A DNA stretch of 64,000 nt from Flavobacteriales bacterium (GTDB taxonomy: Bacteria > Bacteroidota > Bacteroidia > UBA10329). Of this stretch, positions 1-64,000 are shown in pieces. The position numbers and the translations under genes are program-made. The stretch covers positions 5,889-69,888 of the forward strand of contig JAGYJL010000006.1 of NCBI GenBank assembly GCA_018402015.1, in the 5' to 3' direction. Each line of letters begins with the position of its first letter. Positions within the stretch are counted from its first letter, which is position 1. The notes under the pieces are model-generated. The model was not told the origin of the DNA, did not search any database, and saw only the letters and a list, made by a program, of their open reading frames with translations.

Positions 1-478
1 TTGAAAAGCAATAGCCTTCTTTCGGAATTCCGATGAAGTTCTTGTCGATCTTTCCGCTGCTGTTCTCATCCTGATAAACGGCAATGGCGTATTCGCCATA
101 CTCTCTATCTGTTATCAGCGCGGTGAGCGTATTACCAACCGGAATGAACTTGTACTCTTTCAGTTGCGCTTCCAACTTTAGAAAACGTTCTTTCTTGTTG
201 TAGAGACCGACCATTACCGGAGCATCTGCCGATCTCAGGTTTTGTATAACCAGTGTCATCGGTTCACGGTTCGACTTTTTCGCATCCTTCGCTTTGCTCT
301 GTTTCTTCTCCTTACTCGGTTCTTTGCCTGCATCGGTTTCATTCGACTCGTCCTCATCAATGGTTTCGTAAACAATGGTGGTCGGGCCGTCATCGTCATC
401 CGCTTTTTTCTTTGCGCAATGCATCAGCGAAAGCGCAAGCGAGATATAAAGTAGCATGGCGGGAATACGTGTTCTCAT
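1..478 (-). CDS. DUF2141 domain lipoprotein (3' end runs off the window)
   Basis: An open minus-strand frame starts at ATG 478. It is absent from the ORF track because there is no stop in the window. It reads MRTRIPAMLLYISLALSLMHC (lipobox) ... LVIQNLRSADAPVMVGLYNKKERF ... YAIAVYQDENSSGKIDKNFIGIPKEGYCFS, which is DUF2141-like. There is an ATGA overlap with the stop of the upstream gene at 475. Confidence 0.7.
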   Translation of the reverse strand, partial: MRTRIPAMLLYISLALSLMHCAKKKADDDDGPTTIVYETIDEDESNETDAGKEPSKEKKQSKAKDAKKSNREPMTLVIQNLRSADAPVMVGLYNKKERFLKLEAQLKEYKFIPVGNTLTALITDREYGEYAIAVYQDENSSGKIDKNFIGIPKEGYCFS

Positions 479-1560
479 GAGTTGGTCTTTTTTGCCTTAT
501 CGGCAGTTGTAACTTCCGGTTCACCCATAAGAAAACCCCAAGGCTTCAAGTGGTCAAACAAGTCGAAGATGAGTTTGATGATGGCTACTAGCGGGATAGA
601 GAGAAACATGCCCGGAATGCCCCAGAGCATGCCACCCAAAATGACCGCAAACACCGAAACAAGCGCATTGAGCTGCACTTTGGAGCCGAGCACTTTGGGA
701 ACAATGATGTTGTTGTCTATAAACTGAATAAGACCATAAAGCAGTACCACATACAGCACGTAAATGGGCGGTTTTGTAACCAACGCGATGGCCGCAAAGA
801 GCAACATGGTCATCAATCCACCCAGGTAGGGGATAAGATTGAGCAATCCGCCAATGACGCCTAGAACAACCGCATATTCAATGCCCAACAAGAGCAGGCC
901 TGCGCAGTCGAGCACGGTTACGATGACGAATTGAATGAACAATGCAGATAGGTAGTTTTTGATAATTCCGGAAACATCCGAAACCACTTTGTCTATGCTT
1001 TCCATACTGGTGGTAGCAAACAGCCGATGAACGAATTGAAGCAGGTGCCTTTCGTAGAGCAGCATGAGGAACACGTAAACCGGAGTAAGGAACATGGTGG
1101 CCAAAACACCACTCATGGCAGTAAGTGTCACACCAATGGCGGCATTGCTGTCGTTCATCAGATCGTTCTTCGAATCGGTCATCCAGAGGTTCACCTTCCA
1201 TCTGCGAATGTGGAACTGTTCCGAGATCCAGCGAACGGCCTTATCCAGCAGGGCTTCAAGCTTGGTCATCAGTTCGGGCAGACCCGTATCCAACATATCA
1301 ATGCGCCAAGCAACGAATAGGAGCAAGGCTGCCATCAGTACCGAAGCCAAGGAAAGCACCACAGAAATGGCCACAAAGCGACTCATTCTCCACCGCTCCA
1401 AAAAACTGACAATGGGGTTGAGGAGAATGGTGATAATGGCTGCGTAGATAAGCGGGAGGATGATCTCCTGTCCGATGTATAAGATGTAAATGGATACGCA
1501 GAATCCGATGAGCAGGAATGTGGCCTTTGCGTAAAAGGGCAGCTTGATAGGCGGGTTCAT
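475..1560 (-). CDS. AI-2E family transporter (PerM/UPF0118 permease)
   Basis: This is a 361-aa polytopic membrane protein. Its C-terminal block LNLIPYLGG...FIDNNIIVPKVLGSKVQLNALVSVFAVILGGMLWGIPGMFLSIPL is typical of the AI-2E family. Confidence 0.85.
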   Translation of the reverse strand: MNPPIKLPFYAKATFLLIGFCVSIYILYIGQEIILPLIYAAIITILLNPIVSFLERWRMSRFVAISVVLSLASVLMAALLLFVAWRIDMLDTGLPELMTKLEALLDKAVRWISEQFHIRRWKVNLWMTDSKNDLMNDSNAAIGVTLTAMSGVLATMFLTPVYVFLMLLYERHLLQFVHRLFATTSMESIDKVVSDVSGIIKNYLSALFIQFVIVTVLDCAGLLLLGIEYAVVLGVIGGLLNLIPYLGGLMTMLLFAAIALVTKPPIYVLYVVLLYGLIQFIDNNIIVPKVLGSKVQLNALVSVFAVILGGMLWGIPGMFLSIPLVAIIKLIFDLFDHLKPWGFLMGEPEVTTADKAKKTNS

Positions 1561-1562
1561 TC

Positions 1563-1997
1563 CTAGTGTTCGGCAAGGATCTCTTCGTCAATATCCTCGG
1601 CTTCTTCCGCTTCCTCGTCAACTGGGGAACTTCTGAACAGATTGATGAATCCGAGGCCGATGGATCTTATCATCTCGGGGTTGTTGGTTATGACATTCGT
1701 AACCCCGAACATGAGCGCTGTGCCCATCAGTTTTCGGGCTGGGCTGTGCGTTTCTCCTTCGAAAAGTGATTTTGAAACATATCCGACCGCCATACCTACC
1801 GATGCGTTCATCAGGTCTTCCTTCAGGTCGCGCGAGTGAATGGCCTCTTTTACCGTGCTTTTGATGATGTTGATCGGTTGAATTCCTTCGTAAGCCACTA
1901 GAAATTCCTCTTTCAGAGAAACGCCATCTTGCTTCTGGGCCAATTCAAGGGCAACAATGGCTGCTCGTAATTCTGTTGACGATGTGATGTTTTGCAT
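1563..1997 (-). CDS. hypothetical protein, third gene of the YtxH/holin-like cluster
   Basis: ATG at 1997 gives 144 aa (MQNITSSTELRAAIVALELAQ...) with an acidic tail DEEAEEAEDIDEEILAEH. The 248-aa track ORF only extends upstream by reading through the palindromic repeat at 2028-2129. The stop lies 2 nt before the AI-2E start. Confidence 0.6.
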   Translation of the reverse strand: MQNITSSTELRAAIVALELAQKQDGVSLKEEFLVAYEGIQPINIIKSTVKEAIHSRDLKEDLMNASVGMAVGYVSKSLFEGETHSPARKLMGTALMFGVTNVITNNPEMIRSIGLGFINLFRSSPVDEEAEEAEDIDEEILAEH

Positions 1998-2027
1998 GGT
2001 TTTATCTCTATAAGGGGCTGTCTCAAA

Positions 2028-2129
2028 ATCCGTCATTGCGACCGTGAGGCACGAAACGGGAAGCAATCTCATGCAGATTCTGTGCTTGTTTCCGAAAGAT
2101 TGCTTCGGTCGTGCCTCCCTCGCAATGAC
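2028..2129. repeat. Intergenic palindromic element, family 1 copy A (CCGTCATTGCGA ... GAAGCAATCT // AGATTGCTTC ... TCGCAATGACGG)
   Basis: The left arm (2028-2067) and right arm (2095-2129) are imperfect reverse complements. The outer 12 bp and inner 10 bp are perfect. The same termini recur at 44789-44862. Confidence 0.75.
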
Positions 2130-2158
2130 GGGAGGACGGCTTTTGAGACAGTCCCGCA

Positions 2159-2542
2159 CTATGCAAGTGCTTCCTTTATGATGAGTTTGCTTATTGGCCC
2201 TTTGATCCATTTGCGGAGGAAAAAGTGAAGTACCAGACCTACCACGAGGTAGAATAGCGCCACGATGAAAAAGCCGTAGTACGCCTTGCCTAGCAAATCG
2301 CCAAGCCACAGCGCCACTCCAATATTGAAGACAATGGTGAAGAGCACCACCATTGCAGTGACGCTCAATACCGTTATCAACGAGGTGGCAACGATAGTTG
2401 TCGCCTCTAAGGATTTCAGCTTTGCGAGCTCGTAACTGATGCTGCCAAAGGTTTCGACCTTGCCATACAGTTTTTCGAATTCGCTGGCCTCTTGCTCCGT
2501 TTTCAAGCCATTAATCTTTTGGATGAATGGCCTTGGCAGCAT
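2159..2542 (-). CDS. phage holin family (Holin-X-like) small membrane protein
   Basis: This 127-aa protein has an N-terminal amphipathic region followed by two hydrophobic helices (TTIVATSLITVLSVTAMVVLFTIVF, YYGFFIVALFYLVVGLVLHFFL). It lies immediately downstream of ytxH, the usual Bacteroidota pairing. Confidence 0.6.
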   Translation of the reverse strand: MLPRPFIQKINGLKTEQEASEFEKLYGKVETFGSISYELAKLKSLEATTIVATSLITVLSVTAMVVLFTIVFNIGVALWLGDLLGKAYYGFFIVALFYLVVGLVLHFFLRKWIKGPISKLIIKEALA

Positions 2543-2797
2543 CGGTCAAAAGTTCTTCTGCCTTGGCCTGTCCGTTGTGGCTCACTTTCTGCGCCTCAGC
2601 CGTCATCTGCTCAAACTTCTCGGTCACACTTTCCATGAACTCATGGAATTTGTCTTCCAAACCTTCTGCATATTCGTTGCTCTTTTTCGAGATTTTCTTG
2701 CGCGTGTTCGAACCTTTGTCTGGTGCAAAGAGGATTCCCAAAGTGGCCCTGCGGCAGCTCCTGCCAATACGCCCAATAATATTTTACCTGTGTCCAT
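2511..2797 (-). pseudogene. YtxH domain protein, split by a 1-nt frameshift in a G/C run (2748-2750)
   Basis: ATG 2797 encodes MDTGKILLGVLAGAAAG. The frame is then lost, and the +1 frame continues ATLGILFAPDKGSNTRKKISKK...AEELLTDAAKAIHPKD (track ORF 2511-2741). One extra G in the GGG run would restore the canonical YtxH N-terminus. Confidence 0.75.
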
Positions 2798-2829
2798 AAT
2801 GCTGTTTTCTTTTAGTTGTTTGTTGGGGT

Positions 2830-2896
2830 AAAGTTCATGCCGCGCTACGCTGGTTTCTGTTACACAACGCTGTGAAAGAGTTACATCATTCACACA
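2830..2896 (-). promoter_or_regulatory. Tripartite island element, copy a (upstream of the ytxH operon)
   Basis: The minus strand reads TGTGTGAATGATGTAAC-N16-GTAAC-N22-GAACTTT. The element ends 32 nt before ATG 2797. Confidence 0.6.
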
Positions 2897-3145
2897 TTGG
2901 TTTGCGAAAAAGGGGAATAAGAAGAACGAAAAAAGGGAATAAGAAAAAAGTATGGAGGCACAGAAGCAGCCACAATCTATAATCGTTGTTCGCCAATCAA
3001 AACGCAAGAAAGCCCCCGTTTGGCGAGACTTTCTGAGCCCAGCTAGGATATTAGAACATGAAAGACAAACCCGCATAAGCAGAGTAGGTCTTAACATGTG
3101 CTCCATCAAAGCACGAGTTATGAATCTGCCTCAGTTGCTTTGCTG

Positions 3146-3760
3146 TCATCGCTGATGTCTAAAAAGGCCATAAACACCACGGAAACCGATACCCAAACGA
3201 AGGGTTCGAGAAGGATTAAGGCCAAAATCAACCCCCGCACCATAAGCGATTCCAATGTCGCCAGCTTTTACAACTACCAATGGCCTTACGGTTGTTCCGC
3301 TGGCGCTATCCGTAGTTTTTACTTCACCACCTGCACTGATTCCGATCTGAGGACCAACCACCAGATTTCCATTCACACGTCTCGATTTTCCTGTGTTGAG
3401 CGAGAAAAGCAGTGGAATGTTCACGTATCGCAGATTCACTCTGTGTTCCGTGTCCTGCTCCTTGTAGCGTTGCGAAACGGAATTGTAAATGATCTCGCCC
3501 TGCAAGCCGACATGTGGCGTGAAATTGACCCCCACAAATACACCAACGCCATAGCCGAAGGTTAGTTGGCCTTTGACGGATTCGCCAGCTGCGTTTCGCA
3601 TTTCAAAATTGCTGATGGTGGGCATGAAGCGCGCACCGATCTCTACCTTCTTGTTCTCCGGTGGCGTTGATCCATCCTGCGCTTTTGCAGTTCCTACCGA
3701 AACACCGAGCATACTTACCATTACCGTAGCAACCATTACGTTGCCTCTTAGCTTTTTCAT
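3146..3760 (-). CDS. outer membrane beta-barrel (porin-family) protein
   Basis: MKKLRGNVMVATVMVSMLGVSVGTAKAQ is a signal peptide. It is followed by alternating-hydrophobicity strands (GARFMPTISNFEM, LTFGYGVGVFVGVNF, GLQGEIIYNSV, YVNIPLLFSL, IGIAYGAGVDFGL). The start was chosen at ATG 3760. Confidence 0.7.
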   Translation of the reverse strand: MKKLRGNVMVATVMVSMLGVSVGTAKAQDGSTPPENKKVEIGARFMPTISNFEMRNAAGESVKGQLTFGYGVGVFVGVNFTPHVGLQGEIIYNSVSQRYKEQDTEHRVNLRYVNIPLLFSLNTGKSRRVNGNLVVGPQIGISAGGEVKTTDSASGTTVRPLVVVKAGDIGIAYGAGVDFGLNPSRTLRLGIGFRGVYGLFRHQR

Positions 3761-3782
3761 GTTTTCTTTTCTTATTGTTAAG

Positions 3783-3849
3783 CGAAGGTCGGTTGGGGCA
3801 AGAGCCACTTCGTTACACATGCCCGTCCTACTATTACATCATTCACACA
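3783..3849 (-). promoter_or_regulatory. Tripartite island element, copy b (upstream of the OM beta-barrel gene)
   Basis: The minus strand reads TGTGTGAATGATGTAAT-N16-GTAAC-N22-ACCTTCG. The element ends 22 nt before ATG 3760. Confidence 0.6.
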
Positions 3850-3867
3850 TTCTGAGAATGGGATCAT

Positions 3868-6282
3868 TTATATCATGATGTTCACCAACCCGGTATGCTT
3901 GGCCTTGCGCGCCAAGGCTGCAGTTGCCGATCTGCCGGCACGTTTACTGCGTTTATTATCACCAACGCTAAGTCGCGCCATGAGGTAACTCACAGTCGAT
4001 TCGGCACCTTGATTGAGGTTCACGTGGGTTTCTTCCAATCCATCGTAGCAACCACCTGTTCCGGGATTGTAAATGATCTGGTGGAGGTGGTTTTTCCCGA
4101 GGAACCAATTGAAGGCTGAAACCTCTTTTTCAAGGTATTTTTCATCGTGAAAGGCCTTGTAGAAGGCATCCAAGGCAAGAACCGTGTAAGCCACATCTAT
4201 GGGTTGCTCGCCACCCTTTATTATCGGCAGATAGCTCTCTTCCTTGTAAAGCCAGGTCTTGTTAGAAATGACCTGCATGTTGGTTCCGTTAAAGGTCTTT
4301 GAAAGGAGAAAGTCGAAGGATCTCTGTGCAATATCTCGGTACAGAAAATCGCCAGTTACCATCCATGCGCAAAGCATGGCTTCGGGCAAAACGCTGTTGG
4401 CGTAGGTCAGGTAAGCTTCAAACCAATGCCATTCTTCGGTTTCCTCGTGTCGGTACATCTGCACTAGGCGGTCGGCCAGTTTGCGCATCAATGGCCGATA
4501 ACTTGCATCGTTACCGGCCATGGTTCGATAGTACAATCCTTTCATAACAAACGCCATGGCGCGCGATGAGTGCATGCCGCTTACATTCTGCAATCCACGT
4601 TGCAGCAATTTATCAGCAGCTTTGGCCAGTTTTTTTGGCAACAGATGGCTCATCGAAACCAGATAACCCAAGGCCCAAATGGCGCGTCCATTGGCATCTT
4701 CAAGATTAGTGGTAGCATTCTGATCGGTGAATTCCTCCGCTTCATTCACATAATTGAGAAAGTAGCCCGATGGCTGCAAACAATATTGGATGAAGTTAAA
4801 GTAGGTCTGAATGTAAGCCACATCCGTTTGGTTGCCCGAGGTTTCAAAATGCTTACATGTGGCAATCAGGGCCCGTGCATTATCATCCAAGGTGTAACCA
4901 GAAGTAATGTCTGGACGGTCGATAACAGAGAACTGAATCATTCCGAAATCAGTGGTCAATCGTTTCATGTGATCCAGATTGATAACCGGCAAGCTGTATT
5001 GCAATGGTTTGCCATCTGGAAGAAGGTCTTTGAACAACCTGGCGTGTGCAATGGCCGAATTCTGCCATGCGGTAGATGCCATGCGATGCCGTCCGTTCGA
5101 ACTCATGCTATCCGTCAATTCAGAATTGCTGAGAAGTTGGTTGACAGCCCGTGCCAATTGCTGCGAATCGTCAAAATCGAAGATGATGCCTACATCGTCT
5201 CCCAACACTTCCTGCGCATGCGGAATAGGCGTTGAAACAATCGGACAGCCAGAGCTGATGGCATACGAGAAAGTGCCGCTTACGGCCTGCTCGGGATCGT
5301 TTGAAGTGAACAGATAAATGTCTGTGGCCTGTAGGTATTCGAGCAGTTCGGGAAGTGGCAGAAATCGATTAACGAAGCGTGTGTGCTGCTCCAAATTCAA
5401 GTTCTTGATCAGCGTTTCCAGCTTTTGGCGGTAACGCTCTCCTTCGTTTTTCACTACCGATGGATGCGTTATTCCAATGATCAGGAACATCACATCGGGG
5501 TTCTCAAAAATGATAGAAGGCAGGGCTTTGAGCGTGGTTTCAATGCTTTTGCCAGCACTCAACAGCCCGAATGTGGAAAGCACGTGCTTGCCGGTCAGTC
5601 CGTATTTGGCTTTCAACTCTGATTTATTGGCGTGTGGTAGGAGGTGGGTGCCATGCGAAATGATGCTGATCTTCTCTAGATCCACGTCATATTCTTCATG
5701 TAGCGTTTGAGCCGATGACCGTGTCATCACGACCACCGAAGCGGCCGCTGCAGCAATGCTTTGCACATTGGCTTTCAATGCGCTGTTCGGGTCTGGCAAT
5801 ATGGTGTGAAAAACCACCACAACAGGCTGATGAATAGCTTCTATCAGCGCCACAAAACCCTCTTCATTCTTGGCGAAAAAACCAAACTCGTGCTGCAACA
5901 CCACCAGATCGATGGCTGCATTGGCATTGATCTTTTCGGCCAATTGATAAAAGGAATGCTTATGATCGGTGTTGAGTGTGTAATGAACCTTTCCCGTGTA
6001 TTCGTGCTGTTCGGCATCGTTCTGCAGTGCGCAAATACTGAACTTGAATGATTGCTTGAATTTGTTGGTCAATGCGCGTATCAGATCCTGCGTATAGGTA
6101 GCAATACCGCACTCTCTTGGCGGATAAGATGTGATGAACAGAATCTCTGGCAAGGGCACGGCCATGTTCCTAGCCTTCTTGTTCTTCATCGGCCAACTTC
6201 TTCGCGTTCCATTTTCCGAAAAATGGGATGAATCTGACTCTTTATAAAGTTTTACTGCTGTGCTTGTCTCTGGTGTTCTCAT
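3868..6282 (-). CDS. GT4-family glycosyltransferase fused to a ~370-aa C-terminal domain of unknown function
   Basis: The N-terminal half has GT-B/GT4 features (LFITSYPPRECGIATYTQDL; ...DIYLFTSNDPEQAVSGTFSYAISSGCPIVSTP). The C-terminal half (from ~DHMKRLTTDFGMIQFS...YTLDDNARALI) has no GT motif. ATG 6282 overlaps the stop of the upstream GH130 remnant (ATGA). Alternative starts are at 6189 and 6165. Confidence 0.75.
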   Translation of the reverse strand: MRTPETSTAVKLYKESDSSHFSENGTRRSWPMKNKKARNMAVPLPEILFITSYPPRECGIATYTQDLIRALTNKFKQSFKFSICALQNDAEQHEYTGKVHYTLNTDHKHSFYQLAEKINANAAIDLVVLQHEFGFFAKNEEGFVALIEAIHQPVVVVFHTILPDPNSALKANVQSIAAAAASVVVMTRSSAQTLHEEYDVDLEKISIISHGTHLLPHANKSELKAKYGLTGKHVLSTFGLLSAGKSIETTLKALPSIIFENPDVMFLIIGITHPSVVKNEGERYRQKLETLIKNLNLEQHTRFVNRFLPLPELLEYLQATDIYLFTSNDPEQAVSGTFSYAISSGCPIVSTPIPHAQEVLGDDVGIIFDFDDSQQLARAVNQLLSNSELTDSMSSNGRHRMASTAWQNSAIAHARLFKDLLPDGKPLQYSLPVINLDHMKRLTTDFGMIQFSVIDRPDITSGYTLDDNARALIATCKHFETSGNQTDVAYIQTYFNFIQYCLQPSGYFLNYVNEAEEFTDQNATTNLEDANGRAIWALGYLVSMSHLLPKKLAKAADKLLQRGLQNVSGMHSSRAMAFVMKGLYYRTMAGNDASYRPLMRKLADRLVQMYRHEETEEWHWFEAYLTYANSVLPEAMLCAWMVTGDFLYRDIAQRSFDFLLSKTFNGTNMQVISNKTWLYKEESYLPIIKGGEQPIDVAYTVLALDAFYKAFHDEKYLEKEVSAFNWFLGKNHLHQIIYNPGTGGCYDGLEETHVNLNQGAESTVSYLMARLSVGDNKRSKRAGRSATAALARKAKHTGLVNIMI

Positions 6283-7305
6283 ATCGGTTTCTTGTTGGTC
6301 AATAGTTCATTTATCAATTCGGCAAGGTTGAGGGTTGCGCAGGCAATCTGCTCGTCTGCGGCACCGTAGTAGATGTAAAGCGTCTCGTCAAACACCACCG
6401 CCCCCGTTGGAAAACAGACGTTGTTCACTTCGCCCACCAGTTCCCAATCCAGTTCGGGTTTGAAGAAGCGGATAGGGCAAGCGTGCAATTTCCTTTCGGG
6501 ATCGTCAAGGTCGAGGAGGGGCACAGGCCGTGTACACATATCCCTTTGGTGTATCGTGCACACCATGATAGATGATGAGCCAGCCATGTTCGGTCTCAAT
6601 GGGCGGACAGCCACCACCAATGTAACACCTCGTGTCGGTGCTTCGATGTAAGCACGATATGCTTTCATCGAAATTCAAAAAGTAATCCTGCCAGAATTCG
6701 GGCGTCAGGTTTTTGAGTTCGCGCACCGATACGAACTGAATATCTGGCCGAATACGATGCAAGAAGCACAGATTGCCGTTTATTCTACGTGGGAAATCAC
6801 GTTCTTATTCCAGACGAACTTGTTGAGGTTCTGTCCTTCACTGCCTTGCCACGGCGATTGTAGCGCATGTATTTTTCGTTGATGGCAGTCTTACAACTTA
6901 TCGAATGAATGAATTCGTGGTACGAGATCTTCCGGACGATGGGCCCGCGTTTTTCCCAATGGATCGGGTCGGTAGATGTGGCCAACGCGCCAAGGCATTC
7001 ACACCGTCATAGGCGGTGTAGGTAGGAATAGTAGAGACCGTTTATCTCGGTAATGCGCGGGTCCTCCAACCTTGCGCTTCGTACGGCGAGGGAACAGCAA
7101 GGGGAGGTGTCGCGCCTTTCGGCCACGGTTTCGGGTCCGTTCAACACGCAATATCAATAGTTGAATAATTGCCTTTTCCTACCGCCCGATAGAATAGATG
7201 AACACTGTCTGCTACACGAATAGCTGCTGGATTGAGCACACCCTCGCTCTCAAATTCCAGTGTTCGCTTACTCAGAATAATGCCTCTCTTATCAACCGCT
7301 ATCAT
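6279..7305 (-). pseudogene. GH130-family glycosidase/phosphorylase, decayed by multiple frameshifts
   Basis: GH130-like segments are spread over all three minus-strand frames. They are MIAVDKRGIILSKRTLEFESEGVLNPAAIRVADSVHLFYRAVGKGNYSTI; YCVLNGPETVAERRDTSP; SPYEAQG / LEDPRITEINGLYY; PTYTAYDGVNALA; LATSTDPIHWEKRGPIV; HRIRPDIQFV...PPIETEHGWLIIYHGV; and LLDLDDPERKL...CFPTGAVVFDETLYIYYGAADEQIACATL. At least five frame changes are needed to join them. Confidence 0.8.
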
Positions 7306-7353
7306 GAAGTTCCGTTTTTCGGTCCGTCATTCTCCAACAGACCTTCTGTTGTT

Positions 7354-7420
7354 CAAAGGTCTCTATGGGGAGGTGGCTTTGCCTTACACAATGGGAGGGA
7401 ATAGTTACATCATTCACACA
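7354..7420 (-). promoter_or_regulatory. Tripartite island element, copy c (upstream of the GH130 remnant / GT4 operon)
   Basis: The minus strand reads TGTGTGAATGATGTAAC-N16-GTAAG-N22-ACCTTTG. The element ends 23-48 nt before the candidate starts at 7330 and 7305. Confidence 0.6.
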
Positions 7421-7432
7421 TCGGTTGCATAC

Positions 7433-7466
7433 AAAAAAAACACCCCGACCCAATGGTCGAGGTGTT
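7433..7466 (-). terminator. Rho-independent terminator of the CHRD-like lipoprotein gene
   Basis: On the minus strand, ACACCTCGACC-attg-GGTCGGGGTGT is followed by TTTTTTTT, 25 nt after the stop at 7491. Confidence 0.8.
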
Positions 7467-7490
7467 TCTGAGGGCTATGGAAAAAGAACC

Positions 7491-8309
7491 TTAGTTGGTT
7501 CCGATGTTTCCTTGGCAGATTACATTTGCCATAAGCAAGGCTGATTCGTGAATGGCCAGGTAGCCATCATACACCAACATATTATCGTAATTAACCGGTG
7601 TTTGGTCATCCAACACAAGAAGGTTGGTGTAGCTTTTACCAGTCGCTCCATCAACCGGATTTAGCGTTTTTACCGATGGGCCTCCGCCTACTGTTTCTAC
7701 CGAGCCAATGTGAATGATGGCCGGATGTGTTCCGCCAGCAAGGGTTCCTGTCAAGGAGATCGTAACCAGCGTTTTGCCATTCTTACGTTTTTGAAACAAG
7801 GCTGTTCCCGCAACGCCTGATGCGTTTGTTACATCCAGATTATAGTTTTTACTTGTAGTTGTAAGCGCATTTCCACCAATGTCGGTCTGGCCAATGATGG
7901 TGCCTAGATCGAGGGCGCTCTGATGCACATTCAGATAACCGTTGTAAACGAGCAATTGATTGTAGTTGATGGAGCTATTGTTGTCAAGCTTGGTCACTTG
8001 CGTAGAACTGTATCCATTCACCACTGGATTAAGCGACAAAGTGATGGAACCGCCTTCTACAGCCGAGTTCATGTGAATGTGTGATGGGTGGCTGTCGGAA
8101 TCGCCTCCAACAAGGGTAACATCAATGGTGGTAACCGTTGCGCTGGTCTCCGTAAAGGTCACCGTTCCAGTAATTCCGAGCTGATCCTTAACCTGAATGT
8201 CATAGACGGTTTTGTTCAGTTCTGGGCTTTCGTCTTTGATGCAGCCGACTCCCAAAATAACTGCGAATGCGACACTGGTACTTAGCAGAATGCTATTGGT
8301 AATTTTCAT
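7491..8309 (-). CDS. lipoprotein with two tandem CHRD-like domains
   Basis: The lipobox is AVILGVGC. There are two internal repeats, each carrying an H-x2-I-H ... GG ... LNPV ... Y(N/D)GYL(N/A)(V/I)H(Q/E)SAL pattern (HPSHIHMNSAVEGGSITLSLNPV / HPAIIHIGSVETVGGGPSVKTLNPV). Confidence 0.55.
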   Translation of the reverse strand: MKITNSILLSTSVAFAVILGVGCIKDESPELNKTVYDIQVKDQLGITGTVTFTETSATVTTIDVTLVGGDSDSHPSHIHMNSAVEGGSITLSLNPVVNGYSSTQVTKLDNNSSINYNQLLVYNGYLNVHQSALDLGTIIGQTDIGGNALTTTSKNYNLDVTNASGVAGTALFQKRKNGKTLVTISLTGTLAGGTHPAIIHIGSVETVGGGPSVKTLNPVDGATGKSYTNLLVLDDQTPVNYDNMLVYDGYLAIHESALLMANVICQGNIGTN

Positions 8310-8346
8310 TTTGTTTTAGTTGAAGTGTGAAAGAATTTCCACGCTG

Positions 8347-8413
8347 CAAAGGTTTTCGCCTTCTTCTATTTGAATGTTACACCCTCCGAACTAATAGTTA
8401 CATGATTCCCACA
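8347..8413 (-). promoter_or_regulatory. Tripartite island element, copy d (upstream of the CHRD-like lipoprotein, divergent from araC-family gene)
   Basis: The minus strand reads TGTGGGAATCATGTAAC-N16-GTAAC-N22-ACCTTTG. The element ends 37 nt before ATG 8309. Its distal end lies 95 nt from the regulator start at 8508. Confidence 0.6.
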
Positions 8414-8507
8414 TTTGGGAAGTCGGACAACAAATCATGGCTAACTTTACATAGCGCGCCTACCTCAACACCCTACAGTTAATGCATTCGTAGGTCGCTT
8501 CAAAAGC

Positions 8508-9068
8508 ATGAAGATCTACATCAAATACATGGTGAGCTTGCGCTGCAAGATGATGGTGAAGGCCGAACTGAAAAAGCTCGGGTTGCACTACGTTATTGTA
8601 GATCTGGGCATGGTAGAGGTGCTTGAAGACATCACTGCCGAGCAACGTTGTCAGCTAAAGAAGAACCTCGCCAAATCGGGTCTTGAGTTGCTGGATGACC
8701 AACAAGCCATTCTGGTAGAGAAGATCAAAGGAGTGATCACCGAAATGATCCATTATTCGGATGAAGTGCCTAAGGTGAATTACTCCGATTTCATCAGCGA
8801 AAAATTGGGCTACGATTACACGTATCTGGCCAACGTGTTCTCCGAACTAAAGGGCATCACCATTCAACAGTTCATCATCATCAACAAGATCGAACGGGCC
8901 AAGGAGCTGATCCTTTACGATCAGCTCAATCTGACCGAGACCGCTTTTCTGCTTCACTACAGCAGCGTGGCGCATCTCTCTAACCAGTTCAAGAAGGTCA
9001 CGGGCCTCACACCATCCTATTTCAAGGAACTTGGCAAGAAGCGCAAAGGCAACCTCGAAAACCTGTGA
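8508..9068 (+). CDS. AraC/XylS-family transcriptional regulator (small, with ~80-aa N-terminal alpha/beta domain)
   Basis: The C-terminal part has two HTH units (YSDFISEKLGYDYTYLANVFSELKGITIQQFIIINKIERAKELI...LTETAFLLHYSSVAHLSNQFKKVTGLTPSYF). The N-terminal part (MVSLRCKMMVKAELKKLGLHYVIVDLGMVEV) is ferredoxin/HMA-like but has no CxxC. Confidence 0.85.
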   Translation: MKIYIKYMVSLRCKMMVKAELKKLGLHYVIVDLGMVEVLEDITAEQRCQLKKNLAKSGLELLDDQQAILVEKIKGVITEMIHYSDEVPKVNYSDFISEKLGYDYTYLANVFSELKGITIQQFIIINKIERAKELILYDQLNLTETAFLLHYSSVAHLSNQFKKVTGLTPSYFKELGKKRKGNLENL

Positions 9069-9128
9069 TATGTGTAACTCTTTTACATAGTTGTGTAAGG
9101 AATCTGGCAATGCACCGCCTCACCTTTG
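9062..9128 (+). promoter_or_regulatory. Tripartite island element, copy f (upstream of csbD; overlaps araC-family stop codon)
   Basis: The sequence is CCTGTGATATGTGTAAC-N16-GTAAG-N22-ACCTTTG. The distal box is degenerate (11/17), but the spacing is identical. The element ends 38 nt before ATG 9167. Confidence 0.5.
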
Positions 9129-9166
9129 TATAGGAGAAAATCATTTCCACCATTAAGACCAATAAG

Positions 9167-9352
9167 ATGAATAAGACAGAAGTAAAAGGAAACATCAACG
9201 AGTTGAAAGGCAAGCTGAAACAACGATTTGCCGTGCTGACAGACAATGATCTGATGCATAAAGAAGGTAAGGAAGACGAAATGTGGGGGAGAATCCAAAA
9301 GAAGGTGGGCAAAACAAAAGAGCAATTACTTGAGCTTCTCGGAGCCGACTGA
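9167..9352 (+). CDS. CsbD-family general stress protein
   Basis: This 61-aa protein ([53 protein letters not shown]) shows the classic CsbD pattern. Confidence 0.85.
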
Positions 9353-9390
9353 TCAGCTGCTTACAATTCAAAACACTAAAACCAAAAAAA

Positions 9391-9861
9391 ATGAAAAAGA
9401 ACCTATTTAGCCTAGCAATGGCTACCATCTTCATAGCAAGTGGTATGCTTACGGGCTGCGACACAACATCGGCCGATAAAGTGAATAAAGCCGAGGAAAA
9501 CGTGAAGGATGCTGAAGAAAATCTGAAGGAAGCCAAAGAAGGAAAAGCTGCGGCAGTCAAGAAAGAAGCAACAGATGCCGAATGGAAGGTCTTTAAGGAA
9601 GATTCGGATGCAAAGATCTCTAAGAACAATGAGAGGATTGCTGAAATGAAGGATAAAATGAAGACTTCCGGAAAAACGATGGGTAAGATCTATGCAGGAC
9701 GCATTGAGAACATCGAAAAGAAGAATGTTGAACTGAAAACCCGATTAGACAATTTCGATAAGGAACAGACCGATTGGGATTCATTCAAGCGCGAGTTCGA
9801 CCACGACATGGGTGAGATCGGAAACGCTTTCAAAGAATTGGGAACCGATAGCTCTAAATAA
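9391..9861 (+). CDS. hypothetical lipoprotein, Lys/Glu-rich helical
   Basis: The lipobox is SGMLTGC. The rest is highly charged and predicted to be coiled/helical. It lies 38 nt downstream of csbD, with a terminator after it. Confidence 0.6.
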   Translation: MKKNLFSLAMATIFIASGMLTGCDTTSADKVNKAEENVKDAEENLKEAKEGKAAAVKKEATDAEWKVFKEDSDAKISKNNERIAEMKDKMKTSGKTMGKIYAGRIENIEKKNVELKTRLDNFDKEQTDWDSFKREFDHDMGEIGNAFKELGTDSSK

Positions 9862-9880
9862 GCTATGTGGCACCCAGTGG

Positions 9881-9913
9881 AAAAGGCAGACCCCACCAGG
9901 TCTGCCTTTTTCT
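9881..9913 (+). terminator. Rho-independent terminator after csbD-lipoprotein unit
   Basis: The hairpin is AGGCAGACC-ccacca-GGTCTGCCT followed by TTTTTC. Confidence 0.75.
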
Positions 9914-9950
9914 TTCCCTCAATGTATGAAACAGTAAAACAAAAACGACA

Positions 9951-10307
9951 ATGGACACAAAGGATACAGGTGAAGTAGAAAAGTCAATGGCACTCATTAC
10001 GATAGAGATCATTGAGTATGTTCCAAACTCGGTTGTTATCAAGACCATTCTGAAGAAATCGACAGGCAATATCAGTGTCATGTCGTTTGATGCAGGCGAA
10101 GGACTGACCGAGAAAACCACTCCGTTTGACACCTTTGCCCAGATCATTGAAGGTAAGGCCAACATTATTATCAGTGGTAAATCTCACCTGTTGGAAACAG
10201 GCCAGTCAATTGTTATACCCGCACATGCTTCAAACAGGATAGAGCCCAATGGTCGGTTCAAAATGATCATGACGGTGATCAAAAGTGGCTTTGAAGACAT
10301 GATGTAA
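9951..10307 (+). CDS. cupin domain protein (paralog 1)
   Basis: This 118-aa protein has a single cupin barrel. It shares the blocks VIPAH, RFKM and IKSGFE(D/E)M with the ORF at 10591-10938. Confidence 0.7.
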   Translation: MDTKDTGEVEKSMALITIEIIEYVPNSVVIKTILKKSTGNISVMSFDAGEGLTEKTTPFDTFAQIIEGKANIIISGKSHLLETGQSIVIPAHASNRIEPNGRFKMIMTVIKSGFEDMM

Positions 10308-10349
10308 GCTGTAAATGTGGTTTTAACCGCTTGAGCGGAATGCCGAAAA

Positions 10350-10416
10350 TGTGTGAATAATGTAACGATGAGATAAATGGATGTAACGAATCGTTAGATC
10401 CTTAGCCGCACCTTTG
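10350..10416 (+). promoter_or_regulatory. Tripartite island element, copy e (upstream of small Lys-rich ORF + cupin 2)
   Basis: The sequence is TGTGTGAATAATGTAAC-N16-GTAAC-N22-ACCTTTG. The element ends 54 nt before ATG 10471. Confidence 0.6.
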
Positions 10417-10470
10417 AATATAGGGTTACTTCCAAAGCGGAGAACCATTACAGTACTAAAGAACAGTATC

Positions 10471-10587
10471 ATGTCAAAAGGAAAAGAAGGAAAAGCCAAG
10501 TCAGACAAGTCTGCACCGCAAAAGAATTTGAAGGAAAAACGAGCAGATAAAGCGTCTAAACGTAAAGACAAACAACTGCAAGATTGA
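10471..10587 (+). CDS. 38-aa lysine-rich hydrophilic small protein (below ORF-track cutoff)
   Basis: The ORF runs from ATG 10471 to TGA 10587 and encodes MSKGKEGKAKSDKSAPQKNLKEKRADKASKRKDKQLQD. Its stop is 3 nt before the cupin-2 ATG at 10591, and copy e of the island element lies upstream. Confidence 0.45.
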   Translation: MSKGKEGKAKSDKSAPQKNLKEKRADKASKRKDKQLQD

Positions 10588-10590
10588 TTC

Positions 10591-10938
10591 ATGCTTTATC
10601 CAGAACTTGATAATTCTATGGCTCATGACCTGTGCGATATTGTTGCATATCGGTCGGGGCAAATAGTTTCCAAGACCATTGCGCTAAAACCCACTGGCAC
10701 CATTACGGTATTTGCCTTTGCAGAAGGTGAGGAAACATTCGCCTCCATTTCGGCCTTCGACAACCTTATTCATGTGATCGATGGCATTGCTTCGGTGCGG
10801 ATGAATGAGAGAAGCATAGATGTAAGGATCGGGCAAGTGCTCGTAATTCCTGCCCATACCATCAACAAGTTCGTATCCAAAGTGCGCTTCAAAATGCTTT
10901 CAACCACTATTAAAAGTGGATTTGAAGAGATGATCTGA
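10591..10938 (+). CDS. cupin domain protein (paralog 2)
   Basis: This 115-aa protein contains GQVLVIPAHTINKFVSKVRFKMLSTTIKSGFEEMI, paralogous to the ORF at 9951-10307. Confidence 0.7.
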   Translation: MLYPELDNSMAHDLCDIVAYRSGQIVSKTIALKPTGTITVFAFAEGEETFASISAFDNLIHVIDGIASVRMNERSIDVRIGQVLVIPAHTINKFVSKVRFKMLSTTIKSGFEEMI

Positions 10939-10983
10939 TAAGCGGAAAACAGATAGAACTCTTGCTCAACATACTGGAAATTA

Positions 10984-11008
10984 AAAAGGCAGCCTTAGGC
11001 TGCCTTTT
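10984..11008. terminator. Bidirectional terminator between cupin 2 and dsrE-like gene
   Basis: AAAAGGCAGCC-tta-GGCTGCCTTTT is a perfect 11-bp stem with A and T runs on either side. It sits between convergent genes. Confidence 0.8.
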
Positions 11009-11028
11009 CAGTTTATGAAGCTGTGGTT

Positions 11029-11514
11029 TTAGATGAACATCAGGTGAGAGCCTTCTCCAGCAGCTCGCTCGTAGAACCCGCCTACGGTAAGCACACCATC
11101 AATGTCATCATAAAGATCCGTCTTCTCTAAATGGAACATATCCATGGCCAATTTGCAGGCCCACATTTTACAGCCCGAAGCGGTCAGCATTTCCAAGAAT
11201 TCATCCACCGGAGGGATGTCAAGTTTTTCCATCTCTTTCTTCATCATGCTAGTTGCCAAGGCTTCCATTCCAGGCATTCCACCAAGAATGGTAGGAATAT
11301 GCATGGCCGGATTTCCAACGGTTGCAACACGAAGATCGTTGAGTTTCTTCTTAGTGATAGCCTCTAGTCCAAAGAAGGTATAGAATATCTCCGATTCGAT
11401 TCCTTCCATTCTAGCACCATTCGCTAGGATGAAACAGGCATAAACATTTTCAATAGTTGCTTTCGAAAGAATGAGAAGCAACTTTTTTACTGGGGCATCT
11501 TTTGGTTCGCTCAT
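11029..11514 (-). CDS. DsrE/DsrF-like family sulfur-relay protein
   Basis: This 161-aa protein contains KLLLILSKATIENVYACFILANGA...ASGCKMWACKLAMDMF, the DsrE-like fold pattern. It is linked to a TusE/DsrC-like gene and an SQR-like gene. Confidence 0.7.
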   Translation of the reverse strand: MSEPKDAPVKKLLLILSKATIENVYACFILANGARMEGIESEIFYTFFGLEAITKKKLNDLRVATVGNPAMHIPTILGGMPGMEALATSMMKKEMEKLDIPPVDEFLEMLTASGCKMWACKLAMDMFHLEKTDLYDDIDGVLTVGGFYERAAGEGSHLMFI

Positions 11515-11530
11515 GGTTCAGGGTTTATTA

Positions 11531-11839
11531 TCAGATACAACCTACTGGCTTAGGAATACCAGCAATTTTAGAGGCCTTTTTCAGCGGCCCGTTTGGAAAC
11601 AGTTCGTAAAACTCTTTGATATCGGTAATTCCGCTTTTGCCCACCTTTCTAATGGTCAGTGGATTTTCGTTTCTGTATTGTTCTTGGATCCAGGCAATCA
11701 CCTCCCAACACTTGTCGGTCATGTTTACTTCTTCGGCTTTGGCTATCTCTAGCGCAATTTCCTTGGTCCATTGGTTAAGGTCGGTCATATAACCTTCGGC
11801 ATTAACGCTCACTTCTTGTCCGGCTATTGTAGTTGTCAT
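11531..11839 (-). CDS. TusE/DsrC/DsvC-family sulfur carrier (single C-terminal Cys)
   Basis: This 102-aa protein has EGYMTDLNQWTKEIA...W.VI..IQEQY and a C-terminal arm ending IPKPVGCI. The penultimate Cys is present. There is no second Cys ~10 residues upstream. Confidence 0.8.
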   Translation of the reverse strand: MTTTIAGQEVSVNAEGYMTDLNQWTKEIALEIAKAEEVNMTDKCWEVIAWIQEQYRNENPLTIRKVGKSGITDIKEFYELFPNGPLKKASKIAGIPKPVGCI

Positions 11840-11863
11840 CTTCTTTAATATTTGATGGTTCTG

Positions 11864-13114
11864 TTAATCGTGTTTGCTCATTTCCAAGTGCTTACCTGCC
11901 TCACTCATGGTGGCAGGTACAAATGGAATTGGTGTCCCTTTGAGTAGCATGTTCCAGTAAACCCACCTGAAAGCGAGTTTACCCATGTGGTTCATTCTAG
12001 ATTCTTTAAGCAGTTTAAGCGGCCCGAACGAACCCAACGGAAACGATCCTTCCACTGGTTCATGGGTATAGTTGAAATCAATCAGCAATGCTTTACCGTG
12101 TCCTGTTTCTATAAAGCAATTGGAGTGCCCATCGAATTCGTATGTCATAGGTTCTCCATTAATGAATCTTATGATGTTCTCAGTTAGCACATCCGCTTCG
12201 AAATGCGCAACAGAGCCTGCTTTTGAGGCTGGTAGATCGGTAGCATCTCCAATAACAAAGATGTTGTCTGCCACTTTGCTTTGCAGCGTACACTTATCCG
12301 TTGGAATGAAGTTAAGGTCATCTCCAAAACCAGAGCGCTCTACCATGGAATCGCCCATGTTTGTTGGTACGGTTACAAGCAGATCGTACGCTACTTCCTT
12401 GCCACCATAGTCATGGATGGTTCGGGTCTCGTTATTCACAGATTCAATGGCGAAATCTGCTACTATTCTAATATTCTTGTCTTTTAGTAGATAGGCGAGT
12501 TTATCTGAAGCAACTGGCTTTGTAAACGCACCACTAAGTGGCGTTACAAAGGTTATATCAACCTTATCGCGCATTCCCTTTTCGGTGAAAAAGGCATCTG
12601 CTAAAAAGGCGAATTCCAAAGGTGCAACTGGACATTTAATGGGCATTTCGGTTATGTGAATAACCAACTTTCCGCCTTCCCAATTCATGAATTTCTCACG
12701 AAGGGCGCATGCTCCTGCATATGTGTAAAAGTCAAATACGTCCTTGTGCCAAGCATCGCTCATCATTCCTGTAACCTCTTTCGGAGCTATGTGTGATCCG
12801 GTAGCGATGATCAGAATATCGTAGCCGATCATATCTCCGTTCTGAAGAGTGACCGTGTTTGATTCTGGCTCTACTCGATCTATCTTCTGCATAATGCGTT
12901 TTGCACGGCTAGGCAGGAAATCGTCAATCGGTTTCACCACATCCTCTGGTTGGTATATATCGAACGGAAGGAACAAGAACCCTGGTTGGTAGTAGTGGGT
13001 CTTTTCTTGATCTACCACAACAATTTCCCACTCGTCCTTTGGAAGCTTTTTGGCTAAATGATTCGACATCATTGTTCCAGCTGTGCCTGCTCCGAGTATT
13101 ACGGCTTTTTTCAT
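11864..13114 (-). CDS. FAD-dependent pyridine-nucleotide-disulfide-type oxidoreductase, sulfide:quinone oxidoreductase-like
   Basis: The N-terminus MKKAVILGAGTAGTMM is a Rossmann FAD motif (GxGxxG). Cys residues occur in the IKCPVAPLEF and HSNCFIETGHG contexts. The protein is 416 aa. Confidence 0.7.
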   Translation of the reverse strand: MKKAVILGAGTAGTMMSNHLAKKLPKDEWEIVVVDQEKTHYYQPGFLFLPFDIYQPEDVVKPIDDFLPSRAKRIMQKIDRVEPESNTVTLQNGDMIGYDILIIATGSHIAPKEVTGMMSDAWHKDVFDFYTYAGACALREKFMNWEGGKLVIHITEMPIKCPVAPLEFAFLADAFFTEKGMRDKVDITFVTPLSGAFTKPVASDKLAYLLKDKNIRIVADFAIESVNNETRTIHDYGGKEVAYDLLVTVPTNMGDSMVERSGFGDDLNFIPTDKCTLQSKVADNIFVIGDATDLPASKAGSVAHFEADVLTENIIRFINGEPMTYEFDGHSNCFIETGHGKALLIDFNYTHEPVEGSFPLGSFGPLKLLKESRMNHMGKLAFRWVYWNMLLKGTPIPFVPATMSEAGKHLEMSKHD

Positions 13115-13337
13115 TTGCGAATGGTTTTAAACTCCATGCAAATAAAGGGAGCTCATGAAACGGCAATCTGACTTTCATTGCATGACGAACTGAGCATTGT
13201 CATGTTATGAGCTTTGTACGTTGAATTCGGTTACGATACGCTTAATCAGTCGCTCGCGGTATTTTGCCTTGCAGGAGCACTTGTTCCGGTCAATTTTGTG
13301 ACTTACAGAAACTGGAATGAAGAGGAGAGTCCAGAAA

Positions 13338-13366
13338 CAAAAAAGCCTTCCATTTGGAAGGCTTTT
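13338..13366 (-). terminator. Terminator downstream of tRNA-Val
   Basis: On the minus strand, AAGCCTTCC-aaat-GGAAGGCTT is followed by TTTTTG, immediately after the tRNA 3' end. Confidence 0.75.
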
Positions 13367-13371
13367 CTTTT

Positions 13372-13449
13372 GGTGGGAAATGAGGGATTCGAACCCCCGA
13401 CCCCCTCGGTGTAAACGAGGTGCTCTGAACCAACTGAGCTAATTTCCCG
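13372..13449 (-). tRNA. tRNA-Val (anticodon TAC), CCA encoded
   Basis: The minus strand reads GGGAAATTAGCTCAGTTGGTTCAGAGCACCTCGTTTACACCGAGGGGGTCGGGGGTTCGAATCCCTCATTTCCCACCA. The acceptor stem is 7 bp, the D stem is GCTC/GAGC, the anticodon stem is CCTCG/CGAGG with loop TTTACAC, and the T loop is TTCGAAT. Confidence 0.92.
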
Positions 13450-13462
13450 AGTTTGGGGCTGC

Positions 13463-13493
13463 AAATGTAAATAAGCTTTTGGTTTTTGCAAGC
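13463..13493 (-). promoter_or_regulatory. Bacteroidota-type promoter for tRNA-Val (-7 box TACATTTG, upstream TTGC)
   Basis: The minus strand reads TTGCAAAAACCAAAAGCTTATTTACATTTG. The -7 box ends 13 nt before the mature tRNA 5' end. Confidence 0.5.
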
Positions 13494-13500
13494 AGAAAAT

Positions 13501-14787
13501 TCACACTACTTCTGCAACTACAAAGGTGCTTCCGCCAACATAAATGATATCGTCCGATTCGGCCAACGCTTTTGCTGCCGACAAAGCCTCTGAAACCGAT
13601 GGATATGCCAAGTGTTTTAACCCTGTTTCGGAACCATATTGCACGAGAACGGAAACATCTAAGCCTCTTGGAACATCTGGTCTGCAGAAGTAATATGCTG
13701 ATGCTTTAGGAAGCATTTCGAAGGTTTTCGAAACGTCTTTATCATTTACCATTCCCCAAACAAAATGAAGTTGTTCAGGTTTTCGGTTCGATAACAAGCG
13801 CTTGATGTTGGGTTCCAGTCCTTCACGATTGTGACCTGTATCGGCAATGATAAGTGGGTTTCTTCCGAGCACTTGCCATCTGCCTTTGAGACCCGTATTT
13901 GTAACTACCGATTTGATGCCCGATTTAAAATGTTCTCTTGTGAGCTTCCAACCAGTATCAGATAGGGTTCTTATCGTTTCCAATGCAGTCACAAGGTTTT
14001 TAGCCTGATGCGGACCAGATAGCTGACTTTCAACCTCCAATTCCATTCCATCGTAATGACGAACATCTAGTGAGAGTTTGTCTTCTTCAAGCACTTGTTT
14101 CCGTGTTTCCCATTCACGATTGGCGAAGCGCAAACGGCTTCGTGTTTCTCTCGCTTTGCTCTCAAAAACTTCGGCTACTTCTTGTTGAAACTCACCAATA
14201 ATTACCGGCACATTCGGTTTAATGATGCCCGCTTTCTCGCCTGCAATTTCTGGCAAGGTGTCGCCCAAGAATTGCTGATGATCATAACCGATATTGGTAA
14301 TGACGGATAGTTCTGGCGTGATCACATTCGTGCTGTCTAACCTTCCGCCTAACCCTGTTTCAATTATGGCAATATCTACCTGATTTTTGGCAAAATGATC
14401 GAATGCCAAAGCCACGGTCATCTCAAAAAAAGATGGCTTGATTCGTTCGAAATCAGTGTTGTAATCGGCTACAAAATCAATCACGGACTGCTCCGAGATC
14501 ATCTCGCCATTGATCTTTATCCGTTCTCGGAAATCGGTAAGGTGAGGGGAAGTGTAGAGGCCCGTTTTGTATCCTGCAGATTGAAAGACCGAAGCCAACA
14601 TGTGGCTTACCGAGCCCTTTCCGTTTGTGCCTGCTATGTGAACGCTTTTGAATTTGCGTTGAGGGTTATTCAGCAATTCGCAGAGCGCAATGGTATTTGT
14701 GAGGTCCTTTTTAAAGGCAGCAGCGCCTTGCCGTTGATACATCGGCAATTGACTGAATAGGTAATTCAGCGTTTCAGCGTAGTTCAT
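13501..14787 (-). CDS. folC: bifunctional folylpolyglutamate synthase / dihydrofolate synthase
   Basis: This 428-aa protein has the P-loop HIAGTNGKGS and Mur-ligase-type middle and C-terminal domains. The N-terminus is LNYLFSQLPMYQRQG. Confidence 0.88.
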   Translation of the reverse strand: MNYAETLNYLFSQLPMYQRQGAAAFKKDLTNTIALCELLNNPQRKFKSVHIAGTNGKGSVSHMLASVFQSAGYKTGLYTSPHLTDFRERIKINGEMISEQSVIDFVADYNTDFERIKPSFFEMTVALAFDHFAKNQVDIAIIETGLGGRLDSTNVITPELSVITNIGYDHQQFLGDTLPEIAGEKAGIIKPNVPVIIGEFQQEVAEVFESKARETRSRLRFANREWETRKQVLEEDKLSLDVRHYDGMELEVESQLSGPHQAKNLVTALETIRTLSDTGWKLTREHFKSGIKSVVTNTGLKGRWQVLGRNPLIIADTGHNREGLEPNIKRLLSNRKPEQLHFVWGMVNDKDVSKTFEMLPKASAYYFCRPDVPRGLDVSVLVQYGSETGLKHLAYPSVSEALSAAKALAESDDIIYVGGSTFVVAEVV

Positions 14788-15605
14788 TACTCCAAAATGA
14801 AGAGGAAGGTCATTTCGCCTTTTTGTTGGATTGGCGCGTCTGGTTTGGCGTTGAACTTAGTGTTGTAAGCAGCTTCTGTGGCCAACTTTTCCAAGTGCCT
14901 ATCGGTTGTCGTTGAACCGCGTCCGCCTGGTGTAGCCTTTACCACTTTGCCGTACTTATCTACGATAATGTCAACCACAACTTTTCCTTCTTTCTGGGAA
15001 TTGTCTACGATTTTCGGAGCAGAGACCATACTTCTTCCTCCAAGGTTGAAAGACATGCCATTTCCGCTTCCACCCAAGCCATGTGGCGCACCAGGTGTAC
15101 CATCTGCGCTTCCTTGATTTCCTCCGGGTTTTGTGTTTCCTTCTCCCTTGCCCTGGCCTTCTTTTGCTTTAGCAAACAGAGCAGCGCTTGCGGCTCTTTT
15201 CTCAGCTTCTATACGGGCTTTCTCAGCGGCTATTCGTTCTTCTTCGGCACGTTTTTCGGCCTCAATCTTTTCTTGCTTTTTCTTCTCTTTCTCTAACGCA
15301 ATTGCTTCTAGCATTTCTTGCGTTACCACTTCTTCTTCAACCACGGGGTCGGTAGGAGTAGCCACACTTTCCATTGGTTGAACTTCTTCCTCAACCTGTT
15401 CTTCAACTACTTCAGATTGTGCTGGATCACTTTCCGTATCGCCAAGTCCAGTATCCGTATTTCCGAAGTTGATCATCATGCCTTCTTCGGGCTTTGGCTG
15501 AATGGTGGTGAGTCCGAAGAATAGGAAAAGCAACAGCAATAACGCGTGTATGCTTAGCGATGTGATCATCGCCTTTCGTTTATTTTTCTTCTCAGCTAAA
15601 TCCAT
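14787..15605 (-). CDS. TonB-family energy transducer
   Basis: It has an N-terminal anchor (ITSLSIHALLLLLFLFFGL), a charged E/K/P-rich spacer (EKRAEEERIAAEKARIEAEKRA) and a C-terminal TonB-like domain. It follows exbB-exbD. Confidence 0.75.
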   Translation of the reverse strand: MDLAEKKNKRKAMITSLSIHALLLLLFLFFGLTTIQPKPEEGMMINFGNTDTGLGDTESDPAQSEVVEEQVEEEVQPMESVATPTDPVVEEEVVTQEMLEAIALEKEKKKQEKIEAEKRAEEERIAAEKARIEAEKRAASAALFAKAKEGQGKGEGNTKPGGNQGSADGTPGAPHGLGGSGNGMSFNLGGRSMVSAPKIVDNSQKEGKVVVDIIVDKYGKVVKATPGGRGSTTTDRHLEKLATEAAYNTKFNAKPDAPIQQKGEMTFLFILE

Positions 15606-15997
15606 TACTCTGGTTTTGTTGCCAGAACGATCTTGTATTTATTCTGATAGGCAATGTCCATCACTTTTACAGCGTATTCAATCGGAACACCTTTTTCCAC
15701 TCTCAAAACGATGACTTTGTCTTCTGCATTGGCTAGACGCTGATGAATGATGTTTTCCATAGATCCAACCGAAACTTCGTCCTGATCTACGTAATGTTTC
15801 AAGGATTTGTCGATGGAAACGGACACGGTTTGTTTCTTAACCGACTTGGCCTTGCTACTTGGTAGAACAAGATCCAAGGCATTGGTGGTTACCAACGTGG
15901 AGGTGAGCATGAAGAATATCAGCAACAGGAACACGATGTCTGTCATAGACGACATGTTGAAGTTCGGACTGACCTTATTTCTTGTTCTTAATCCCAT
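15605..15997 (-). CDS. exbD: ExbD/TolR biopolymer transport protein
   Basis: This 130-aa protein has the motif SSMTDIVFLLLIFFMLTSTL. Confidence 0.85.
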   Translation of the reverse strand: MGLRTRNKVSPNFNMSSMTDIVFLLLIFFMLTSTLVTTNALDLVLPSSKAKSVKKQTVSVSIDKSLKHYVDQDEVSVGSMENIIHQRLANAEDKVIVLRVEKGVPIEYAVKVMDIAYQNKYKIVLATKPE

Positions 15998-16039
15998 CTT
16001 CTTTCAATTATGAATTAGTAATTATGAATGAAGAATTGA

Positions 16040-16741
16040 TCATGCGGGTTCGTGAAGCAGGTCGATGAATTCGGTAGAACGTGCTTCCATTTTAAAGACC
16101 ACTGCTTCCACCTTCGCAACCAATGTGTTGTAGCCCAAGTAGGCCATAATACCCACTACAAGACCAGCAACTGTAGTTGTCATGGCAGTATAAATTCCAC
16201 CTGCCAACATTTCCACGTTTACCTGTCCGCCAGCCATTGCCATTTCATGGAAAGCCAGGATCATACCGATAACCGTTCCCAAGAAACCGATCATTGGTGC
16301 GGCACCAGAAATGGTTGCTAAAGAAGCCAGGTTCTTTTCAAGTTTATAAGTTTCCAACTTACCTACGTTTTCAACCGCTGCGGTAATATCTCCCAACGGA
16401 CGACCAATACGGTCAATTCCTTTAGCCAGCATACGCGAAACAGGTGTGTTGTTGTTTACACACAACGCTTTGGCTGTTGCAAGGTCGCCTTTCTGAATGC
16501 TGTCTTTTACACCATTAAAGAAAGCGGGGTCTTCCGTTCCCGCCTTGCCAATGGTCAGAAATCGCTCTACAAAAATGTAAATGGCAATAATGGAAAGAAG
16601 CAGTAGCACCAACATAATGATGTTGCCGCCAATGCCACCCGAGGTCATCAATTCAATGATCGACAGCGTCTTTTCTTCTCCCAATTCTTCTGGCACCATT
16701 GTTTCCTGTGCCATTGCTGTTTGAATGAACATCAAATTCAT
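16040..16741 (-). CDS. exbB: MotA/TolQ/ExbB proton channel protein
   Basis: This 233-aa protein has the C-terminal block ISGAAPMIGFLGTVIGMILAF...AGGIYTAMTTTVAGLVVGI. Confidence 0.85.
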   Translation of the reverse strand: MNLMFIQTAMAQETMVPEELGEEKTLSIIELMTSGGIGGNIIMLVLLLLSIIAIYIFVERFLTIGKAGTEDPAFFNGVKDSIQKGDLATAKALCVNNNTPVSRMLAKGIDRIGRPLGDITAAVENVGKLETYKLEKNLASLATISGAAPMIGFLGTVIGMILAFHEMAMAGGQVNVEMLAGGIYTAMTTTVAGLVVGIMAYLGYNTLVAKVEAVVFKMEARSTEFIDLLHEPA

Positions 16742-16870
16742 AGTTGATTGTTTTAAAGGTTGAGGTATTTGTACTCGCTATCGAAAGTATCTATAGATGG
16801 TTGCAGCCTTGGTTTGCACCGCTTGCATTTATAAACACCGATGTGTTAGCTTTAGTATGCGGGTCAAGTA

Positions 16871-16900
16871 CAAAAACGTGCCTGCAGCACGCGCATTTTT
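16871..16900. terminator. Hairpin flanked by A5/T5 runs, probable terminator ~180 nt downstream of the methyltransferase gene
   Basis: The sequence is AAAAA-CGTGC-ctgca-GCACG-cgca-TTTTT. The stem is short (5 bp). Confidence 0.4.
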
Positions 16901-17079
16901 AAAAATTGAAACATAATTGATGAGTGTTACGCACTGATCTACCGTTTGGTACTGGGCGTTTTCCCAAGCTACGCAAGGGGTCAGGCTTTCCGCTTTATCT
17001 TTTTTTTTCCGCCCACAGGCTTTCCAGACTCAAAAAAGGATGCCGCTTCAATCCTTAACGCGAGGTGCCGTTGTTACTT

Positions 17080-18342
17080 CTATGTGATGCGCTTTGCCAA
17101 TTCCCGCCCAAGTTTCTCTACAATACCAACTACCAATGCATTGCCCATAAAGAAAGCGCGCTTCTGGTCGCTTATTCCATCCAATTTGGTGTGGTCATCA
17201 GGAAACATATTCAATCGTTCTAATTCCTTGGGAGTAAGTCTTCGATACTCGCCATCTTTAAAAATAACATGTTTAAATCGAGATGGAGATTTGCCACCTT
17301 CGCCCGTAATGATCGTTCTTGAAGGGCCATCCAGGGGGTCTGGAAAAATCAATCCACCTTCAGAGAACACATAACTGTGTCCCGCTGCGTTGGTCCGATT
17401 TATCTTCTTTGCACCTTTCTGATACTCCCAGCCGTTCTGCTGTTGCACTTCTTCCGTGCTTATAAAGAATTCCTGAGGCACTTCTGAGGAAGGCTCCAGA
17501 ATTTCTTCCAGAACGGTTCGGTCTCCTGCGAAGCTACTGGTCGTTTTTAGTGTCCAGAACCGTCCATCTATCATCAATCCGGTATTCTGAAATGGAGATA
17601 GTTTCCCTTTCTTATTGAACTCATCCGACACTTTTTTCAGGTCAGCATGGATGGAGTCAGTAAACGGTTTTTGCTGCGTTTCTTGAACAGGGAATTCCGT
17701 TGCAATGATTCCATTCTTAACGAGCCAATCCAGTTTGGTTTTGCTCGATTTTATCTGCTTGAAAATGCTGCTTGACTCGTGATAAGCCAGAATGAAAACG
17801 CGCCTTCTTCGCTGCGGCATGCCATAGTCTGCTGCATTTATAACGCGCCATTCCACTGCGTATCCAAGTGCATTCAAAGAAGAAAGGATGATGGCAAAAT
17901 CGCGCCCGCGCTGAGTGGCTGGAGATTTCAACAATCGATCTACATTTTCCAACATCAGGAATTTAGGGGCTTGGTCGCCCTTTTTTCTCAGAATTGCTTC
18001 TATACTCCACCACAGAACGCCTTTCTTCCCTCGAAGTCCCTTCGAGTTCTTAAGCGATGTGGCAACCGAATAGTCCTGACAAGGAAATCCTCCAACCAAT
18101 AGATCATGGTCTGGTATCTGATCGAAATGATGCTCAACCATCTCTTCAACATTGCAGTTGGAATGGTTGGCATCCGGCCATCTATGCTCGTAAACTAAAC
18201 TTGCGTGCTGTTTTTTGGTGCTCGGTTCCCATTGGTTGCTCCAAACGACCTCAAATGGAGAATCTGAAGATCTGGGATAGCCTTCCAGGCCTATCCGGAA
18301 ACCACCAACACCCGCGAAAAGCTCAACAACCTTGATGCTCAT
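17080..18342 (-). CDS. DNA (cytosine-5)-methyltransferase, no adjacent restriction or Vsr gene
   Basis: Motif I is ELFAGVGGF, IV is GGFPCQDYS, VI is LENV, VIII is QRRRRVF, IX is RRLTPKELERLNMFP and X is GNALVVGIV. A long variable (TRD) region lies between VIII and IX. The start was chosen at ATG 18342 (MSIKVVELFAGVGG). Confidence 0.88.
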   Translation of the reverse strand: MSIKVVELFAGVGGFRIGLEGYPRSSDSPFEVVWSNQWEPSTKKQHASLVYEHRWPDANHSNCNVEEMVEHHFDQIPDHDLLVGGFPCQDYSVATSLKNSKGLRGKKGVLWWSIEAILRKKGDQAPKFLMLENVDRLLKSPATQRGRDFAIILSSLNALGYAVEWRVINAADYGMPQRRRRVFILAYHESSSIFKQIKSSKTKLDWLVKNGIIATEFPVQETQQKPFTDSIHADLKKVSDEFNKKGKLSPFQNTGLMIDGRFWTLKTTSSFAGDRTVLEEILEPSSEVPQEFFISTEEVQQQNGWEYQKGAKKINRTNAAGHSYVFSEGGLIFPDPLDGPSRTIITGEGGKSPSRFKHVIFKDGEYRRLTPKELERLNMFPDDHTKLDGISDQKRAFFMGNALVVGIVEKLGRELAKRIT

Positions 18343-18424
18343 TGCACCAAAGATATTGTGCCTAAAGTTTGGATCAAAATTCAGCCAAGTAAGTTCTGCA
18401 CATCGTTCTGGTGTGCTAAAAGAA

Positions 18425-19726
18425 TCAGATGCCGTGCAGTACTTGAACCAACAACATGAAAGTAGCACTGCCGGCCGCGAAGCCAATCAATGCCAACCAA
18501 GCGATTTTCTTGAGATACCACATGAAGTCGATGCGCTCCATACCCATGGCCACAACGCCAGCGGCCGAACCGATGATGAGCATGCTGCCACCCGTTCCGG
18601 CAGAAAAGGCAATGAAGTGCCAGATATGGTGGTCTAACGGTAATTGGAACATTCCCATGCTGGCCGCAACCAACGGAACGTTGTCAATAACTGCCGAACC
18701 GAAACCCATTAGTATCACGAACACGTCATCTGGAATAGCTGCTCGAACACTTTCTCCCAGCTCGTAGATCATTCCAACACTTTCCAAAGCTGCAACTGCC
18801 ATTAGAATACCCAAAAAGAACAGGATACTGGGCATCTCGATCTTGGCCAAAGATGCGTGTACTGGGCTGTGATGATGAGCTGCTGCCGACATGGTGAAAG
18901 CTCGGTGACTTTTGATCTCAGCAACGGTGGCAACAACGGCCAACGAAAGCATCATTCCTATATAAGGAGGTAGGTGCGTCAAAGTTTTGAAGATGGGCAC
19001 GAAAACAATCATACCCAATCCCAAAAGGAGCATCCCTAAGCTTGCCGGGGTTTCGTCTGCATCGCTTTCTGGAGACGTTAGTTTTCCTTTGAAAGCAGGA
19101 AGTAACGTTGCAATGAATGTTGGAACGACCATACAGATTAGAGATGGCAAGAATAGGAATTCAACCAGTTTCACTGCCGATACCTTGTTTCCGATCCAAA
19201 GCATGGTTGTGGTTACATCTCCAATAGGAGACCAAGCGCCTCCGGCATTGGCTGCAACCACAATGAGGCCTGCAAACCAAAGTCTGTCTTCTTGCTTATC
19301 AACCAGTTTTTTGAGGATAGTAATGAGAACGATCGTTGCTGTTAGGTTATCAATAATGGCAGACAATATGAACGCCAGAATACCCATGATCCAGAGTAGA
19401 ACCTTTTTCTCTTTGGTCTTCACAAATTGCTTGATGGCACCGAAACCATTGAAATGGTCTGTGATCTCAACTATTGTCATGGCCCCCATAAGGAATACAA
19501 GGATCTCGGCCGTTTTCCCAAGGTGATGCAGCAGCACTTCATCCATATGTTCAACAGGAACTAGGCCATCGATGATCTCAAAAACAGGAACATGGAACAG
19601 TGCAACTACTGCCCAAAGAAGTGCCATCATGGCCAAGGCAGGAATCAATTTGTCTATTTTCAATGTGTGTTCCAGAGTAATAGACAGATAACCTAGAACG
19701 AAGATTACGAGAAGTACAATTTCCAT
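18425..19726 (-). CDS. nhaD: NhaD-family Na+/H+ antiporter
   Basis: This is a 433-aa polytopic membrane protein with NhaD-like blocks (SAIIDNLTATIV, AANAGGAWSPIGDVTTTMLW, SAVIDNVPLVAA). Confidence 0.75.
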   Translation of the reverse strand: MEIVLLVIFVLGYLSITLEHTLKIDKLIPALAMMALLWAVVALFHVPVFEIIDGLVPVEHMDEVLLHHLGKTAEILVFLMGAMTIVEITDHFNGFGAIKQFVKTKEKKVLLWIMGILAFILSAIIDNLTATIVLITILKKLVDKQEDRLWFAGLIVVAANAGGAWSPIGDVTTTMLWIGNKVSAVKLVEFLFLPSLICMVVPTFIATLLPAFKGKLTSPESDADETPASLGMLLLGLGMIVFVPIFKTLTHLPPYIGMMLSLAVVATVAEIKSHRAFTMSAAAHHHSPVHASLAKIEMPSILFFLGILMAVAALESVGMIYELGESVRAAIPDDVFVILMGFGSAVIDNVPLVAASMGMFQLPLDHHIWHFIAFSAGTGGSMLIIGSAAGVVAMGMERIDFMWYLKKIAWLALIGFAAGSATFMLLVQVLHGI

Positions 19727-20989
19727 TTAAATGCGTGTAGAAAGTGATTCGGGTTGGGTTAGTTCGATAAGTGCCAATTCAAACGCTGTGCGACTGACAT
19801 TGGTAAGCGATGGGCTTTGATCGTAAACATTTTTCAACGATTGATAGATCGTATTCGATGTGTCTTTGAAAATAGCGCTGTCGGTAATTTCCGGATCTTG
19901 CGATTCCATTAAAAATGCAAAGACACGAGCCATGCCGCAGTTGGCAATGAAATCGGGTATCAGGCTTAACTGAGCATCTGCATCGCTCATTATAGGTCCG
20001 TAGAATATCTCTTTATCTGCAAAAGGTACGTTGGCACCGCTAGATATTGTCTGAACACCAGCAGCAACAAGTCGTTTTAACTGATCTGCTGTAACCAAAC
20101 GTGAAGCCGCAGCTGGAATGAAAATATCGGCAGGCACATCCCAGATCTTATCGTTGATCTCGTCAAAGCCCATCATATCTTCAACCACCAAATTGTTGCC
20201 GAATTTGTGTTCAATGAACAGTTTCTTCACCGCCTGAAGGCCGTAACCTTCTGGGTTTATAAGGCCACCGTTTCGGTCAATTATACCAACTATTCGAGCA
20301 CCACTATGCGCCAATTCCATGGCAGCAGCTGAAGCAACATTCCCCCAACCTTGAACGATGACTCGCTTACCTTGAAGTGATTCTTTTCTGAAAATAGAAT
20401 AGAAGTGCTTGACCGATTCGCTTACTCCGAATCCGGTAATCATATCTGCTACGCGGTACTTAACTGGCCCATCTGGACAATAATCTGGGTCTTCCAAAAT
20501 CTTGGAAACACCGTTTCTTAACTGACCTATCTTATGGATCTTCTCTGCTTCCGTAGGATTGAAATGGCCATTGACCACACCTTCTTGAGGATGCCAGATT
20601 CCGTAAGATTCTGTAATAGGAATTACATCATTCTTCTGGTCAACGTTCAGGTCGCCACCTGTACCGTAATAGTTTTTTAGAAGCGGGGCAACGGCTTTGA
20701 ACCAACGTTCAAGAACACCTTTTCTGCGAGGGTCACGTGGGTCGAAATCAATACCGGATTTGGCACCACCGATCGGAGGGCCACTAACGGTGAATTTAAT
20801 CTCCATGGTCTTGGCCAGCGAGATCACCTCATTCTTATCAAGCCCTGGACGCATTCTTGTGCCGCCACCTGCAGCACCACCCCGTAACGAGTTGATCACA
20901 ACCCATCCGCGCGCTTCCGTTTCACGGTCGTTCCATTCGAAAACAATTTCGGGGGCGGACTCTTCGTATTTCTTCAGAAGCTCAAACAC
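19727..20989 (-). CDS. Glu/Leu/Phe/Val-family amino-acid dehydrogenase
   Basis: It has the catalytic-region motif GGAAGGGTRM...PIGGAKSGI and the Rossmann motif VIVQGWGNVA. The start is GTG at 20989. Confidence 0.8.
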   Translation of the reverse strand: MFELLKKYEESAPEIVFEWNDRETEARGWVVINSLRGGAAGGGTRMRPGLDKNEVISLAKTMEIKFTVSGPPIGGAKSGIDFDPRDPRRKGVLERWFKAVAPLLKNYYGTGGDLNVDQKNDVIPITESYGIWHPQEGVVNGHFNPTEAEKIHKIGQLRNGVSKILEDPDYCPDGPVKYRVADMITGFGVSESVKHFYSIFRKESLQGKRVIVQGWGNVASAAAMELAHSGARIVGIIDRNGGLINPEGYGLQAVKKLFIEHKFGNNLVVEDMMGFDEINDKIWDVPADIFIPAAASRLVTADQLKRLVAAGVQTISSGANVPFADKEIFYGPIMSDADAQLSLIPDFIANCGMARVFAFLMESQDPEITDSAIFKDTSNTIYQSLKNVYDQSPSLTNVSRTAFELALIELTQPESLSTRI

Positions 20990-21017
20990 AGTTTGGCGTA
21001 CAGGCTAAAATTCCGCG

Positions 21018-21025
21018 CAAATGTA
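21018..21025 (-). promoter_or_regulatory. -7 box TACATTTG upstream of the amino-acid dehydrogenase gene
   Basis: The minus strand reads TACATTTG (consensus TAnnTTTG), 28 nt upstream of GTG 20989. Confidence 0.35.
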
Positions 21026-21065
21026 AGACAAATTAAACCGCTGAGTAACCGTAAAACGTAGGTGT

Positions 21066-22142
21066 TTACGTTCGCGGAAAATGGATGACTCCAGAACATG
21101 AATCCCGTTTAGCGCCGGTAACGCTTTGCAGCACATTTGTCTGGTTTTCAGTTCTCAGAACCCCTAAAAATGCAAAGATCAATGCTTCTTTAAAATCGAT
21201 CGTCTCATCAACTGGAACTACTATTTCTGAATGAGATAATTTTCGTAATCGTTCCACTAAGAATACGTTTTTAGCTCCACCCCCAGAAAGCAGTACCAAA
21301 CCTTCCGGAGCATTCAAATTGATCACTGATGCAATTTGAAATGCAGCGTGTTCCACAAGTGTTCTCAACTTGTCTTCTACAGGCAAGTCGCTCAATTCAA
21401 CAATCGGTGAAAACGCTCTTTCCAGCCACTCGCGTGCAAGAGACGGTCGTTCACGTTTTCCATAGAGTTCAAGCGCATTCAACTTAAAGAGTAGTTCTTC
21501 ATTCAACTTACCTGAACGCGCTAACTTGCCATTCTTATCGAATTCAAACCCAAGTTGGTTGGAAAGTGGATTCAAAGCGATGTTCATTGGACAAATATCG
21601 AATGCCTTTCGGATTCCATTCTTCTTAAAACTGATGTTAGAGAAACCTCCGAGGTTAAGGCACGCATCATATTCACCGAAAAGTAGCTCGTCTCCAATAG
21701 GTACGAGCGGAGCGCCCTGGCCTCCAAGCAGTACGTCTAAACTCCTAAAGTCTGAAACACATGTAATTCCTGTACAGTCAGCTATCGATTGACCTGAACC
21801 GATCTGCACCGTAATTCCGTTTTCTGGCTGATGAAAAACCGTATGGCCATGGGAACACACCATTTGAGGTTTCGGCAGCTTTCCTTCTTGGAGAAAAGAG
21901 TTGACCTCGGCACCGATCAGTTGTCCAAATTCAACGTGCAGCATGCTTCTAGACTCAATTGATAGTTGATGGGCCGAAGAAAGTTTAGACTGCCATTCTT
22001 GCGAATAGCTTACACAGCGAGTCGCCAGGATATTGAACGACCAAGTTCTATCGAATGAGAACTCAACAAGACAAAGATCAAGTCCATCTAAAGATGTACC
22101 CGACATTACTCCCACGGCCAATGTTCTGAAACCTGTTTCCAC
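21066..22142 (-). CDS. anmK: anhydro-N-acetylmuramic acid kinase
   Basis: It has GVMSGTSLDGLDL near the N-terminus and NLGGFSNISF and GGGAKN blocks. The long track ORF (to 22343) overlaps the divergent acyl-CoA dehydrogenase gene. GTG 22142 or ATG 22106 is the likely start. Confidence 0.8.
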   Translation of the reverse strand: METGFRTLAVGVMSGTSLDGLDLCLVEFSFDRTWSFNILATRCVSYSQEWQSKLSSAHQLSIESRSMLHVEFGQLIGAEVNSFLQEGKLPKPQMVCSHGHTVFHQPENGITVQIGSGQSIADCTGITCVSDFRSLDVLLGGQGAPLVPIGDELLFGEYDACLNLGGFSNISFKKNGIRKAFDICPMNIALNPLSNQLGFEFDKNGKLARSGKLNEELLFKLNALELYGKRERPSLAREWLERAFSPIVELSDLPVEDKLRTLVEHAAFQIASVINLNAPEGLVLLSGGGAKNVFLVERLRKLSHSEIVVPVDETIDFKEALIFAFLGVLRTENQTNVLQSVTGAKRDSCSGVIHFPRT

Positions 22143-22220
22143 TTGGATTATCTGCTTTGTAAGATTAAGGATAAATAGGTGCAATGCCTTACATTTGCCG
22201 TTCACCAAAGTAGACCTGAG

Positions 22221-23363
22221 ATGAAATTTGAGTTGAACGAAGAGCATTTGATGATACAGAAGGCGGCCCGCGATTTCGCCCAAGCAGAACTGTTGCCAGG
22301 TGTAATTGAACGCGATACGAAGATGGAGTTCCCGCACGACCAAGTGAAGAAAATGGGAGAACTCGGTTTCTTAGGTCTTATGGTAGACCCTAAATATGGT
22401 GGAAGCGGAATGGACACCATATCATATGTGTTGGCCATGGAAGAGATTTCCAAGATCGATAACTCAGCATCCGTTTGTATGAGCGTTTGTAATTCTCTTG
22501 TTAACTGGGGATTGGAGAAGTATGGAACCGAAGAGCAGAAACAGAAATACCTTGTGCCTTTAGCCAAAGGAGAGAAGATCGGGGCTTTCGCGCTATCAGA
22601 GCCAGAAGCCGGATCGGATGCAACCTCGCAACGAACCACTGCTATTGATATGGGAGACCATTATCTGTTGAATGGCACTAAGAATTGGATTACCAACGGT
22701 GGAAACGCATCAACCTATCTGGTAATTGCTCAAACTGATGTAGAGAAAGGTCATCGAGGAATCAACGTATTGATCGTTGAGAAGGGTATGGAAGGGTTTA
22801 CTGTGGGTGCAAAAGAGGATAAGTTAGGTATCCGTTCATCTGATACGCACTCTCTCATGTTTCAGGACGTGAAGGTGCCGAAGGAGAACAGAATCGGAGA
22901 AGATGGGTTCGGGTTCAAATTCGCAATGATGACCCTGTCGGGTGGTCGTATCGGTATTGCTGCGCAAGCTCTAGGAATTGCCAGTGGGGCCTACGAATTG
23001 TCTTTGGCATACTCTAAGGAGCGGAAAGCTTTCGGCAAGACCATCAATCAGCATCAGGCCATTCAATTTAAGTTGGCCGACATGGCAACAGAAATTGAAG
23101 CAGCAAGAATGTTGGTTCTAAAATCTGCGTGGCACAAAGATCAAGGAATGAACTACGATCTTTCCAGTTCAATGGCGAAGCTGTATGCTTCTAAAGTTGC
23201 AATGGAAACTACGGTAGAGGCTGTTCAGGTTCATGGTGGCTACGGGTATGTGAAAGAATATCACGTTGAACGATTGATGCGTGATGCAAAGATCACACAG
23301 ATTTACGAAGGAACTTCCGAGGTTCAGAAGATCGTGATATCAAGAGCAGTTACGAAAGATTAA
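22221..23363 (+). CDS. acyl-CoA dehydrogenase
   Basis: MKFELNEEHLMIQKAARDFAQ ... ALSEPEAGSDA ... TNGG ... QVHGGYGYVKEYHVERLMRDAKITQIYEGTSEVQ. The protein is 380 aa from ATG 22221. Confidence 0.88.
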   Translation: MKFELNEEHLMIQKAARDFAQAELLPGVIERDTKMEFPHDQVKKMGELGFLGLMVDPKYGGSGMDTISYVLAMEEISKIDNSASVCMSVCNSLVNWGLEKYGTEEQKQKYLVPLAKGEKIGAFALSEPEAGSDATSQRTTAIDMGDHYLLNGTKNWITNGGNASTYLVIAQTDVEKGHRGINVLIVEKGMEGFTVGAKEDKLGIRSSDTHSLMFQDVKVPKENRIGEDGFGFKFAMMTLSGGRIGIAAQALGIASGAYELSLAYSKERKAFGKTINQHQAIQFKLADMATEIEAARMLVLKSAWHKDQGMNYDLSSSMAKLYASKVAMETTVEAVQVHGGYGYVKEYHVERLMRDAKITQIYEGTSEVQKIVISRAVTKD

Positions 23364-24676
23364 CAGAGAAGTAACTCTGCTGCTTTTTCCAGTTTATTTC
23401 CGCGCGATCCTTTAATTAGAATGGTCTCATTCTCGAATGTGTGGTTCTTCAACCACTCGTTCAGAGAGTTTACATCTTCAAAAAACTGGAAGGGATACAT
23501 ATCCTTGAATTGGAGGAATTCCTTACCAACCAAACAAACTGTTCTCAGATTCAGTGCTTGAAGTCGATCACAAACGATGCGATGCTCCTCTTCACTAGTT
23601 GAACCTAATTCGAGCATTTCCCCCAGAATGACGGAGCGATGATCTTTATCGGAACCAACTAAGTTGTTTATTGCAACTTCCATACTACTAGGATTTGCGT
23701 TATACGCATCTAGTATGAAGGTATTGGAGCCTTTGCTTCTAACCTCCGATCGATTATTTGTTGGTTCATAACTTGAAATACCGACTGCAATTTCTTCATC
23801 GCTAAGTCCGAATACAATTCCGGTTGCCACTGCCGCCATTATGTTCGGCAAATTGTATGCACCGGTAAGATTTGTCTTAACTGTAGGAAACTCATCCCAT
23901 GATCGATGCTCATTCGATTTCCGCTTCCATTGGACAGCCACATAGTTGCCATCGCGCACAACTCTACCTTGTACGTCATCTGTTGGTAACGCTCCATAAT
24001 GAAACGCAGCATCCGATCGCGTATTCTCCGCTAGGAACTTATCGCAACTATGAACCAGTAAATGACCACCGAACTTTCGAATATGATCAAACAGCTCGGT
24101 TTTGGTCTTAAGAACCCCTTCAAGGCCGCCCATGGTTTCAAGGTGTGCTTTCCCTATGTTTGTTATGAGTGCGTAATTAGGATCAGCTATGTCGCATAGT
24201 TCCTTAATATCTCCTTGTTTACTTGCCCCCATTTCAATGATTGCTATTTCATGGTCTAGGGAAAGTCTGAAAAGCGTAAGCGGCACACCAATATGATTAT
24301 TGAAGTTACCGGATGTAGCTAGCACATTGAATTTTTGACTTAAAACGGAGTACATCAATTCCTTGGTGGTTGTTTTTCCGTTTGACCCTGTAATTCCGAT
24401 AACTGGTAGCTGAAATTGGTGTCGATGATAGGAGGAGAGGTCTTGAAGTGTTTTTAATCCGCTTTCAACCAATATTAGTCTGTCGTCTCCAACAATCTCT
24501 GCATCATCGATTATAGCGTAAGCTGCTCCCTTACTCAGAGACTCAAGTGCAAATTTGTTTCCATCGAATGAATCTCCTTTAAGTGCTAGGTAGACACATC
24601 CCTCCGTTATTTTTCGGCTATCCGTACAGATTACGGGATGCTTCTTATATATCTCGTAAATTGATTCAATATCCAT
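23360..24676 (-). CDS. murF: UDP-N-acetylmuramoyl-tripeptide--D-alanyl-D-alanine ligase
   Basis: This 438-aa protein has the Mur ligase P-loop GITGSNGKTTTKE and an N-terminal CTDSRKI...GCVYLALKG block. Confidence 0.88.
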   Translation of the reverse strand: MDIESIYEIYKKHPVICTDSRKITEGCVYLALKGDSFDGNKFALESLSKGAAYAIIDDAEIVGDDRLILVESGLKTLQDLSSYHRHQFQLPVIGITGSNGKTTTKELMYSVLSQKFNVLATSGNFNNHIGVPLTLFRLSLDHEIAIIEMGASKQGDIKELCDIADPNYALITNIGKAHLETMGGLEGVLKTKTELFDHIRKFGGHLLVHSCDKFLAENTRSDAAFHYGALPTDDVQGRVVRDGNYVAVQWKRKSNEHRSWDEFPTVKTNLTGAYNLPNIMAAVATGIVFGLSDEEIAVGISSYEPTNNRSEVRSKGSNTFILDAYNANPSSMEVAINNLVGSDKDHRSVILGEMLELGSTSEEEHRIVCDRLQALNLRTVCLVGKEFLQFKDMYPFQFFEDVNSLNEWLKNHTFENETILIKGSRGNKLEKAAELLLC

Positions 24677-24685
24677 GGCTGAAAA

Positions 24686-24720
24686 ATAAAAAACCCCGAG
24701 CCAAAAAGGCTCGGGGTTTT
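24686..24720 (-). terminator. Rho-independent terminator after gldJ
   Basis: AAAACCCCGAGCC-aaaaa-GGCTCGGGGTTTT is a 13-bp stem. On the minus strand it is followed by a T run. Confidence 0.85.
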
Positions 24721-24738
24721 CTGTCAGTTATTAAAATT

Positions 24739-26220
24739 TTATTGCCCTAGAGTTTGTGTTCCAACTCTTGTCATTGCACAACGGAAACCAATGTCATCGG
24801 TAGACTGTTCGGCATCTAAGTATCTTCTTGTACCTGGTACCAACCAGTAAGCACGGTCTTTCCAAGACCCCCCTTTGTAAACATGAGCTTCGTCATTTAT
24901 AAGCGATGTTGCTCCCCATTCGTACATACGTTTTTTGGCCTTATCACCACTTGTGTTGTATTCGTCTTGTGAGTAGAAGATAGAAGAAGAGTAATCGCCA
25001 TCCAAGAAGTTGATGTTGTCAGCTTTCTTATAATTCCTACGCTGCGTGTTTTCCTCTTCAGTTACGTCTCTCCAGATAATTCTACCAAGACTGTCTTTCT
25101 CTGCAATTTCACCTTCTTCTTCACGAAGTTGAGTTTTGAAAACGTTACCACGGAAAGCTCTGAAGTCATCATCGTCTTCCATGCTCAACGGGCGATAAAC
25201 GTCTTTTACCCATTCGTTAACGTTACCGGCCATACAATACAAACCATAATCGTTTGGCCAGTAAGAAGACACGTCAGTTGGGATATCAGCTCGGTCATTC
25301 AAATAACCAGCCGCACCCATATTATCACCTTTGCCTCGTTTAAAGTTGGCCATCATTTCACCTTTGAATCGGTCGTCAGCATTACGCATGTAAGCTCCGT
25401 TCCAAGGGTACAGTCTTCTTTCGGTAACACGTTCGAAAACTGTATTTCCAATAAGACCAAGGGCAGCAAATTCCCATTCAGCTTCTGTTGGGAGCCTGTA
25501 TCGAGGAAGTAAAATACCATCCTCAATGCGCACTTTTCTAGTGTCTTTATTCGGGTCAAGATCAATAAGATCAGAACGAACCAGACCTTCATATTGTCCA
25601 GCCAAATAAGCGTCTGTATTAAAGTTGTCTTCGTCAACCTGATTAGGGTTTGTTCTAAGAACGCCTTCTCTAATAAGAATCATCTCGTTAACACGGTCGG
25701 TTCTCCAAGCACAGTAATCAGTTGCCTGTAACCAATTTACTCCAACCACAGGATAGTAGTTGTAAGCAGGGTGTCTTAAGTAGAGCTCAACATACGGCTC
25801 GTTAAAGCCAAGTTTGCTTCTCCATACCAAGGTATCAGGAAGAGCACGCTTGTAAACCTCTGGGTAACTGGCATAGAATACGCGCGTGATCCAATATAAG
25901 TATTCTCGATAATCGACATTGGTAACCTCCGTTTCATCCATGTAGAAAGATGATACAGTTGCACGTCTTGGAACGTTATCCCAATCGTAGCGCACATCCT
26001 GCTCAACCCGACCCATGCTAAATGTTCCACCTTCGATGAATACCAGACCTGGTCCCGTTTCTTGGCCTTCCCAAGGTGCAACTTCAAACCCCCCGTTCTT
26101 CGGGTCGTTCTGGTTCCAACCGGTAGTGTTGGATCTGTCTTTTTGGCAAGCGCCCAAGAGGAAACTTGCAACTGCAAAGATGCCTAGCAACTTGAATGTA
26201 TTTCCCTTAATTGTCTTCAT
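24739..26220 (-). CDS. gldJ: gliding motility lipoprotein GldJ (FGE-sulfatase-like fold)
   Basis: The lipobox is FLLGAC. It is followed by GLVFIEGGTFSMGR...FYMDETEVTNVDYREYLYW...YPVVGVNWLQATDYCAWR...LPTEAEWEFAA, typical of GldJ. The start is ATG 26220 (alternative 26241). Confidence 0.85.
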   Translation of the reverse strand: MKTIKGNTFKLLGIFAVASFLLGACQKDRSNTTGWNQNDPKNGGFEVAPWEGQETGPGLVFIEGGTFSMGRVEQDVRYDWDNVPRRATVSSFYMDETEVTNVDYREYLYWITRVFYASYPEVYKRALPDTLVWRSKLGFNEPYVELYLRHPAYNYYPVVGVNWLQATDYCAWRTDRVNEMILIREGVLRTNPNQVDEDNFNTDAYLAGQYEGLVRSDLIDLDPNKDTRKVRIEDGILLPRYRLPTEAEWEFAALGLIGNTVFERVTERRLYPWNGAYMRNADDRFKGEMMANFKRGKGDNMGAAGYLNDRADIPTDVSSYWPNDYGLYCMAGNVNEWVKDVYRPLSMEDDDDFRAFRGNVFKTQLREEEGEIAEKDSLGRIIWRDVTEEENTQRRNYKKADNINFLDGDYSSSIFYSQDEYNTSGDKAKKRMYEWGATSLINDEAHVYKGGSWKDRAYWLVPGTRRYLDAEQSTDDIGFRCAMTRVGTQTLGQ

Positions 26221-26281
26221 GACTATGTTGTTTCGAAACATGCGTTGAACGTAAAAACGACTTCTTGGTTACGTTATTGTA

Positions 26282-27262
26282 TCAGAACGATGGACAGTCA
26301 ATCGCTCTGAACTTTTTCTTCGGTTTTCTACAACCGAATTGTAATCCGAGCGAAAATTCGTGAGAACCTGCCGTATTATTGGTCAAGGATGATACAGTTA
26401 CATCATAACTATAACCGAATTTGAATGCTCCTTGCTGAAATCCAATGAGAACGATGAAAGCATCTGGATTGTTGAAACTTTGACGGAACCAGATACCACC
26501 AACGATGAATCCTTTAGATAGGTAGAATCCATAATTGAGCTGCTGGAAATCTTGCTGATGCTGATAGAGAATGTTGGGAGAAAGGTTCCACTTTTTCTCC
26601 TGTTCTCTTCTCTTTCCGAAATAAATATTGACACCTGCATGACCCGTGAATTTCACCGGTAGTCTACTGAAACCAGCAAATCCTTCATCTGGTTGTGTCA
26701 TGTGGTGAGCGGCAAATCCTACGTAAAAGTTCTCCGTGTAACCAATAACACCAGCAGAGAAATCAGCAAATATTCTACTCGTATTCGGTCTAACCTCATT
26801 GGTCTGATAGACAAACCCATATCGAGGATCGATCATATCTCCAAACGTCAATTTATCCCAATCTATACTACGCTGTACAAGTGTTGCTTGAGCCCCGATA
26901 CGTAAGGAGAATTTTCGTGAAATATTCATTCGGTACGCATAAATCAAGCTACCCTCGAAACTATTTAAGGTTCCTTCTCCAGCACGGTCTGCCATAAAAT
27001 GACCTCCAATACCTCCATGCAAAGCATTGACATCCATATCGAAAGATGCGCTATATGTAACAAACGTCCCCGAAATGGCGGGCCATTGGTTACGATAATT
27101 CATAACAACACGCGGACATCTCTTTGAGCCAGCAAACGCAGGGTTCAAATAAAGAGGGTTGGCATAGAACTGAGTGAATTGTGGATCCTGAGCAAAAGCT
27201 TCATTGGCCGACCAAGTCCCTACAAATACCAACACGAAGGCAACGAAAAACCGCTTCAGCAT
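26282..27262 (-). CDS. type IX secretion system membrane protein, PorP/SprF family
   Basis: The signal peptide MLKRFFVAFVLVFVGTWSANEAFAQ is followed by DPQFTQFYANPLYLNPAFAG...NYRNQWP, the PorP/SprF N-terminal signature. The start is ATG 27262. Confidence 0.85.
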   Translation of the reverse strand: MLKRFFVAFVLVFVGTWSANEAFAQDPQFTQFYANPLYLNPAFAGSKRCPRVVMNYRNQWPAISGTFVTYSASFDMDVNALHGGIGGHFMADRAGEGTLNSFEGSLIYAYRMNISRKFSLRIGAQATLVQRSIDWDKLTFGDMIDPRYGFVYQTNEVRPNTSRIFADFSAGVIGYTENFYVGFAAHHMTQPDEGFAGFSRLPVKFTGHAGVNIYFGKRREQEKKWNLSPNILYQHQQDFQQLNYGFYLSKGFIVGGIWFRQSFNNPDAFIVLIGFQQGAFKFGYSYDVTVSSLTNNTAGSHEFSLGLQFGCRKPKKKFRAIDCPSF

Positions 27263-27493
27263 TCTGGTTTTTTGAATTTTAAAGGACAATAATACGAATA
27301 AATTTAGTTTGGATTCTTGACAACAAAGTAGATTAATTTCATGCATTTTGTGCAATATTTTTGAACCCTTATCGTTATGCGGCTGTTTCCTGAATAATTA
27401 TGGGAGTCTAAGGTCAAACGAAAGACCATTCCTAAATATTATGGTAGGGATTTTTGTTGAACTCATTTTAGTGAAATTAATGCTCCCCGGAGA

Positions 27494-30400
27494 ATGAGAA
27501 GATTAGTGAAATTATTGTTGGTTGGTCTTACGTTGTGTACTGGCGGTTCCATGGTGCTGGCTCAAATTTCTGCCCAAACAAGCCGAACTGCAGGTTCTAA
27601 CGCTGCTGTTATAATCGAATGGGGTGAGCCTCTTACGGAGATAAAGTACGATGGTTCCAGAAGGATCTACTTATTGTTTGATGGTGCTGTCTTTTTGGAT
27701 GACACGAATCTTCCGTATGTAGTACGCAATATAAAGTTGTCTGCAGGTGTTGATTTAGATGCTCGTTTGGTCAATGCCAAATTTGCACCGTTAACGGATG
27801 AGGAAATTTTAGGTGTTGCAGGTCGTGAGATTGGAAATTCGATTCTGGTTGAAACCGATACATACATGGAGAGGAAACAATCGTTTTCTCGAGTAACGTT
27901 TATTCCAATTAGAAAAAACGCAAGCACTGGCAGGTACGAAAAACTTGTTTCGTACGAGTTGAGAACAACCGAACGCTTCAGTTCCAGAAAAAAATCGGCC
28001 GCGGCTTCTTCTTTTGCATCTTCGTCTGTACTTGCATCGGGCACTTGGTATAAGGTTGCAGTGTCTCAAGATGGATTGCACAAGATCACGTATGATGATC
28101 TTGAGGCAATGGGAATGAATGTTGATGCTATCAATCCGGGTAGACTGAATGTTTTTGGAAATGGTGGGGGAATGCTTCCTCAACCCAACTCCGAGTTTCG
28201 CTTCGATGACCTTCGGCAAAATGCGATTGAAGTTGTTGGAGAAGGAGACGGTCGTTTCGATCCGGGAGACTATATTCTTTTTTATGCCAAGGGCCCACAT
28301 TCGTGGGTACAAGACAGCTCAAGTTGCGGACTGTTCAAACATGAATACAACGTCTATTCCGATCAAACCTATTATTACGTAACGGCAGATAGAGGAGTGG
28401 GAAGAAGAGTGGCTGAGGTTTCTTCCTCAGGTTTGCCTGCTACGCACACCGTTACAACTTTTATTGATCATCAATTTCATGAGAGCGACAACAATAATTT
28501 GTTAAAGTCGGGTCGAGAATGGTTCGGGGAGGAATTTGATATTCAAACTTCACATGCTTTTGACTTCGGGTTTTCTAACGTGGCCAATCAAACCGGATAC
28601 CTGAAATCTCGCGTGCTGGCGCAGTCATTTTCTGGAGGAACCACGTTTACCATTCGTGCCAACGGAACTACTGTGGAAAGTGTGATTGTGCCTCAGGTTT
28701 CTGGAGGGTATAATAAGAATGCCGAGGATGAATTCACCTGTACCCCTTTGCAGTTCGGTTCTGGTAATACCAACATTTCATTCAATTATAATAAAGGAGG
28801 TAATCTGAGCGCTATCGGTTGGCTCGATTATGTAGAAATTATTCTTACTCGCAATCTTGCAATGGCAGGAACACAAATGCCTTTTAGAAATCTCGAATCT
28901 GTTGGTCTAGGTAACGTGGCTGAATTTCAGTTGTCCAACGCAAGTGGTTCAGTTAGAGTTTGGGAAGTGACCGACCCTACAAATGTTACTCAACGCAATC
29001 TTAACCGTCAGGGAAATGTTGCCAGTTTCAAAGTCGAGGCCGATTCGCTCAGGCAGTTCATAGCTTTTAATGGAGGTGGTTTTTACAGCGTAGAACCAGT
29101 TGGACCAGTGGCCAACCAGAATTTACATGGTCTGAGTCAGCCCAATATCCCAATAGACATGGTAATTGTTGCGCATCCGAACTTTATGGCAGAGGCGGAA
29201 AGACTCGCCAATTTCCATCGGCAGAGCGAAACGAGTCCATTGGACGTTCAGATCGTTTCGCCTGAACAGATATATAATGAGTTCTCATCAGGTGCTCAAG
29301 ATGTTTCGGCTATCAGAGACTTTATGAGAATGCTTTATCAGCGAAGCAACAATTGGGAAGAAATACCGAGATACCTATTACTATTTGGAGACGCTAGTTA
29401 TGATTATAAAGACAGGTTGCCAGATAACACCAATTATGTGCCTACTTATGAATCTGTAGAGTCGCTCACTCCGACCATCAGCTACGCATCTGACGATTAT
29501 TATGGTTTGTTGGATCCGAATGAAGGGGCGTGGGCGTCATCAGCATCAGATGCGCTTGATATAGGTATTGGTCGTTTTGTAGTTAGAACGCTGGATGACG
29601 CGCGAGCTGTTGTAGACAAGATTTATAGGTATGAGGAATTGGATATTGCCGATCTGGATGTTACTGGACACAACTGTGCCGATGGTGGCGCAGCAACGGT
29701 AACCTCTCCTGATTGGCGTAACAGAATTGTGTTTGTTGCGGATGATGAGGACAGCAATATGCATTTGAATCAGGCCGATCAGTTGGCAGAATTGGTGGAT
29801 ACAATGTATCCAGAATACAATCTGACCAAAATCTATTTCGACTCATTTGTACAGGAATCAACTCCAGGTGGGCAACGATATCCCGAAGCTAATACTAGCC
29901 TTAATACCGAAGTGCAGCGTGGTGCGCTAATGGTCAATTATACCGGTCATGGTGGCGAACTGGGTTGGGCGCACGAGCGAGTTCTCGGTAATTCAGACAT
30001 CAATTCGTGGGTCAATTTCTCTAATCTTCCCGTATTTGTAACAGCCACTTGCGAATTTACCCGATATGACGATCCTAGTAGGATCTCGGCAGGCGAATTG
30101 GTGCATTTGAATCCGAATGGCGGTGGAATTGCATTGTTCACAACTTCGAGATTGGTCTACTCAGCTCCGAACTTTACGTTAAATCGGAATTTCTACTTGA
30201 ATTTGTTGGTTGAACAAACCTGGGGGCCACCAACCATGGGTGATGTGATAAGAATGACAAAGGTTGCAAGTGGAGGTTCGGTGAATAACAGAAACTTCAT
30301 TCTAATTGGAGATCCTGCGCAGCGTTTGGCCTTTCCATTACATAATGTCGAAACGCTCACCATCAATGGTGAAAATGTAAATTCTTTGACCGATACAATA

Positions 30401-31420
30401 AATGCGTTACAACTCGTTACGGTAACCGGAAGAATGCGAAATAGAAATGGACAATTGATGGAAGACTTCTCGGGAACGGTGTACCCCACTGTTTTCGACA
30501 AAACGACCCGGGTGTCAACCTTGGCCAATGATCCTTCCTCTAGTGTTCGACAATTCACTGTACAGAAGAACCTTATATATAAGGGTAAAGCAAGCGTAAG
30601 TTCTGGAGCGTTCTCGTTCTCGTTCGTTGTGCCAAGAGATATATCCTATAATTACGACTTTGGCCGTATAAGTTACTATGCCGAAGGAAGCGGTACCAAT
30701 GCCAATGGTCATTACGAAGAATTCGTTATTGGAGGTTCTAGCGACAATGCCGCTATTGATGAGACAGGACCAACCGTTGGTCTCTTTATGAATGATGTTG
30801 GTTTCGCCTTTGGTGGTACAACCGATGAGAACCCTTCGCTATTGGCAATTGTTGCCGATTCCAATGGTATCAATACCGTTGGCAACGGCATTGGCCACGA
30901 TATAACCGCTGTGCTGGACGATAATACTAACAACACTATCAATCTCAATGATTTCTACCAGGCCGATCTGAACAGCTATCAGAGTGGAAGAGTGGTTTAT
31001 CCATTCAGCAGCTTAAGCGAAGGAACGCATAACATCAAGTTTAAGATATGGGATGTTTACAACAACAGTTCAGATGCTTACACCGAGTTCGTTGTGGCCG
31101 AATCTGCAGAACTGGCTCTAGAGCATGTTCTCAACTATCCCAACCCTTTTACCACTCATACCGAGTTCATGTTTGAACATAACCAGCCTTGCAACAGTTT
31201 GGATGTTCAGGTTCAGATTTTCACGGTATCAGGCAAATTGGTAAAAACCATCAATGAAACAATTCTTACTCATGGCTTTAGGAACGAACCTATTGCTTGG
31301 GATGGATTAGACGATTATGGCCAAAGAATTGGCCGTGGAGTATATATGTATAATCTCAAGGTAACAACACCAGATGGTCAGAAGGCAGAGCAGATTGAAC
31401 GGCTCGTTATACTAAACTGA
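27494..31420 (+). CDS. porU: type IX secretion system sortase PorU (peptidase C25 family)
   Basis: This 1308-aa protein has a signal peptide and a C25/gingipain-like catalytic region (NYTGHGGELGWAHE...VTATCEF). The C-terminal beta-sandwich is NYPNPFT...IFTVSGKLV...WDGLDDYGQRIGRGVYMYNLKV. It is followed directly by porV. Confidence 0.88.
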   Translation: MRRLVKLLLVGLTLCTGGSMVLAQISAQTSRTAGSNAAVIIEWGEPLTEIKYDGSRRIYLLFDGAVFLDDTNLPYVVRNIKLSAGVDLDARLVNAKFAPLTDEEILGVAGREIGNSILVETDTYMERKQSFSRVTFIPIRKNASTGRYEKLVSYELRTTERFSSRKKSAAASSFASSSVLASGTWYKVAVSQDGLHKITYDDLEAMGMNVDAINPGRLNVFGNGGGMLPQPNSEFRFDDLRQNAIEVVGEGDGRFDPGDYILFYAKGPHSWVQDSSSCGLFKHEYNVYSDQTYYYVTADRGVGRRVAEVSSSGLPATHTVTTFIDHQFHESDNNNLLKSGREWFGEEFDIQTSHAFDFGFSNVANQTGYLKSRVLAQSFSGGTTFTIRANGTTVESVIVPQVSGGYNKNAEDEFTCTPLQFGSGNTNISFNYNKGGNLSAIGWLDYVEIILTRNLAMAGTQMPFRNLESVGLGNVAEFQLSNASGSVRVWEVTDPTNVTQRNLNRQGNVASFKVEADSLRQFIAFNGGGFYSVEPVGPVANQNLHGLSQPNIPIDMVIVAHPNFMAEAERLANFHRQSETSPLDVQIVSPEQIYNEFSSGAQDVSAIRDFMRMLYQRSNNWEEIPRYLLLFGDASYDYKDRLPDNTNYVPTYESVESLTPTISYASDDYYGLLDPNEGAWASSASDALDIGIGRFVVRTLDDARAVVDKIYRYEELDIADLDVTGHNCADGGAATVTSPDWRNRIVFVADDEDSNMHLNQADQLAELVDTMYPEYNLTKIYFDSFVQESTPGGQRYPEANTSLNTEVQRGALMVNYTGHGGELGWAHERVLGNSDINSWVNFSNLPVFVTATCEFTRYDDPSRISAGELVHLNPNGGGIALFTTSRLVYSAPNFTLNRNFYLNLLVEQTWGPPTMGDVIRMTKVASGGSVNNRNFILIGDPAQRLAFPLHNVETLTINGENVNSLTDTINALQLVTVTGRMRNRNGQLMEDFSGTVYPTVFDKTTRVSTLANDPSSSVRQFTVQKNLIYKGKASVSSGAFSFSFVVPRDISYNYDFGRISYYAEGSGTNANGHYEEFVIGGSSDNAAIDETGPTVGLFMNDVGFAFGGTTDENPSLLAIVADSNGINTVGNGIGHDITAVLDDNTNNTINLNDFYQADLNSYQSGRVVYPFSSLSEGTHNIKFKIWDVYNNSSDAYTEFVVAESAELALEHVLNYPNPFTTHTEFMFEHNQPCNSLDVQVQIFTVSGKLVKTINETILTHGFRNEPIAWDGLDDYGQRIGRGVYMYNLKVTTPDGQKAEQIERLVILN

Positions 31421-31441
31421 CATCAAAACACGTAACATGGC

Positions 31442-31449
31442 TATATTTG
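31442..31449 (+). promoter_or_regulatory. -7 box TATATTTG in the porU-porV spacer
   Basis: TATATTTG matches TAnnTTTG and lies 20 nt upstream of ATG 31470. This argues that porV starts at 31470 rather than 31437. Confidence 0.35.
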
Positions 31450-31469
31450 CAGCCCTCAAAAAAAATAGG

Positions 31470-32768
31470 ATGTCCGCATCAAGCAGAATAAGTTCATTGT
31501 TGTTAGCACTACTCGTTAGTGCATCTTACTCATTTGGACAAAACGTAAGTCAAGATGAACGAGCCGATGAAATTCAGCTCAACACCATCACAACCGCAGT
31601 TCCTTTTCTTATGATTTCGCCAGACGCTCGATCTGGGGCAATGGGAGATGTTGGTGCGGCTACCGATCCAGATGGAGCATCCAATCACTGGAATCCAGCC
31701 AAGATGGCCTACGTGCCGAATAAAATGGGATTTGCTGTTTCCTATACGCCATGGTTGAGGGCCCTTGTACCCGACATCAATTTGGCTTATATCTCCGGCT
31801 ATGGAAAAATCGGTAAGAAAGGAATGCAGACCATTTCTGGTTCGTTACGATATTTCTCACTTGGTTCGATAACCTTTACCGATGCTCAAGGTGGAACGAT
31901 TGGAGATTTTACTCCGAATGAGTTTGCTATAGACCTTGGTTACGCTCGAAAACTTTCAGAGGAATTCTCTGGTGGTATTGCGTTGCGTTATATCTACTCA
32001 AACCTTACGGGAGGATTGAATGTAGGTGGTGCCGATACCAAGCCAGGAATGGCCGGAGCTGCTGATGTGTCTTTTTACTACCAGACCAAGCGAGTCAAGA
32101 TCGGAGGTAGAAAATCTGTGATATCAGCAGGATTGAACATTTCCAATATCGGTTCTAAAATGTCTTACACGAATACAACTGAAGAAGATTTCATTCCGAT
32201 CAACTTCAGGTTCGGTTTGGGTTTCAAGTATTTCGTGGATGATAGAAATAGTGTAGCGCTGTTCTTCGACATCAACAAGTTGATGGTGCCTACCCCTCCT
32301 CAATATGATGATAATCCATACGTTGACTCATCTTTGCCTCCTGGAGATACACTCGGTGCAATTGGGCACGAAAGCAACGCAAACCCATCTTTCGGAACCA
32401 TCATTGCAGGAAAAGACCCGAACAGAAGCGTGCCTAATGGAATGTTCACTTCGTTTGCAGATGCCCCTGGAGGTAGTGCAGAGGAATTGCGAGAGATCAA
32501 CCTTGCAATCGGATTGGAATATTGGTACAACAATCTTTTCGCAATTCGGGCAGGATATTTCCACGAGCATTATTCAAAAGGAAATCGTCAGTTCTTCACC
32601 GTTGGAGCTGGAATTCGATATAACGTTTTCGGGCTTGATTTTGCCTATTTGATCCCAACACAACAACGTCATCCGTTGGAGAACACCCTCCGTTTCACAC
32701 TGACCTTCGATTTCGAAGCGTTCAAGAAACAGAATGACGAGAAGAACGATAGCAGGCCAGAGGATTAA
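31470..32768 (+). CDS. porV: type IX secretion system outer membrane channel/shuttle protein PorV (LptO)
   Basis: The signal peptide MSASSRISSLLLALLVSASYSFGQ is followed by TAVPFLMISPDARSGAMGDVG...SNHWNPAK, the PorV signature. The track ORF begins at 31437. Confidence 0.85.
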   Translation: MSASSRISSLLLALLVSASYSFGQNVSQDERADEIQLNTITTAVPFLMISPDARSGAMGDVGAATDPDGASNHWNPAKMAYVPNKMGFAVSYTPWLRALVPDINLAYISGYGKIGKKGMQTISGSLRYFSLGSITFTDAQGGTIGDFTPNEFAIDLGYARKLSEEFSGGIALRYIYSNLTGGLNVGGADTKPGMAGAADVSFYYQTKRVKIGGRKSVISAGLNISNIGSKMSYTNTTEEDFIPINFRFGLGFKYFVDDRNSVALFFDINKLMVPTPPQYDDNPYVDSSLPPGDTLGAIGHESNANPSFGTIIAGKDPNRSVPNGMFTSFADAPGGSAEELREINLAIGLEYWYNNLFAIRAGYFHEHYSKGNRQFFTVGAGIRYNVFGLDFAYLIPTQQRHPLENTLRFTLTFDFEAFKKQNDEKNDSRPED

Positions 32769-33252
32769 TGAATATTCGAGTCGGATTCGGCTACGATGTA
32801 CATCAACTGGCCAAAGGCGAAGAGCTTTGGTTGGGAGGTAAGTTGATTCCTGCTGAGCTAGGCGCAGTTGGTCATTCAGATGCAGATGTCCTTATTCACG
32901 TTATCTGCGATGCTTTGCTAGGAGCAGCCAATCTGCGTGACATCGGATTTCACTTTCCGGATACATCCGCAGATTATAAAGGAATAGACAGTAAGATACT
33001 TCTGGCTGATGTTGTTAATCTTTTAGAAGACAAGGGCTACACGGTTGGTAATATCGATAGTACCGTTGTGCTTGAAAAACCTAAAGTAAACCCTCACATC
33101 GATGATATGAAGGCTATATTGGCCAAGATCACATAGAAGGTGTAGATGAGGATGCAGTTTCCATTAAGGCCACTACTTCCGAGAAGATCGGTTTTGTTGG
33201 TAGAGAAGAAGGTATTGCCGCTTTTGCTACGGTTCTCATTCAGAAAATCTAA
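32768..33252 (+). pseudogene. ispF: 2-C-methyl-D-erythritol 2,4-cyclodiphosphate synthase, reading frame broken near 33131-33137
   Basis: Frame 1 reads MNIRVGFGYDVHQL...GHSDADVLIHVICDALLGAANLRDIG...MKAILAKIT and stops at 33136. The conserved C-terminus [38 protein letters not shown] continues in another frame to 33252. One missing base would restore the frame. Confidence 0.8.
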
Positions 33253-33266
33253 TCTCCAAATTGCTT

Positions 33267-33755
33267 ATGGGCGAGTTTTCAATTACGATAAAAGGGCTTT
33301 CGGTATTACGTTCAGAGCTATCCGCCTCCGACTTGCAATTGCTCGAAAACGCAGAACAGGTTTCGAAGAATGCATACGCACCATATTCGCAGTTTTTTGT
33401 TGGCGCAGCGCTAAGATTGGATAATGGTACAATTGTGCTCGGAACCAATCAGGAAAATGTTGCATACCCATCCGGACTTTGTGCCGAACGTGTAGCACTT
33501 TTCTCCGCCTCAACCAATTACCCGAATATGCCTGTGTCTGCAATGGCCATCACAGTAAACACTGCAAAAAGTTTCATAACCGTACCTCTTTCTCCATGCG
33601 GCAATTGTCGTCAGGTTATAATGGAGTACCAGCATAAACAGAAACAGCCGATCCGACTTATTCTAGGAGGGCAAGGTGATATCGTTTGGATCTTTGAAGA
33701 TGCTTCGGCCCTTCTACCTTTTGGATTTGAGGCGGATTATCTCAAGAATTCCTGA
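33267..33755 (+). CDS. cdd: cytidine deaminase
   Basis: It has the motifs YAPYSQFFVGAA, the zinc motif CAERVAL and PCGNCRQV. The start is ATG 33267 (TTG 33261 in the track). Confidence 0.85.
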   Translation: MGEFSITIKGLSVLRSELSASDLQLLENAEQVSKNAYAPYSQFFVGAALRLDNGTIVLGTNQENVAYPSGLCAERVALFSASTNYPNMPVSAMAITVNTAKSFITVPLSPCGNCRQVIMEYQHKQKQPIRLILGGQGDIVWIFEDASALLPFGFEADYLKNS

Positions 33756-33825
33756 ACAACCACATCATCCTACCTGTTACCGATTGTATTGTCGGAATTG
33801 CCCGCTTACCTTTAACCCCCACTGC

Positions 33826-33833
33826 TACATTTG
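33826..33833 (+). promoter_or_regulatory. -7 box TACATTTG upstream of pdhA
   Basis: TACATTTG lies 15 nt upstream of ATG 33849. Confidence 0.35.
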
Positions 33834-33848
33834 CATAAATAGGAGTTC

Positions 33849-34844
33849 ATGGCTAAAACAAAATTCAGTAAGGAAACATATCTGAAGTGGTACGAAGAGA
33901 TGCTGCTTTGGCGCAAGTTCGAAGAAAAGGCTGGTCAGCTATACATTCAACAAAAGATCCGTGGTTTCTGCCATTTGTACATAGGTCAGGAAGCAGTGCT
34001 GGCCGGTAGTGTAGAAGCAACCGAAGAAGGCGATAAGTTCATTACTGCTTATCGCGATCACGTTCACCCTATTGCCTTAGGCGTTCCTGCCAAAGAAATT
34101 ATGGCAGAGTTGTACGGTAAAAAGACCGGAATTGTAAAAGGAAAAGGTGGCTCTATGCACATGTTCAGCAAGGAGAAGAACTTCTTTGGTGGTCACGGAA
34201 TCGTAGGCGGACAGATTCCGTTAGGAGCTGGAATTGCGTTTGCAGATAAATACCGTGGCGACAAAAAAGTGACACTCACTTATATGGGAGATGGAGCTGT
34301 TCGTCAGGGCGCATTTCACGAAGCGCTGAATATGGCAATGACATGGAAATTGCCTGTCATTTTCATTATCGAGAACAACAATTACGCAATGGGAACTTCT
34401 GTTGAACGGACCTCGAACGTCAGCGACCTTTACAAATTAGGTCATGCTTATGAGATGCCTAGTGAAGCAGTAGATGGGATGAGTTTTGAAGCTGTTTATG
34501 AGGCCGTGAAAAAAGCCGCAGACCGAGCTAGAAAGGGTGATGGACCAACCTTGCTGGAGATGAAAACCTATCGTTATAAAGGTCATTCGATGTCTGATCC
34601 GGCCAAGTATCGAACAAAAGAAGAAGTTGAGAATTACAAGAAACAAGACCCGATACAGCAAGTGTTGGACCTGATTGTAAAGAACAAATATGCTACTGAC
34701 GAAGAGTTGGAGGCAATTCAAACAAAAGTGAAGGACGAAGTAGACGAATGTGTGAAATTCAGTGAAGAATCACCATTCCCAGAGGCTGCAGAATTGTATG
34801 ACGATGTTTATACACAGGCAGATTATCCGTTCATTACAGAATAG
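33849..34844 (+). CDS. pdhA: pyruvate dehydrogenase (acetyl-transferring) E1 component, alpha subunit
   Basis: This 331-aa protein has a TPP-binding region (YMGDGAVRQGAFHEALNMAMTWKLPVIFIIENNNYAMGT) and the motif YRYKGHSMSDP. Confidence 0.88.
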   Translation: MAKTKFSKETYLKWYEEMLLWRKFEEKAGQLYIQQKIRGFCHLYIGQEAVLAGSVEATEEGDKFITAYRDHVHPIALGVPAKEIMAELYGKKTGIVKGKGGSMHMFSKEKNFFGGHGIVGGQIPLGAGIAFADKYRGDKKVTLTYMGDGAVRQGAFHEALNMAMTWKLPVIFIIENNNYAMGTSVERTSNVSDLYKLGHAYEMPSEAVDGMSFEAVYEAVKKAADRARKGDGPTLLEMKTYRYKGHSMSDPAKYRTKEEVENYKKQDPIQQVLDLIVKNKYATDEELEAIQTKVKDEVDECVKFSEESPFPEAAELYDDVYTQADYPFITE

Positions 34845-34853
34845 ACAGAAATT

Positions 34854-36116
34854 ATGGCAGAAGTGATCAGAATGCCCAAGTTGAGCGACACCATGACCGA
34901 AGGCGTGGTAGCTGAATGGCACAAGAAGGTTGGAGACGAGGTTTCTTCGGGAGACTTACTTGCTGAGATTGAATCTGACAAGGCAACCATGGAGTTCGAA
35001 TCGTTCTACGATGGAGTGCTTTTGCATATTGGTGTTCAGAAAGGAAAAGGTGCGGTGGTCGATTCCATTTTGGCCATTATTGGCGAAAAAGGTGAGGATA
35101 TTTCAGCCCTATTACAAGAAGATTCCGCTCCTAAAGTGGAGGAGAGAAAAGAGGAAATAAAAACTGAAGAATCAACGCCACAAGAAGTTAAAGTTGAGGT
35201 AAAACCAGAGCCAAAAGCAACACCTGCTGTTGCTCCTAAGCCTGTCGCTGTACCTCAAGCGGCTACAAACGGTAGAATAATTGCTTCGCCACTTGCCAAA
35301 AAACTCGCTACGGATAAAGGAATTGACATCAATCTGGTTCTTGGTTCGGGCGATGGCGGAAGAGTGATCAGAAGAGATATAGAAGCATTTCAACATCATG
35401 GACAATCTGCAGCTAATGCAGTCGAAAGCTTCCACGATGTAGAGGTTTCGCAAATGCGAAAAACCATTGCTCGAAGATTGGCTGAAAGCAAGTTCAGCGC
35501 TCCGCATTTCTATCTCACTATGAAGATAGATATGGATGCAATGATGGATGCCCGAGATAGTATCAACAGCGTTTCTAAGGTTAAAATATCGTTCAATGAT
35601 CTGGTTATCAAAGCGGTTGCTGTTGCACTGAAAGAACATCCGCAGATCAATGCTGCGTGGATGGGCGATCACATTCGCTTTAACAATCATGTACACATTG
35701 GAGTAGCTGTTGCGGTGCCAGACGGACTACTTGTTCCCGTGGTAAGATTTGCAGATACCAAGCGACTGAGCGAAATATCCAGCGAAGTGAAAGATTTTGT
35801 GCTACGAGCCAACGACAAGAAGCTACAACCAAAGGATTGGGAAGGAAACACATTCACCATTTCCAACTTAGGAATGTTTGGTATAGATGAGTTTACTGCT
35901 ATCATTAACACGCCCGATAGTTGTATCATGGCGGTTGGTGGAATAGAGGAGGTTCCCGTGGTGAAAAACGGGCAGATCGTTCCTGGAAATGTGATGAAAG
36001 TAACGCTCTCATGCGATCATCGTGTGGTTGATGGTGCTTCGGGAGCGAAATTCTTGAAGACATTTAAGAAGTTGATGGAGAACCCGGTTTTACTACTTGG
36101 TTCATATTCGATCTAA
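34854..36116 (+). CDS. dihydrolipoamide acetyltransferase, E2 component of the pyruvate dehydrogenase complex
   Basis: It has a lipoyl domain (LAEIESDKATMEFES), a P/A-rich linker, a subunit-binding domain (IASPLAKKLA) and the catalytic motif SCDHRVVDGA. Confidence 0.88.
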   Translation: MAEVIRMPKLSDTMTEGVVAEWHKKVGDEVSSGDLLAEIESDKATMEFESFYDGVLLHIGVQKGKGAVVDSILAIIGEKGEDISALLQEDSAPKVEERKEEIKTEESTPQEVKVEVKPEPKATPAVAPKPVAVPQAATNGRIIASPLAKKLATDKGIDINLVLGSGDGGRVIRRDIEAFQHHGQSAANAVESFHDVEVSQMRKTIARRLAESKFSAPHFYLTMKIDMDAMMDARDSINSVSKVKISFNDLVIKAVAVALKEHPQINAAWMGDHIRFNNHVHIGVAVAVPDGLLVPVVRFADTKRLSEISSEVKDFVLRANDKKLQPKDWEGNTFTISNLGMFGIDEFTAIINTPDSCIMAVGGIEEVPVVKNGQIVPGNVMKVTLSCDHRVVDGASGAKFLKTFKKLMENPVLLLGSYSI

Positions 36117-36190
36117 ACTCCGTAAAACAACTTAGTCGCAAAGCAGTTATTCGCTGTTTCTTTGATGCGATAGTCTTAAAACATTGCAGT

Positions 36191-36670
36191 ATGAAAAGAA
36201 TAATTACACTTCTACTCTTCGCATTCAGTGCAGCATATCTAAGTGGGTGTCAAGAAAAATTTGAAGACGCCAAGTATCGCTGTAAGATCAACGGAAAGGA
36301 TTTTATTCCTGGCAATGAATTGATTCAATTCACGTACACTGAAAACCAGAACAACGATCGTATTCGTATTCGCGGAACCGCGTTGGCAACAGGCATAGTT
36401 ACAGGAAATCCCTATGGTGAGTTGGAAATTCAATTCTCTTTCAACGATGATTCTATTGGTACAACTCAACTGGCCTACGATGCCGTTTTCTACGGAAACA
36501 ACGAATGGGACAAGACCTTTAGAAGCTCTTCTGATGACCCGGGCAGTGTTACCATTACAAGTTTAGATAAGGCTGGCAAGCGAGTAACGGCCAATTTTGA
36601 GCTTACTGCTTATGCCGATGATGGTTCAACATTAACCATCACAGACGGTTTTTTTGACCAAAGCTGGTAA
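36191..36670 (+). CDS. hypothetical lipoprotein
   Basis: The lipobox is AYLSGC. The protein is 159 aa and I recognise no family. Confidence 0.5.
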   Translation: MKRIITLLLFAFSAAYLSGCQEKFEDAKYRCKINGKDFIPGNELIQFTYTENQNNDRIRIRGTALATGIVTGNPYGELEIQFSFNDDSIGTTQLAYDAVFYGNNEWDKTFRSSSDDPGSVTITSLDKAGKRVTANFELTAYADDGSTLTITDGFFDQSW

Positions 36671-36793
36671 CACGCCCAAGTTCAGTTTAAGAGAATTTGG
36701 CACTTATTAGCATTTGCGCGTAACCTAAGCAACTACTTTCGGTATAAGCTTTTGGAACTAAGGTTCTGATAGTGGATTTTTCATTTGGTTTGG

Positions 36794-36829
36794 CTGCGGC
36801 TCCTCGAAAGTGGGGCCGCAGTATTTTTA
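36794..36829 (+). terminator. Rho-independent terminator ~125 nt downstream of the lipoprotein gene
   Basis: CTGCGGCTCC-tcgaaagt-GGGGCCGCAG (one G-U pair) is followed by TATTTTTAT. Confidence 0.6.
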
Positions 36830-36865
36830 TATGGTTGTTCGTGGCGCTGCGTTTACTTTTAAACC

Positions 36866-38980
36866 GTGAAACCACTTCTCGAAACATCTATAGAGTTTTT
36901 ATCGGGCGTTGGACCAGAACGCGCAAAATTGCTGCGCGAAGAATTCGGGATTCGCACATACAGCGATCTGCTTCATCACTTTCCATTTCGTTATGTAGAT
37001 AAAACTCAGTTCCACCAGATCAACAGCATCAGCAGCGATGAAACGGATATTCAACTGCGCGGAAGAATAACCTCTGTGCGAACTGTTGGGGAGAATCGTG
37101 GTCAGCGTTTGGTGGCCGATTTCACCGATGGAACGGGCGTTATTGAACTTGTTTGGTTCAAAGGAATCAAGTGGGTCAAGCCAAAGCTTCTGCCTAATAT
37201 CGATTATGTGGTTTTTGGCAGACCAAGCAATTTCAAGGGCAAGTACAATATGGTTCATCCGGAGTTTGAAACGGTGGAATCTCAGCAGAAAAAAGTGGCC
37301 ATTGCCTTACAACCAGTCTACCCATCAACAGAAAAGGCAAAGGCCAAAAACCTTGATGCAAAAGCCATTGGTCGTTTGATGAATGCGCTTGTTGCTCAAC
37401 TCAAAGGTCAGGGGCATGTTGCAGAACTTTATGGTTCGGATTTCAGAGAAAAGAACAATCTCATCGGAAGAGAAGAAGCCTTTATCAATGTTCATTTTCC
37501 GAAGGATAGCGACACGCTACGTAAAGCACTGTTCAGGTTAAAGTTCGATGAGTTGTTCTTTATACAACTACGCTTGCTGAAACTCAAACTCATCAACCAG
37601 AATAAGTTTCAAGGAGCTGTTTTTGCCGAAGTTGGTGAATTGGTCAATCGATTCTATTCAGAGTGTTTGCCCTTTGACCTAACCGATGCTCAGAAACGCG
37701 TTGTGCGAGAAATACGTCACGATCTAGGTTCTGGAAAACAGATGAGCAGATTGCTCCAAGGAGACGTTGGTAGCGGAAAAACCATTGTGGCTCTCATGTC
37801 CATGCTGCTAGCGGTAGATAACGGCTATCAAGCAGCACTGATGGCGCCAACAGAGATTTTGGCAGAGCAGCATTTCGCCACCATTTCATCGTTTCTCAAA
37901 AAACTGAATCTTCACATTGCCTTGCTCACAGGTTCTACAAAAACTGCCGAGCGTAAGCTGCTTCACGAGCAACTAAGAACGGGAGAGATTCATATTCTCA
38001 TTGGTACGCATGCGCTCATTGAAGACGTGGTGCAATTTGATAGATTAGGATTGGTGATCGTGGATGAACAGCACCGTTTTGGAGTTCAACAGCGCGCTAA
38101 ACTGTGGTTAAAAGGTCGCGATGGAGAAGTGCCTCATATGCTTATTATGACCGCAACGCCCATTCCACGAACGCTGGCAATGACTGTTTACGGTGATCTG
38201 GACACATCTGTTATCGATCAACTTCCTCCAGGGCGTAAACCGATAAAAACCTTGCACAGATTCGATTCTTCGCGCCAAAAGATCTTCGATTTCATGAAGC
38301 AGGAAATTGCCTTAGGAAGACAGATCTATGTGGTTTATCCGCTGATAAGCGAAAGTGAAAAACTCGATTTCAAGCATTTGGAAGATGGCTATGAATCCAT
38401 TATCCGCGATTTCCCACAGCCGCAATATCAGGTCAGTATTCTGCACGGTAAAATGAAGGCCGATCAGAAGGAATACGAAATGCAGCGTTTTAAAGAAGGA
38501 AAGACAAACATCATGGTTTCCACTACGGTTATCGAAGTTGGTGTGGATGTTCCGAATGCTTCGGTAATGGTGATTGAAAGTGCCGAACGCTTTGGCCTTT
38601 CACAGTTGCATCAGTTGCGCGGTAGAGTTGGGCGAGGAGCAGAACAGAGTTATTGCATTCTTATGACGGGTTACGCTTTGGGACAGGAGGCGCGCACTAG
38701 AATGGAAACCATGGTGCGAACCAACGATGGTTTTGAGATTGCCGAAGTTGATATGCGCTTGCGCGGACCGGGCGATATTCAAGGTACGCAGCAAAGTGGA
38801 AAACCGATTTTTCAGATAACCAACCTTAGTAAAGATGGGCAGATATTACTGGCTGCGCGAAATGCTGCTATCGACCTGTTGACAGATGATCCGAATCTCG
38901 AAAAGCGTGAAAATGCGCTCACCAAGCATTACCTGATTCAAGAAATGAAGAACCGCCCGAATTGGGCGCGGGTTTCTTGA
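36866..38980 (+). CDS. recG: ATP-dependent DNA helicase RecG
   Basis: This 704-aa protein has a wedge domain and helicase motifs (GDVGSGKT, DEQHRFG, TATPIPRT, QLHQLRGRVGRG). The start is GTG. Confidence 0.9.
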   Translation: MKPLLETSIEFLSGVGPERAKLLREEFGIRTYSDLLHHFPFRYVDKTQFHQINSISSDETDIQLRGRITSVRTVGENRGQRLVADFTDGTGVIELVWFKGIKWVKPKLLPNIDYVVFGRPSNFKGKYNMVHPEFETVESQQKKVAIALQPVYPSTEKAKAKNLDAKAIGRLMNALVAQLKGQGHVAELYGSDFREKNNLIGREEAFINVHFPKDSDTLRKALFRLKFDELFFIQLRLLKLKLINQNKFQGAVFAEVGELVNRFYSECLPFDLTDAQKRVVREIRHDLGSGKQMSRLLQGDVGSGKTIVALMSMLLAVDNGYQAALMAPTEILAEQHFATISSFLKKLNLHIALLTGSTKTAERKLLHEQLRTGEIHILIGTHALIEDVVQFDRLGLVIVDEQHRFGVQQRAKLWLKGRDGEVPHMLIMTATPIPRTLAMTVYGDLDTSVIDQLPPGRKPIKTLHRFDSSRQKIFDFMKQEIALGRQIYVVYPLISESEKLDFKHLEDGYESIIRDFPQPQYQVSILHGKMKADQKEYEMQRFKEGKTNIMVSTTVIEVGVDVPNASVMVIESAERFGLSQLHQLRGRVGRGAEQSYCILMTGYALGQEARTRMETMVRTNDGFEIAEVDMRLRGPGDIQGTQQSGKPIFQITNLSKDGQILLAARNAAIDLLTDDPNLEKRENALTKHYLIQEMKNRPNWARVS

Positions 38981-38989
38981 TTCAGTTCG

Positions 38990-39046
38990 GTCATGCTGAA
39001 CTCGATTCAGCATCTGACATTTTAGACCCTGAAACAAGTTCAGGGT
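38990..39046. repeat. Double-hairpin intergenic element between convergent recG and tsaC (probable bidirectional terminator)
   Basis: Hairpin 1 is TGCTGAA-ctcga-TTCAGCA with outer GTCA/TGAC pairs. Hairpin 2 is ACCCTGAA-acaag-TTCAGGGT. Both share a CTGAA/TTCAG core. Confidence 0.6.
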
Positions 39047-39062
39047 GACGGTATACAAAGCT

Positions 39063-40022
39063 TTAAGAGTTAACCGCAGCCCGTCTCAACCTATCGTTTA
39101 TTGCTCGTCCCAATCCGATCTCTGGTAAACGTTCTGCTAGGATAAGATCAACCGGAAACTTGTCAAACTCACGCATAAAAGCAAAGAGATTCACTGCTGC
39201 TTCGTGAAGGTCGCCATGGGGCGAAAGCAACAATTGACGGTCTGGTGGAAGGAATTCCAATCGCGTCATAAATCCTAGAAAGCCGATACGTTTTCCTTCA
39301 AATTCATGGATCATTTCACCGGGATTTCCGAAGTACAACGGCTTTCCTGGAGCGTAATGACTTTTGAGCATTCCAGGTGCTTTTGGGTCAGAAGATTGGT
39401 TCAGCGTTACTTCCACTGGTCCGATCAGATCCTCAATAACATCAACGCTTAATCCTCCTAAACGATAAATGATCGGTTTACCTTCCTCGAAACCGATGAT
39501 AGTGCTTTCCAAACCTACCGTTGTTGGGCCGCCATCCAGAATGTAATCGATTTTTTCCCCAAGCTGATCTTCCACATGTTGCGCAGTGGTCGGACTTACA
39601 TATCCGAACGGATTGGCGCTGGGTGCTGCCAGCGGAAAATTGAGTGAACGGAGCAATTCCTGCGTCAAAGGGTGAGATGGAACACGCACCGCCACATTAT
39701 CTAAACCCGAAGTCACTAGATCAGGAACGATTGGTTTCTTCGGAAGCACCAAGGTCATGGGTCCGGGCCAGAATTCGTCCATCAGTGTTCTGGCCAAAGA
39801 TGGAATTTCAGCCACGTGCTCTTTTATCCACTCAATGCCCGAACTATGAACGATCAACGGGTCGAACTGAGGACGATTCTTGGTTTCAAAGATCTTAAGA
39901 ACAGCCTCTTCATTGAATGCATTCCCTGCCAATCCGTATACCGTTTCGGTAGGAATTGCAACCAATTTCCCCTGTCTCAGCAGGCGCGCTGCTTTCTCTA
40001 TGTCGGTTCCAATTTCGGCCAT
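39063..40022 (-). CDS. tsaC: L-threonylcarbamoyladenylate synthase (Sua5/YwlC type, with C-terminal Sua5 domain)
   Basis: This 319-aa protein has the motifs GKLVAIPTETVYGLAGNA, KNRP and PSANPFG. Confidence 0.85.
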   Translation of the reverse strand: MAEIGTDIEKAARLLRQGKLVAIPTETVYGLAGNAFNEEAVLKIFETKNRPQFDPLIVHSSGIEWIKEHVAEIPSLARTLMDEFWPGPMTLVLPKKPIVPDLVTSGLDNVAVRVPSHPLTQELLRSLNFPLAAPSANPFGYVSPTTAQHVEDQLGEKIDYILDGGPTTVGLESTIIGFEEGKPIIYRLGGLSVDVIEDLIGPVEVTLNQSSDPKAPGMLKSHYAPGKPLYFGNPGEMIHEFEGKRIGFLGFMTRLEFLPPDRQLLLSPHGDLHEAAVNLFAFMREFDKFPVDLILAERLPEIGLGRAINDRLRRAAVNS

Positions 40023-40027
40023 TTCCG

Positions 40028-40035
40028 CAAATGTA
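40028..40035 (-). promoter_or_regulatory. -7 box TACATTTG only 5 nt upstream of the tsaC ATG (leaderless-type arrangement)
   Basis: The minus strand reads TTACATTTGCGGAAATGGCC. Confidence 0.35.
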
Positions 40036-40129
40036 ATTGCTATAGCCTTCCATGTCCAGATTTATCGATAATCAGAAAGGCTTTCTTTCAGGGTCACAAA
40101 CCTTAAATTCGCGGCTCAAACGCGCACGC

Positions 40130-42577
40130 ATGAACATTTCCTACAACTGGCTGAGAGAATACCTGAAGATCGATATTGATGTGAACGAAGCGGCCGAGCT
40201 TCTTACGGGCAGCGGTCTCGAAGTGGAGAAGGTCATCCCGTTTTCTTCGGTAGAAGGAGGCTTGCAAGGGCTGGTAATTGGCGAAGTGCTGAGCAAGGAA
40301 AAACATCCGGATGCCGATCGGTTGAACTGCACAAAGGTGAATGTCGGAACGGGCGAACCGTTGGACATTGTCTGTGGCGCTCCGAATGTGGAAGCAGGAC
40401 AGAAAGTGGTGGTTGCAACAGTTGGCACCATGCTTTACCCGTCCGAAGGCGAGCCATTTGAAATAAAGAAATCGAAGATACGCGGACAGGTTTCTGAAGG
40501 AATGATCTGTGCGGAAGATGAGATCGGACTGGGCGAAAGCCATGCGGGTATCATGGTGCTGCCGTCAGATGTGAAAGTTGGAACGCCAGCATCTGAATAT
40601 TTCAAGATTGAGAATGATTTTGTGTTGGAGATCGGTCTTACACCAAACCGTGCCGATGCAATGAGTCACATTGGCGTGGCGCGCGATCTTCGGGCCGTGG
40701 CCAAAGAAATAAAAGGCGGTTACGAGGATTTGAAATTGGACTGGCCAGATGTGATGGGTTATTCGGCCGATCTGAAAGAAAACCCGATTGCAATCGATGT
40801 GCAAGATGCAGAAGCTGCTCCGCGATACGTTGGTCTTTACATTCAAGGAATTGAGGTGAAACCATCGCCAACGTGGTTGCAGAATAGACTCAAAGCCATT
40901 GGCTCGCGCCCGATCAATAACGTGGTTGATGTCACCAATTTCGTGTTGCACGAATTAGGCCAGCCGCTGCATGCATTTGATGCTGATAAGATAAAAGACA
41001 GCAAAGTGGTAGTTCGTTCGGCAAAGTCGGGAGAGAAATTCACCACCTTGGACGAAGTAGAAAGAGACTTGAACGATAACGACCTCATGATCTGTCATTC
41101 CACCGATGGAATGTGTATTGCAGGTGTGTTCGGTGGTTTGAATTCTGGTGTTACCGAAGGAACCAAGAATGTGTTTTTGGAGAGTGCCTATTTCAATCCG
41201 GTTTCAATCCGGAAAACCGCCAAACGTCATGGCTTGAGCACCGATGCTTCGTTCCGTTTTGAGCGCGGCATCGATCCCGAAACAGTTGTTTATGCGGCCA
41301 AACGCGCTGCCTTGCTGATACAAGAATTAGCGGGAGGGAAATTATCCGTCATCACCGATATCTACCCGAATCCGATTCCGCATCAGAAAGTGGAAGTGAA
41401 GTTTGCCAATATCAACCGATTGATCGGCCAGGAAATACCGAAGGAAACGGTGCTTTCAATCTTGGATGACCTTGGAATTTATGTGGAGAAGAAGAACGAT
41501 GAAGGACTGAAACTGTCTGTACCGTCATTCAAGAATGATGTGACGCGAGAAGCTGATGTGATTGAAGAGATTCTTCGCGTGTACGGTTACGATCGTATTC
41601 TTGGAAGCGGTCAATTGCGTGTTCCTTTGATCGCTTCGGATAAGAAAAGTCCAGAGCAATTAAGAAACTTGGTTTCGGACGCGCTCACTTCGCAAGGCTT
41701 CAACGAGATCATGAACAATTCGCTTACCAAAGCGGCTTACATGGACAAGCATTTTGCTGATGCGGGAAAATCCAAAGTGGATATACTGAACCCCTTGAGT
41801 GCTGATCTGAATGCTATGCGTCAGACCTTGCTTTTCGGAGGATTGGAAAGCGTTTCTCGCAACATCCGCCATCAGAATCCTAATTGTAAATTCTACGAAT
41901 TCGGAAACCTTTACGAGAAGAAAGCGAAAGGCAAGTGGCCTTATTCGGAATATCGTTCCTTAGGCCTTTTCATGACCGGAAGGTGGCAGAAAGAGCGTTG
42001 GAATGCAGCTGCCGGAAATGCCACATTCCATCACATTCATGGTGCTGTAAAGTCAATCCTGAACCGATTGGGAATTAACGCGCAACTGCAAGATCTTGCA
42101 GCCACAAATACCTATGCATACGGAATGGAATACCAGACCAAGGATGGGAAGTTGCTGGCCAATTTCGGAAGTGTGAATTCCACTATTCTTGAGGCATTCG
42201 ATATTGAGCAGGAAGTATTCTTTGCCGATTTTAATTGGGATCTGGTACTTCAAATGTCTGCTTTGAATGAGTTTGAGGTGACCGAATTACCAAAGTATCC
42301 GTCCGTTAGAAGAGACCTAGCGTTGCTGGTTGACAAAGCTGTGAAGTATGGCAAATTGGAAGAGCTTGCGTATCAAACGGAAAAGAATTTGCTCAAAGAA
42401 GTAAACCTTTTTGATGTGTACGAAGGCAAGGGAATTCCGGAAGGCAAACGTTCTTACGCCCTTAGTTTTATCCTTCAGGATGCGAATGCTACGCTGAACG
42501 ATAAGATAATCGACAAAACCATGGGGCGTTTGCAGCAACGTTTTGAAAGAGAGGTTGGAGCCGAATTGCGTGGATAG
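40130..42577 (+). CDS. pheT: phenylalanine--tRNA ligase, beta subunit
   Basis: MNISYNWLREYL... is followed by a tRNA-binding domain (HPDADRLNCTKVNVG), B3/4 and B5 domains, and a C-terminal anticodon-binding-like domain. The start is ATG 40130. Confidence 0.9.
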   Translation: MNISYNWLREYLKIDIDVNEAAELLTGSGLEVEKVIPFSSVEGGLQGLVIGEVLSKEKHPDADRLNCTKVNVGTGEPLDIVCGAPNVEAGQKVVVATVGTMLYPSEGEPFEIKKSKIRGQVSEGMICAEDEIGLGESHAGIMVLPSDVKVGTPASEYFKIENDFVLEIGLTPNRADAMSHIGVARDLRAVAKEIKGGYEDLKLDWPDVMGYSADLKENPIAIDVQDAEAAPRYVGLYIQGIEVKPSPTWLQNRLKAIGSRPINNVVDVTNFVLHELGQPLHAFDADKIKDSKVVVRSAKSGEKFTTLDEVERDLNDNDLMICHSTDGMCIAGVFGGLNSGVTEGTKNVFLESAYFNPVSIRKTAKRHGLSTDASFRFERGIDPETVVYAAKRAALLIQELAGGKLSVITDIYPNPIPHQKVEVKFANINRLIGQEIPKETVLSILDDLGIYVEKKNDEGLKLSVPSFKNDVTREADVIEEILRVYGYDRILGSGQLRVPLIASDKKSPEQLRNLVSDALTSQGFNEIMNNSLTKAAYMDKHFADAGKSKVDILNPLSADLNAMRQTLLFGGLESVSRNIRHQNPNCKFYEFGNLYEKKAKGKWPYSEYRSLGLFMTGRWQKERWNAAAGNATFHHIHGAVKSILNRLGINAQLQDLAATNTYAYGMEYQTKDGKLLANFGSVNSTILEAFDIEQEVFFADFNWDLVLQMSALNEFEVTELPKYPSVRRDLALLVDKAVKYGKLEELAYQTEKNLLKEVNLFDVYEGKGIPEGKRSYALSFILQDANATLNDKIIDKTMGRLQQRFEREVGAELRG

Positions 42578-42583
42578 TCGTAT

Positions 42584-44776
42584 ATGAAGCGACTCGTTGT
42601 CTCCTTGTTTTTACTTACTCCGTTTTTCCTTTTCGGGCAAGATGTGCGAATGATGCGCATCAAAAAGGCTGAAGGGAAAATGGTGCTTGACGGCAAACTG
42701 GACGAAGCAGATTGGCAAACAGCCGATGTTGCCAAGGATTTCCAACAGACCTTCCCTTTTGATAGCTCTTTGGCCCAGACATATACAGAAGTCATGCTTA
42801 CGTACGATGAGAAAAACCTCTACGTGGCCGCCATCTGTTACGATCCTATTGATGGGCCGTATATTATCGAGTCCTTGAAACGCGATTTTTCTTTCCCGGT
42901 GAGCGATGCCTTCGGAATCTTCATCGATCCGTTTGATGATGGCGCCAATGGCTTCAGCTTCTCTGTAAATCCTTTGGGTGTGCAGCGGGAAGGAACACTC
43001 GAGAATGGTGGCGGTTTCGGGGTTACTACAGCTTGGGATAATCGCTGGTTCAGTGAAGTGAAGATTGAGGAAGACAAGTGGGTGGTAGAGATGAAGATCC
43101 CCTTCAAATCAATTCGGTACAAAAGCAATATTTCTGAATGGGGCATCAACTTCGCGCGGAATGACCTGAAACGTAACGAAAGTAGCACCTGGAGTTGGGT
43201 GCAGCGTGGTCAGAATGTGGCGAACTTGGCCTACACAGGCAAACTCATTTGGGATGCGCCACCCAAAAAAGCTGGTGCCAATATTTCACTCATCCCATAC
43301 GGAATCGTGGGGCTAAACCGCGACTACCAAGGAGAGAACAAGACCAAAGTGCCATGGAATTTCGGAGGCGATGTGAAAGTGGGTATCACCTCATCTCTGA
43401 ATCTCGATCTTACGGTCCGACCAGATTTCTCGCAAGTGGAGGTGGACAGACAGATCACCAATCTTTCGCGGTTCAGCCTCTTTTTTCCTGAGCAGCGCCA
43501 GTTTTTTATCGAGAACAACGATCTGTTCGCTCGTTTCGGATTCAGTCAGATAAGGCCATTTTTCAGCCGAAGAATAGGACTGGAAAATGGCCAGGCCGTA
43601 CCGATTTTGGGAGGTTTCAGACTGAGCGGAAAGGTCAATCAGAACTGGCGGATCGGGTTCATGAGCATGCAGACCGAAGGTGGCGTTCCGCAGGGCGAAC
43701 TGTCGCAGAATTTTACCGTTGCGGCCATTCAAAGACGCGTTTTCAAACGGTCTAACATCGGTCTGATATTCGTAAACAAACAAGCGTTTGATGATTTCAG
43801 CCCGCAATGGACGGATTACAACCGCTTAGTGGGTTTGGATTTCGACCTCAATTCCGCCAACGGCAAGTGGCAAGGAAAGGCGTTCTATCATCATTCTTTC
43901 TCACCTGGCGACAAAGCATTTGTGGGTGCCAACGCCACTTGGCTCATGTACAATTCGGCCAATGTAACGGCTCATTGGAATCATGAGTATGTCAATGAGA
44001 ATTACAACGCGGAGGTCGGCTTTGTGCCGCGCCTGTCTCGCTTCAATCCGGAAACGGGGCAGACCGAGAAACGAACCTTTTGGCGTTTGGAGCCCAGTGT
44101 GGAGCACCGCTTTTACCCTAAGAATGGAAGCGTAGTGAATTACCATGCTCCTGGTGTTTATTACGATGGCTATTTTGATGAGAATTGGGGCGAAACCGAC
44201 CGTCAGGTGCAGTTTTTCTACAAGGTCAAATTCACGAACACCTCTTATCTGGAGGTGAATTACAACGAGTGGTTCACCAAGCTGTTTTTCAATACGGATG
44301 TGACCTTTACCGATCAGACAGCAATTTCAAAAGGAGGTTACGATTATCGTTCGGGCCGCATCTTCTACAAGACAGATGTCCGTAAGCGTTTCAATGCCTC
44401 GGCATCGGTCGAGTACGGTTCTTATTTCTCTGGAGAGAAGCTTACATCACAAACGATACTGAATTACCGCGCACAACCGTGGGGAATTTTCGCCATTCAG
44501 TATGATCAGAATGAGATATGGCTACCGAATGGCCGAAGAGCCAGTTTGCATCTTGTAGGCCCCAAGTTTGAGTTCTCTTTCACGAGAAGCGTTTTTCTCA
44601 CCACCTTCTTCCAATACAATACGCAGCAGAATAATTTCAACATCAATGCGCGGTTCCAGTGGCGCTTCAAACCCATGTCTGACCTATACTTGGTTTACAC
44701 CGATAATTACGACCAAACACTTTCCGTGAAGAACAGAGCTGTGGTGCTGAAGTTGATTTGGTGGATCACATTGTAG
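42584..44776 (+). CDS. CBM9-like carbohydrate-binding domain + DUF5916 outer-membrane-type protein
   Basis: It has a signal peptide and an N-terminal block (MVLDGKLDEADWQTADVAKDF...NLYVAAICYD...DAFGIFIDPF.D). A long beta-rich C-terminal region ends in an aromatic-rich stretch. Confidence 0.6.
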   Translation: MKRLVVSLFLLTPFFLFGQDVRMMRIKKAEGKMVLDGKLDEADWQTADVAKDFQQTFPFDSSLAQTYTEVMLTYDEKNLYVAAICYDPIDGPYIIESLKRDFSFPVSDAFGIFIDPFDDGANGFSFSVNPLGVQREGTLENGGGFGVTTAWDNRWFSEVKIEEDKWVVEMKIPFKSIRYKSNISEWGINFARNDLKRNESSTWSWVQRGQNVANLAYTGKLIWDAPPKKAGANISLIPYGIVGLNRDYQGENKTKVPWNFGGDVKVGITSSLNLDLTVRPDFSQVEVDRQITNLSRFSLFFPEQRQFFIENNDLFARFGFSQIRPFFSRRIGLENGQAVPILGGFRLSGKVNQNWRIGFMSMQTEGGVPQGELSQNFTVAAIQRRVFKRSNIGLIFVNKQAFDDFSPQWTDYNRLVGLDFDLNSANGKWQGKAFYHHSFSPGDKAFVGANATWLMYNSANVTAHWNHEYVNENYNAEVGFVPRLSRFNPETGQTEKRTFWRLEPSVEHRFYPKNGSVVNYHAPGVYYDGYFDENWGETDRQVQFFYKVKFTNTSYLEVNYNEWFTKLFFNTDVTFTDQTAISKGGYDYRSGRIFYKTDVRKRFNASASVEYGSYFSGEKLTSQTILNYRAQPWGIFAIQYDQNEIWLPNGRRASLHLVGPKFEFSFTRSVFLTTFFQYNTQQNNFNINARFQWRFKPMSDLYLVYTDNYDQTLSVKNRAVVLKLIWWITL

Positions 44777-44788
44777 TTACCGGTCTAA

Positions 44789-44862
44789 CGTCATTACGAG
44801 GGAAGAATGACCGAAGTAATCTTATTTGGGCAAGAGATTGCTTCTTTGCAATCGCAATGACG
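44789..44862. repeat. Intergenic palindromic element, family 1 copy B (between convergent genes)
   Basis: CGTCATTACGAGGGAAGAATGACCGAAGTAATCT ... AGATTGCTTCTTTGCAATCGCAATGACG. It has the same CGTCATTGCGA / GAAGCAATCT termini as 2028-2129. Confidence 0.7.
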
Positions 44863-44869
44863 GATTGAA

Positions 44870-45919
44870 TCAAATGTTTCTGACTTTCCGAATATGCTTG
44901 GCCAGCGTTGATTTGAGCTGAAGCTTCAGAATGGCGCCCATATTATCAAGGTCAAGGAAATGATCGTTAGAATGATGCTTGGCCAGATCTTCGCGTAGCT
45001 GTTTCACCTTTTCGGGCGTGGAAATGTTGTCCTCTTCCATGCAATCAATCAGGTCTTTTACGCGATAGCGCGATGCGATCAACCTTCTCGCGATCAATGA
45101 GCGTTCCTCGGCCTGATATTGTTTCACTGTTTTCTCATTGATCAACTGCATTCCCAATTCCACCAACGGAAAATTCTCTTTGAAAAACTGCGGTAGGTAA
45201 AGGTTCTTGCGGCCTTCGTAGCACTGTTGGTCAAAATCAATGGCGCGGATGCGGTACTGCACGTCATCGAAATCGGGAGTGATGTCAAGTACATAATTGT
45301 AACTGCGCATATCGCCCAAAAGCCGCACAAAACAGCGCTCGTTGAACTTTACAAACTCCTTTGCTAAACGGACTTTATTGGTCTGTTTGGTATTCATGAT
45401 GGTGTTGATGAACATATCGCCCGGAATGCCTGCAATGTGTTCCTCGATCAGTGTATTGCCATCTACATAATAACTGATGCGGTTAGGCGAGAGGAGGTGT
45501 TCCAATTCCAATCCATAAACCCGCGATGCATCAGCCGTTTTGATGTAGAAATAGTCGTAGTTGTCGTTGAATTTGTTGATGATCCGGATGCGGAACGGGT
45601 TCGAATTCCCGAACGAGCAATAATCAATGCGTTCCACATCCAAATGTTCCTGAGAGCTGAAATCACCCTCGTTCTTCAGCATTACATAGATGTAGGTCAA
45701 TGATCGGTAAAGCGCTTCGGTGCGCTTCGGTTCGTAGAAAACCGTTTCCCACAGCGTATCCCTTCCTTTCTTATCTAACAGTGGCGTGGCCAACTGATGC
45801 TCCAAAAGATCATCGTACACCAAGCCGAATTTCATTTCGCGGCCTTCCGACTTCAAGTACTTCCTCAGCGAAGGAATAATAGGAATGAAGTGTTTCTTTT
45901 TAGAGATATGGTTGCTCAC
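44870..45919 (-). CDS. conserved hypothetical protein with protein-kinase-like motif pattern
   Basis: This 349-aa protein contains YFYIKTAD, LELEHLL, LIEEHIAGIPG, LLGDMRSYNYVLDI and IRAIDFDQ. The order and spacing are reminiscent of the Lys / helix-C Glu / hinge / catalytic loop / metal-binding Asp of APH/choline-kinase-like folds. Confidence 0.45.
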   Translation of the reverse strand: MSNHISKKKHFIPIIPSLRKYLKSEGREMKFGLVYDDLLEHQLATPLLDKKGRDTLWETVFYEPKRTEALYRSLTYIYVMLKNEGDFSSQEHLDVERIDYCSFGNSNPFRIRIINKFNDNYDYFYIKTADASRVYGLELEHLLSPNRISYYVDGNTLIEEHIAGIPGDMFINTIMNTKQTNKVRLAKEFVKFNERCFVRLLGDMRSYNYVLDITPDFDDVQYRIRAIDFDQQCYEGRKNLYLPQFFKENFPLVELGMQLINEKTVKQYQAEERSLIARRLIASRYRVKDLIDCMEEDNISTPEKVKQLREDLAKHHSNDHFLDLDNMGAILKLQLKSTLAKHIRKVRNI

Positions 45920-46479
45920 AGTCCGTAAGATATGCGGATAACGGGAATGAAATAGAAATTCAGTTCGTTGCCAGAACGAAATGCAGTAGACTCAGCAGCT
46001 TCGAAACGGGAAGACAGCGTTTGGCCAATCCCGAAATTCGCATCCAGCGATAGCGCAAAGTGTTTGCCTAAAAGCGCTTCTACTCCAAAACCCACTTTAT
46101 AGAATAGGGCTGTTTTCTCGCTATTGTTGGTCCATTTGTAGTTGTAATGCACACCAACGGGAAAATAGAGTAGGGTAGCATTCTGGTTTTTGAACGGGTA
46201 CAATCGGTAATCTACTCCCAATCCAACATCTTGCTGCCGTGCCAGCGCATCCAACCTTCCGTAAAAGGGTGTAAACCCGAACCAATGCTGATGGTAGCGG
46301 AATGAATAATGAGGAGAAATGAAGTAGCTGAAATTAGAATTGAAACCTGTAATGGCAAAGCCTACGCCAACGCGGTGTTCGACCTGTTGGTTGAATTGAA
46401 TTTCTTCTTCAGCAACCTGACCAAGAGCAAGATTGGAGCAAAGAAGAAAACTACATATCGAGATTATCCAGCAGCGCAT
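45916..46479 (-). CDS. small outer-membrane beta-barrel protein (hypothetical)
   Basis: The signal peptide is MRCWIISICSFLLCSNLALGQ. The rest is aromatic-rich with alternating strands and ends in ...RISYGL. There is a 4-nt overlap with the downstream gene and a 29-nt overlap with the hutU 3' end. Confidence 0.55.
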   Translation of the reverse strand: MRCWIISICSFLLCSNLALGQVAEEEIQFNQQVEHRVGVGFAITGFNSNFSYFISPHYSFRYHQHWFGFTPFYGRLDALARQQDVGLGVDYRLYPFKNQNATLLYFPVGVHYNYKWTNNSEKTALFYKVGFGVEALLGKHFALSLDANFGIGQTLSSRFEAAESTAFRSGNELNFYFIPVIRISYGL

Positions 46480-48442
46480 TGTCCACGAAGTTAGGCAAAG
46501 TCACCTTCAGATTTGGCTCGGCTTCCATGGCACGTTTAATGGCGAAAACAGCACCTTCATTCCTTGCCCAACTTCGCCTTGAGATTCCGTTGTTCACATC
46601 CCAATGAAGCATCATTTTCAATCTGCGGTCGGCATCTTCAGAGCCGTCCAAAAGCATACCGAAACCACCGTTTATTACTTCGCCCCAACCAACACCGCCT
46701 CCATTGTGTAGGCTGATCCAAGTTGCTCCGCGAAACGCATCGCCCACAAAATTCTGCACGGCCATATCGGCCGTGAACTGCGAGCCATCGTAGATGTTGG
46801 AAGTCTCTCGGTAAGGCGAATCCGTTCCGGAAACATCATGATGGTCGCGACCCAGAACAACAGGTCCGATCTTCCCCTCTTTGATGGCTTTATTAAAAGC
46901 TGCCGCAATCTTCATTCTTCCTTCAGCATCGGCATAAAGGATTCGGGCCTGCGACCCGACCACGAGTTTATTCTGTTGCGCTTCGCGAACCCAAAGCAGA
47001 TTGTCTTGAAGTTGTCCTCGAATTTCTGATGGTGCATTCAAGAGCATTTCTTCAATCACCTGAGCGGCAATGGTGTCAGTGGTCTGTAGATCTTCTTCTT
47101 TGCCAGAAGCACAGACCCAGCGGAACGGCCCAAAACCGTAATCGAAACAAATCGGGCCAATAATATCTTGCACATAGCTTGAGTAGATGAAATTTCCATC
47201 TTCCTTCAGAATATCCGCGCCAGCACGACTGCTTTCCAACAAGAAGGCATTTCCATAATCGAAGAAATACATTCCGTTTTCTGCCAATTTATTGATGGCT
47301 GAAACCTGCCTGCGTAGTGTTTCCTGAACACGGGTTTTGAAAGCTTCAGGATCACTGGCCATCAAGGTATTGCTTTCCTCATAACTCAATCCAACGGGAT
47401 AATAACCACCCGCCCAAGGATTGTGTAATGAAGTTTGGTCGGAACCTAGATCGACTTTGATATTCCGTTCGGCCAATCGTTCCCATAGGTCAACCACGTT
47501 GCCAACGAAAGCAATGCTTCGGGCTTTTTTATCTGCTTGAAATACGAGTGCTGTTTCAATGCACAGATCCACATCGTGAATCAACTCATCTACCCAACCT
47601 TGCGAGTGCCTTTTTTTTGCCGCTACTGGATTGATCTCCGCACAAATGGTAACTACTCCAGCAATATTTCCAGCCTTTGGTTGCGCGCCACTCATGCCGC
47701 CAAGTCCAGAAGTCACAAACAATGGAACGCGGTCTTCTGCGCCAATCTTGCGTTTGGCATTCAGAACGGTTATGGTGGTTCCGTGTACAATTCCTTGCGG
47801 ACCGATATACATATACGAACCAGCCGTCATCTGCCCGTATTGCGTAACTCCTAAAGCATTGAATTTCTCCCAATCGTCAGGCTTGCTATAATTCGGAATC
47901 ATCATGCCGTTGGTAACCACAACTCTTGGTGCGTCCTTGTGGCTGGGAAATAACCCCATCGGATGACCGCTGTACATGGCCAATGTTTGCTCTTCGGTCA
48001 TTTCCGATAGGTACTTCATGGTCAAACGGTACTGCGCCCAATTCTGGAAAACAGCACCGTTTCCACCGTAGGTGATCAATTCTTGCGGATGCTGCGCCAC
48101 GGCCGGATCTAAGTTGTTCTGAATCATCAGCATAATGGCAGCGGCTTGCTGACATTTGGCCGGATATTCAGAAATAGGTCGCGCAACCATTTCATATGAG
48201 GGCATGAAACGGTACATGTAAATGCGGCCGTAAGCGTTCAGTTCTTCTCGGAATTCTTCAATGAGTTCGGCATGCCATTCTTGTGGAAAATAGCGCAGTG
48301 CGTTACGTAACGCCAATTTTTTCTCTTCGGTATTGAGAATTTCTTTTCGGTTGGGAGCGTGACTGAGTTTCGGATCGCGCGCGTTCTTTGGCGGTAATTG
48401 GGCTGGTATGCCTTCGGCCACCTTTGCTCTGAAGTCCATCAA
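46451..48442 (-). CDS. hutU: urocanate hydratase (long form)
   Basis: This 663-aa protein has the blocks GGMSGAQPKA, WVDE, GPFRWVC and HHDVSGTDSPYRETSN. Confidence 0.9.
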   Translation of the reverse strand: MMDFRAKVAEGIPAQLPPKNARDPKLSHAPNRKEILNTEEKKLALRNALRYFPQEWHAELIEEFREELNAYGRIYMYRFMPSYEMVARPISEYPAKCQQAAAIMLMIQNNLDPAVAQHPQELITYGGNGAVFQNWAQYRLTMKYLSEMTEEQTLAMYSGHPMGLFPSHKDAPRVVVTNGMMIPNYSKPDDWEKFNALGVTQYGQMTAGSYMYIGPQGIVHGTTITVLNAKRKIGAEDRVPLFVTSGLGGMSGAQPKAGNIAGVVTICAEINPVAAKKRHSQGWVDELIHDVDLCIETALVFQADKKARSIAFVGNVVDLWERLAERNIKVDLGSDQTSLHNPWAGGYYPVGLSYEESNTLMASDPEAFKTRVQETLRRQVSAINKLAENGMYFFDYGNAFLLESSRAGADILKEDGNFIYSSYVQDIIGPICFDYGFGPFRWVCASGKEEDLQTTDTIAAQVIEEMLLNAPSEIRGQLQDNLLWVREAQQNKLVVGSQARILYADAEGRMKIAAAFNKAIKEGKIGPVVLGRDHHDVSGTDSPYRETSNIYDGSQFTADMAVQNFVGDAFRGATWISLHNGGGVGWGEVINGGFGMLLDGSEDADRRLKMMLHWDVNNGISRRSWARNEGAVFAIKRAMEAEPNLKVTLPNFVDNALLDNLDM

Positions 48443-48512
48443 TGCGTTAAAGTTTCACGGTTTAAGGTTCAAAGATGAGGAATCATCTCATCTTCAAATA
48501 ATGAGACGGACC

Positions 48513-48779
48513 TTACTTTTTCTCAATTCGCCCCGATTTCTTATTGAAACCATACGGGCAATGCTTGCAGCTGTTCTTGCAGCAATAACCTCTTTTCAGA
48601 AGATATTTTTCTGTAAACACGATGTACCCTTCTTTCGAGTAATAGAAGTCATCTGGTTCCAAGCTTGGTCTACCGAAATAATCGTCCACTTCGTTCACGT
48701 TTGCAAGGTAAACAACAATGATGGCGAAGAGTTGCAATTCATTTACTTTGAAGTGATGATTCCTACAAACGAACAGCAA
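48513..48779 (-). CDS. DUF5522-like Cys-rich small protein
   Basis: EPDDFYYSKEGYIVFTEKYLLKRGYCCKNSCKHCPYG. The ATG at 48779 overlaps the divergent gene, so an in-frame GTG at 48698 is a plausible true start. Confidence 0.6.
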   Translation of the reverse strand: MLFVCRNHHFKVNELQLFAIIVVYLANVNEVDDYFGRPSLEPDDFYYSKEGYIVFTEKYLLKRGYCCKNSCKHCPYGFNKKSGRIEKK

Positions 48780-49679
48780 TTTTCTCTAGCTACAGTTCAA
48801 GAAGTCAGCGATTTTGCGCTTGTAGAAAGCGGAATTCGTTTGCTTATCAAACGCGATGACCTGATCCATGAGCATATCAGCGGCAACAAGTGGCGTAAAT
48901 TGAAATACAATCTTTCGGAAGCTGTTCAGCAGAATCATCACACACTTCTAACCTTTGGCGGAACTTACAGCAATCACATTGCAGCAACAGCATTTGCAGC
49001 TGAGAAAGCAGGTTTTTCAAGTATTGGGGTTATTCGGGGAGAAGATGATGCTAGCAATCCGACAATGAAATTCGCTCGCGAACATGGAATGCAATTGTAT
49101 TTCGTTTCACGAGAAGATTATCGCAAGAAAAACGATGACGATTTCATTAACGGGTTGGAAGAAAAATTCGGACGATTTTTTCTGATTCCAGAAGGAGGAG
49201 CAAACGGTTTGGGCGTTCGAGGTTGTGCCGAGATTCTGCCAGAAATTAAAGAAGATTTTGACGTGGTCTGCAGCGTAGCTGGAACAGGAACCACACTCGC
49301 GGGATTGTCCATTTCGCTGAGAGAGAACCAAAAATTGCTTGGCTTTCCTGCATTGAAAGGGGCTGATTTCCTTTCGGGAGAGATAGAAAGATTGATGGGA
49401 GAATCGGGATTGAGGCCACCGTCAACCATCAACCATCAACTGATAACAGATTACCACTTTGGTGGTTATGCCAAGATGAAGCCTGATCTGCTTGAATTCA
49501 TCCAAGGATTTACCGAGCGCACGGGCATTCCGCTCGACCCGATCTATACCGGAAAAATGATGTTCGGTATTTACGACCTGATCAGAAATGGATTCTTCCC
49601 GAAACGAACGGTCATTCTGGCCATTCACTCAGGAGGCCTTCAGGGTTGGCTAGGTATGAAGCATAGGAACTTGGTCTGA
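48756..49679 (+). CDS. PLP-dependent ACC deaminase / D-cysteine desulfhydrase family protein
   Basis: It has the motifs IKRDDLIHEHISGNKWRKLKY, GGTYSNHIAATA and PEGGAN. The start is ATG 48756. The long N-terminal extension in the track ORF is spurious. Confidence 0.8.
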   Translation: MIPTNEQQFSLATVQEVSDFALVESGIRLLIKRDDLIHEHISGNKWRKLKYNLSEAVQQNHHTLLTFGGTYSNHIAATAFAAEKAGFSSIGVIRGEDDASNPTMKFAREHGMQLYFVSREDYRKKNDDDFINGLEEKFGRFFLIPEGGANGLGVRGCAEILPEIKEDFDVVCSVAGTGTTLAGLSISLRENQKLLGFPALKGADFLSGEIERLMGESGLRPPSTINHQLITDYHFGGYAKMKPDLLEFIQGFTERTGIPLDPIYTGKMMFGIYDLIRNGFFPKRTVILAIHSGGLQGWLGMKHRNLV

Positions 49680-49751
49680 TCAACACAGTTGTGTGCAAAA
49701 CATAGGTCTGATTTAAACGTTAACCACAACGTGGCATCTAATTTTGAGCAC

Positions 49752-50735
49752 ATGCGCGGCTTTCTGTCATATCTATTCATTGCCATCCAATTTGTGGCGG
49801 CTGCACAAAGCAGTAATCGACCCGGTGAGAAACTTACCAGACAGGATTACATTGAAATGTACGCACCGTTTGCCGTTCAGGAAATGCTGATAAGTGGCGT
49901 TCCGGCCAGCATTACTTTGGCTCAAGGCATTCTTGAAAGTGGCGATGGAAACAGCACGCTTGCGCGAGAGGCAAAGAATCATTTCGGCATCAAATGCCAT
50001 GGTATGTGGGAAGGCAAGAAATATCATATGGACGATGATGCCAAGGGCGAGTGTTTCAGGGTTTACGAAACGGTTTTTGATAGCTATCGCGATCATTCCG
50101 AATTTCTGAGTTCAAGAGACAGATATGCTGAGTTGTTTGAGCTGCGCAGAACAGATTACAAAGGTTGGGCGCACGGGCTCAAGAAGGCAGGTTATGCTAC
50201 CAATCCGAAGTATCCGCAACTGCTGATCAAGATCATTGAGGAGAATGACCTCTCCAAATTCGATCGGATGAAATCGCCACCGAAAGGAAAGTTGCCGGTG
50301 CAACAAGAGCAAAAACCGGTTAAAGGAAAAGACAAGCCCAACTCATCCATACCGAATGAAGCCATTGTATCAACACAACAACGGCAAATGTACCTGCGCA
50401 ACGATGTGCGATATGTTCGGGTTCAGGAAGGCGATACATACAAATCGCTAGAGCGGATGTTGCAGGTACGCGAATGGCAAGTATTGAACTATAACGATAA
50501 GGCCAAGGGGTCGCCATTGGTGCCAGGAGAGATCATTTACTTGCAACCCAAGCGTAACAAGAACACCCAAAAGGACTACCATTTTGTTGCCGAAGGAGAA
50601 ACCTTACGATGGATATCGCAAGAGTACGGTGTAAAAATTAAGAGCCTCTACAAGTACAACGAACTGAATCTTGGTGAAGAACCAGCCGTTGGCAAGAAAG
50701 TTTGGCTTAGAAAGCGCAAACGCAGCGACTACTGA
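49752..50735 (+). CDS. glucosaminidase-domain peptidoglycan hydrolase with C-terminal LysM domains
   Basis: It has ITLAQGILESGDGNSTLAREAKNHFGIK...YATNPKYPQLLIKIIEE, followed by two LysM-like segments (YVRVQEGDTYKSL..., HFVAEGETLRWISQEYGV). Confidence 0.8.
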   Translation: MRGFLSYLFIAIQFVAAAQSSNRPGEKLTRQDYIEMYAPFAVQEMLISGVPASITLAQGILESGDGNSTLAREAKNHFGIKCHGMWEGKKYHMDDDAKGECFRVYETVFDSYRDHSEFLSSRDRYAELFELRRTDYKGWAHGLKKAGYATNPKYPQLLIKIIEENDLSKFDRMKSPPKGKLPVQQEQKPVKGKDKPNSSIPNEAIVSTQQRQMYLRNDVRYVRVQEGDTYKSLERMLQVREWQVLNYNDKAKGSPLVPGEIIYLQPKRNKNTQKDYHFVAEGETLRWISQEYGVKIKSLYKYNELNLGEEPAVGKKVWLRKRKRSDY

Positions 50736-52079
50736 TCAGACGCCCGTGTAGTTGAAGGGCGTTATAGTGCGCATCTCTGCCTTTACCGAATCTGACACAT
50801 TTAACGAGTCTATGAATTCAAGCATAGCTTTCTCATCCAACTTGGCATTCGTTCTGCTGAATGCTTTTAACGCTTCATACGGTTTGGGATAACCCTCTCT
50901 TCTCAGAATGGTCTGAATGGCCTCCGCCACCACAACCCAGTTGTTCTGCAGTTCTGTACGAATGTTGTCCTCATTGATCAATAGCTTATCCAAACCACGA
51001 AGCGTAGAACGGAAAGCAATGAGTGTGTATCCTAAGGGCACTCCAATGTTTCTAAGAACCGTGCTATCTGTGAGGTCGCGCTGCAAACGAGAAACAGGAA
51101 GCTTCTCTGCCAAATGACCGAAAAGCGCATTTGCAAGTCCGATGTTTCCTTCAGAATTCTCAAAATCGATCGGGTTTACCTTATGTGGCATGGCCGAAGA
51201 CCCGACTTCGCCCTCTTTTATCCGCTGCTTGAAAAGATCGTTAGAAACATAGGTCCAAACGTCACGGTCCAGGTCGAGAATGATTGTATTTATTCTTCGC
51301 AATGCATCGCACCACGCAGCAATATTATCGTAATGCTCAATCTGTGTGGTGGTCTGCGAACGGTCCAGGCCAAGTGTTTCATTCACGAACCTGTTTCCGA
51401 AATCCACCCAACTCAATTGAGGGTACGCAACTTGATGTGCGTTGAAATTTCCCGTAGCTCCACCGAATTTTGCCGAGAATGGAACAGCTAGCAATTGCTT
51501 TTTCTGTGCTTCCAATCGCTCTACAAAAACATAAACTTCCTTTCCCATTCTGGTTGGAGAAGCTGGCTGACCGTGCGTTCTGGCCAACAACGGAATATCC
51601 TTCCATTCTGTGGCCAAGGAATTCAGTTTAGCTATCAACTCATTCAAAAGCGGAAGATACACCTGCTCTGTAGCCTCTTTCATCATCAGAGGCGTAGCCG
51701 TGTTGTTTATGTCCTGGCTGGTCAATCCGAAATGCACGAACTCCATTTGGTTGCCAATACCAAGCGTTTCCATTTTTTCTTTGATGAGATATTCCACCGC
51801 TTTCACATCGTGATTGGTGGTTTTCTCAATTTCCTTTACACGCTGTGTGTCAGTTTCAGAGATCTCGGAATAGATTTTTCTGAGCGTTGGAAAAAGAGAT
51901 TTGTCAAAACCTTGCAACTGAGGTAAAGGCAGTTCGCAAAGTTGAATGAAGTACTCTATTTCTACACGCACACGGTAGCGTATCAGCGCAGCTTCGGAGA
52001 AAAATTCAGAAAGAGATTCGGTATGTCGTCTGTAGCGTCCGTCTATTGGAGAAACGGCCGTAAGAACATTCAGTTCCAT
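50736..52079 (-). CDS. purB: adenylosuccinate lyase
   Basis: It starts MELNVLTAVSPIDGRYRR and has the blocks TSQDINNTA, HGQPASPT and GSSAMPHKVNP. The start is ATG 52079. Confidence 0.9.
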   Translation of the reverse strand: MELNVLTAVSPIDGRYRRHTESLSEFFSEAALIRYRVRVEIEYFIQLCELPLPQLQGFDKSLFPTLRKIYSEISETDTQRVKEIEKTTNHDVKAVEYLIKEKMETLGIGNQMEFVHFGLTSQDINNTATPLMMKEATEQVYLPLLNELIAKLNSLATEWKDIPLLARTHGQPASPTRMGKEVYVFVERLEAQKKQLLAVPFSAKFGGATGNFNAHQVAYPQLSWVDFGNRFVNETLGLDRSQTTTQIEHYDNIAAWCDALRRINTIILDLDRDVWTYVSNDLFKQRIKEGEVGSSAMPHKVNPIDFENSEGNIGLANALFGHLAEKLPVSRLQRDLTDSTVLRNIGVPLGYTLIAFRSTLRGLDKLLINEDNIRTELQNNWVVVAEAIQTILRREGYPKPYEALKAFSRTNAKLDEKAMLEFIDSLNVSDSVKAEMRTITPFNYTGV

Positions 52080-52112
52080 AGGTTGTTGCTTAAGGCGCGA
52101 ATTTAGCGATTT

Positions 52113-52883
52113 TTGAGCCGCAACTTTTTCCGTTTGGAATACCCAATAAAGATATCTGCTGTATCCTATTCGAATACTGTTCCATTCATTTATGGGCTTC
52201 GTAATCATGCTATTATCAAACAGATCGACCTATCGCTTGATAATCCTGCAGATTGTGCTTCAAAGTTGTTGAATAAAGAAGTGGATCTTGGTCTGGTTCC
52301 CGTAGCCATTATCCCTCAATTACTGGACCCACATATCGTATCTGATTTTTGCATAGGTGCCGATGGTGCGGTTGAAACCGTTTGTCTTTTCAGCGATGTT
52401 CCTTTGAATGAGATACAGGAAGTGCTGTTGGATTATCAGTCCAGAACCTCGGTGCAATTGGTCCGATACTTGGCCGAGAACAGTTGGCATATCTCCCCAA
52501 AATGGACAAGCGCAAGTGCCGATTTTATCCAAGAAATTGGAGGAACAACTGCTGGGGTTGTTATTGGCGATCGGGCTTTCGACCTTTTGCAGAAACATCG
52601 TTACGTTATTGATCTATCGGAAGAATGGAAGAAGCACACAGGGCTTCCGTTCGTGTTTGCGTGCTGGGTAAGTAGAAGGGAATTATCACCGGATTTCGTC
52701 TCGGAATTTAACCGAGCGTTGAGTTCCGGTCTGGAAAATCGGGAAAAAGCTGTTGCAGAATCTGGAGTTTCCTCTGCTCACGATCTGGTACGATATGTGC
52801 AAAATGTGATCAGCTATGATCTAGATGATAAAAAGCGTCTTGCAATGAAACTTTTTCTCGACTGGATGAGTAAGTCAGGGTAG
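52113..52883 (+). CDS. mqnA: chorismate dehydratase (futalosine-pathway menaquinone biosynthesis, MqnA)
   Basis: It has the motifs KISAVSYSNTVPFIYGL and LDNPADCASKLLNKEVDLGLVP. The start is uncertain: TTG 52113 or TTG 52134, with no ATG. Confidence 0.7.
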   Translation: MSRNFFRLEYPIKISAVSYSNTVPFIYGLRNHAIIKQIDLSLDNPADCASKLLNKEVDLGLVPVAIIPQLLDPHIVSDFCIGADGAVETVCLFSDVPLNEIQEVLLDYQSRTSVQLVRYLAENSWHISPKWTSASADFIQEIGGTTAGVVIGDRAFDLLQKHRYVIDLSEEWKKHTGLPFVFACWVSRRELSPDFVSEFNRALSSGLENREKAVAESGVSSAHDLVRYVQNVISYDLDDKKRLAMKLFLDWMSKSG

Positions 52884-52959
52884 GCTGTTGAAATCATCCT
52901 TCAGCGATAGACTTTTGCAGTAATCCGAATACGTAATTTAGACACAAACGAACTTATAA

Positions 52960-54342
52960 ATGAGAACGATAATTCTTCTGTCAGCCATTATTCTGTACGT
53001 TTTTGGTACTCAAAACACCGCTTCGGCACAATTGCTTGGTGGCCCAGATAAGATCAAAATGATGCAGGCAAAGGCCAGCATGACAGAGGAAGACTATAAT
53101 GGAGCACTTCGTATTTACAGAGCGCTTTATACGGAGCACGGAACAGACGGAATGCTGAACTATCGAATGGCAGAATGCTATTTGGCACTGAAACAAGGTC
53201 AGGATGCATTGGCTTACTTACAGAAGGCGAAAGAAGCCGACCCTGCAATTGATAAGGAATTGGAATACAACACTGCTTTGGCATACCGAATGATTGCCGA
53301 TCAGGAAAATGCGATCGTACATCTGAATGCATATTTGGCAAACGACAAGCTGGCCAAGTTTGATAAGGAGAAAGCCGAAACGCTGAAAGCAAAGTGCGAA
53401 GCCACAATTAAAATGATGTCGGAGCCTGTTGATGTGGTGATCACTTCGGCCGGAGCGGGAATCAATACGGACGATAATCACGAGTATCATCCTTCAGTAA
53501 CAGCAGATGGTAAGATCATGGTTTTTACATCGCGTAGATCGGATACCGAAGGTGGAAAACGCTACGATGGAGATGATGATTGGTACGAGGATGTTTACAT
53601 CAGCTACTGGAGCGATAGTTTGAAAGGATGGGCCCCTGCGGTTCCAATTCCTGGAGCTATCAACACAGAAGGACATGATGCCAACTTGAGCATTTCGCCC
53701 GATGGTAGACAACTCTTTACGTTCCGAAATCAGAATGCGGGAGACATTTTCGTGTCAAAGACAAGAATGAATAAGAATGCATCAGAAGCTGTTGCAGATG
53801 GGTCTCCAGATGCAGCTAGATTGATAAGCCTTAACCGTTGGTCCAAAGCCTATTCGTTGGGAGCCAACGTTAACAGCGGTTATTTCGATAGTAATGCTTC
53901 CGTGTCTGCAGATGGTAAGTACATCTACTTCATATCAGAAAGACCGAAAGGAAAAGGCAACGGAGATATTTGGATGTCTCGAGCTGTTTCTACCACCAAA
54001 TGGGAATCTGCTGAGAACATAAAAGAGTTGAATTCCATTGAAGACGAAAAAAGTGTTTTTATCGCTTCTGATGGCAAAACGGTTTTCTTTAGCAGTAAAG
54101 GGCACAGCAACATGGGCGGCTACGACATTTTCATGTCTGTAAGGGGCGAAGATGGAGTTTGGAGCGAGCCTAAGAATTTGGGTTATCCGATAAACACACC
54201 AGGAGACGAGGTTGATTTTACCTTAACGGCCGATGGAAAAACAGCTTACTACAGCACCAAGTCTTCTGCCAACGGTAAGTTCGATATTATGATGATCGAC
54301 CTGAGTAAGTATCCGCTCATTTCGGCAACAGCGCCAAAGTGA
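52960..54342 (+). CDS. TPR repeat + WD40-like (PD40/TolB-type) beta-propeller periplasmic protein
   Basis: It has a signal peptide and TPR-like helices (YNGALRIYRALY, YRMAECYLALKQGQDAL). Repeated E..PS.S.DG...FTS/ISERP and D.W motifs are typical of PD40 blades. Confidence 0.65.
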   Translation: MRTIILLSAIILYVFGTQNTASAQLLGGPDKIKMMQAKASMTEEDYNGALRIYRALYTEHGTDGMLNYRMAECYLALKQGQDALAYLQKAKEADPAIDKELEYNTALAYRMIADQENAIVHLNAYLANDKLAKFDKEKAETLKAKCEATIKMMSEPVDVVITSAGAGINTDDNHEYHPSVTADGKIMVFTSRRSDTEGGKRYDGDDDWYEDVYISYWSDSLKGWAPAVPIPGAINTEGHDANLSISPDGRQLFTFRNQNAGDIFVSKTRMNKNASEAVADGSPDAARLISLNRWSKAYSLGANVNSGYFDSNASVSADGKYIYFISERPKGKGNGDIWMSRAVSTTKWESAENIKELNSIEDEKSVFIASDGKTVFFSSKGHSNMGGYDIFMSVRGEDGVWSEPKNLGYPINTPGDEVDFTLTADGKTAYYSTKSSANGKFDIMMIDLSKYPLISATAPK

Positions 54343-54363
54343 TCGTAGCGGTCTGCCAGTAAA

Positions 54364-54882
54364 TTACTGGTAGTTCGTTTCGTCCGAAACTTTCTCCAAC
54401 TCGCTTTTTTCTAAAAGGCTATCCAAAAACTTTTCGAACGCTCTTAGATTATCTGGTGGGTTTCTCCTGTTGATCACCGTCTTTTTTACACCGTTCAGAT
54501 TCACTTCCGTGATGCACGAAGGAAAATCGGTTATGGGTGTTGGGTAGAGGCTATCAAGCCCATAGTAATCGTATTCAGCAATATTCTTCTTAATGTCAAG
54601 AACGTCTTCTTCGCTAAGCAGTGCCTTGTAGGTTCCTATATTGTCAACAAACCTTCTTCCGATGTACACAACTTCACCATTATCCATGAACGTTGCTTTG
54701 TACATCGGACACTGCCCGTAGCAGGCGGTGCGCTGTATGGTTGCCAACATTTGAGGTTCAGTTTGCATAGCAGATTCTGTGTTTGAAGATGCGGAAGCAG
54801 TGGTTGTTTCTTTACTGCTTTTGCAACTGAAGATCGATAGGCTAAGAGCGCAGATCAATGCGAGCGGAAGTACGTGTTTCAT
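54364..54882 (-). CDS. DUF6438-like lipoprotein
   Basis: The lipobox is LSIFSC. It is followed by RTACYGQCPMYKATFMDNGEVVY. The start is ATG 54882; the upstream part of the track ORF overlaps yidC. Confidence 0.6.
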   Translation of the reverse strand: MKHVLPLALICALSLSIFSCKSSKETTTASASSNTESAMQTEPQMLATIQRTACYGQCPMYKATFMDNGEVVYIGRRFVDNIGTYKALLSEEDVLDIKKNIAEYDYYGLDSLYPTPITDFPSCITEVNLNGVKKTVINRRNPPDNLRAFEKFLDSLLEKSELEKVSDETNYQ

Positions 54883-54928
54883 TTTATTTCGATTTGAATG
54901 GAACAACACAAAAACCCGACCAAGAGAA

Positions 54929-56815
54929 TTACTTCTTCTTTGGCGGTTGGTAGCCACGTTCTTTGGCCATGTCTTCCAAACGTTTTTGAAAACCCGATTT
55001 CTTCTGTGGCTTTTTCTTGTTCTCCTGCAGCTTGGCATGGATAGCATCGTCATCCACCAATTTTTGGAAAGCGAAGTTCTGAGCAAACGTTACCACGTTG
55101 GCCAAGAAATAGTAGTAACTAAGACCAGAAGCATAGTTGTTGAACCAACCTAACATCATTACCGGCATGAGGTACATCATCCATTTCATCTGCTCCATTT
55201 GTGGAGAGCCAGCCTGCATACTCATGTTCAATCGGGTGTAGAACACGGTAGAAATGGTCATCAGTAAGGTGAAAAGACTGACGTGATCACCATAAAACGG
55301 AATTTCAAACGGAAGATCCAGAATGCTATCGTAACTACTTAGATCGTCTGCCCAAAGGAAAGCCTCTTGACGTAATTCGATTGAAGCAGGGAAGAAGTGG
55401 AACAATGCAATCAAGATCGGCATTTGAAACAGCATAGGAAGACATCCTCCCAGCGGGTTAACACCTGCTTTGCTATACAATGCCATGGTGGCCTGTTGTT
55501 TGGCCATTGGGTCATCTTTTCCTTCAAACTTCTTATTGATCTCATCGATCTCAGGTTTTAAAACCCGCATTTTAGCAGTGCTCATATATGCCTTGTAGGT
55601 AAAAGGCATGAGACCCATTTTTATGAGAAGCGTAAGGATAAGAATGATGATTCCGTAGCCGAGACCAGTGTCTTTAAGTAGGTTGAACACCGGAATAACC
55701 ATGAACTTATTCACCCAGCCAAAAATGCCCCAACCCAACGGAATCATTTCTTCAAGACCAAGGTCGAACGACTTAAGCGTGCTATAGTGATTAGGACCGT
55801 AGTAGAACTGTAGCTCTACCTTCTCCACATCGCGATGACCGTAAGGAATCGTCAATTTTGCCTCACAGGTTTTTACAATAGAATCTGAGGTCTCATCATG
55901 TATGGTTTTCAGATCGGTTGAAGCTTCCCAGCCATCTTTTGCAATAAGTACTGTGCTGAAGAACTGCTGTTTGAAAGCAACCCATTGTAGGTCGGTGGTA
56001 ATCTCTTCTTCCTCATCGCTGCGTTCAGAGATATTGTCTACCTCATCATCGCTAAAACGATAGTAGATGGTAGAATTGTCTCGCTCGTTCTGCAGACTCT
56101 TTTCCTGATGCGGTAGGTCGTTCTTCCAATGCAGATCTAGTCGAGTAGTGTTGCGCTCGATCACATTGCCCATTCCAACAAGATTAATGTCGAAATCGAC
56201 CATGTAGGAATTGCCCGATAGTGTATACACGTACTCCAAATATTGGCCAGCTCCGGCAGATAGCCTCATGGTCAGACTTTTTTGCGCATCGCCTGTTACC
56301 GAAAACCCTGTTTGCATCGGTTCGAAATACAGGTCCTGGGTAGATACCGGTCTGTTCTTCGTGTAGAAATCCAACGAGAATCTGTTCTGGTCTCCTCTGA
56401 AAAGCTCCAGCGGCAACGAATCGGATGTTTGATACTCCTTCAATCTTACCGATAATGGGTGGCCACCTTTCTTGGATATGTTAATGGCCAATAGGTCATT
56501 TTCGATGGTTACAATGCCATCTTCGCCAACGGCTGCAGCACCGAAATCACCGTATTGTTCTTTCAATTGCGCAACGGCCAGCGAGTCGTTAGCGTTAACC
56601 GCAATGCTGCTTGAATCCACTTGGTTGGTATGTGTTGCCACCGCTTCATCAATGGCTGCTTTATCAAGTTCCTGCAGTTGTGCTTCTACTGTGGCAATCG
56701 AATCTTGAATACGTAGGGCTTCCGCACGCTCCTCTTCAGAGGGCATGTTCATGTAGTTGAACCCGATAAAAATGAGTAGGATGAGCGTTAGCCCGATCGC
56801 TGAATTCTTGTCCAT
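54929..56815 (-). CDS. yidC: membrane protein insertase YidC
   Basis: This 628-aa protein has an N-terminal TM helix and a large periplasmic domain. The C-terminal 60-kDa-IMP core is GYGIIILILTLLIK...LGGCLPMLFQMPILIALF. Confidence 0.9.
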   Translation of the reverse strand: MDKNSAIGLTLILLIFIGFNYMNMPSEEERAEALRIQDSIATVEAQLQELDKAAIDEAVATHTNQVDSSSIAVNANDSLAVAQLKEQYGDFGAAAVGEDGIVTIENDLLAINISKKGGHPLSVRLKEYQTSDSLPLELFRGDQNRFSLDFYTKNRPVSTQDLYFEPMQTGFSVTGDAQKSLTMRLSAGAGQYLEYVYTLSGNSYMVDFDINLVGMGNVIERNTTRLDLHWKNDLPHQEKSLQNERDNSTIYYRFSDDEVDNISERSDEEEEITTDLQWVAFKQQFFSTVLIAKDGWEASTDLKTIHDETSDSIVKTCEAKLTIPYGHRDVEKVELQFYYGPNHYSTLKSFDLGLEEMIPLGWGIFGWVNKFMVIPVFNLLKDTGLGYGIIILILTLLIKMGLMPFTYKAYMSTAKMRVLKPEIDEINKKFEGKDDPMAKQQATMALYSKAGVNPLGGCLPMLFQMPILIALFHFFPASIELRQEAFLWADDLSSYDSILDLPFEIPFYGDHVSLFTLLMTISTVFYTRLNMSMQAGSPQMEQMKWMMYLMPVMMLGWFNNYASGLSYYYFLANVVTFAQNFAFQKLVDDDAIHAKLQENKKKPQKKSGFQKRLEDMAKERGYQPPKKK

Positions 56816-56836
56816 TCCGACTTTTTAATTGGGCTG

Positions 56837-56844
56837 CAAAGATA
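56837..56844 (-). promoter_or_regulatory. -7 box TATCTTTG upstream of yidC
   Basis: The minus strand reads TATCTTTG, 21 nt upstream of ATG 56815. Confidence 0.3.
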
Positions 56845-56875
56845 GAAACCTCGCCCGCTTACGGGAATGCGGTTT

Positions 56876-58582
<1,707 letters not shown>

Positions 58583-58619
58583 TCATATGGCTCAAATAGA
58601 TTCTTAGTTTTAGCCTGCC

Positions 58620-59441
58620 ATGAACCACCAACAATTATTTGAACGCATCAAGAAAAAGCGCAGTTTCCTTTGCGTTGGACTTGATACCGATCTGTCCAAG
58701 ATCCCACCTCATCTGCTCGCTTATCAAGACCCGATATTTGAGTTCAATAAGCGCATAATTGATGCAACGCACGACCTTTGTGTGGCCTACAAACCCAACA
58801 TGGCATTCTATGAAAGCCGTTCTTTCGAAGGTTGGTTGTCGTTGGAGAAAACAGCTCAGCATCTTCCGGATGATGTTTTGAAATTGGCAGATGCCAAACG
58901 TGGCGATATTGGCAACACGTCCAGAATGTACGCCATGGGCTTCTTTGATAAAATGGGGTTCGATGCTATCACACTATCGCCCTACATGGGTTCAGATAGT
59001 GTACTCCCATATCTTCAGTTTGAGAACAAATGGGTAGTGCTGTTGGCACTGACATCCAACGAGGGCGCAGCCGACCTACAATACCTGAAAACGGAGAACG
59101 GACTTCTTTTCGAAGAGGTGTTGAAGGTTGCCAAAACCTGGGGCACCATAGATAATACCATGTTTGTTGTTGGCGCAACCAAGGCCAGTATGCTCAAGAA
59201 AGTTAGAAAGATCGTTCCAGAGCATTTCCTTTTGGTGCCTGGTGTTGGCGCACAGGGCGGAAGCCTTACCGAAGTGGCAAAAAATGGCCTCACGGATAAA
59301 TGTGGTCTTTTGGTCAACGCATCACGTAGTATCATTTACGCCAGCAAAGGCGAAGATTTTGCAGAGGCCGCAAGGGCCGAAGCACTGCTCATGCAGCAGC
59401 AAATGGAAGTGATATTAGGCGAAGCAGGTCTGCTTGGCTGA
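58620..59441 (+). CDS. pyrF: orotidine-5'-phosphate decarboxylase (long, type 2)
   Basis: This 273-aa protein has the motifs [21 protein letters not shown] and PGVGAQGG. Confidence 0.88.
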
Positions 59442-59469
59442 AAAATCAAAATTTCTGCATCTTTAGTTC

Positions 59470-60741
59470 ATGTCTTTTATCAAGGAAGAACTGTTGCACC
59501 ATATCTGGCAGCATCGGCTGTTCAGTCATAATGGTATGGTTACCACAGATCAACAACCCGTAGAAGTTCTGAAGCCCGGTGTGCTGAATACCGATTCGGG
59601 TCCAGATTTTAAGAATGCACGTTTGAAGATAAACGGTACCGAATGGGCCGGCAATGTTGAGATACACATCCGCAGTTCCGATTGGTTGAAACACCAACAT
59701 CAACACGATGGAGCATATGGCAACATTATTCTGCATGTGGTTTTTGAAAACGACCTGCAAAAACCACTGGGTGCGTTTCCTACGCTGGAGTTGAAGCATT
59801 TTGTCTCCGATCAGTTGTTGAGGAAATACCAGAACCTCCGTTCCTCTCCAGAGGAAATTCCTTGTGGCAAGCAGTTATTGGATGTGCCAGAACTGGTGCG
59901 AAATGCGTGGTTCGATTCGCTCTTGGTGGGAAGACTACAACGGAAATCTACTTGGATGCATACCCTTGTTGATACCAGCGATGGTGATCTGGAACAGGCT
60001 TTCATGTGCGTGGTTTTCAGTGCCTTTGGCATGAAGGTGAATGCGGAACCATTTGAACAACTTGCAAAAAGCACATCTTGGAAAACACTGGTCAAACATC
60101 AGGACAACCTGTTTCAGTTGGAAGCCATCCTTTTCGGTAATGCAGGATTATTGGAGGCACCAAAGGATGAATATCAGCGCCAGCTTAAAAAGGAATACGA
60201 TTTCTTGCAGCATAAGTACAGTATACAGCCTCTGAAAAAAGAACAATGGAAGTTTCTGCGCCTGCGGCCCGCCAATTTCCCAACTGTTCGAATTGCGCAA
60301 TTGGCTGCGCTTTTTCATCGTACCGGAGCATTTTTCCGTTGGTTTTCTGGCCAAACCGATACGGTGCAAATGCAGGATCTGGCCGTTTCAACTTCAGCAT
60401 ACTGGGTAACGCACTACAATTTCGGGAAAGAATCTGCTGCAAAACCCAAGCAGATCGGTGCAACCATGGCTCGTAACATCATCATTAATGCGGTTGCTCC
60501 ATTCTTATTTGTGTCGGCAGTACGTAACGGAAAACCAGCGTTGCAAGAAACAGCATTCTTGCTGCTGCAACGGCTTGCATCGGAAAAGAACGTGAAGGTA
60601 AATGCCTTTGAGCAACACGGTCTGAAAGTTCAGAATGCAGCGGAATCTCAGGCACTGATTGAACTTAGAACCAACTATTGCGACCACAAAAAATGTTTAA
60701 TTTGCAGCATTGGCGCCAATATTCTGAAACGAGATCAATGA
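59470..60741 (+). CDS. DUF2851 family protein
   Basis: It contains EELLHHIWQHRLF...LNTDSGPDFKNARLKINGTEWAGNVEIHIRSSDWLKHQH and a C-terminal CDHKKCLICSIG. Confidence 0.75.
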   Translation: MSFIKEELLHHIWQHRLFSHNGMVTTDQQPVEVLKPGVLNTDSGPDFKNARLKINGTEWAGNVEIHIRSSDWLKHQHQHDGAYGNIILHVVFENDLQKPLGAFPTLELKHFVSDQLLRKYQNLRSSPEEIPCGKQLLDVPELVRNAWFDSLLVGRLQRKSTWMHTLVDTSDGDLEQAFMCVVFSAFGMKVNAEPFEQLAKSTSWKTLVKHQDNLFQLEAILFGNAGLLEAPKDEYQRQLKKEYDFLQHKYSIQPLKKEQWKFLRLRPANFPTVRIAQLAALFHRTGAFFRWFSGQTDTVQMQDLAVSTSAYWVTHYNFGKESAAKPKQIGATMARNIIINAVAPFLFVSAVRNGKPALQETAFLLLQRLASEKNVKVNAFEQHGLKVQNAAESQALIELRTNYCDHKKCLICSIGANILKRDQ

Positions 60742-60983
60742 GTTCCGAGGACAAAGACAGGTTTGTATCGTTGTTCGAATTCCAAATTTTTGGAGTTTGT
60801 TCTTGGCTAGGCGAAAAACTCGGCATTAAGGCCACAAGCATTCGCATGTATTTCATTTACCTCTCGTTCTTCACATTCGGTTCGCCCATTATTGTTTACC
60901 TGGTAAGTTCGTTCATTCTTGAGCACAAGCCCTATTTCAAACCACAGATTCAGCCTAAACGCAAAAGTGTTTGGGATCTATGA
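60738..60983 (+). CDS. PspC domain-containing small membrane protein
   Basis: It contains GVCSWLGEKLGIKATSIRMYFIYLSF. There is an ATGA overlap with the DUF2851 stop. Confidence 0.7.
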   Translation: MSSEDKDRFVSLFEFQIFGVCSWLGEKLGIKATSIRMYFIYLSFFTFGSPIIVYLVSSFILEHKPYFKPQIQPKRKSVWDL

Positions 60984-60998
60984 TGTTACTTTGAGGCC

Positions 60999-62009
60999 GT
61001 GAGAAAACGCGGACAGACCATTTACCTCCCGTTTATTATCATCAGTTTACTACTGATGGTAGGCGTGCTGGGCTTCATGTTCATAGAACGCTACGATTTT
61101 TTCGAGGCCGTTTACATGACCGTTATTACCGTAACCACCGTTGGTTTCAATGAGGTGAAGCCACTTAGCTTCCATGGTCGCATTTTTACCGTTTTTCTCA
61201 TTCTGAGCAGTTTCGGTACATTCGCGTACACCATCACAGAGGTCACCAAATACGTGGTCGATGGCGAGTTCAGAAGGTTACTCTTACACATACGAGTGGA
61301 TAGATCTATAGGCAAGTTGAAGAATCACACCATACTTTGCGGCTACGGCCGTAATGGAAAGCAGGCGTACCAGACCCTAACGGAAAATGGTGTGCCGTGC
61401 GTAGTAGTAGAGAAGGATAAGGAGATCATCTCCGAACTGATGGAGAACGATAAGATCCTTTATGTGGAAGGAGACGCTACACACGATGAAGTGCTTATAC
61501 GGGCAGGAATCAAAGATGCTCGGGCTTTGATATCGGCCTTGCCTAATGATGCCGATAACCTTTTCGTTGTTCTCACAGCAAGGGTCAACAACCCGAACCT
61601 GAAGATCATAAGTAGGGCATCCGAAGATAATTCCGATACCAAACTGCGGCATGCAGGAGTTGATAACGTCATAATGCCAGATAGAGTAGGAGGTGCGCAC
61701 ATGGCGCAATTGGTGGTTAAGCCAGATGTGGTAGAATTCATCGATATGCTCACGGGGCAATCAAGTGTTCATACACATATAGAGGAAATATCCTGCAAGG
61801 CGCTGCCCCAATCGTATTTCGGAATGACCATCATGGACTTGAATGTCCGAAAAAAGTGGGGCGCCAATATTATCGGCTTTAAGACAGAAGGTGGAGAGTA
61901 CGTTTTCAACCCGTCTCCAGATACCCAGATACAGAAAGGGTCGAAACTCTTCGTGCTTGGTACATCTACCGAGATCTCCAATATGAAAAACGATATTACC
62001 AGAGCATAG
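60999..62009 (+). CDS. potassium channel protein with RCK (TrkA-N/TrkA-C) domains
   Basis: It has two TM helices and the selectivity filter TVTTVGFNE. These are followed by the Rossmann motif ILCGYGRNG and a TrkA-C-like C-terminus. The start is GTG. Confidence 0.8.
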   Translation: MRKRGQTIYLPFIIISLLLMVGVLGFMFIERYDFFEAVYMTVITVTTVGFNEVKPLSFHGRIFTVFLILSSFGTFAYTITEVTKYVVDGEFRRLLLHIRVDRSIGKLKNHTILCGYGRNGKQAYQTLTENGVPCVVVEKDKEIISELMENDKILYVEGDATHDEVLIRAGIKDARALISALPNDADNLFVVLTARVNNPNLKIISRASEDNSDTKLRHAGVDNVIMPDRVGGAHMAQLVVKPDVVEFIDMLTGQSSVHTHIEEISCKALPQSYFGMTIMDLNVRKKWGANIIGFKTEGGEYVFNPSPDTQIQKGSKLFVLGTSTEISNMKNDITRA

Positions 62010-62920
62010 TGAAAAAAATCCTCGTCACAGGCTCTAACGGACTGCTGGGTCAGAAACTGGTTTACAAACTCAAAGCGCGCCCAGATGTGGAGTTGGTAGC
62101 AACAGCACGTGGCGCAAATCGATTGCTCGACCAGACCGGTTATACATTCTATCAACTCGATATTGAAAATCGGGAGAATGTGGATGAAGTGATTGACGCG
62201 GTAAAACCCGACCACATCATTCACACAGCGGCAATGACACAGGTAGACGATTGCGAGTTGGATCATGCCGCATGCGACAGAGCCAATGTTGATGCCGTTC
62301 AATATATGGTCAATGCAGCCGAGCGGAACAACTGTCATTTCGTGCATATCTCCACCGATTTCATTTTCAATGGAGAAGAAGGACCTTATGATGAAGAAGG
62401 CGTTGCCGACCCGCTAAGCTATTACGGAAATGCCAAGTGGAAAGGAGAACTCATTGTTCAGCAAAGCAAACTGAAATGGGCCATTCTTAGAACCGTACTG
62501 GTTTATGGCATAGTGGATAATATGAGCCGTTCCAATATTGTACTGTGGGCAAAAGGCGCGCTTGAAAAAGGAGAACCCATCAATGTGGTGGACGATCAAT
62601 TCCGTTCTCCAACGCTGGCAGAAGACCTTGCCGATGGCTGCATTCTGGCGGTAGATAAACAGGCAACAGGCATCTATAACATCTCTGGGAAAGATCAATT
62701 ATCCATTATCGATCTTGTTCGCACGGTTGCCGACTACTATGGCTTGGATAAAAGCCTCATCAACCCCGTTTCGTCCAAAACCTTGAATCAGCCTGCCAAA
62801 CGTCCGCCCGTTACAGGCTTCATACTCGATAAGGCCAGACGCGAACTTGGCTACAACCCACACAGCTTTACAGAAGGCATTGCACTAATGGAAAAGCAAT
62901 TGGCCGAAATGAAACAGTAA
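62009..62920 (+). CDS. SDR-family NAD(P)-dependent reductase, RmlD (dTDP-4-dehydrorhamnose reductase)-like
   Basis: It has VTGSNGLLG, a YGNAKW catalytic Y-x3-K, and the motif DQFRSPT typical of RmlD-type proteins. The start is GTG 62009. Confidence 0.7.
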   Translation: MKKILVTGSNGLLGQKLVYKLKARPDVELVATARGANRLLDQTGYTFYQLDIENRENVDEVIDAVKPDHIIHTAAMTQVDDCELDHAACDRANVDAVQYMVNAAERNNCHFVHISTDFIFNGEEGPYDEEGVADPLSYYGNAKWKGELIVQQSKLKWAILRTVLVYGIVDNMSRSNIVLWAKGALEKGEPINVVDDQFRSPTLAEDLADGCILAVDKQATGIYNISGKDQLSIIDLVRTVADYYGLDKSLINPVSSKTLNQPAKRPPVTGFILDKARRELGYNPHSFTEGIALMEKQLAEMKQ

Positions 62921-62954
62921 GCAGTACTTCCCCGCCCCATCCCGATCAAACCTT

Positions 62955-62962
62955 TACATTTG
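62955..62962 (+). promoter_or_regulatory. -7 box TACATTTG upstream of the alanine/glycine:cation symporter gene
   Basis: TACATTTG lies 40 nt upstream of ATG 63003. Confidence 0.3.
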
Positions 62963-63002
62963 TTTTTCACCATCATTTCACAGAAACTTAACACACATCA
63001 TT

Positions 63003-64000
63003 CATGAAGAAGCTTCTAGCACTGTTCGTAGCAACCATAACTCCCATGTTCATTTTCGCGCAAGACACCATGGGGCTCGATCAAAAAATAGATCACTACT
63101 TCGGAAAAGCTACAGGCTGGTTTGTCGAGATCATCTTCTATCAGATCCCTTTTACAGACGAGATCAAAGTATTCTGGGTGCTGTTTCCATTGATTCTCGG
63201 AGCACTTTATTTCACCATCATTTTCAAATTCCCCGGGCTCAGATTATTCGGTGTTGCTGTAAACACCGTTCGGGGTAAGTACGAACATGTGGAAGAGCTC
63301 AGATCCGACCTCAATATTGTAGATGGAGACGAACCCGATACCATAAGAATTGAAGGAGCAGATGGAGAAGTGAATCACTTTCAGGCCCTCACCGCAGCAT
63401 TATCGGCAACGGTCGGCCTCGGAAACATTGCAGGTGTGGCCGTGGCCGTAGCCATCGGAGGTCCAGGAGCTACCTTCTGGATGATCCTTGCCGGATTGCT
63501 CGGCATGTCATCCAAGTTTGTAGAATGTACCTTGGGTGTGCGCTTCCGCGAAGTAGATGCAACCGGCCGAGTGTACGGTGGTCCAATGTACTACCTCTCC
63601 AAAGGCCTTTCCGCCAAGAACATGGCAGGTCTGGGCAAAGCCTTGGCCGTCATTTTTGCCATCATGTGCGTAGGAGGCTCATTTGGTGGAGGTAACATGT
63701 TCCAAGCCAATCAGGCAGCAGAGATCTTCCTTTCATCTGCCGGAATCTCATCGCCATATGGCGGAACCGTATTCGGAATCATCCTCTCCATCTTGGTCGG
63801 TATTGTTATCCTAGGTGGAATTCAGCGCATCGCCAAGGTCACAGAAAAGATCGTACCCTTCATGGCCGTGATCTATGTAGGGGCCGCACTCATCATCATA
63901 TTCATGAATGCCCAGCACATACCAGCGGCCTTCAGCGCCATTTTCAGTGGCGCATTCACAGGGGTCGGTATTGCAGGCGGAGCTATCGGAGTGCTCATAC
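63003..64000 (+). CDS. alanine/glycine:cation symporter (AGCS) family transporter, 3' end outside the window
   Basis: An open frame starts at ATG 63003: MKKLLALFVATITP...TVRGKYEH...HFQALTAALSATVGLGNIAGVAVAVAIGGPGATFWM...GGPMYYL, the AGCS signature. It is absent from the track because there is no stop in the window. Confidence 0.8.

Follow-up and report, generated by a model that had tools for sequence, protein, structure and literature searches.

Among described systems, the closest to the locus analysed here are XylS at Pm and AraC at araI1-I2, where, as in the present case, a promoter with a poor -35 element is preceded by two sites forming direct repeats of 21-bp period, both of them bipartite to accommodate a DNA-binding domain with two helix-turn-helix motifs, the -35 region is adjoined or overlapped by the proximal site, and the regulator carries a C-terminal HTH_18 domain. 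In contrast to these systems, the core promoter found here is of the Bacteroidota -33/-7 and not of the -35/-10 type, the putatively binding protein has, in place of a cupin or AraC_binding domain, a small N-terminal domain with an HMA-like ferredoxin fold, both recognition elements are conserved only in the distal site, and the targets encode stress and envelope proteins and not a catabolic pathway. MarA, SoxS and Rob likewise combine an AraC-family domain with an asymmetric box, about 20 bp long and fixed in distance and orientation relative to the core promoter, and with a dispersed stress regulon. However, MarA and SoxS bind a single box as monomers, whereas two invariant boxes with a 21-bp period are present here, and sequence motif, target genes and sensor domain all differ from the MarA/SoxS/Rob systems. 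The gene content (CsbD, YtxH, Usp, small hydrophilic and envelope proteins) overlaps with that of the regulons of sigma-B in Bacillus and Listeria, of EcfG-NepR-PhyR in Alphaproteobacteria and of RpoS. In contrast to these sigma-driven regulons, an apparent one-component activator and the housekeeping sigma factor would mediate a presumed stress induction, and no partner-switching genes were seen. Promoters of the PM2 type (-30/-10) in Bacteroides thetaiotaomicron also represent a non-canonical Bacteroidota class preceding stress and stationary-phase genes (PMC7366714, PMC12596196), but these are near-palindromic with TGTT at -10, are attributed to ECF sigmas and lack both the TGTGA/TGTAAC direct repeats and a retained TTTG -7 box. 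Literature searches did not return any description of the element or its regulon, and both element and regulator look like the hallmarks of a hitherto undescribed stress regulon in Bacteroidota and allied phyla.

In the 64-kb stretch of DNA analysed (the window), the six copies of the tripartite element reported in the initial annotation were all found, do align without gaps and occupy the positions and strands given there, as listed below with scores from a position weight matrix that was built solely from other genomes and then run on the window:

2830-2896, minus strand: site a, upstream of the ytxH operon, 25 bits
3783-3849, minus strand: site b, upstream of an outer-membrane beta-barrel gene, 43.5 bits
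7354-7420, minus strand: site c, upstream of a frameshifted GH130 gene and a GT4 gene, 42 bits
8347-8413, minus strand: site d, upstream of the lipoprotein gene 7491-8309 and divergent from the regulator gene, 43.7 bits
9062-9128, plus strand: site f, upstream of csbD, 49.7 bits
10350-10416, plus strand: site e, upstream of a 38-aa Lys-rich ORF and a gene proposed to be cupin-like, 43.4 bits

This matrix recovered all six sites at 25-50 bits and did not give any further match of at least 8 bits in the 64 kb or any in the reversed window sequence, in agreement with the earlier statement that the rest of the window is free of full copies. Searching the window with the 17-mer at up to 3 mismatches resulted in 6 matches versus 0.22 expected, a number reached in 0 of 100 shuffles; five of these are sites a-e, while the sixth (62211-62227, minus strand) is located within coding sequence, is not accompanied by boxes 2 and 3 and was dismissed as a chance match. 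The distal box of site f is degenerate because it overlaps the stop codon of the AraC-family gene (9066-9068). With the pattern GTAAC-N16-GTAAS-N22-RMMYTTB at up to 1 mismatch, 5 matches versus 0.02 expected were obtained in the window, site b requiring 2 mismatches. Box 3 of site a is atypical and reads GAACTTT, or AACTTTA at spacing 23. Between the end of box 3 and the start codon lie 30 (a), 22 (b), 48 (c), 37 (d), 54 (e) and 38 nt (f), exactly the range of 22-54 nt given before, the real start of the site b gene being the ATG at 3760 and not the longest-ORF start at 3820. Sites a and c begin directly after terminator-like hairpins of the preceding units, site c 16 nt beyond the hairpin at 7436-7469.

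The candidate regulator and the genes following the six sites are:

8508-9068, plus strand: candidate activator of 186 aa (Pfam HTH_18, E=1.2e-14)
2511-2799, minus strand: unit a, ytxH (Pfam), with a frameshift near 2750 according to all-frame translation
2159-2542, minus strand: unit a, holin-X-like (Pfam)
1563-1997, minus strand: unit a, hypothetical protein
475-1560, minus strand: unit a, AI-2E transporter (Pfam)
2-478, minus strand: unit a, DUF2141 (Pfam), running past the window edge
3146-3760, minus strand: unit b, OMP_b-brl_2 outer-membrane beta-barrel (Pfam, E=1.3e-17)
6279-7305, minus strand: unit c, GH130 homologue split over three frames (Pfam; tblastn versus Reichenbachiella ulvae GH130)
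3868-6282, minus strand: unit c, GT4 glycosyltransferase of 804 aa (Pfam)
7491-8309, minus strand: unit d, 272-aa lipoprotein of a Big_5/ice-binding-like cluster (Pfam on the cluster representative)
9167-9352, plus strand: unit f, csbD (Pfam CsbD)
9391-9861, plus strand: unit f, sll1863-like lipoprotein (NCBIfam sll1863_fam, 34.4 bits versus a cut-off of 35)
10471-10587, plus strand: unit e, 38-aa Lys-rich mini-protein
10591-10938, plus strand: unit e, 115-aa ORF

Two of the original gene labels were not confirmed. The unit d protein, initially called CHRD-like, groups with the Big_5/ice-binding-like lipoproteins and has by itself only a weak Pfam match to Sod_Cu, and for the 115-aa ORF, initially called a cupin, neither Pfam nor NCBIfam searches gave a match. 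The GH130 and GT4 pair of unit c is found in R. ulvae as well, where it lies 3' of the regulator. A terminator-like hairpin (3007-3034) follows the unit b gene, and a hairpin plus T-run at about 9886-9915 can be read from the sequence 3' of the unit f genes.

About 400 copies of the element at about 200 loci were collected from other genomes and metagenomes, and these show the same anatomy as had been described for the window, i.e., spacers of 16 and 22 nt that are invariant in length and variable in sequence. When box 1 was taken alone, GTAA[CG] followed at offset 16 for 48 of 83 boxes, with hardly any other offset represented, and box 3 at offset 43 for 55 of 83. The boxes can also be refined. 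The proximal one reads (T)TgTGTAAC, whereas the distal one is longer than first described, comprising about 20 bp (AAtgTGTGAAtnATGTAACt) in which TGTGA and TGTAAC are separated by about 9.5 bp from centre to centre. The distal box is not palindromic and its two parts fit a single AraC domain, leaving the previously considered CRP/FNR half-site without support. Box 3 has the consensus cAyCTTTG and fits nAnnTTTG; T, the consensus base of the first -7 position, is systematically avoided (C 53%, T 20%).

Matrix matches numbered 183 in 1.26 Mb of regulator-anchored loci and 217 in 719 kb of pattern-anchored metagenome loci, versus 0 in the reversed control of either set; the matrix was derived from the regulator-anchored loci and partly tested on the same loci, but neither the window nor the reversed controls contributed to it. 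The element pattern had 0 matches among 2.9 million viral contigs. The copies are placed like promoters, being mostly intergenic (96%), gene-oriented and next to recurring stress-type genes: open frames of 150 aa or more contain only 4% of sites versus 66% of random positions, and an ATG-started ORF begins within 200 nt, mostly at 20-60 nt, in 159 of 185 cases. CsbD (76), Big_5/ice-binding-like lipoproteins, DUF5670, YtxH, Usp, Band_7 and MlaE recur 3' of the element, as do the family of the 38-aa Lys-rich mini-protein (21 loci), cupins (15 loci) and the outer-membrane beta-barrel family of unit b (8 loci). The stress-type gene content noted for the window is thereby found across loci, and small hydrophilic and envelope proteins of this kind characterise general-stress, osmotic, cold or desiccation sets, with stress as the presumed inducing condition. 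The regulon-like character of the roughly 11-kb island stands but not its confinement, the element marking an apparent regulon that is dispersed and conserved across Bacteroidota classes rather than a local 11-kb peculiarity. It also occurs in metagenome-assembled genomes (MAGs) labelled Balneolaceae, Ignavibacteria and Calditrichota, with MAG taxon labels being unreliable, as two loci bearing the labels Brevundimonas and Agrobacterium illustrate.

The protein encoded at 8508-9068 is predicted to consist of an HMA-like N-domain (beta-alpha-beta-beta-alpha-beta) that a linker helix connects to an AraC-type DNA-binding domain, the latter containing two helix-turn-helix motifs (AlphaFold2 model, pLDDT 85.7), and Foldseek matches the model to the DNA-binding domains of MarA, SoxS and AraC. 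In the N-domain, MVSLRC including its Cys is invariant, and divergent relatives show a full MxCxxC. Its orthologues in other classes and phyla retain 72-82% identity, compared to only about 45-50% for homologues of PorU, encoded in the same window, among Bacteroidia- and Sphingobacteriia-labelled matches. Both recognition helices are invariant in 32 orthologues, and the second (YSSVAHLSNQFKK) is nearly so even at 45% overall identity. The element is present in 76 of 80 orthologue loci; in 40 of the 80 the distal box includes the regulator stop codon, which is also the arrangement at site f, and in a further 19 a site follows within 200 bp downstream. Conversely, of 120 loci selected solely by the DNA pattern, 20 encode the regulator, and no other protein family of 100 aa or more recurs as often in them, while the top 16 recurrent families do not include a sigma factor or any other transcription-factor family. 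Both the linkage and this rank support the earlier proposal of the protein as candidate regulator. Adjacency, however, only demonstrates neighbourhood with regulon members, and the regulator could itself be cargo.

The comparative evidence favours the activator-dependent promoter suggested initially, with AraC/XylS-type repeats of 21-bp period and the proximal repeat at -33, and it is fairly probable that the six elements are such promoters of a conserved regulon at which the AraC-family protein acts with the housekeeping sigma factor. Counting from the first T of TGTGTGAAT as motif position 1, transcription would start near position 72, about 5 nt past the G of box 3, and box 3 (positions 60-67) would be a weakened sigma-A -7 element (TAnnTTTG) with C replacing the first T. 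In the transcription-start map of Flavobacterium psychrophilum, TAnnTTTG is located at -12 to -5 (PMC9723704). The usual -33 TTG is missing, and the proximal TGTAAC box would fill its place with its end (about -39 to -34), while the distal 20-bp box (about -72 to -54) would provide TGTGA and TGTAAC, 9-10 bp apart, as contacts for one AraC-type domain with two helix-turn-helix motifs, although the centre distance is slightly short versus the 10.5-11 bp in MarA and XylS sites, which counts against this assignment. Two copies of the 186-aa protein may occupy distal and proximal sites two helical turns apart, the second copy being assumed because positions 24-28, where the proximal site would have its RE1-equivalent, lack conservation. 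The proximal copy would touch and recruit RNA polymerase in class II style, like AraC, XylS, RhaS and MelR, with the HMA-like N-domain probably receiving the signal and genes for small hydrophilic and envelope proteins being switched on as output.

The ECF-type sigma promoter put forward as an alternative in the initial annotation is disfavoured and appears unlikely. It would take the distal TGTAAC as -35 and the proximal (T)GTAAC 16 nt on as -10, with transcription starting inside the 22-nt spacer and box 3 falling into the 5' UTR. GTAAC-N16-GTAAC indeed equals the usual ECF -35/-10 spacing, TGTAAC resembles the -35 element of Bacillus sigma-X, and general-stress regulons elsewhere are sigma-driven. 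In B. thetaiotaomicron, a non-canonical -30/-10 motif attributed to ECF sigmas precedes stress and stationary-phase genes (PMC7366714, PMC12596196). However, the near-palindromic PM2 is a different motif, the putative -10 has TGT and not the CGT typical of ECF promoters, and both the strongly conserved TGTGA, which precedes the supposed -35 by about 9 bp, and the equally conserved sigma-A-like box 3 at a fixed 22 nt are left unexplained. Moreover, sigma or anti-sigma genes are neither among the 16 most recurrent families of the 120 pattern-anchored loci nor adjoining the regulator in two annotated neighbourhoods. That another protein, e.g., a LytTR-type response regulator, binds the TGTAAC repeats and the AraC-family gene is a mere neighbour or regulon member seems quite unlikely. 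LytTR sites likewise consist of 9-bp direct repeats spaced at a period of 21 bp upstream of promoters, response regulators and PAS-domain kinases are found downstream of the element in 3 loci each, and gene linkage alone is no proof of binding. Nevertheless, the repeat unit disagrees with the LytTR consensus, and neither LytTR nor another transcription-factor family recurs in the pattern-anchored loci, where the AraC-family protein ranks top. Moreover, half of the orthologue loci have the stop codon of this protein within the distal box, and both its recognition helices are very strongly conserved, mirroring the invariant boxes.

With the same protein as binder, repression by blocking the -33 region until a signal releases it has to be considered, since the proximal box covers the -33 contact position of RNA polymerase and some AraC-family members repress. 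The lack of a -33 TTG and the avoidance of the first -7 T are, however, signatures of promoters needing help and not of strong ones held off, and tandem direct repeats ending at -35 correspond to the classical class II activation layout, making a repressor very improbable. Location in the 5' region and a length of about 67 nt would also suit something other than a protein-binding promoter, be it a structured RNA leader, a repeat of mobile or duplicated origin, or mere chance resemblance. These readings are effectively refuted: the element has no Rfam match, 80 copies give a mean folding-energy z-score of +0.28 and no consensus structure by RNAalifold, unconserved spacers argue against duplicated or mobile sequence, and chance is excluded by the shuffles and reversed controls.

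For activation together with the housekeeping sigma factor, a small sample of MAGs labelled Calditrichota or Balneolaceae is suggestive only: boxes 1 and 2 are unchanged while box 3 is different (TATAAC-like, CATTTTGATAC), which fits box 3 being the housekeeping element.

The six copies of a three-box element proposed in the initial annotation were recovered in the window at the same coordinates, and give a gap-free alignment in the orientation of the genes that they precede. Each consists of a distal box with TGTGA and TGTAAC (box 1), a spacer of 16 nt, a proximal TGTAAC (box 2), a spacer of 22 nt and box 3. The sites with the genes that they precede and the candidate regulator are as follows.

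2830–2896 (−), site a: ytxH, a holin-X-like gene, a hypothetical gene, an AI-2E transporter and DUF2141
3783–3849 (−), site b: OMP_b-brl_2 outer-membrane barrel
7354–7420 (−), site c: frameshifted GH130 and GT4 glycosyltransferase
8347–8413 (−), site d: 272-aa lipoprotein (7491–8309)
8508–9068 (+), regulator: 186-aa AraC-family protein, candidate activator
9062–9128 (+), site f: csbD and sll1863-like lipoprotein
10350–10416 (+), site e: 38-aa Lys-rich ORF, followed by a 115-aa ORF

Allowing up to three mismatches, the 17-mer TGTGTGAATGATGTAAC has six matches in the window, where 0.22 are expected, with sites a to e accounting for five of these, and the composite pattern GTAAC-N16-GTAAS-N22-RMMYTTB is found five times with at most one mismatch, where 0.02 matches would be expected. 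Chance or local duplication as the origin of the copies was rejected on the basis of shuffles, reversed controls and the lack of spacer conservation. A possible seventh site at 62211–62227 (−) is regarded as a chance match, as it lies within a coding region and is devoid of boxes 2 and 3. In line with the initial count of full copies, a matrix trained outside the window returns exactly sites a to f. The start codons lie 22–54 nt from box 3, in agreement with the range reported before, the true start of the site b target being the ATG at 3760. At site f, the distal box diverges because it overlaps the stop (9066–9068) of the AraC-family gene. Terminator-like hairpins at 3007–3034 and 7436–7469 end the preceding units, and sites a and c start directly downstream of them, indicating that a separate transcription unit begins at site a and another at site c.

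For tracing the element elsewhere, 80 loci from named genomes were gathered with the regulator as query (72–82% identity), labeled as Cytophagales, Flavobacteriales, Chitinophagales, Saprospiraceae, Bacteroidales, Balneolaceae, Ignavibacteria and Calditrichota, although labels of metagenome-assembled genomes (MAGs) are not fully reliable. By a simple regular expression, most of these loci were already seen to contain the three boxes at identical spacing. A position weight matrix was then trained on 55 of their sites and on none from the window. At a threshold of at least 8 bits, this fixed-spacer scan of related genomes, which had been suggested initially as a check, gave 183 matches in 1.26 Mb of orthologue loci and none after reversal of the sequences. 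Most of the counts come from loci that also served for training; the window, the reversed controls and a scan of viral contigs are independent of the training. Anchored on box 1 alone, 48 of 83 cases have GTAA[CG] at offset 16, with virtually no occurrence at other offsets, and 55 of 83 have box 3 at offset 43; the 16- and 22-nt spacers are invariant beyond the window as well. Scanning metagenome contigs for the exact pattern resulted in at least 120 loci, in which the matrix has 217 matches compared with none in the control, and 2.9 million viral contigs yielded no match to the exact pattern. From 343 distinct sites clear of the regulator gene, the consensus AA-tg-TGTGA-At-n-A-TGTAAC-t ... 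tT-r-TGTAAC-ac ... c-A-yC-TTTG-t was derived, in which the columns demanded by the search pattern are inflated. TGTAAC occupies positions 12–17 and 33–38 both in the six sites of the window and in about 400 more, corresponding to two boxes of the same orientation with the predicted 21-bp period. Two of the orthologue loci bearing a Bacteroidota-type regulator and element are labeled Brevundimonas vancanneytii (L022) and Agrobacterium sp. (L071), bins which are probably mislabeled or contaminated. Besides, a sequence of about 40 nt in the leaders after box 3 (tgtggaaat.aat.ccac…ctctccc.taagtatggga) is conserved in the Balneolaceae-labeled loci L014, L020 and L031, where it is common to paralogous units and three MAGs, and may represent a conserved 5′ UTR element.

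The position of the sites is promoter-like. Open frames of 150 aa or more contain just 4% of 402 sites, compared with 66% of random positions, so that nearly all sites are intergenic; a similar frequency inside genes had been named initially as a finding that would speak against a regulon. An ATG-started ORF is found within 200 nt of 159 of 185 sites, mostly at a distance of 20–60 nt. A structured cis-regulatory RNA is ruled out, as the Rfam search gave no match, the mean folding z-score is +0.28 and the RNAalifold consensus is empty. Box 3 reads nAnnTTTG, with A at 93%, TT at 99% each, the next T at 86% and G at 74%, values that are inflated because A61 and T64–G67 were demanded in the pattern-selected sites. 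Its first position is C in 53% and the consensus T in just 20% of the sites, making it a partial match to the −7 motif TAnnTTTG. With box 3 assigned as the −7 element, the proximal box would end where the −33 TTG is expected, about 19 bp upstream; the TTG is absent, and positions 38–40 read C-a-c instead.

In Flavobacterium psychrophilum, the −7 box spans positions −12 to −5 (PMC9723704), from which a transcription start about 5 nt past box 3 can be deduced. Box 3 would then be a sigma-A −7 box with an altered first base, with the proximal TGTAAC at about −39 to −34, displacing the −33 TTG. Farther upstream, TGTGA would span about −69 to −65 and the distal TGTAAC about −60 to −55. These two recognition elements, spaced by about 9.5 bp within a distal box of about 20 bp, would fit one DNA-binding domain bearing two helix-turn-helix motifs, and the proximal site would touch the −35 region of a promoter unable to work alone. 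The same layout, two direct-repeat sites two helical turns apart, is seen in class II activation by AraC, XylS and RhaS. The predicted mechanism would be of an already-known type, an AraC/XylS-type activator with predicted binding to tandem sites and a predicted transcription start. In a small sample of MAGs labeled Calditrichota or Balneolaceae, boxes 1 and 2 are unchanged and box 3 is different, as expected if box 3 serves the housekeeping polymerase of the host.

The C-terminal part of the protein encoded at 8508–9068 is a DNA-binding domain of about 100 aa that contains two helix-turn-helix motifs, as is characteristic of AraC/XylS proteins (Pfam HTH_18, E = 1.2e-14; HTH_AraC, E = 8.5e-12; also matched by a PDB profile). 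The AlphaFold2 model (pLDDT 85.7) shows a beta-alpha-beta-beta-alpha-beta N-domain (residues 2–62), a linker helix and an AraC-type DNA-binding domain of seven helices, and Foldseek relates this DNA-binding domain to AraT, MarA, SoxS, Rob and AraC. A classical cupin (AraC_binding) N-domain is not present in this protein, its companion domain having another fold; MarA, a member of the AraC/XylS family without a cupin domain, illustrates that such a domain is not needed for membership. The N-domain is almost confined to this architecture of about 186 aa (1274 representative clusters). Its Foldseek match to the copper chaperone CopZ is weak (E = 0.078), and Pfam HMA was obtained in one relative only (E = 0.18) and not in the window protein. 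Consequently, an assignment as HMA by sequence was dropped, and the N-domain is only named HMA-like here. A loop reads MVSLRC in the clade of the window and MVCxRC, of the HMA type MxCxxC, in divergent members from three metagenome loci (L086, L140 and L173) at 45–55% identity to the regulator, hinting at a metal- or thiol-sensing origin of the N-domain. In a representative library protein of 1043 aa (P0181), ten repeats match residues 5–45 of the N-domain, an unusual architecture. A more specific name cannot be given to the regulator, as NCBIfam holds no specific model for it and gives only generic DNA-binding-domain matches far below cut-off, and names in the source records are generic as well.

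Orthologues of the regulator from other classes and phyla show 72–82% identity. For the type IX secretion sortase PorU encoded in the same window, whose nearest named relatives are Flavobacteriales MAGs, homologues share about 45–50% identity among the Bacteroidia- and Sphingobacteriia-labeled matches. These PorU relatives and the Flavo-1 RNA of the window indicate an uncultured member of Bacteroidota, probably of Flavobacteriales, as source. Across 32 orthologues of the regulator, neither of the two predicted recognition helices varies, and the second one, YSSVAHLSNQFKK, hardly changes even where overall identity drops to 45%, a constancy that parallels that of the DNA boxes. This degree of conservation, with the DNA motif retained alongside, is unusual for a transcription factor and suggests an old and strongly constrained circuit.

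Genomic linkage makes the regulator the candidate binder of the boxes. At least one element site is present in 76 of the 80 orthologue loci. In 40 of these 80, as at site f, the TGTGA of a site holds the TGA stop of the regulator gene, and in 19 further loci a site follows less than 200 bp downstream. Of 154 downstream sites, 133 have the same direction as the regulator gene. Where stop and site overlap (around locus position 10555 in the orthologue loci L002–L081 and at 9062–9068 in the window), the last codons and the TGA (…E-N-L/M-stop) form part of the distal box AAyrTGTGA, so that the C-terminus of the protein and its predicted binding site are co-constrained. Among the 120 listed loci chosen by the DNA pattern only, a homologue of the regulator at 45–91% identity occurs in 20, and the regulator is the most recurrent family of ORFs of at least 100 aa (17 loci), with no sigma factor or other transcription factor family among the top 16. 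Upstream of 79 regulator genes (78 orthologues and that of the window), no shared motif or element was found, and autoregulation was rejected; only extra paralogues are located downstream of a site.

The most serious rival to an AraC-type activator is a promoter for an ECF-type sigma factor with the distal TGTAAC as −35 and the proximal one as −10 element. The gap of 16 nt between both boxes would suit this, resembling the spacing of 16–17 nt between a GGAAC-like −35 and a −10 element. However, the −10 candidate always reads TGTAA (T at 99% before G) without CGT, TGTGA and box 3 are conserved outside the −35/−10 pair and would be left unexplained, and a sigma/anti-sigma pair, usually preceded by the motif of its own factor, was not encountered in the recurrent families of the pattern-chosen loci, the downstream genes or the annotated neighborhoods, although a sigma gene may be located farther away. 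The initially considered CRP/FNR half-site does not hold either, since the distal box is not palindromic and has no conserved partner half-site.

Recognition of the boxes by another direct-repeat binder, such as a LytTR regulator, would be compatible with the linkage as such, but no gene of this kind recurs in the pattern-chosen loci, and we consider it improbable. That the AraC-family protein acts on the boxes as a repressor is unlikely in view of the crippled core promoter. RNA structure, a mobile repeat and chance are all excluded as explanations of the element.

Clustering of 362 downstream ORFs with Pfam run on cluster representatives revealed the recurrent targets, and the stress-type content initially noticed in the window was found again, with CsbD downstream of 76 sites, YtxH of 7 and Usp of 4. 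Further families are Big_5/ice-binding-like lipoproteins including the window protein 7491–8309 (38 sites), the 38-aa Lys-rich mini-protein (21), cupins encoded directly after the element (15), DUF5670 (13), a C-terminally anchored protein of about 107 aa (11), a secreted protein of about 180 aa (9), OMP_b-brl_2 and MlaE (8 each), regulator paralogues (7), Band_7 (6) as well as YceI, DUF6600, DUF4382, PAS-domain kinases and response regulators (3 each). In Reichenbachiella ulvae, the regulator gene is followed by genes for a fatty-acid desaturase, DUF5670, OmpA, Band_7, GH130 plus GT4 and a Big_5/ice-binding protein, some of them preceded by one of four matrix matches, and hence the GH130–GT4 pair of the window is a conserved member. 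With CsbD, YtxH, Usp, the sll1863-like lipoprotein and the 38-aa Lys-rich protein, the content is like that of sigma-B and EcfG general-stress sets. Judged by gene content, from which the trigger is deduced, the targets resemble a general stress response with a cold and envelope flavor.

Neither the motif nor the regulator subfamily, nor a Bacteroidota regulon of the CsbD/YtxH type, was found to be described in full-text literature searches, in agreement with the initial statement that no such regulon was known, albeit this absence is not proof. The promoter motifs SM1-6 of F. psychrophilum and PM2 of Bacteroides thetaiotaomicron differ from the element. We know of no general stress response described for Bacteroidota, and the searches likewise gave none; to our knowledge, the phylum also lacks the well-known stress sigma factors. 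Tentatively, and with more doubt than confidence, element and regulator might be the master switch for general stress (osmotic, cold, desiccation) in most free-living Bacteroidota and their neighbors in the FCB superphylum (Fibrobacterota-Chlorobiota-Bacteroidota), operating via a one-component AraC-family activator with an HMA-derived thiol- or metal-sensing domain on crippled housekeeping promoters and not via an alternative sigma factor. If so, the switch would take the role of RpoS, sigma-B and EcfG in other phyla, and the circuit may be the missing general-stress system of the phylum. A searchable DNA motif, a named candidate regulator and a recurrent target list are now at hand, making the regulon predictable in many environmental Bacteroidota genomes, and the rigid three-box geometry offers a clean system for studying activator action at the unusual −33/−7 promoters of this phylum.

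Two genes of the window regulon are interrupted in the sequence. A one-base frameshift at 2741–2760 (−) splits ytxH, with the start MDTGKILLGVLAGAAAG in one frame and the remainder ATLGILFAPDKGSNTRKK... in another, owing to an error in sequencing or to recent pseudogene formation. The GH130 homologue at 6279–7305 (−) is broken over three frames (tblastn against R. ulvae GH130; Pfam for one fragment), with the GT4 gene downstream intact. Together, both cases suggest either that the assembly is error-prone or that the regulon is partly decaying. For the outer-membrane barrel gene, a frameshift suspected near 3146 is not supported, as the Pfam match is essentially complete; past the stop of this gene, a short open stretch at 3058–3145 (−) ends barrel-like with ...YSAYAGLSFMF and may be left over from a former end of the gene. 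Within unit a, an imperfect inverted repeat of 142 bp (2014–2155; arms of 21 and 12 nt, center of about 78 nt) separates two genes; it is present as single copy in the window and looks like a small palindromic intergenic element. The 115-aa ORF of unit e, initially labeled as cupin, has no match in Pfam or NCBIfam. A cupin gene lies between units f and e (9951–10307) without its own element and directly downstream of a hairpin with T-run at about 9886–9915. Finally, a Flavo-1 RNA motif was detected at 16975–17066 (−) with 49.7 bits, above the Rfam gathering threshold.
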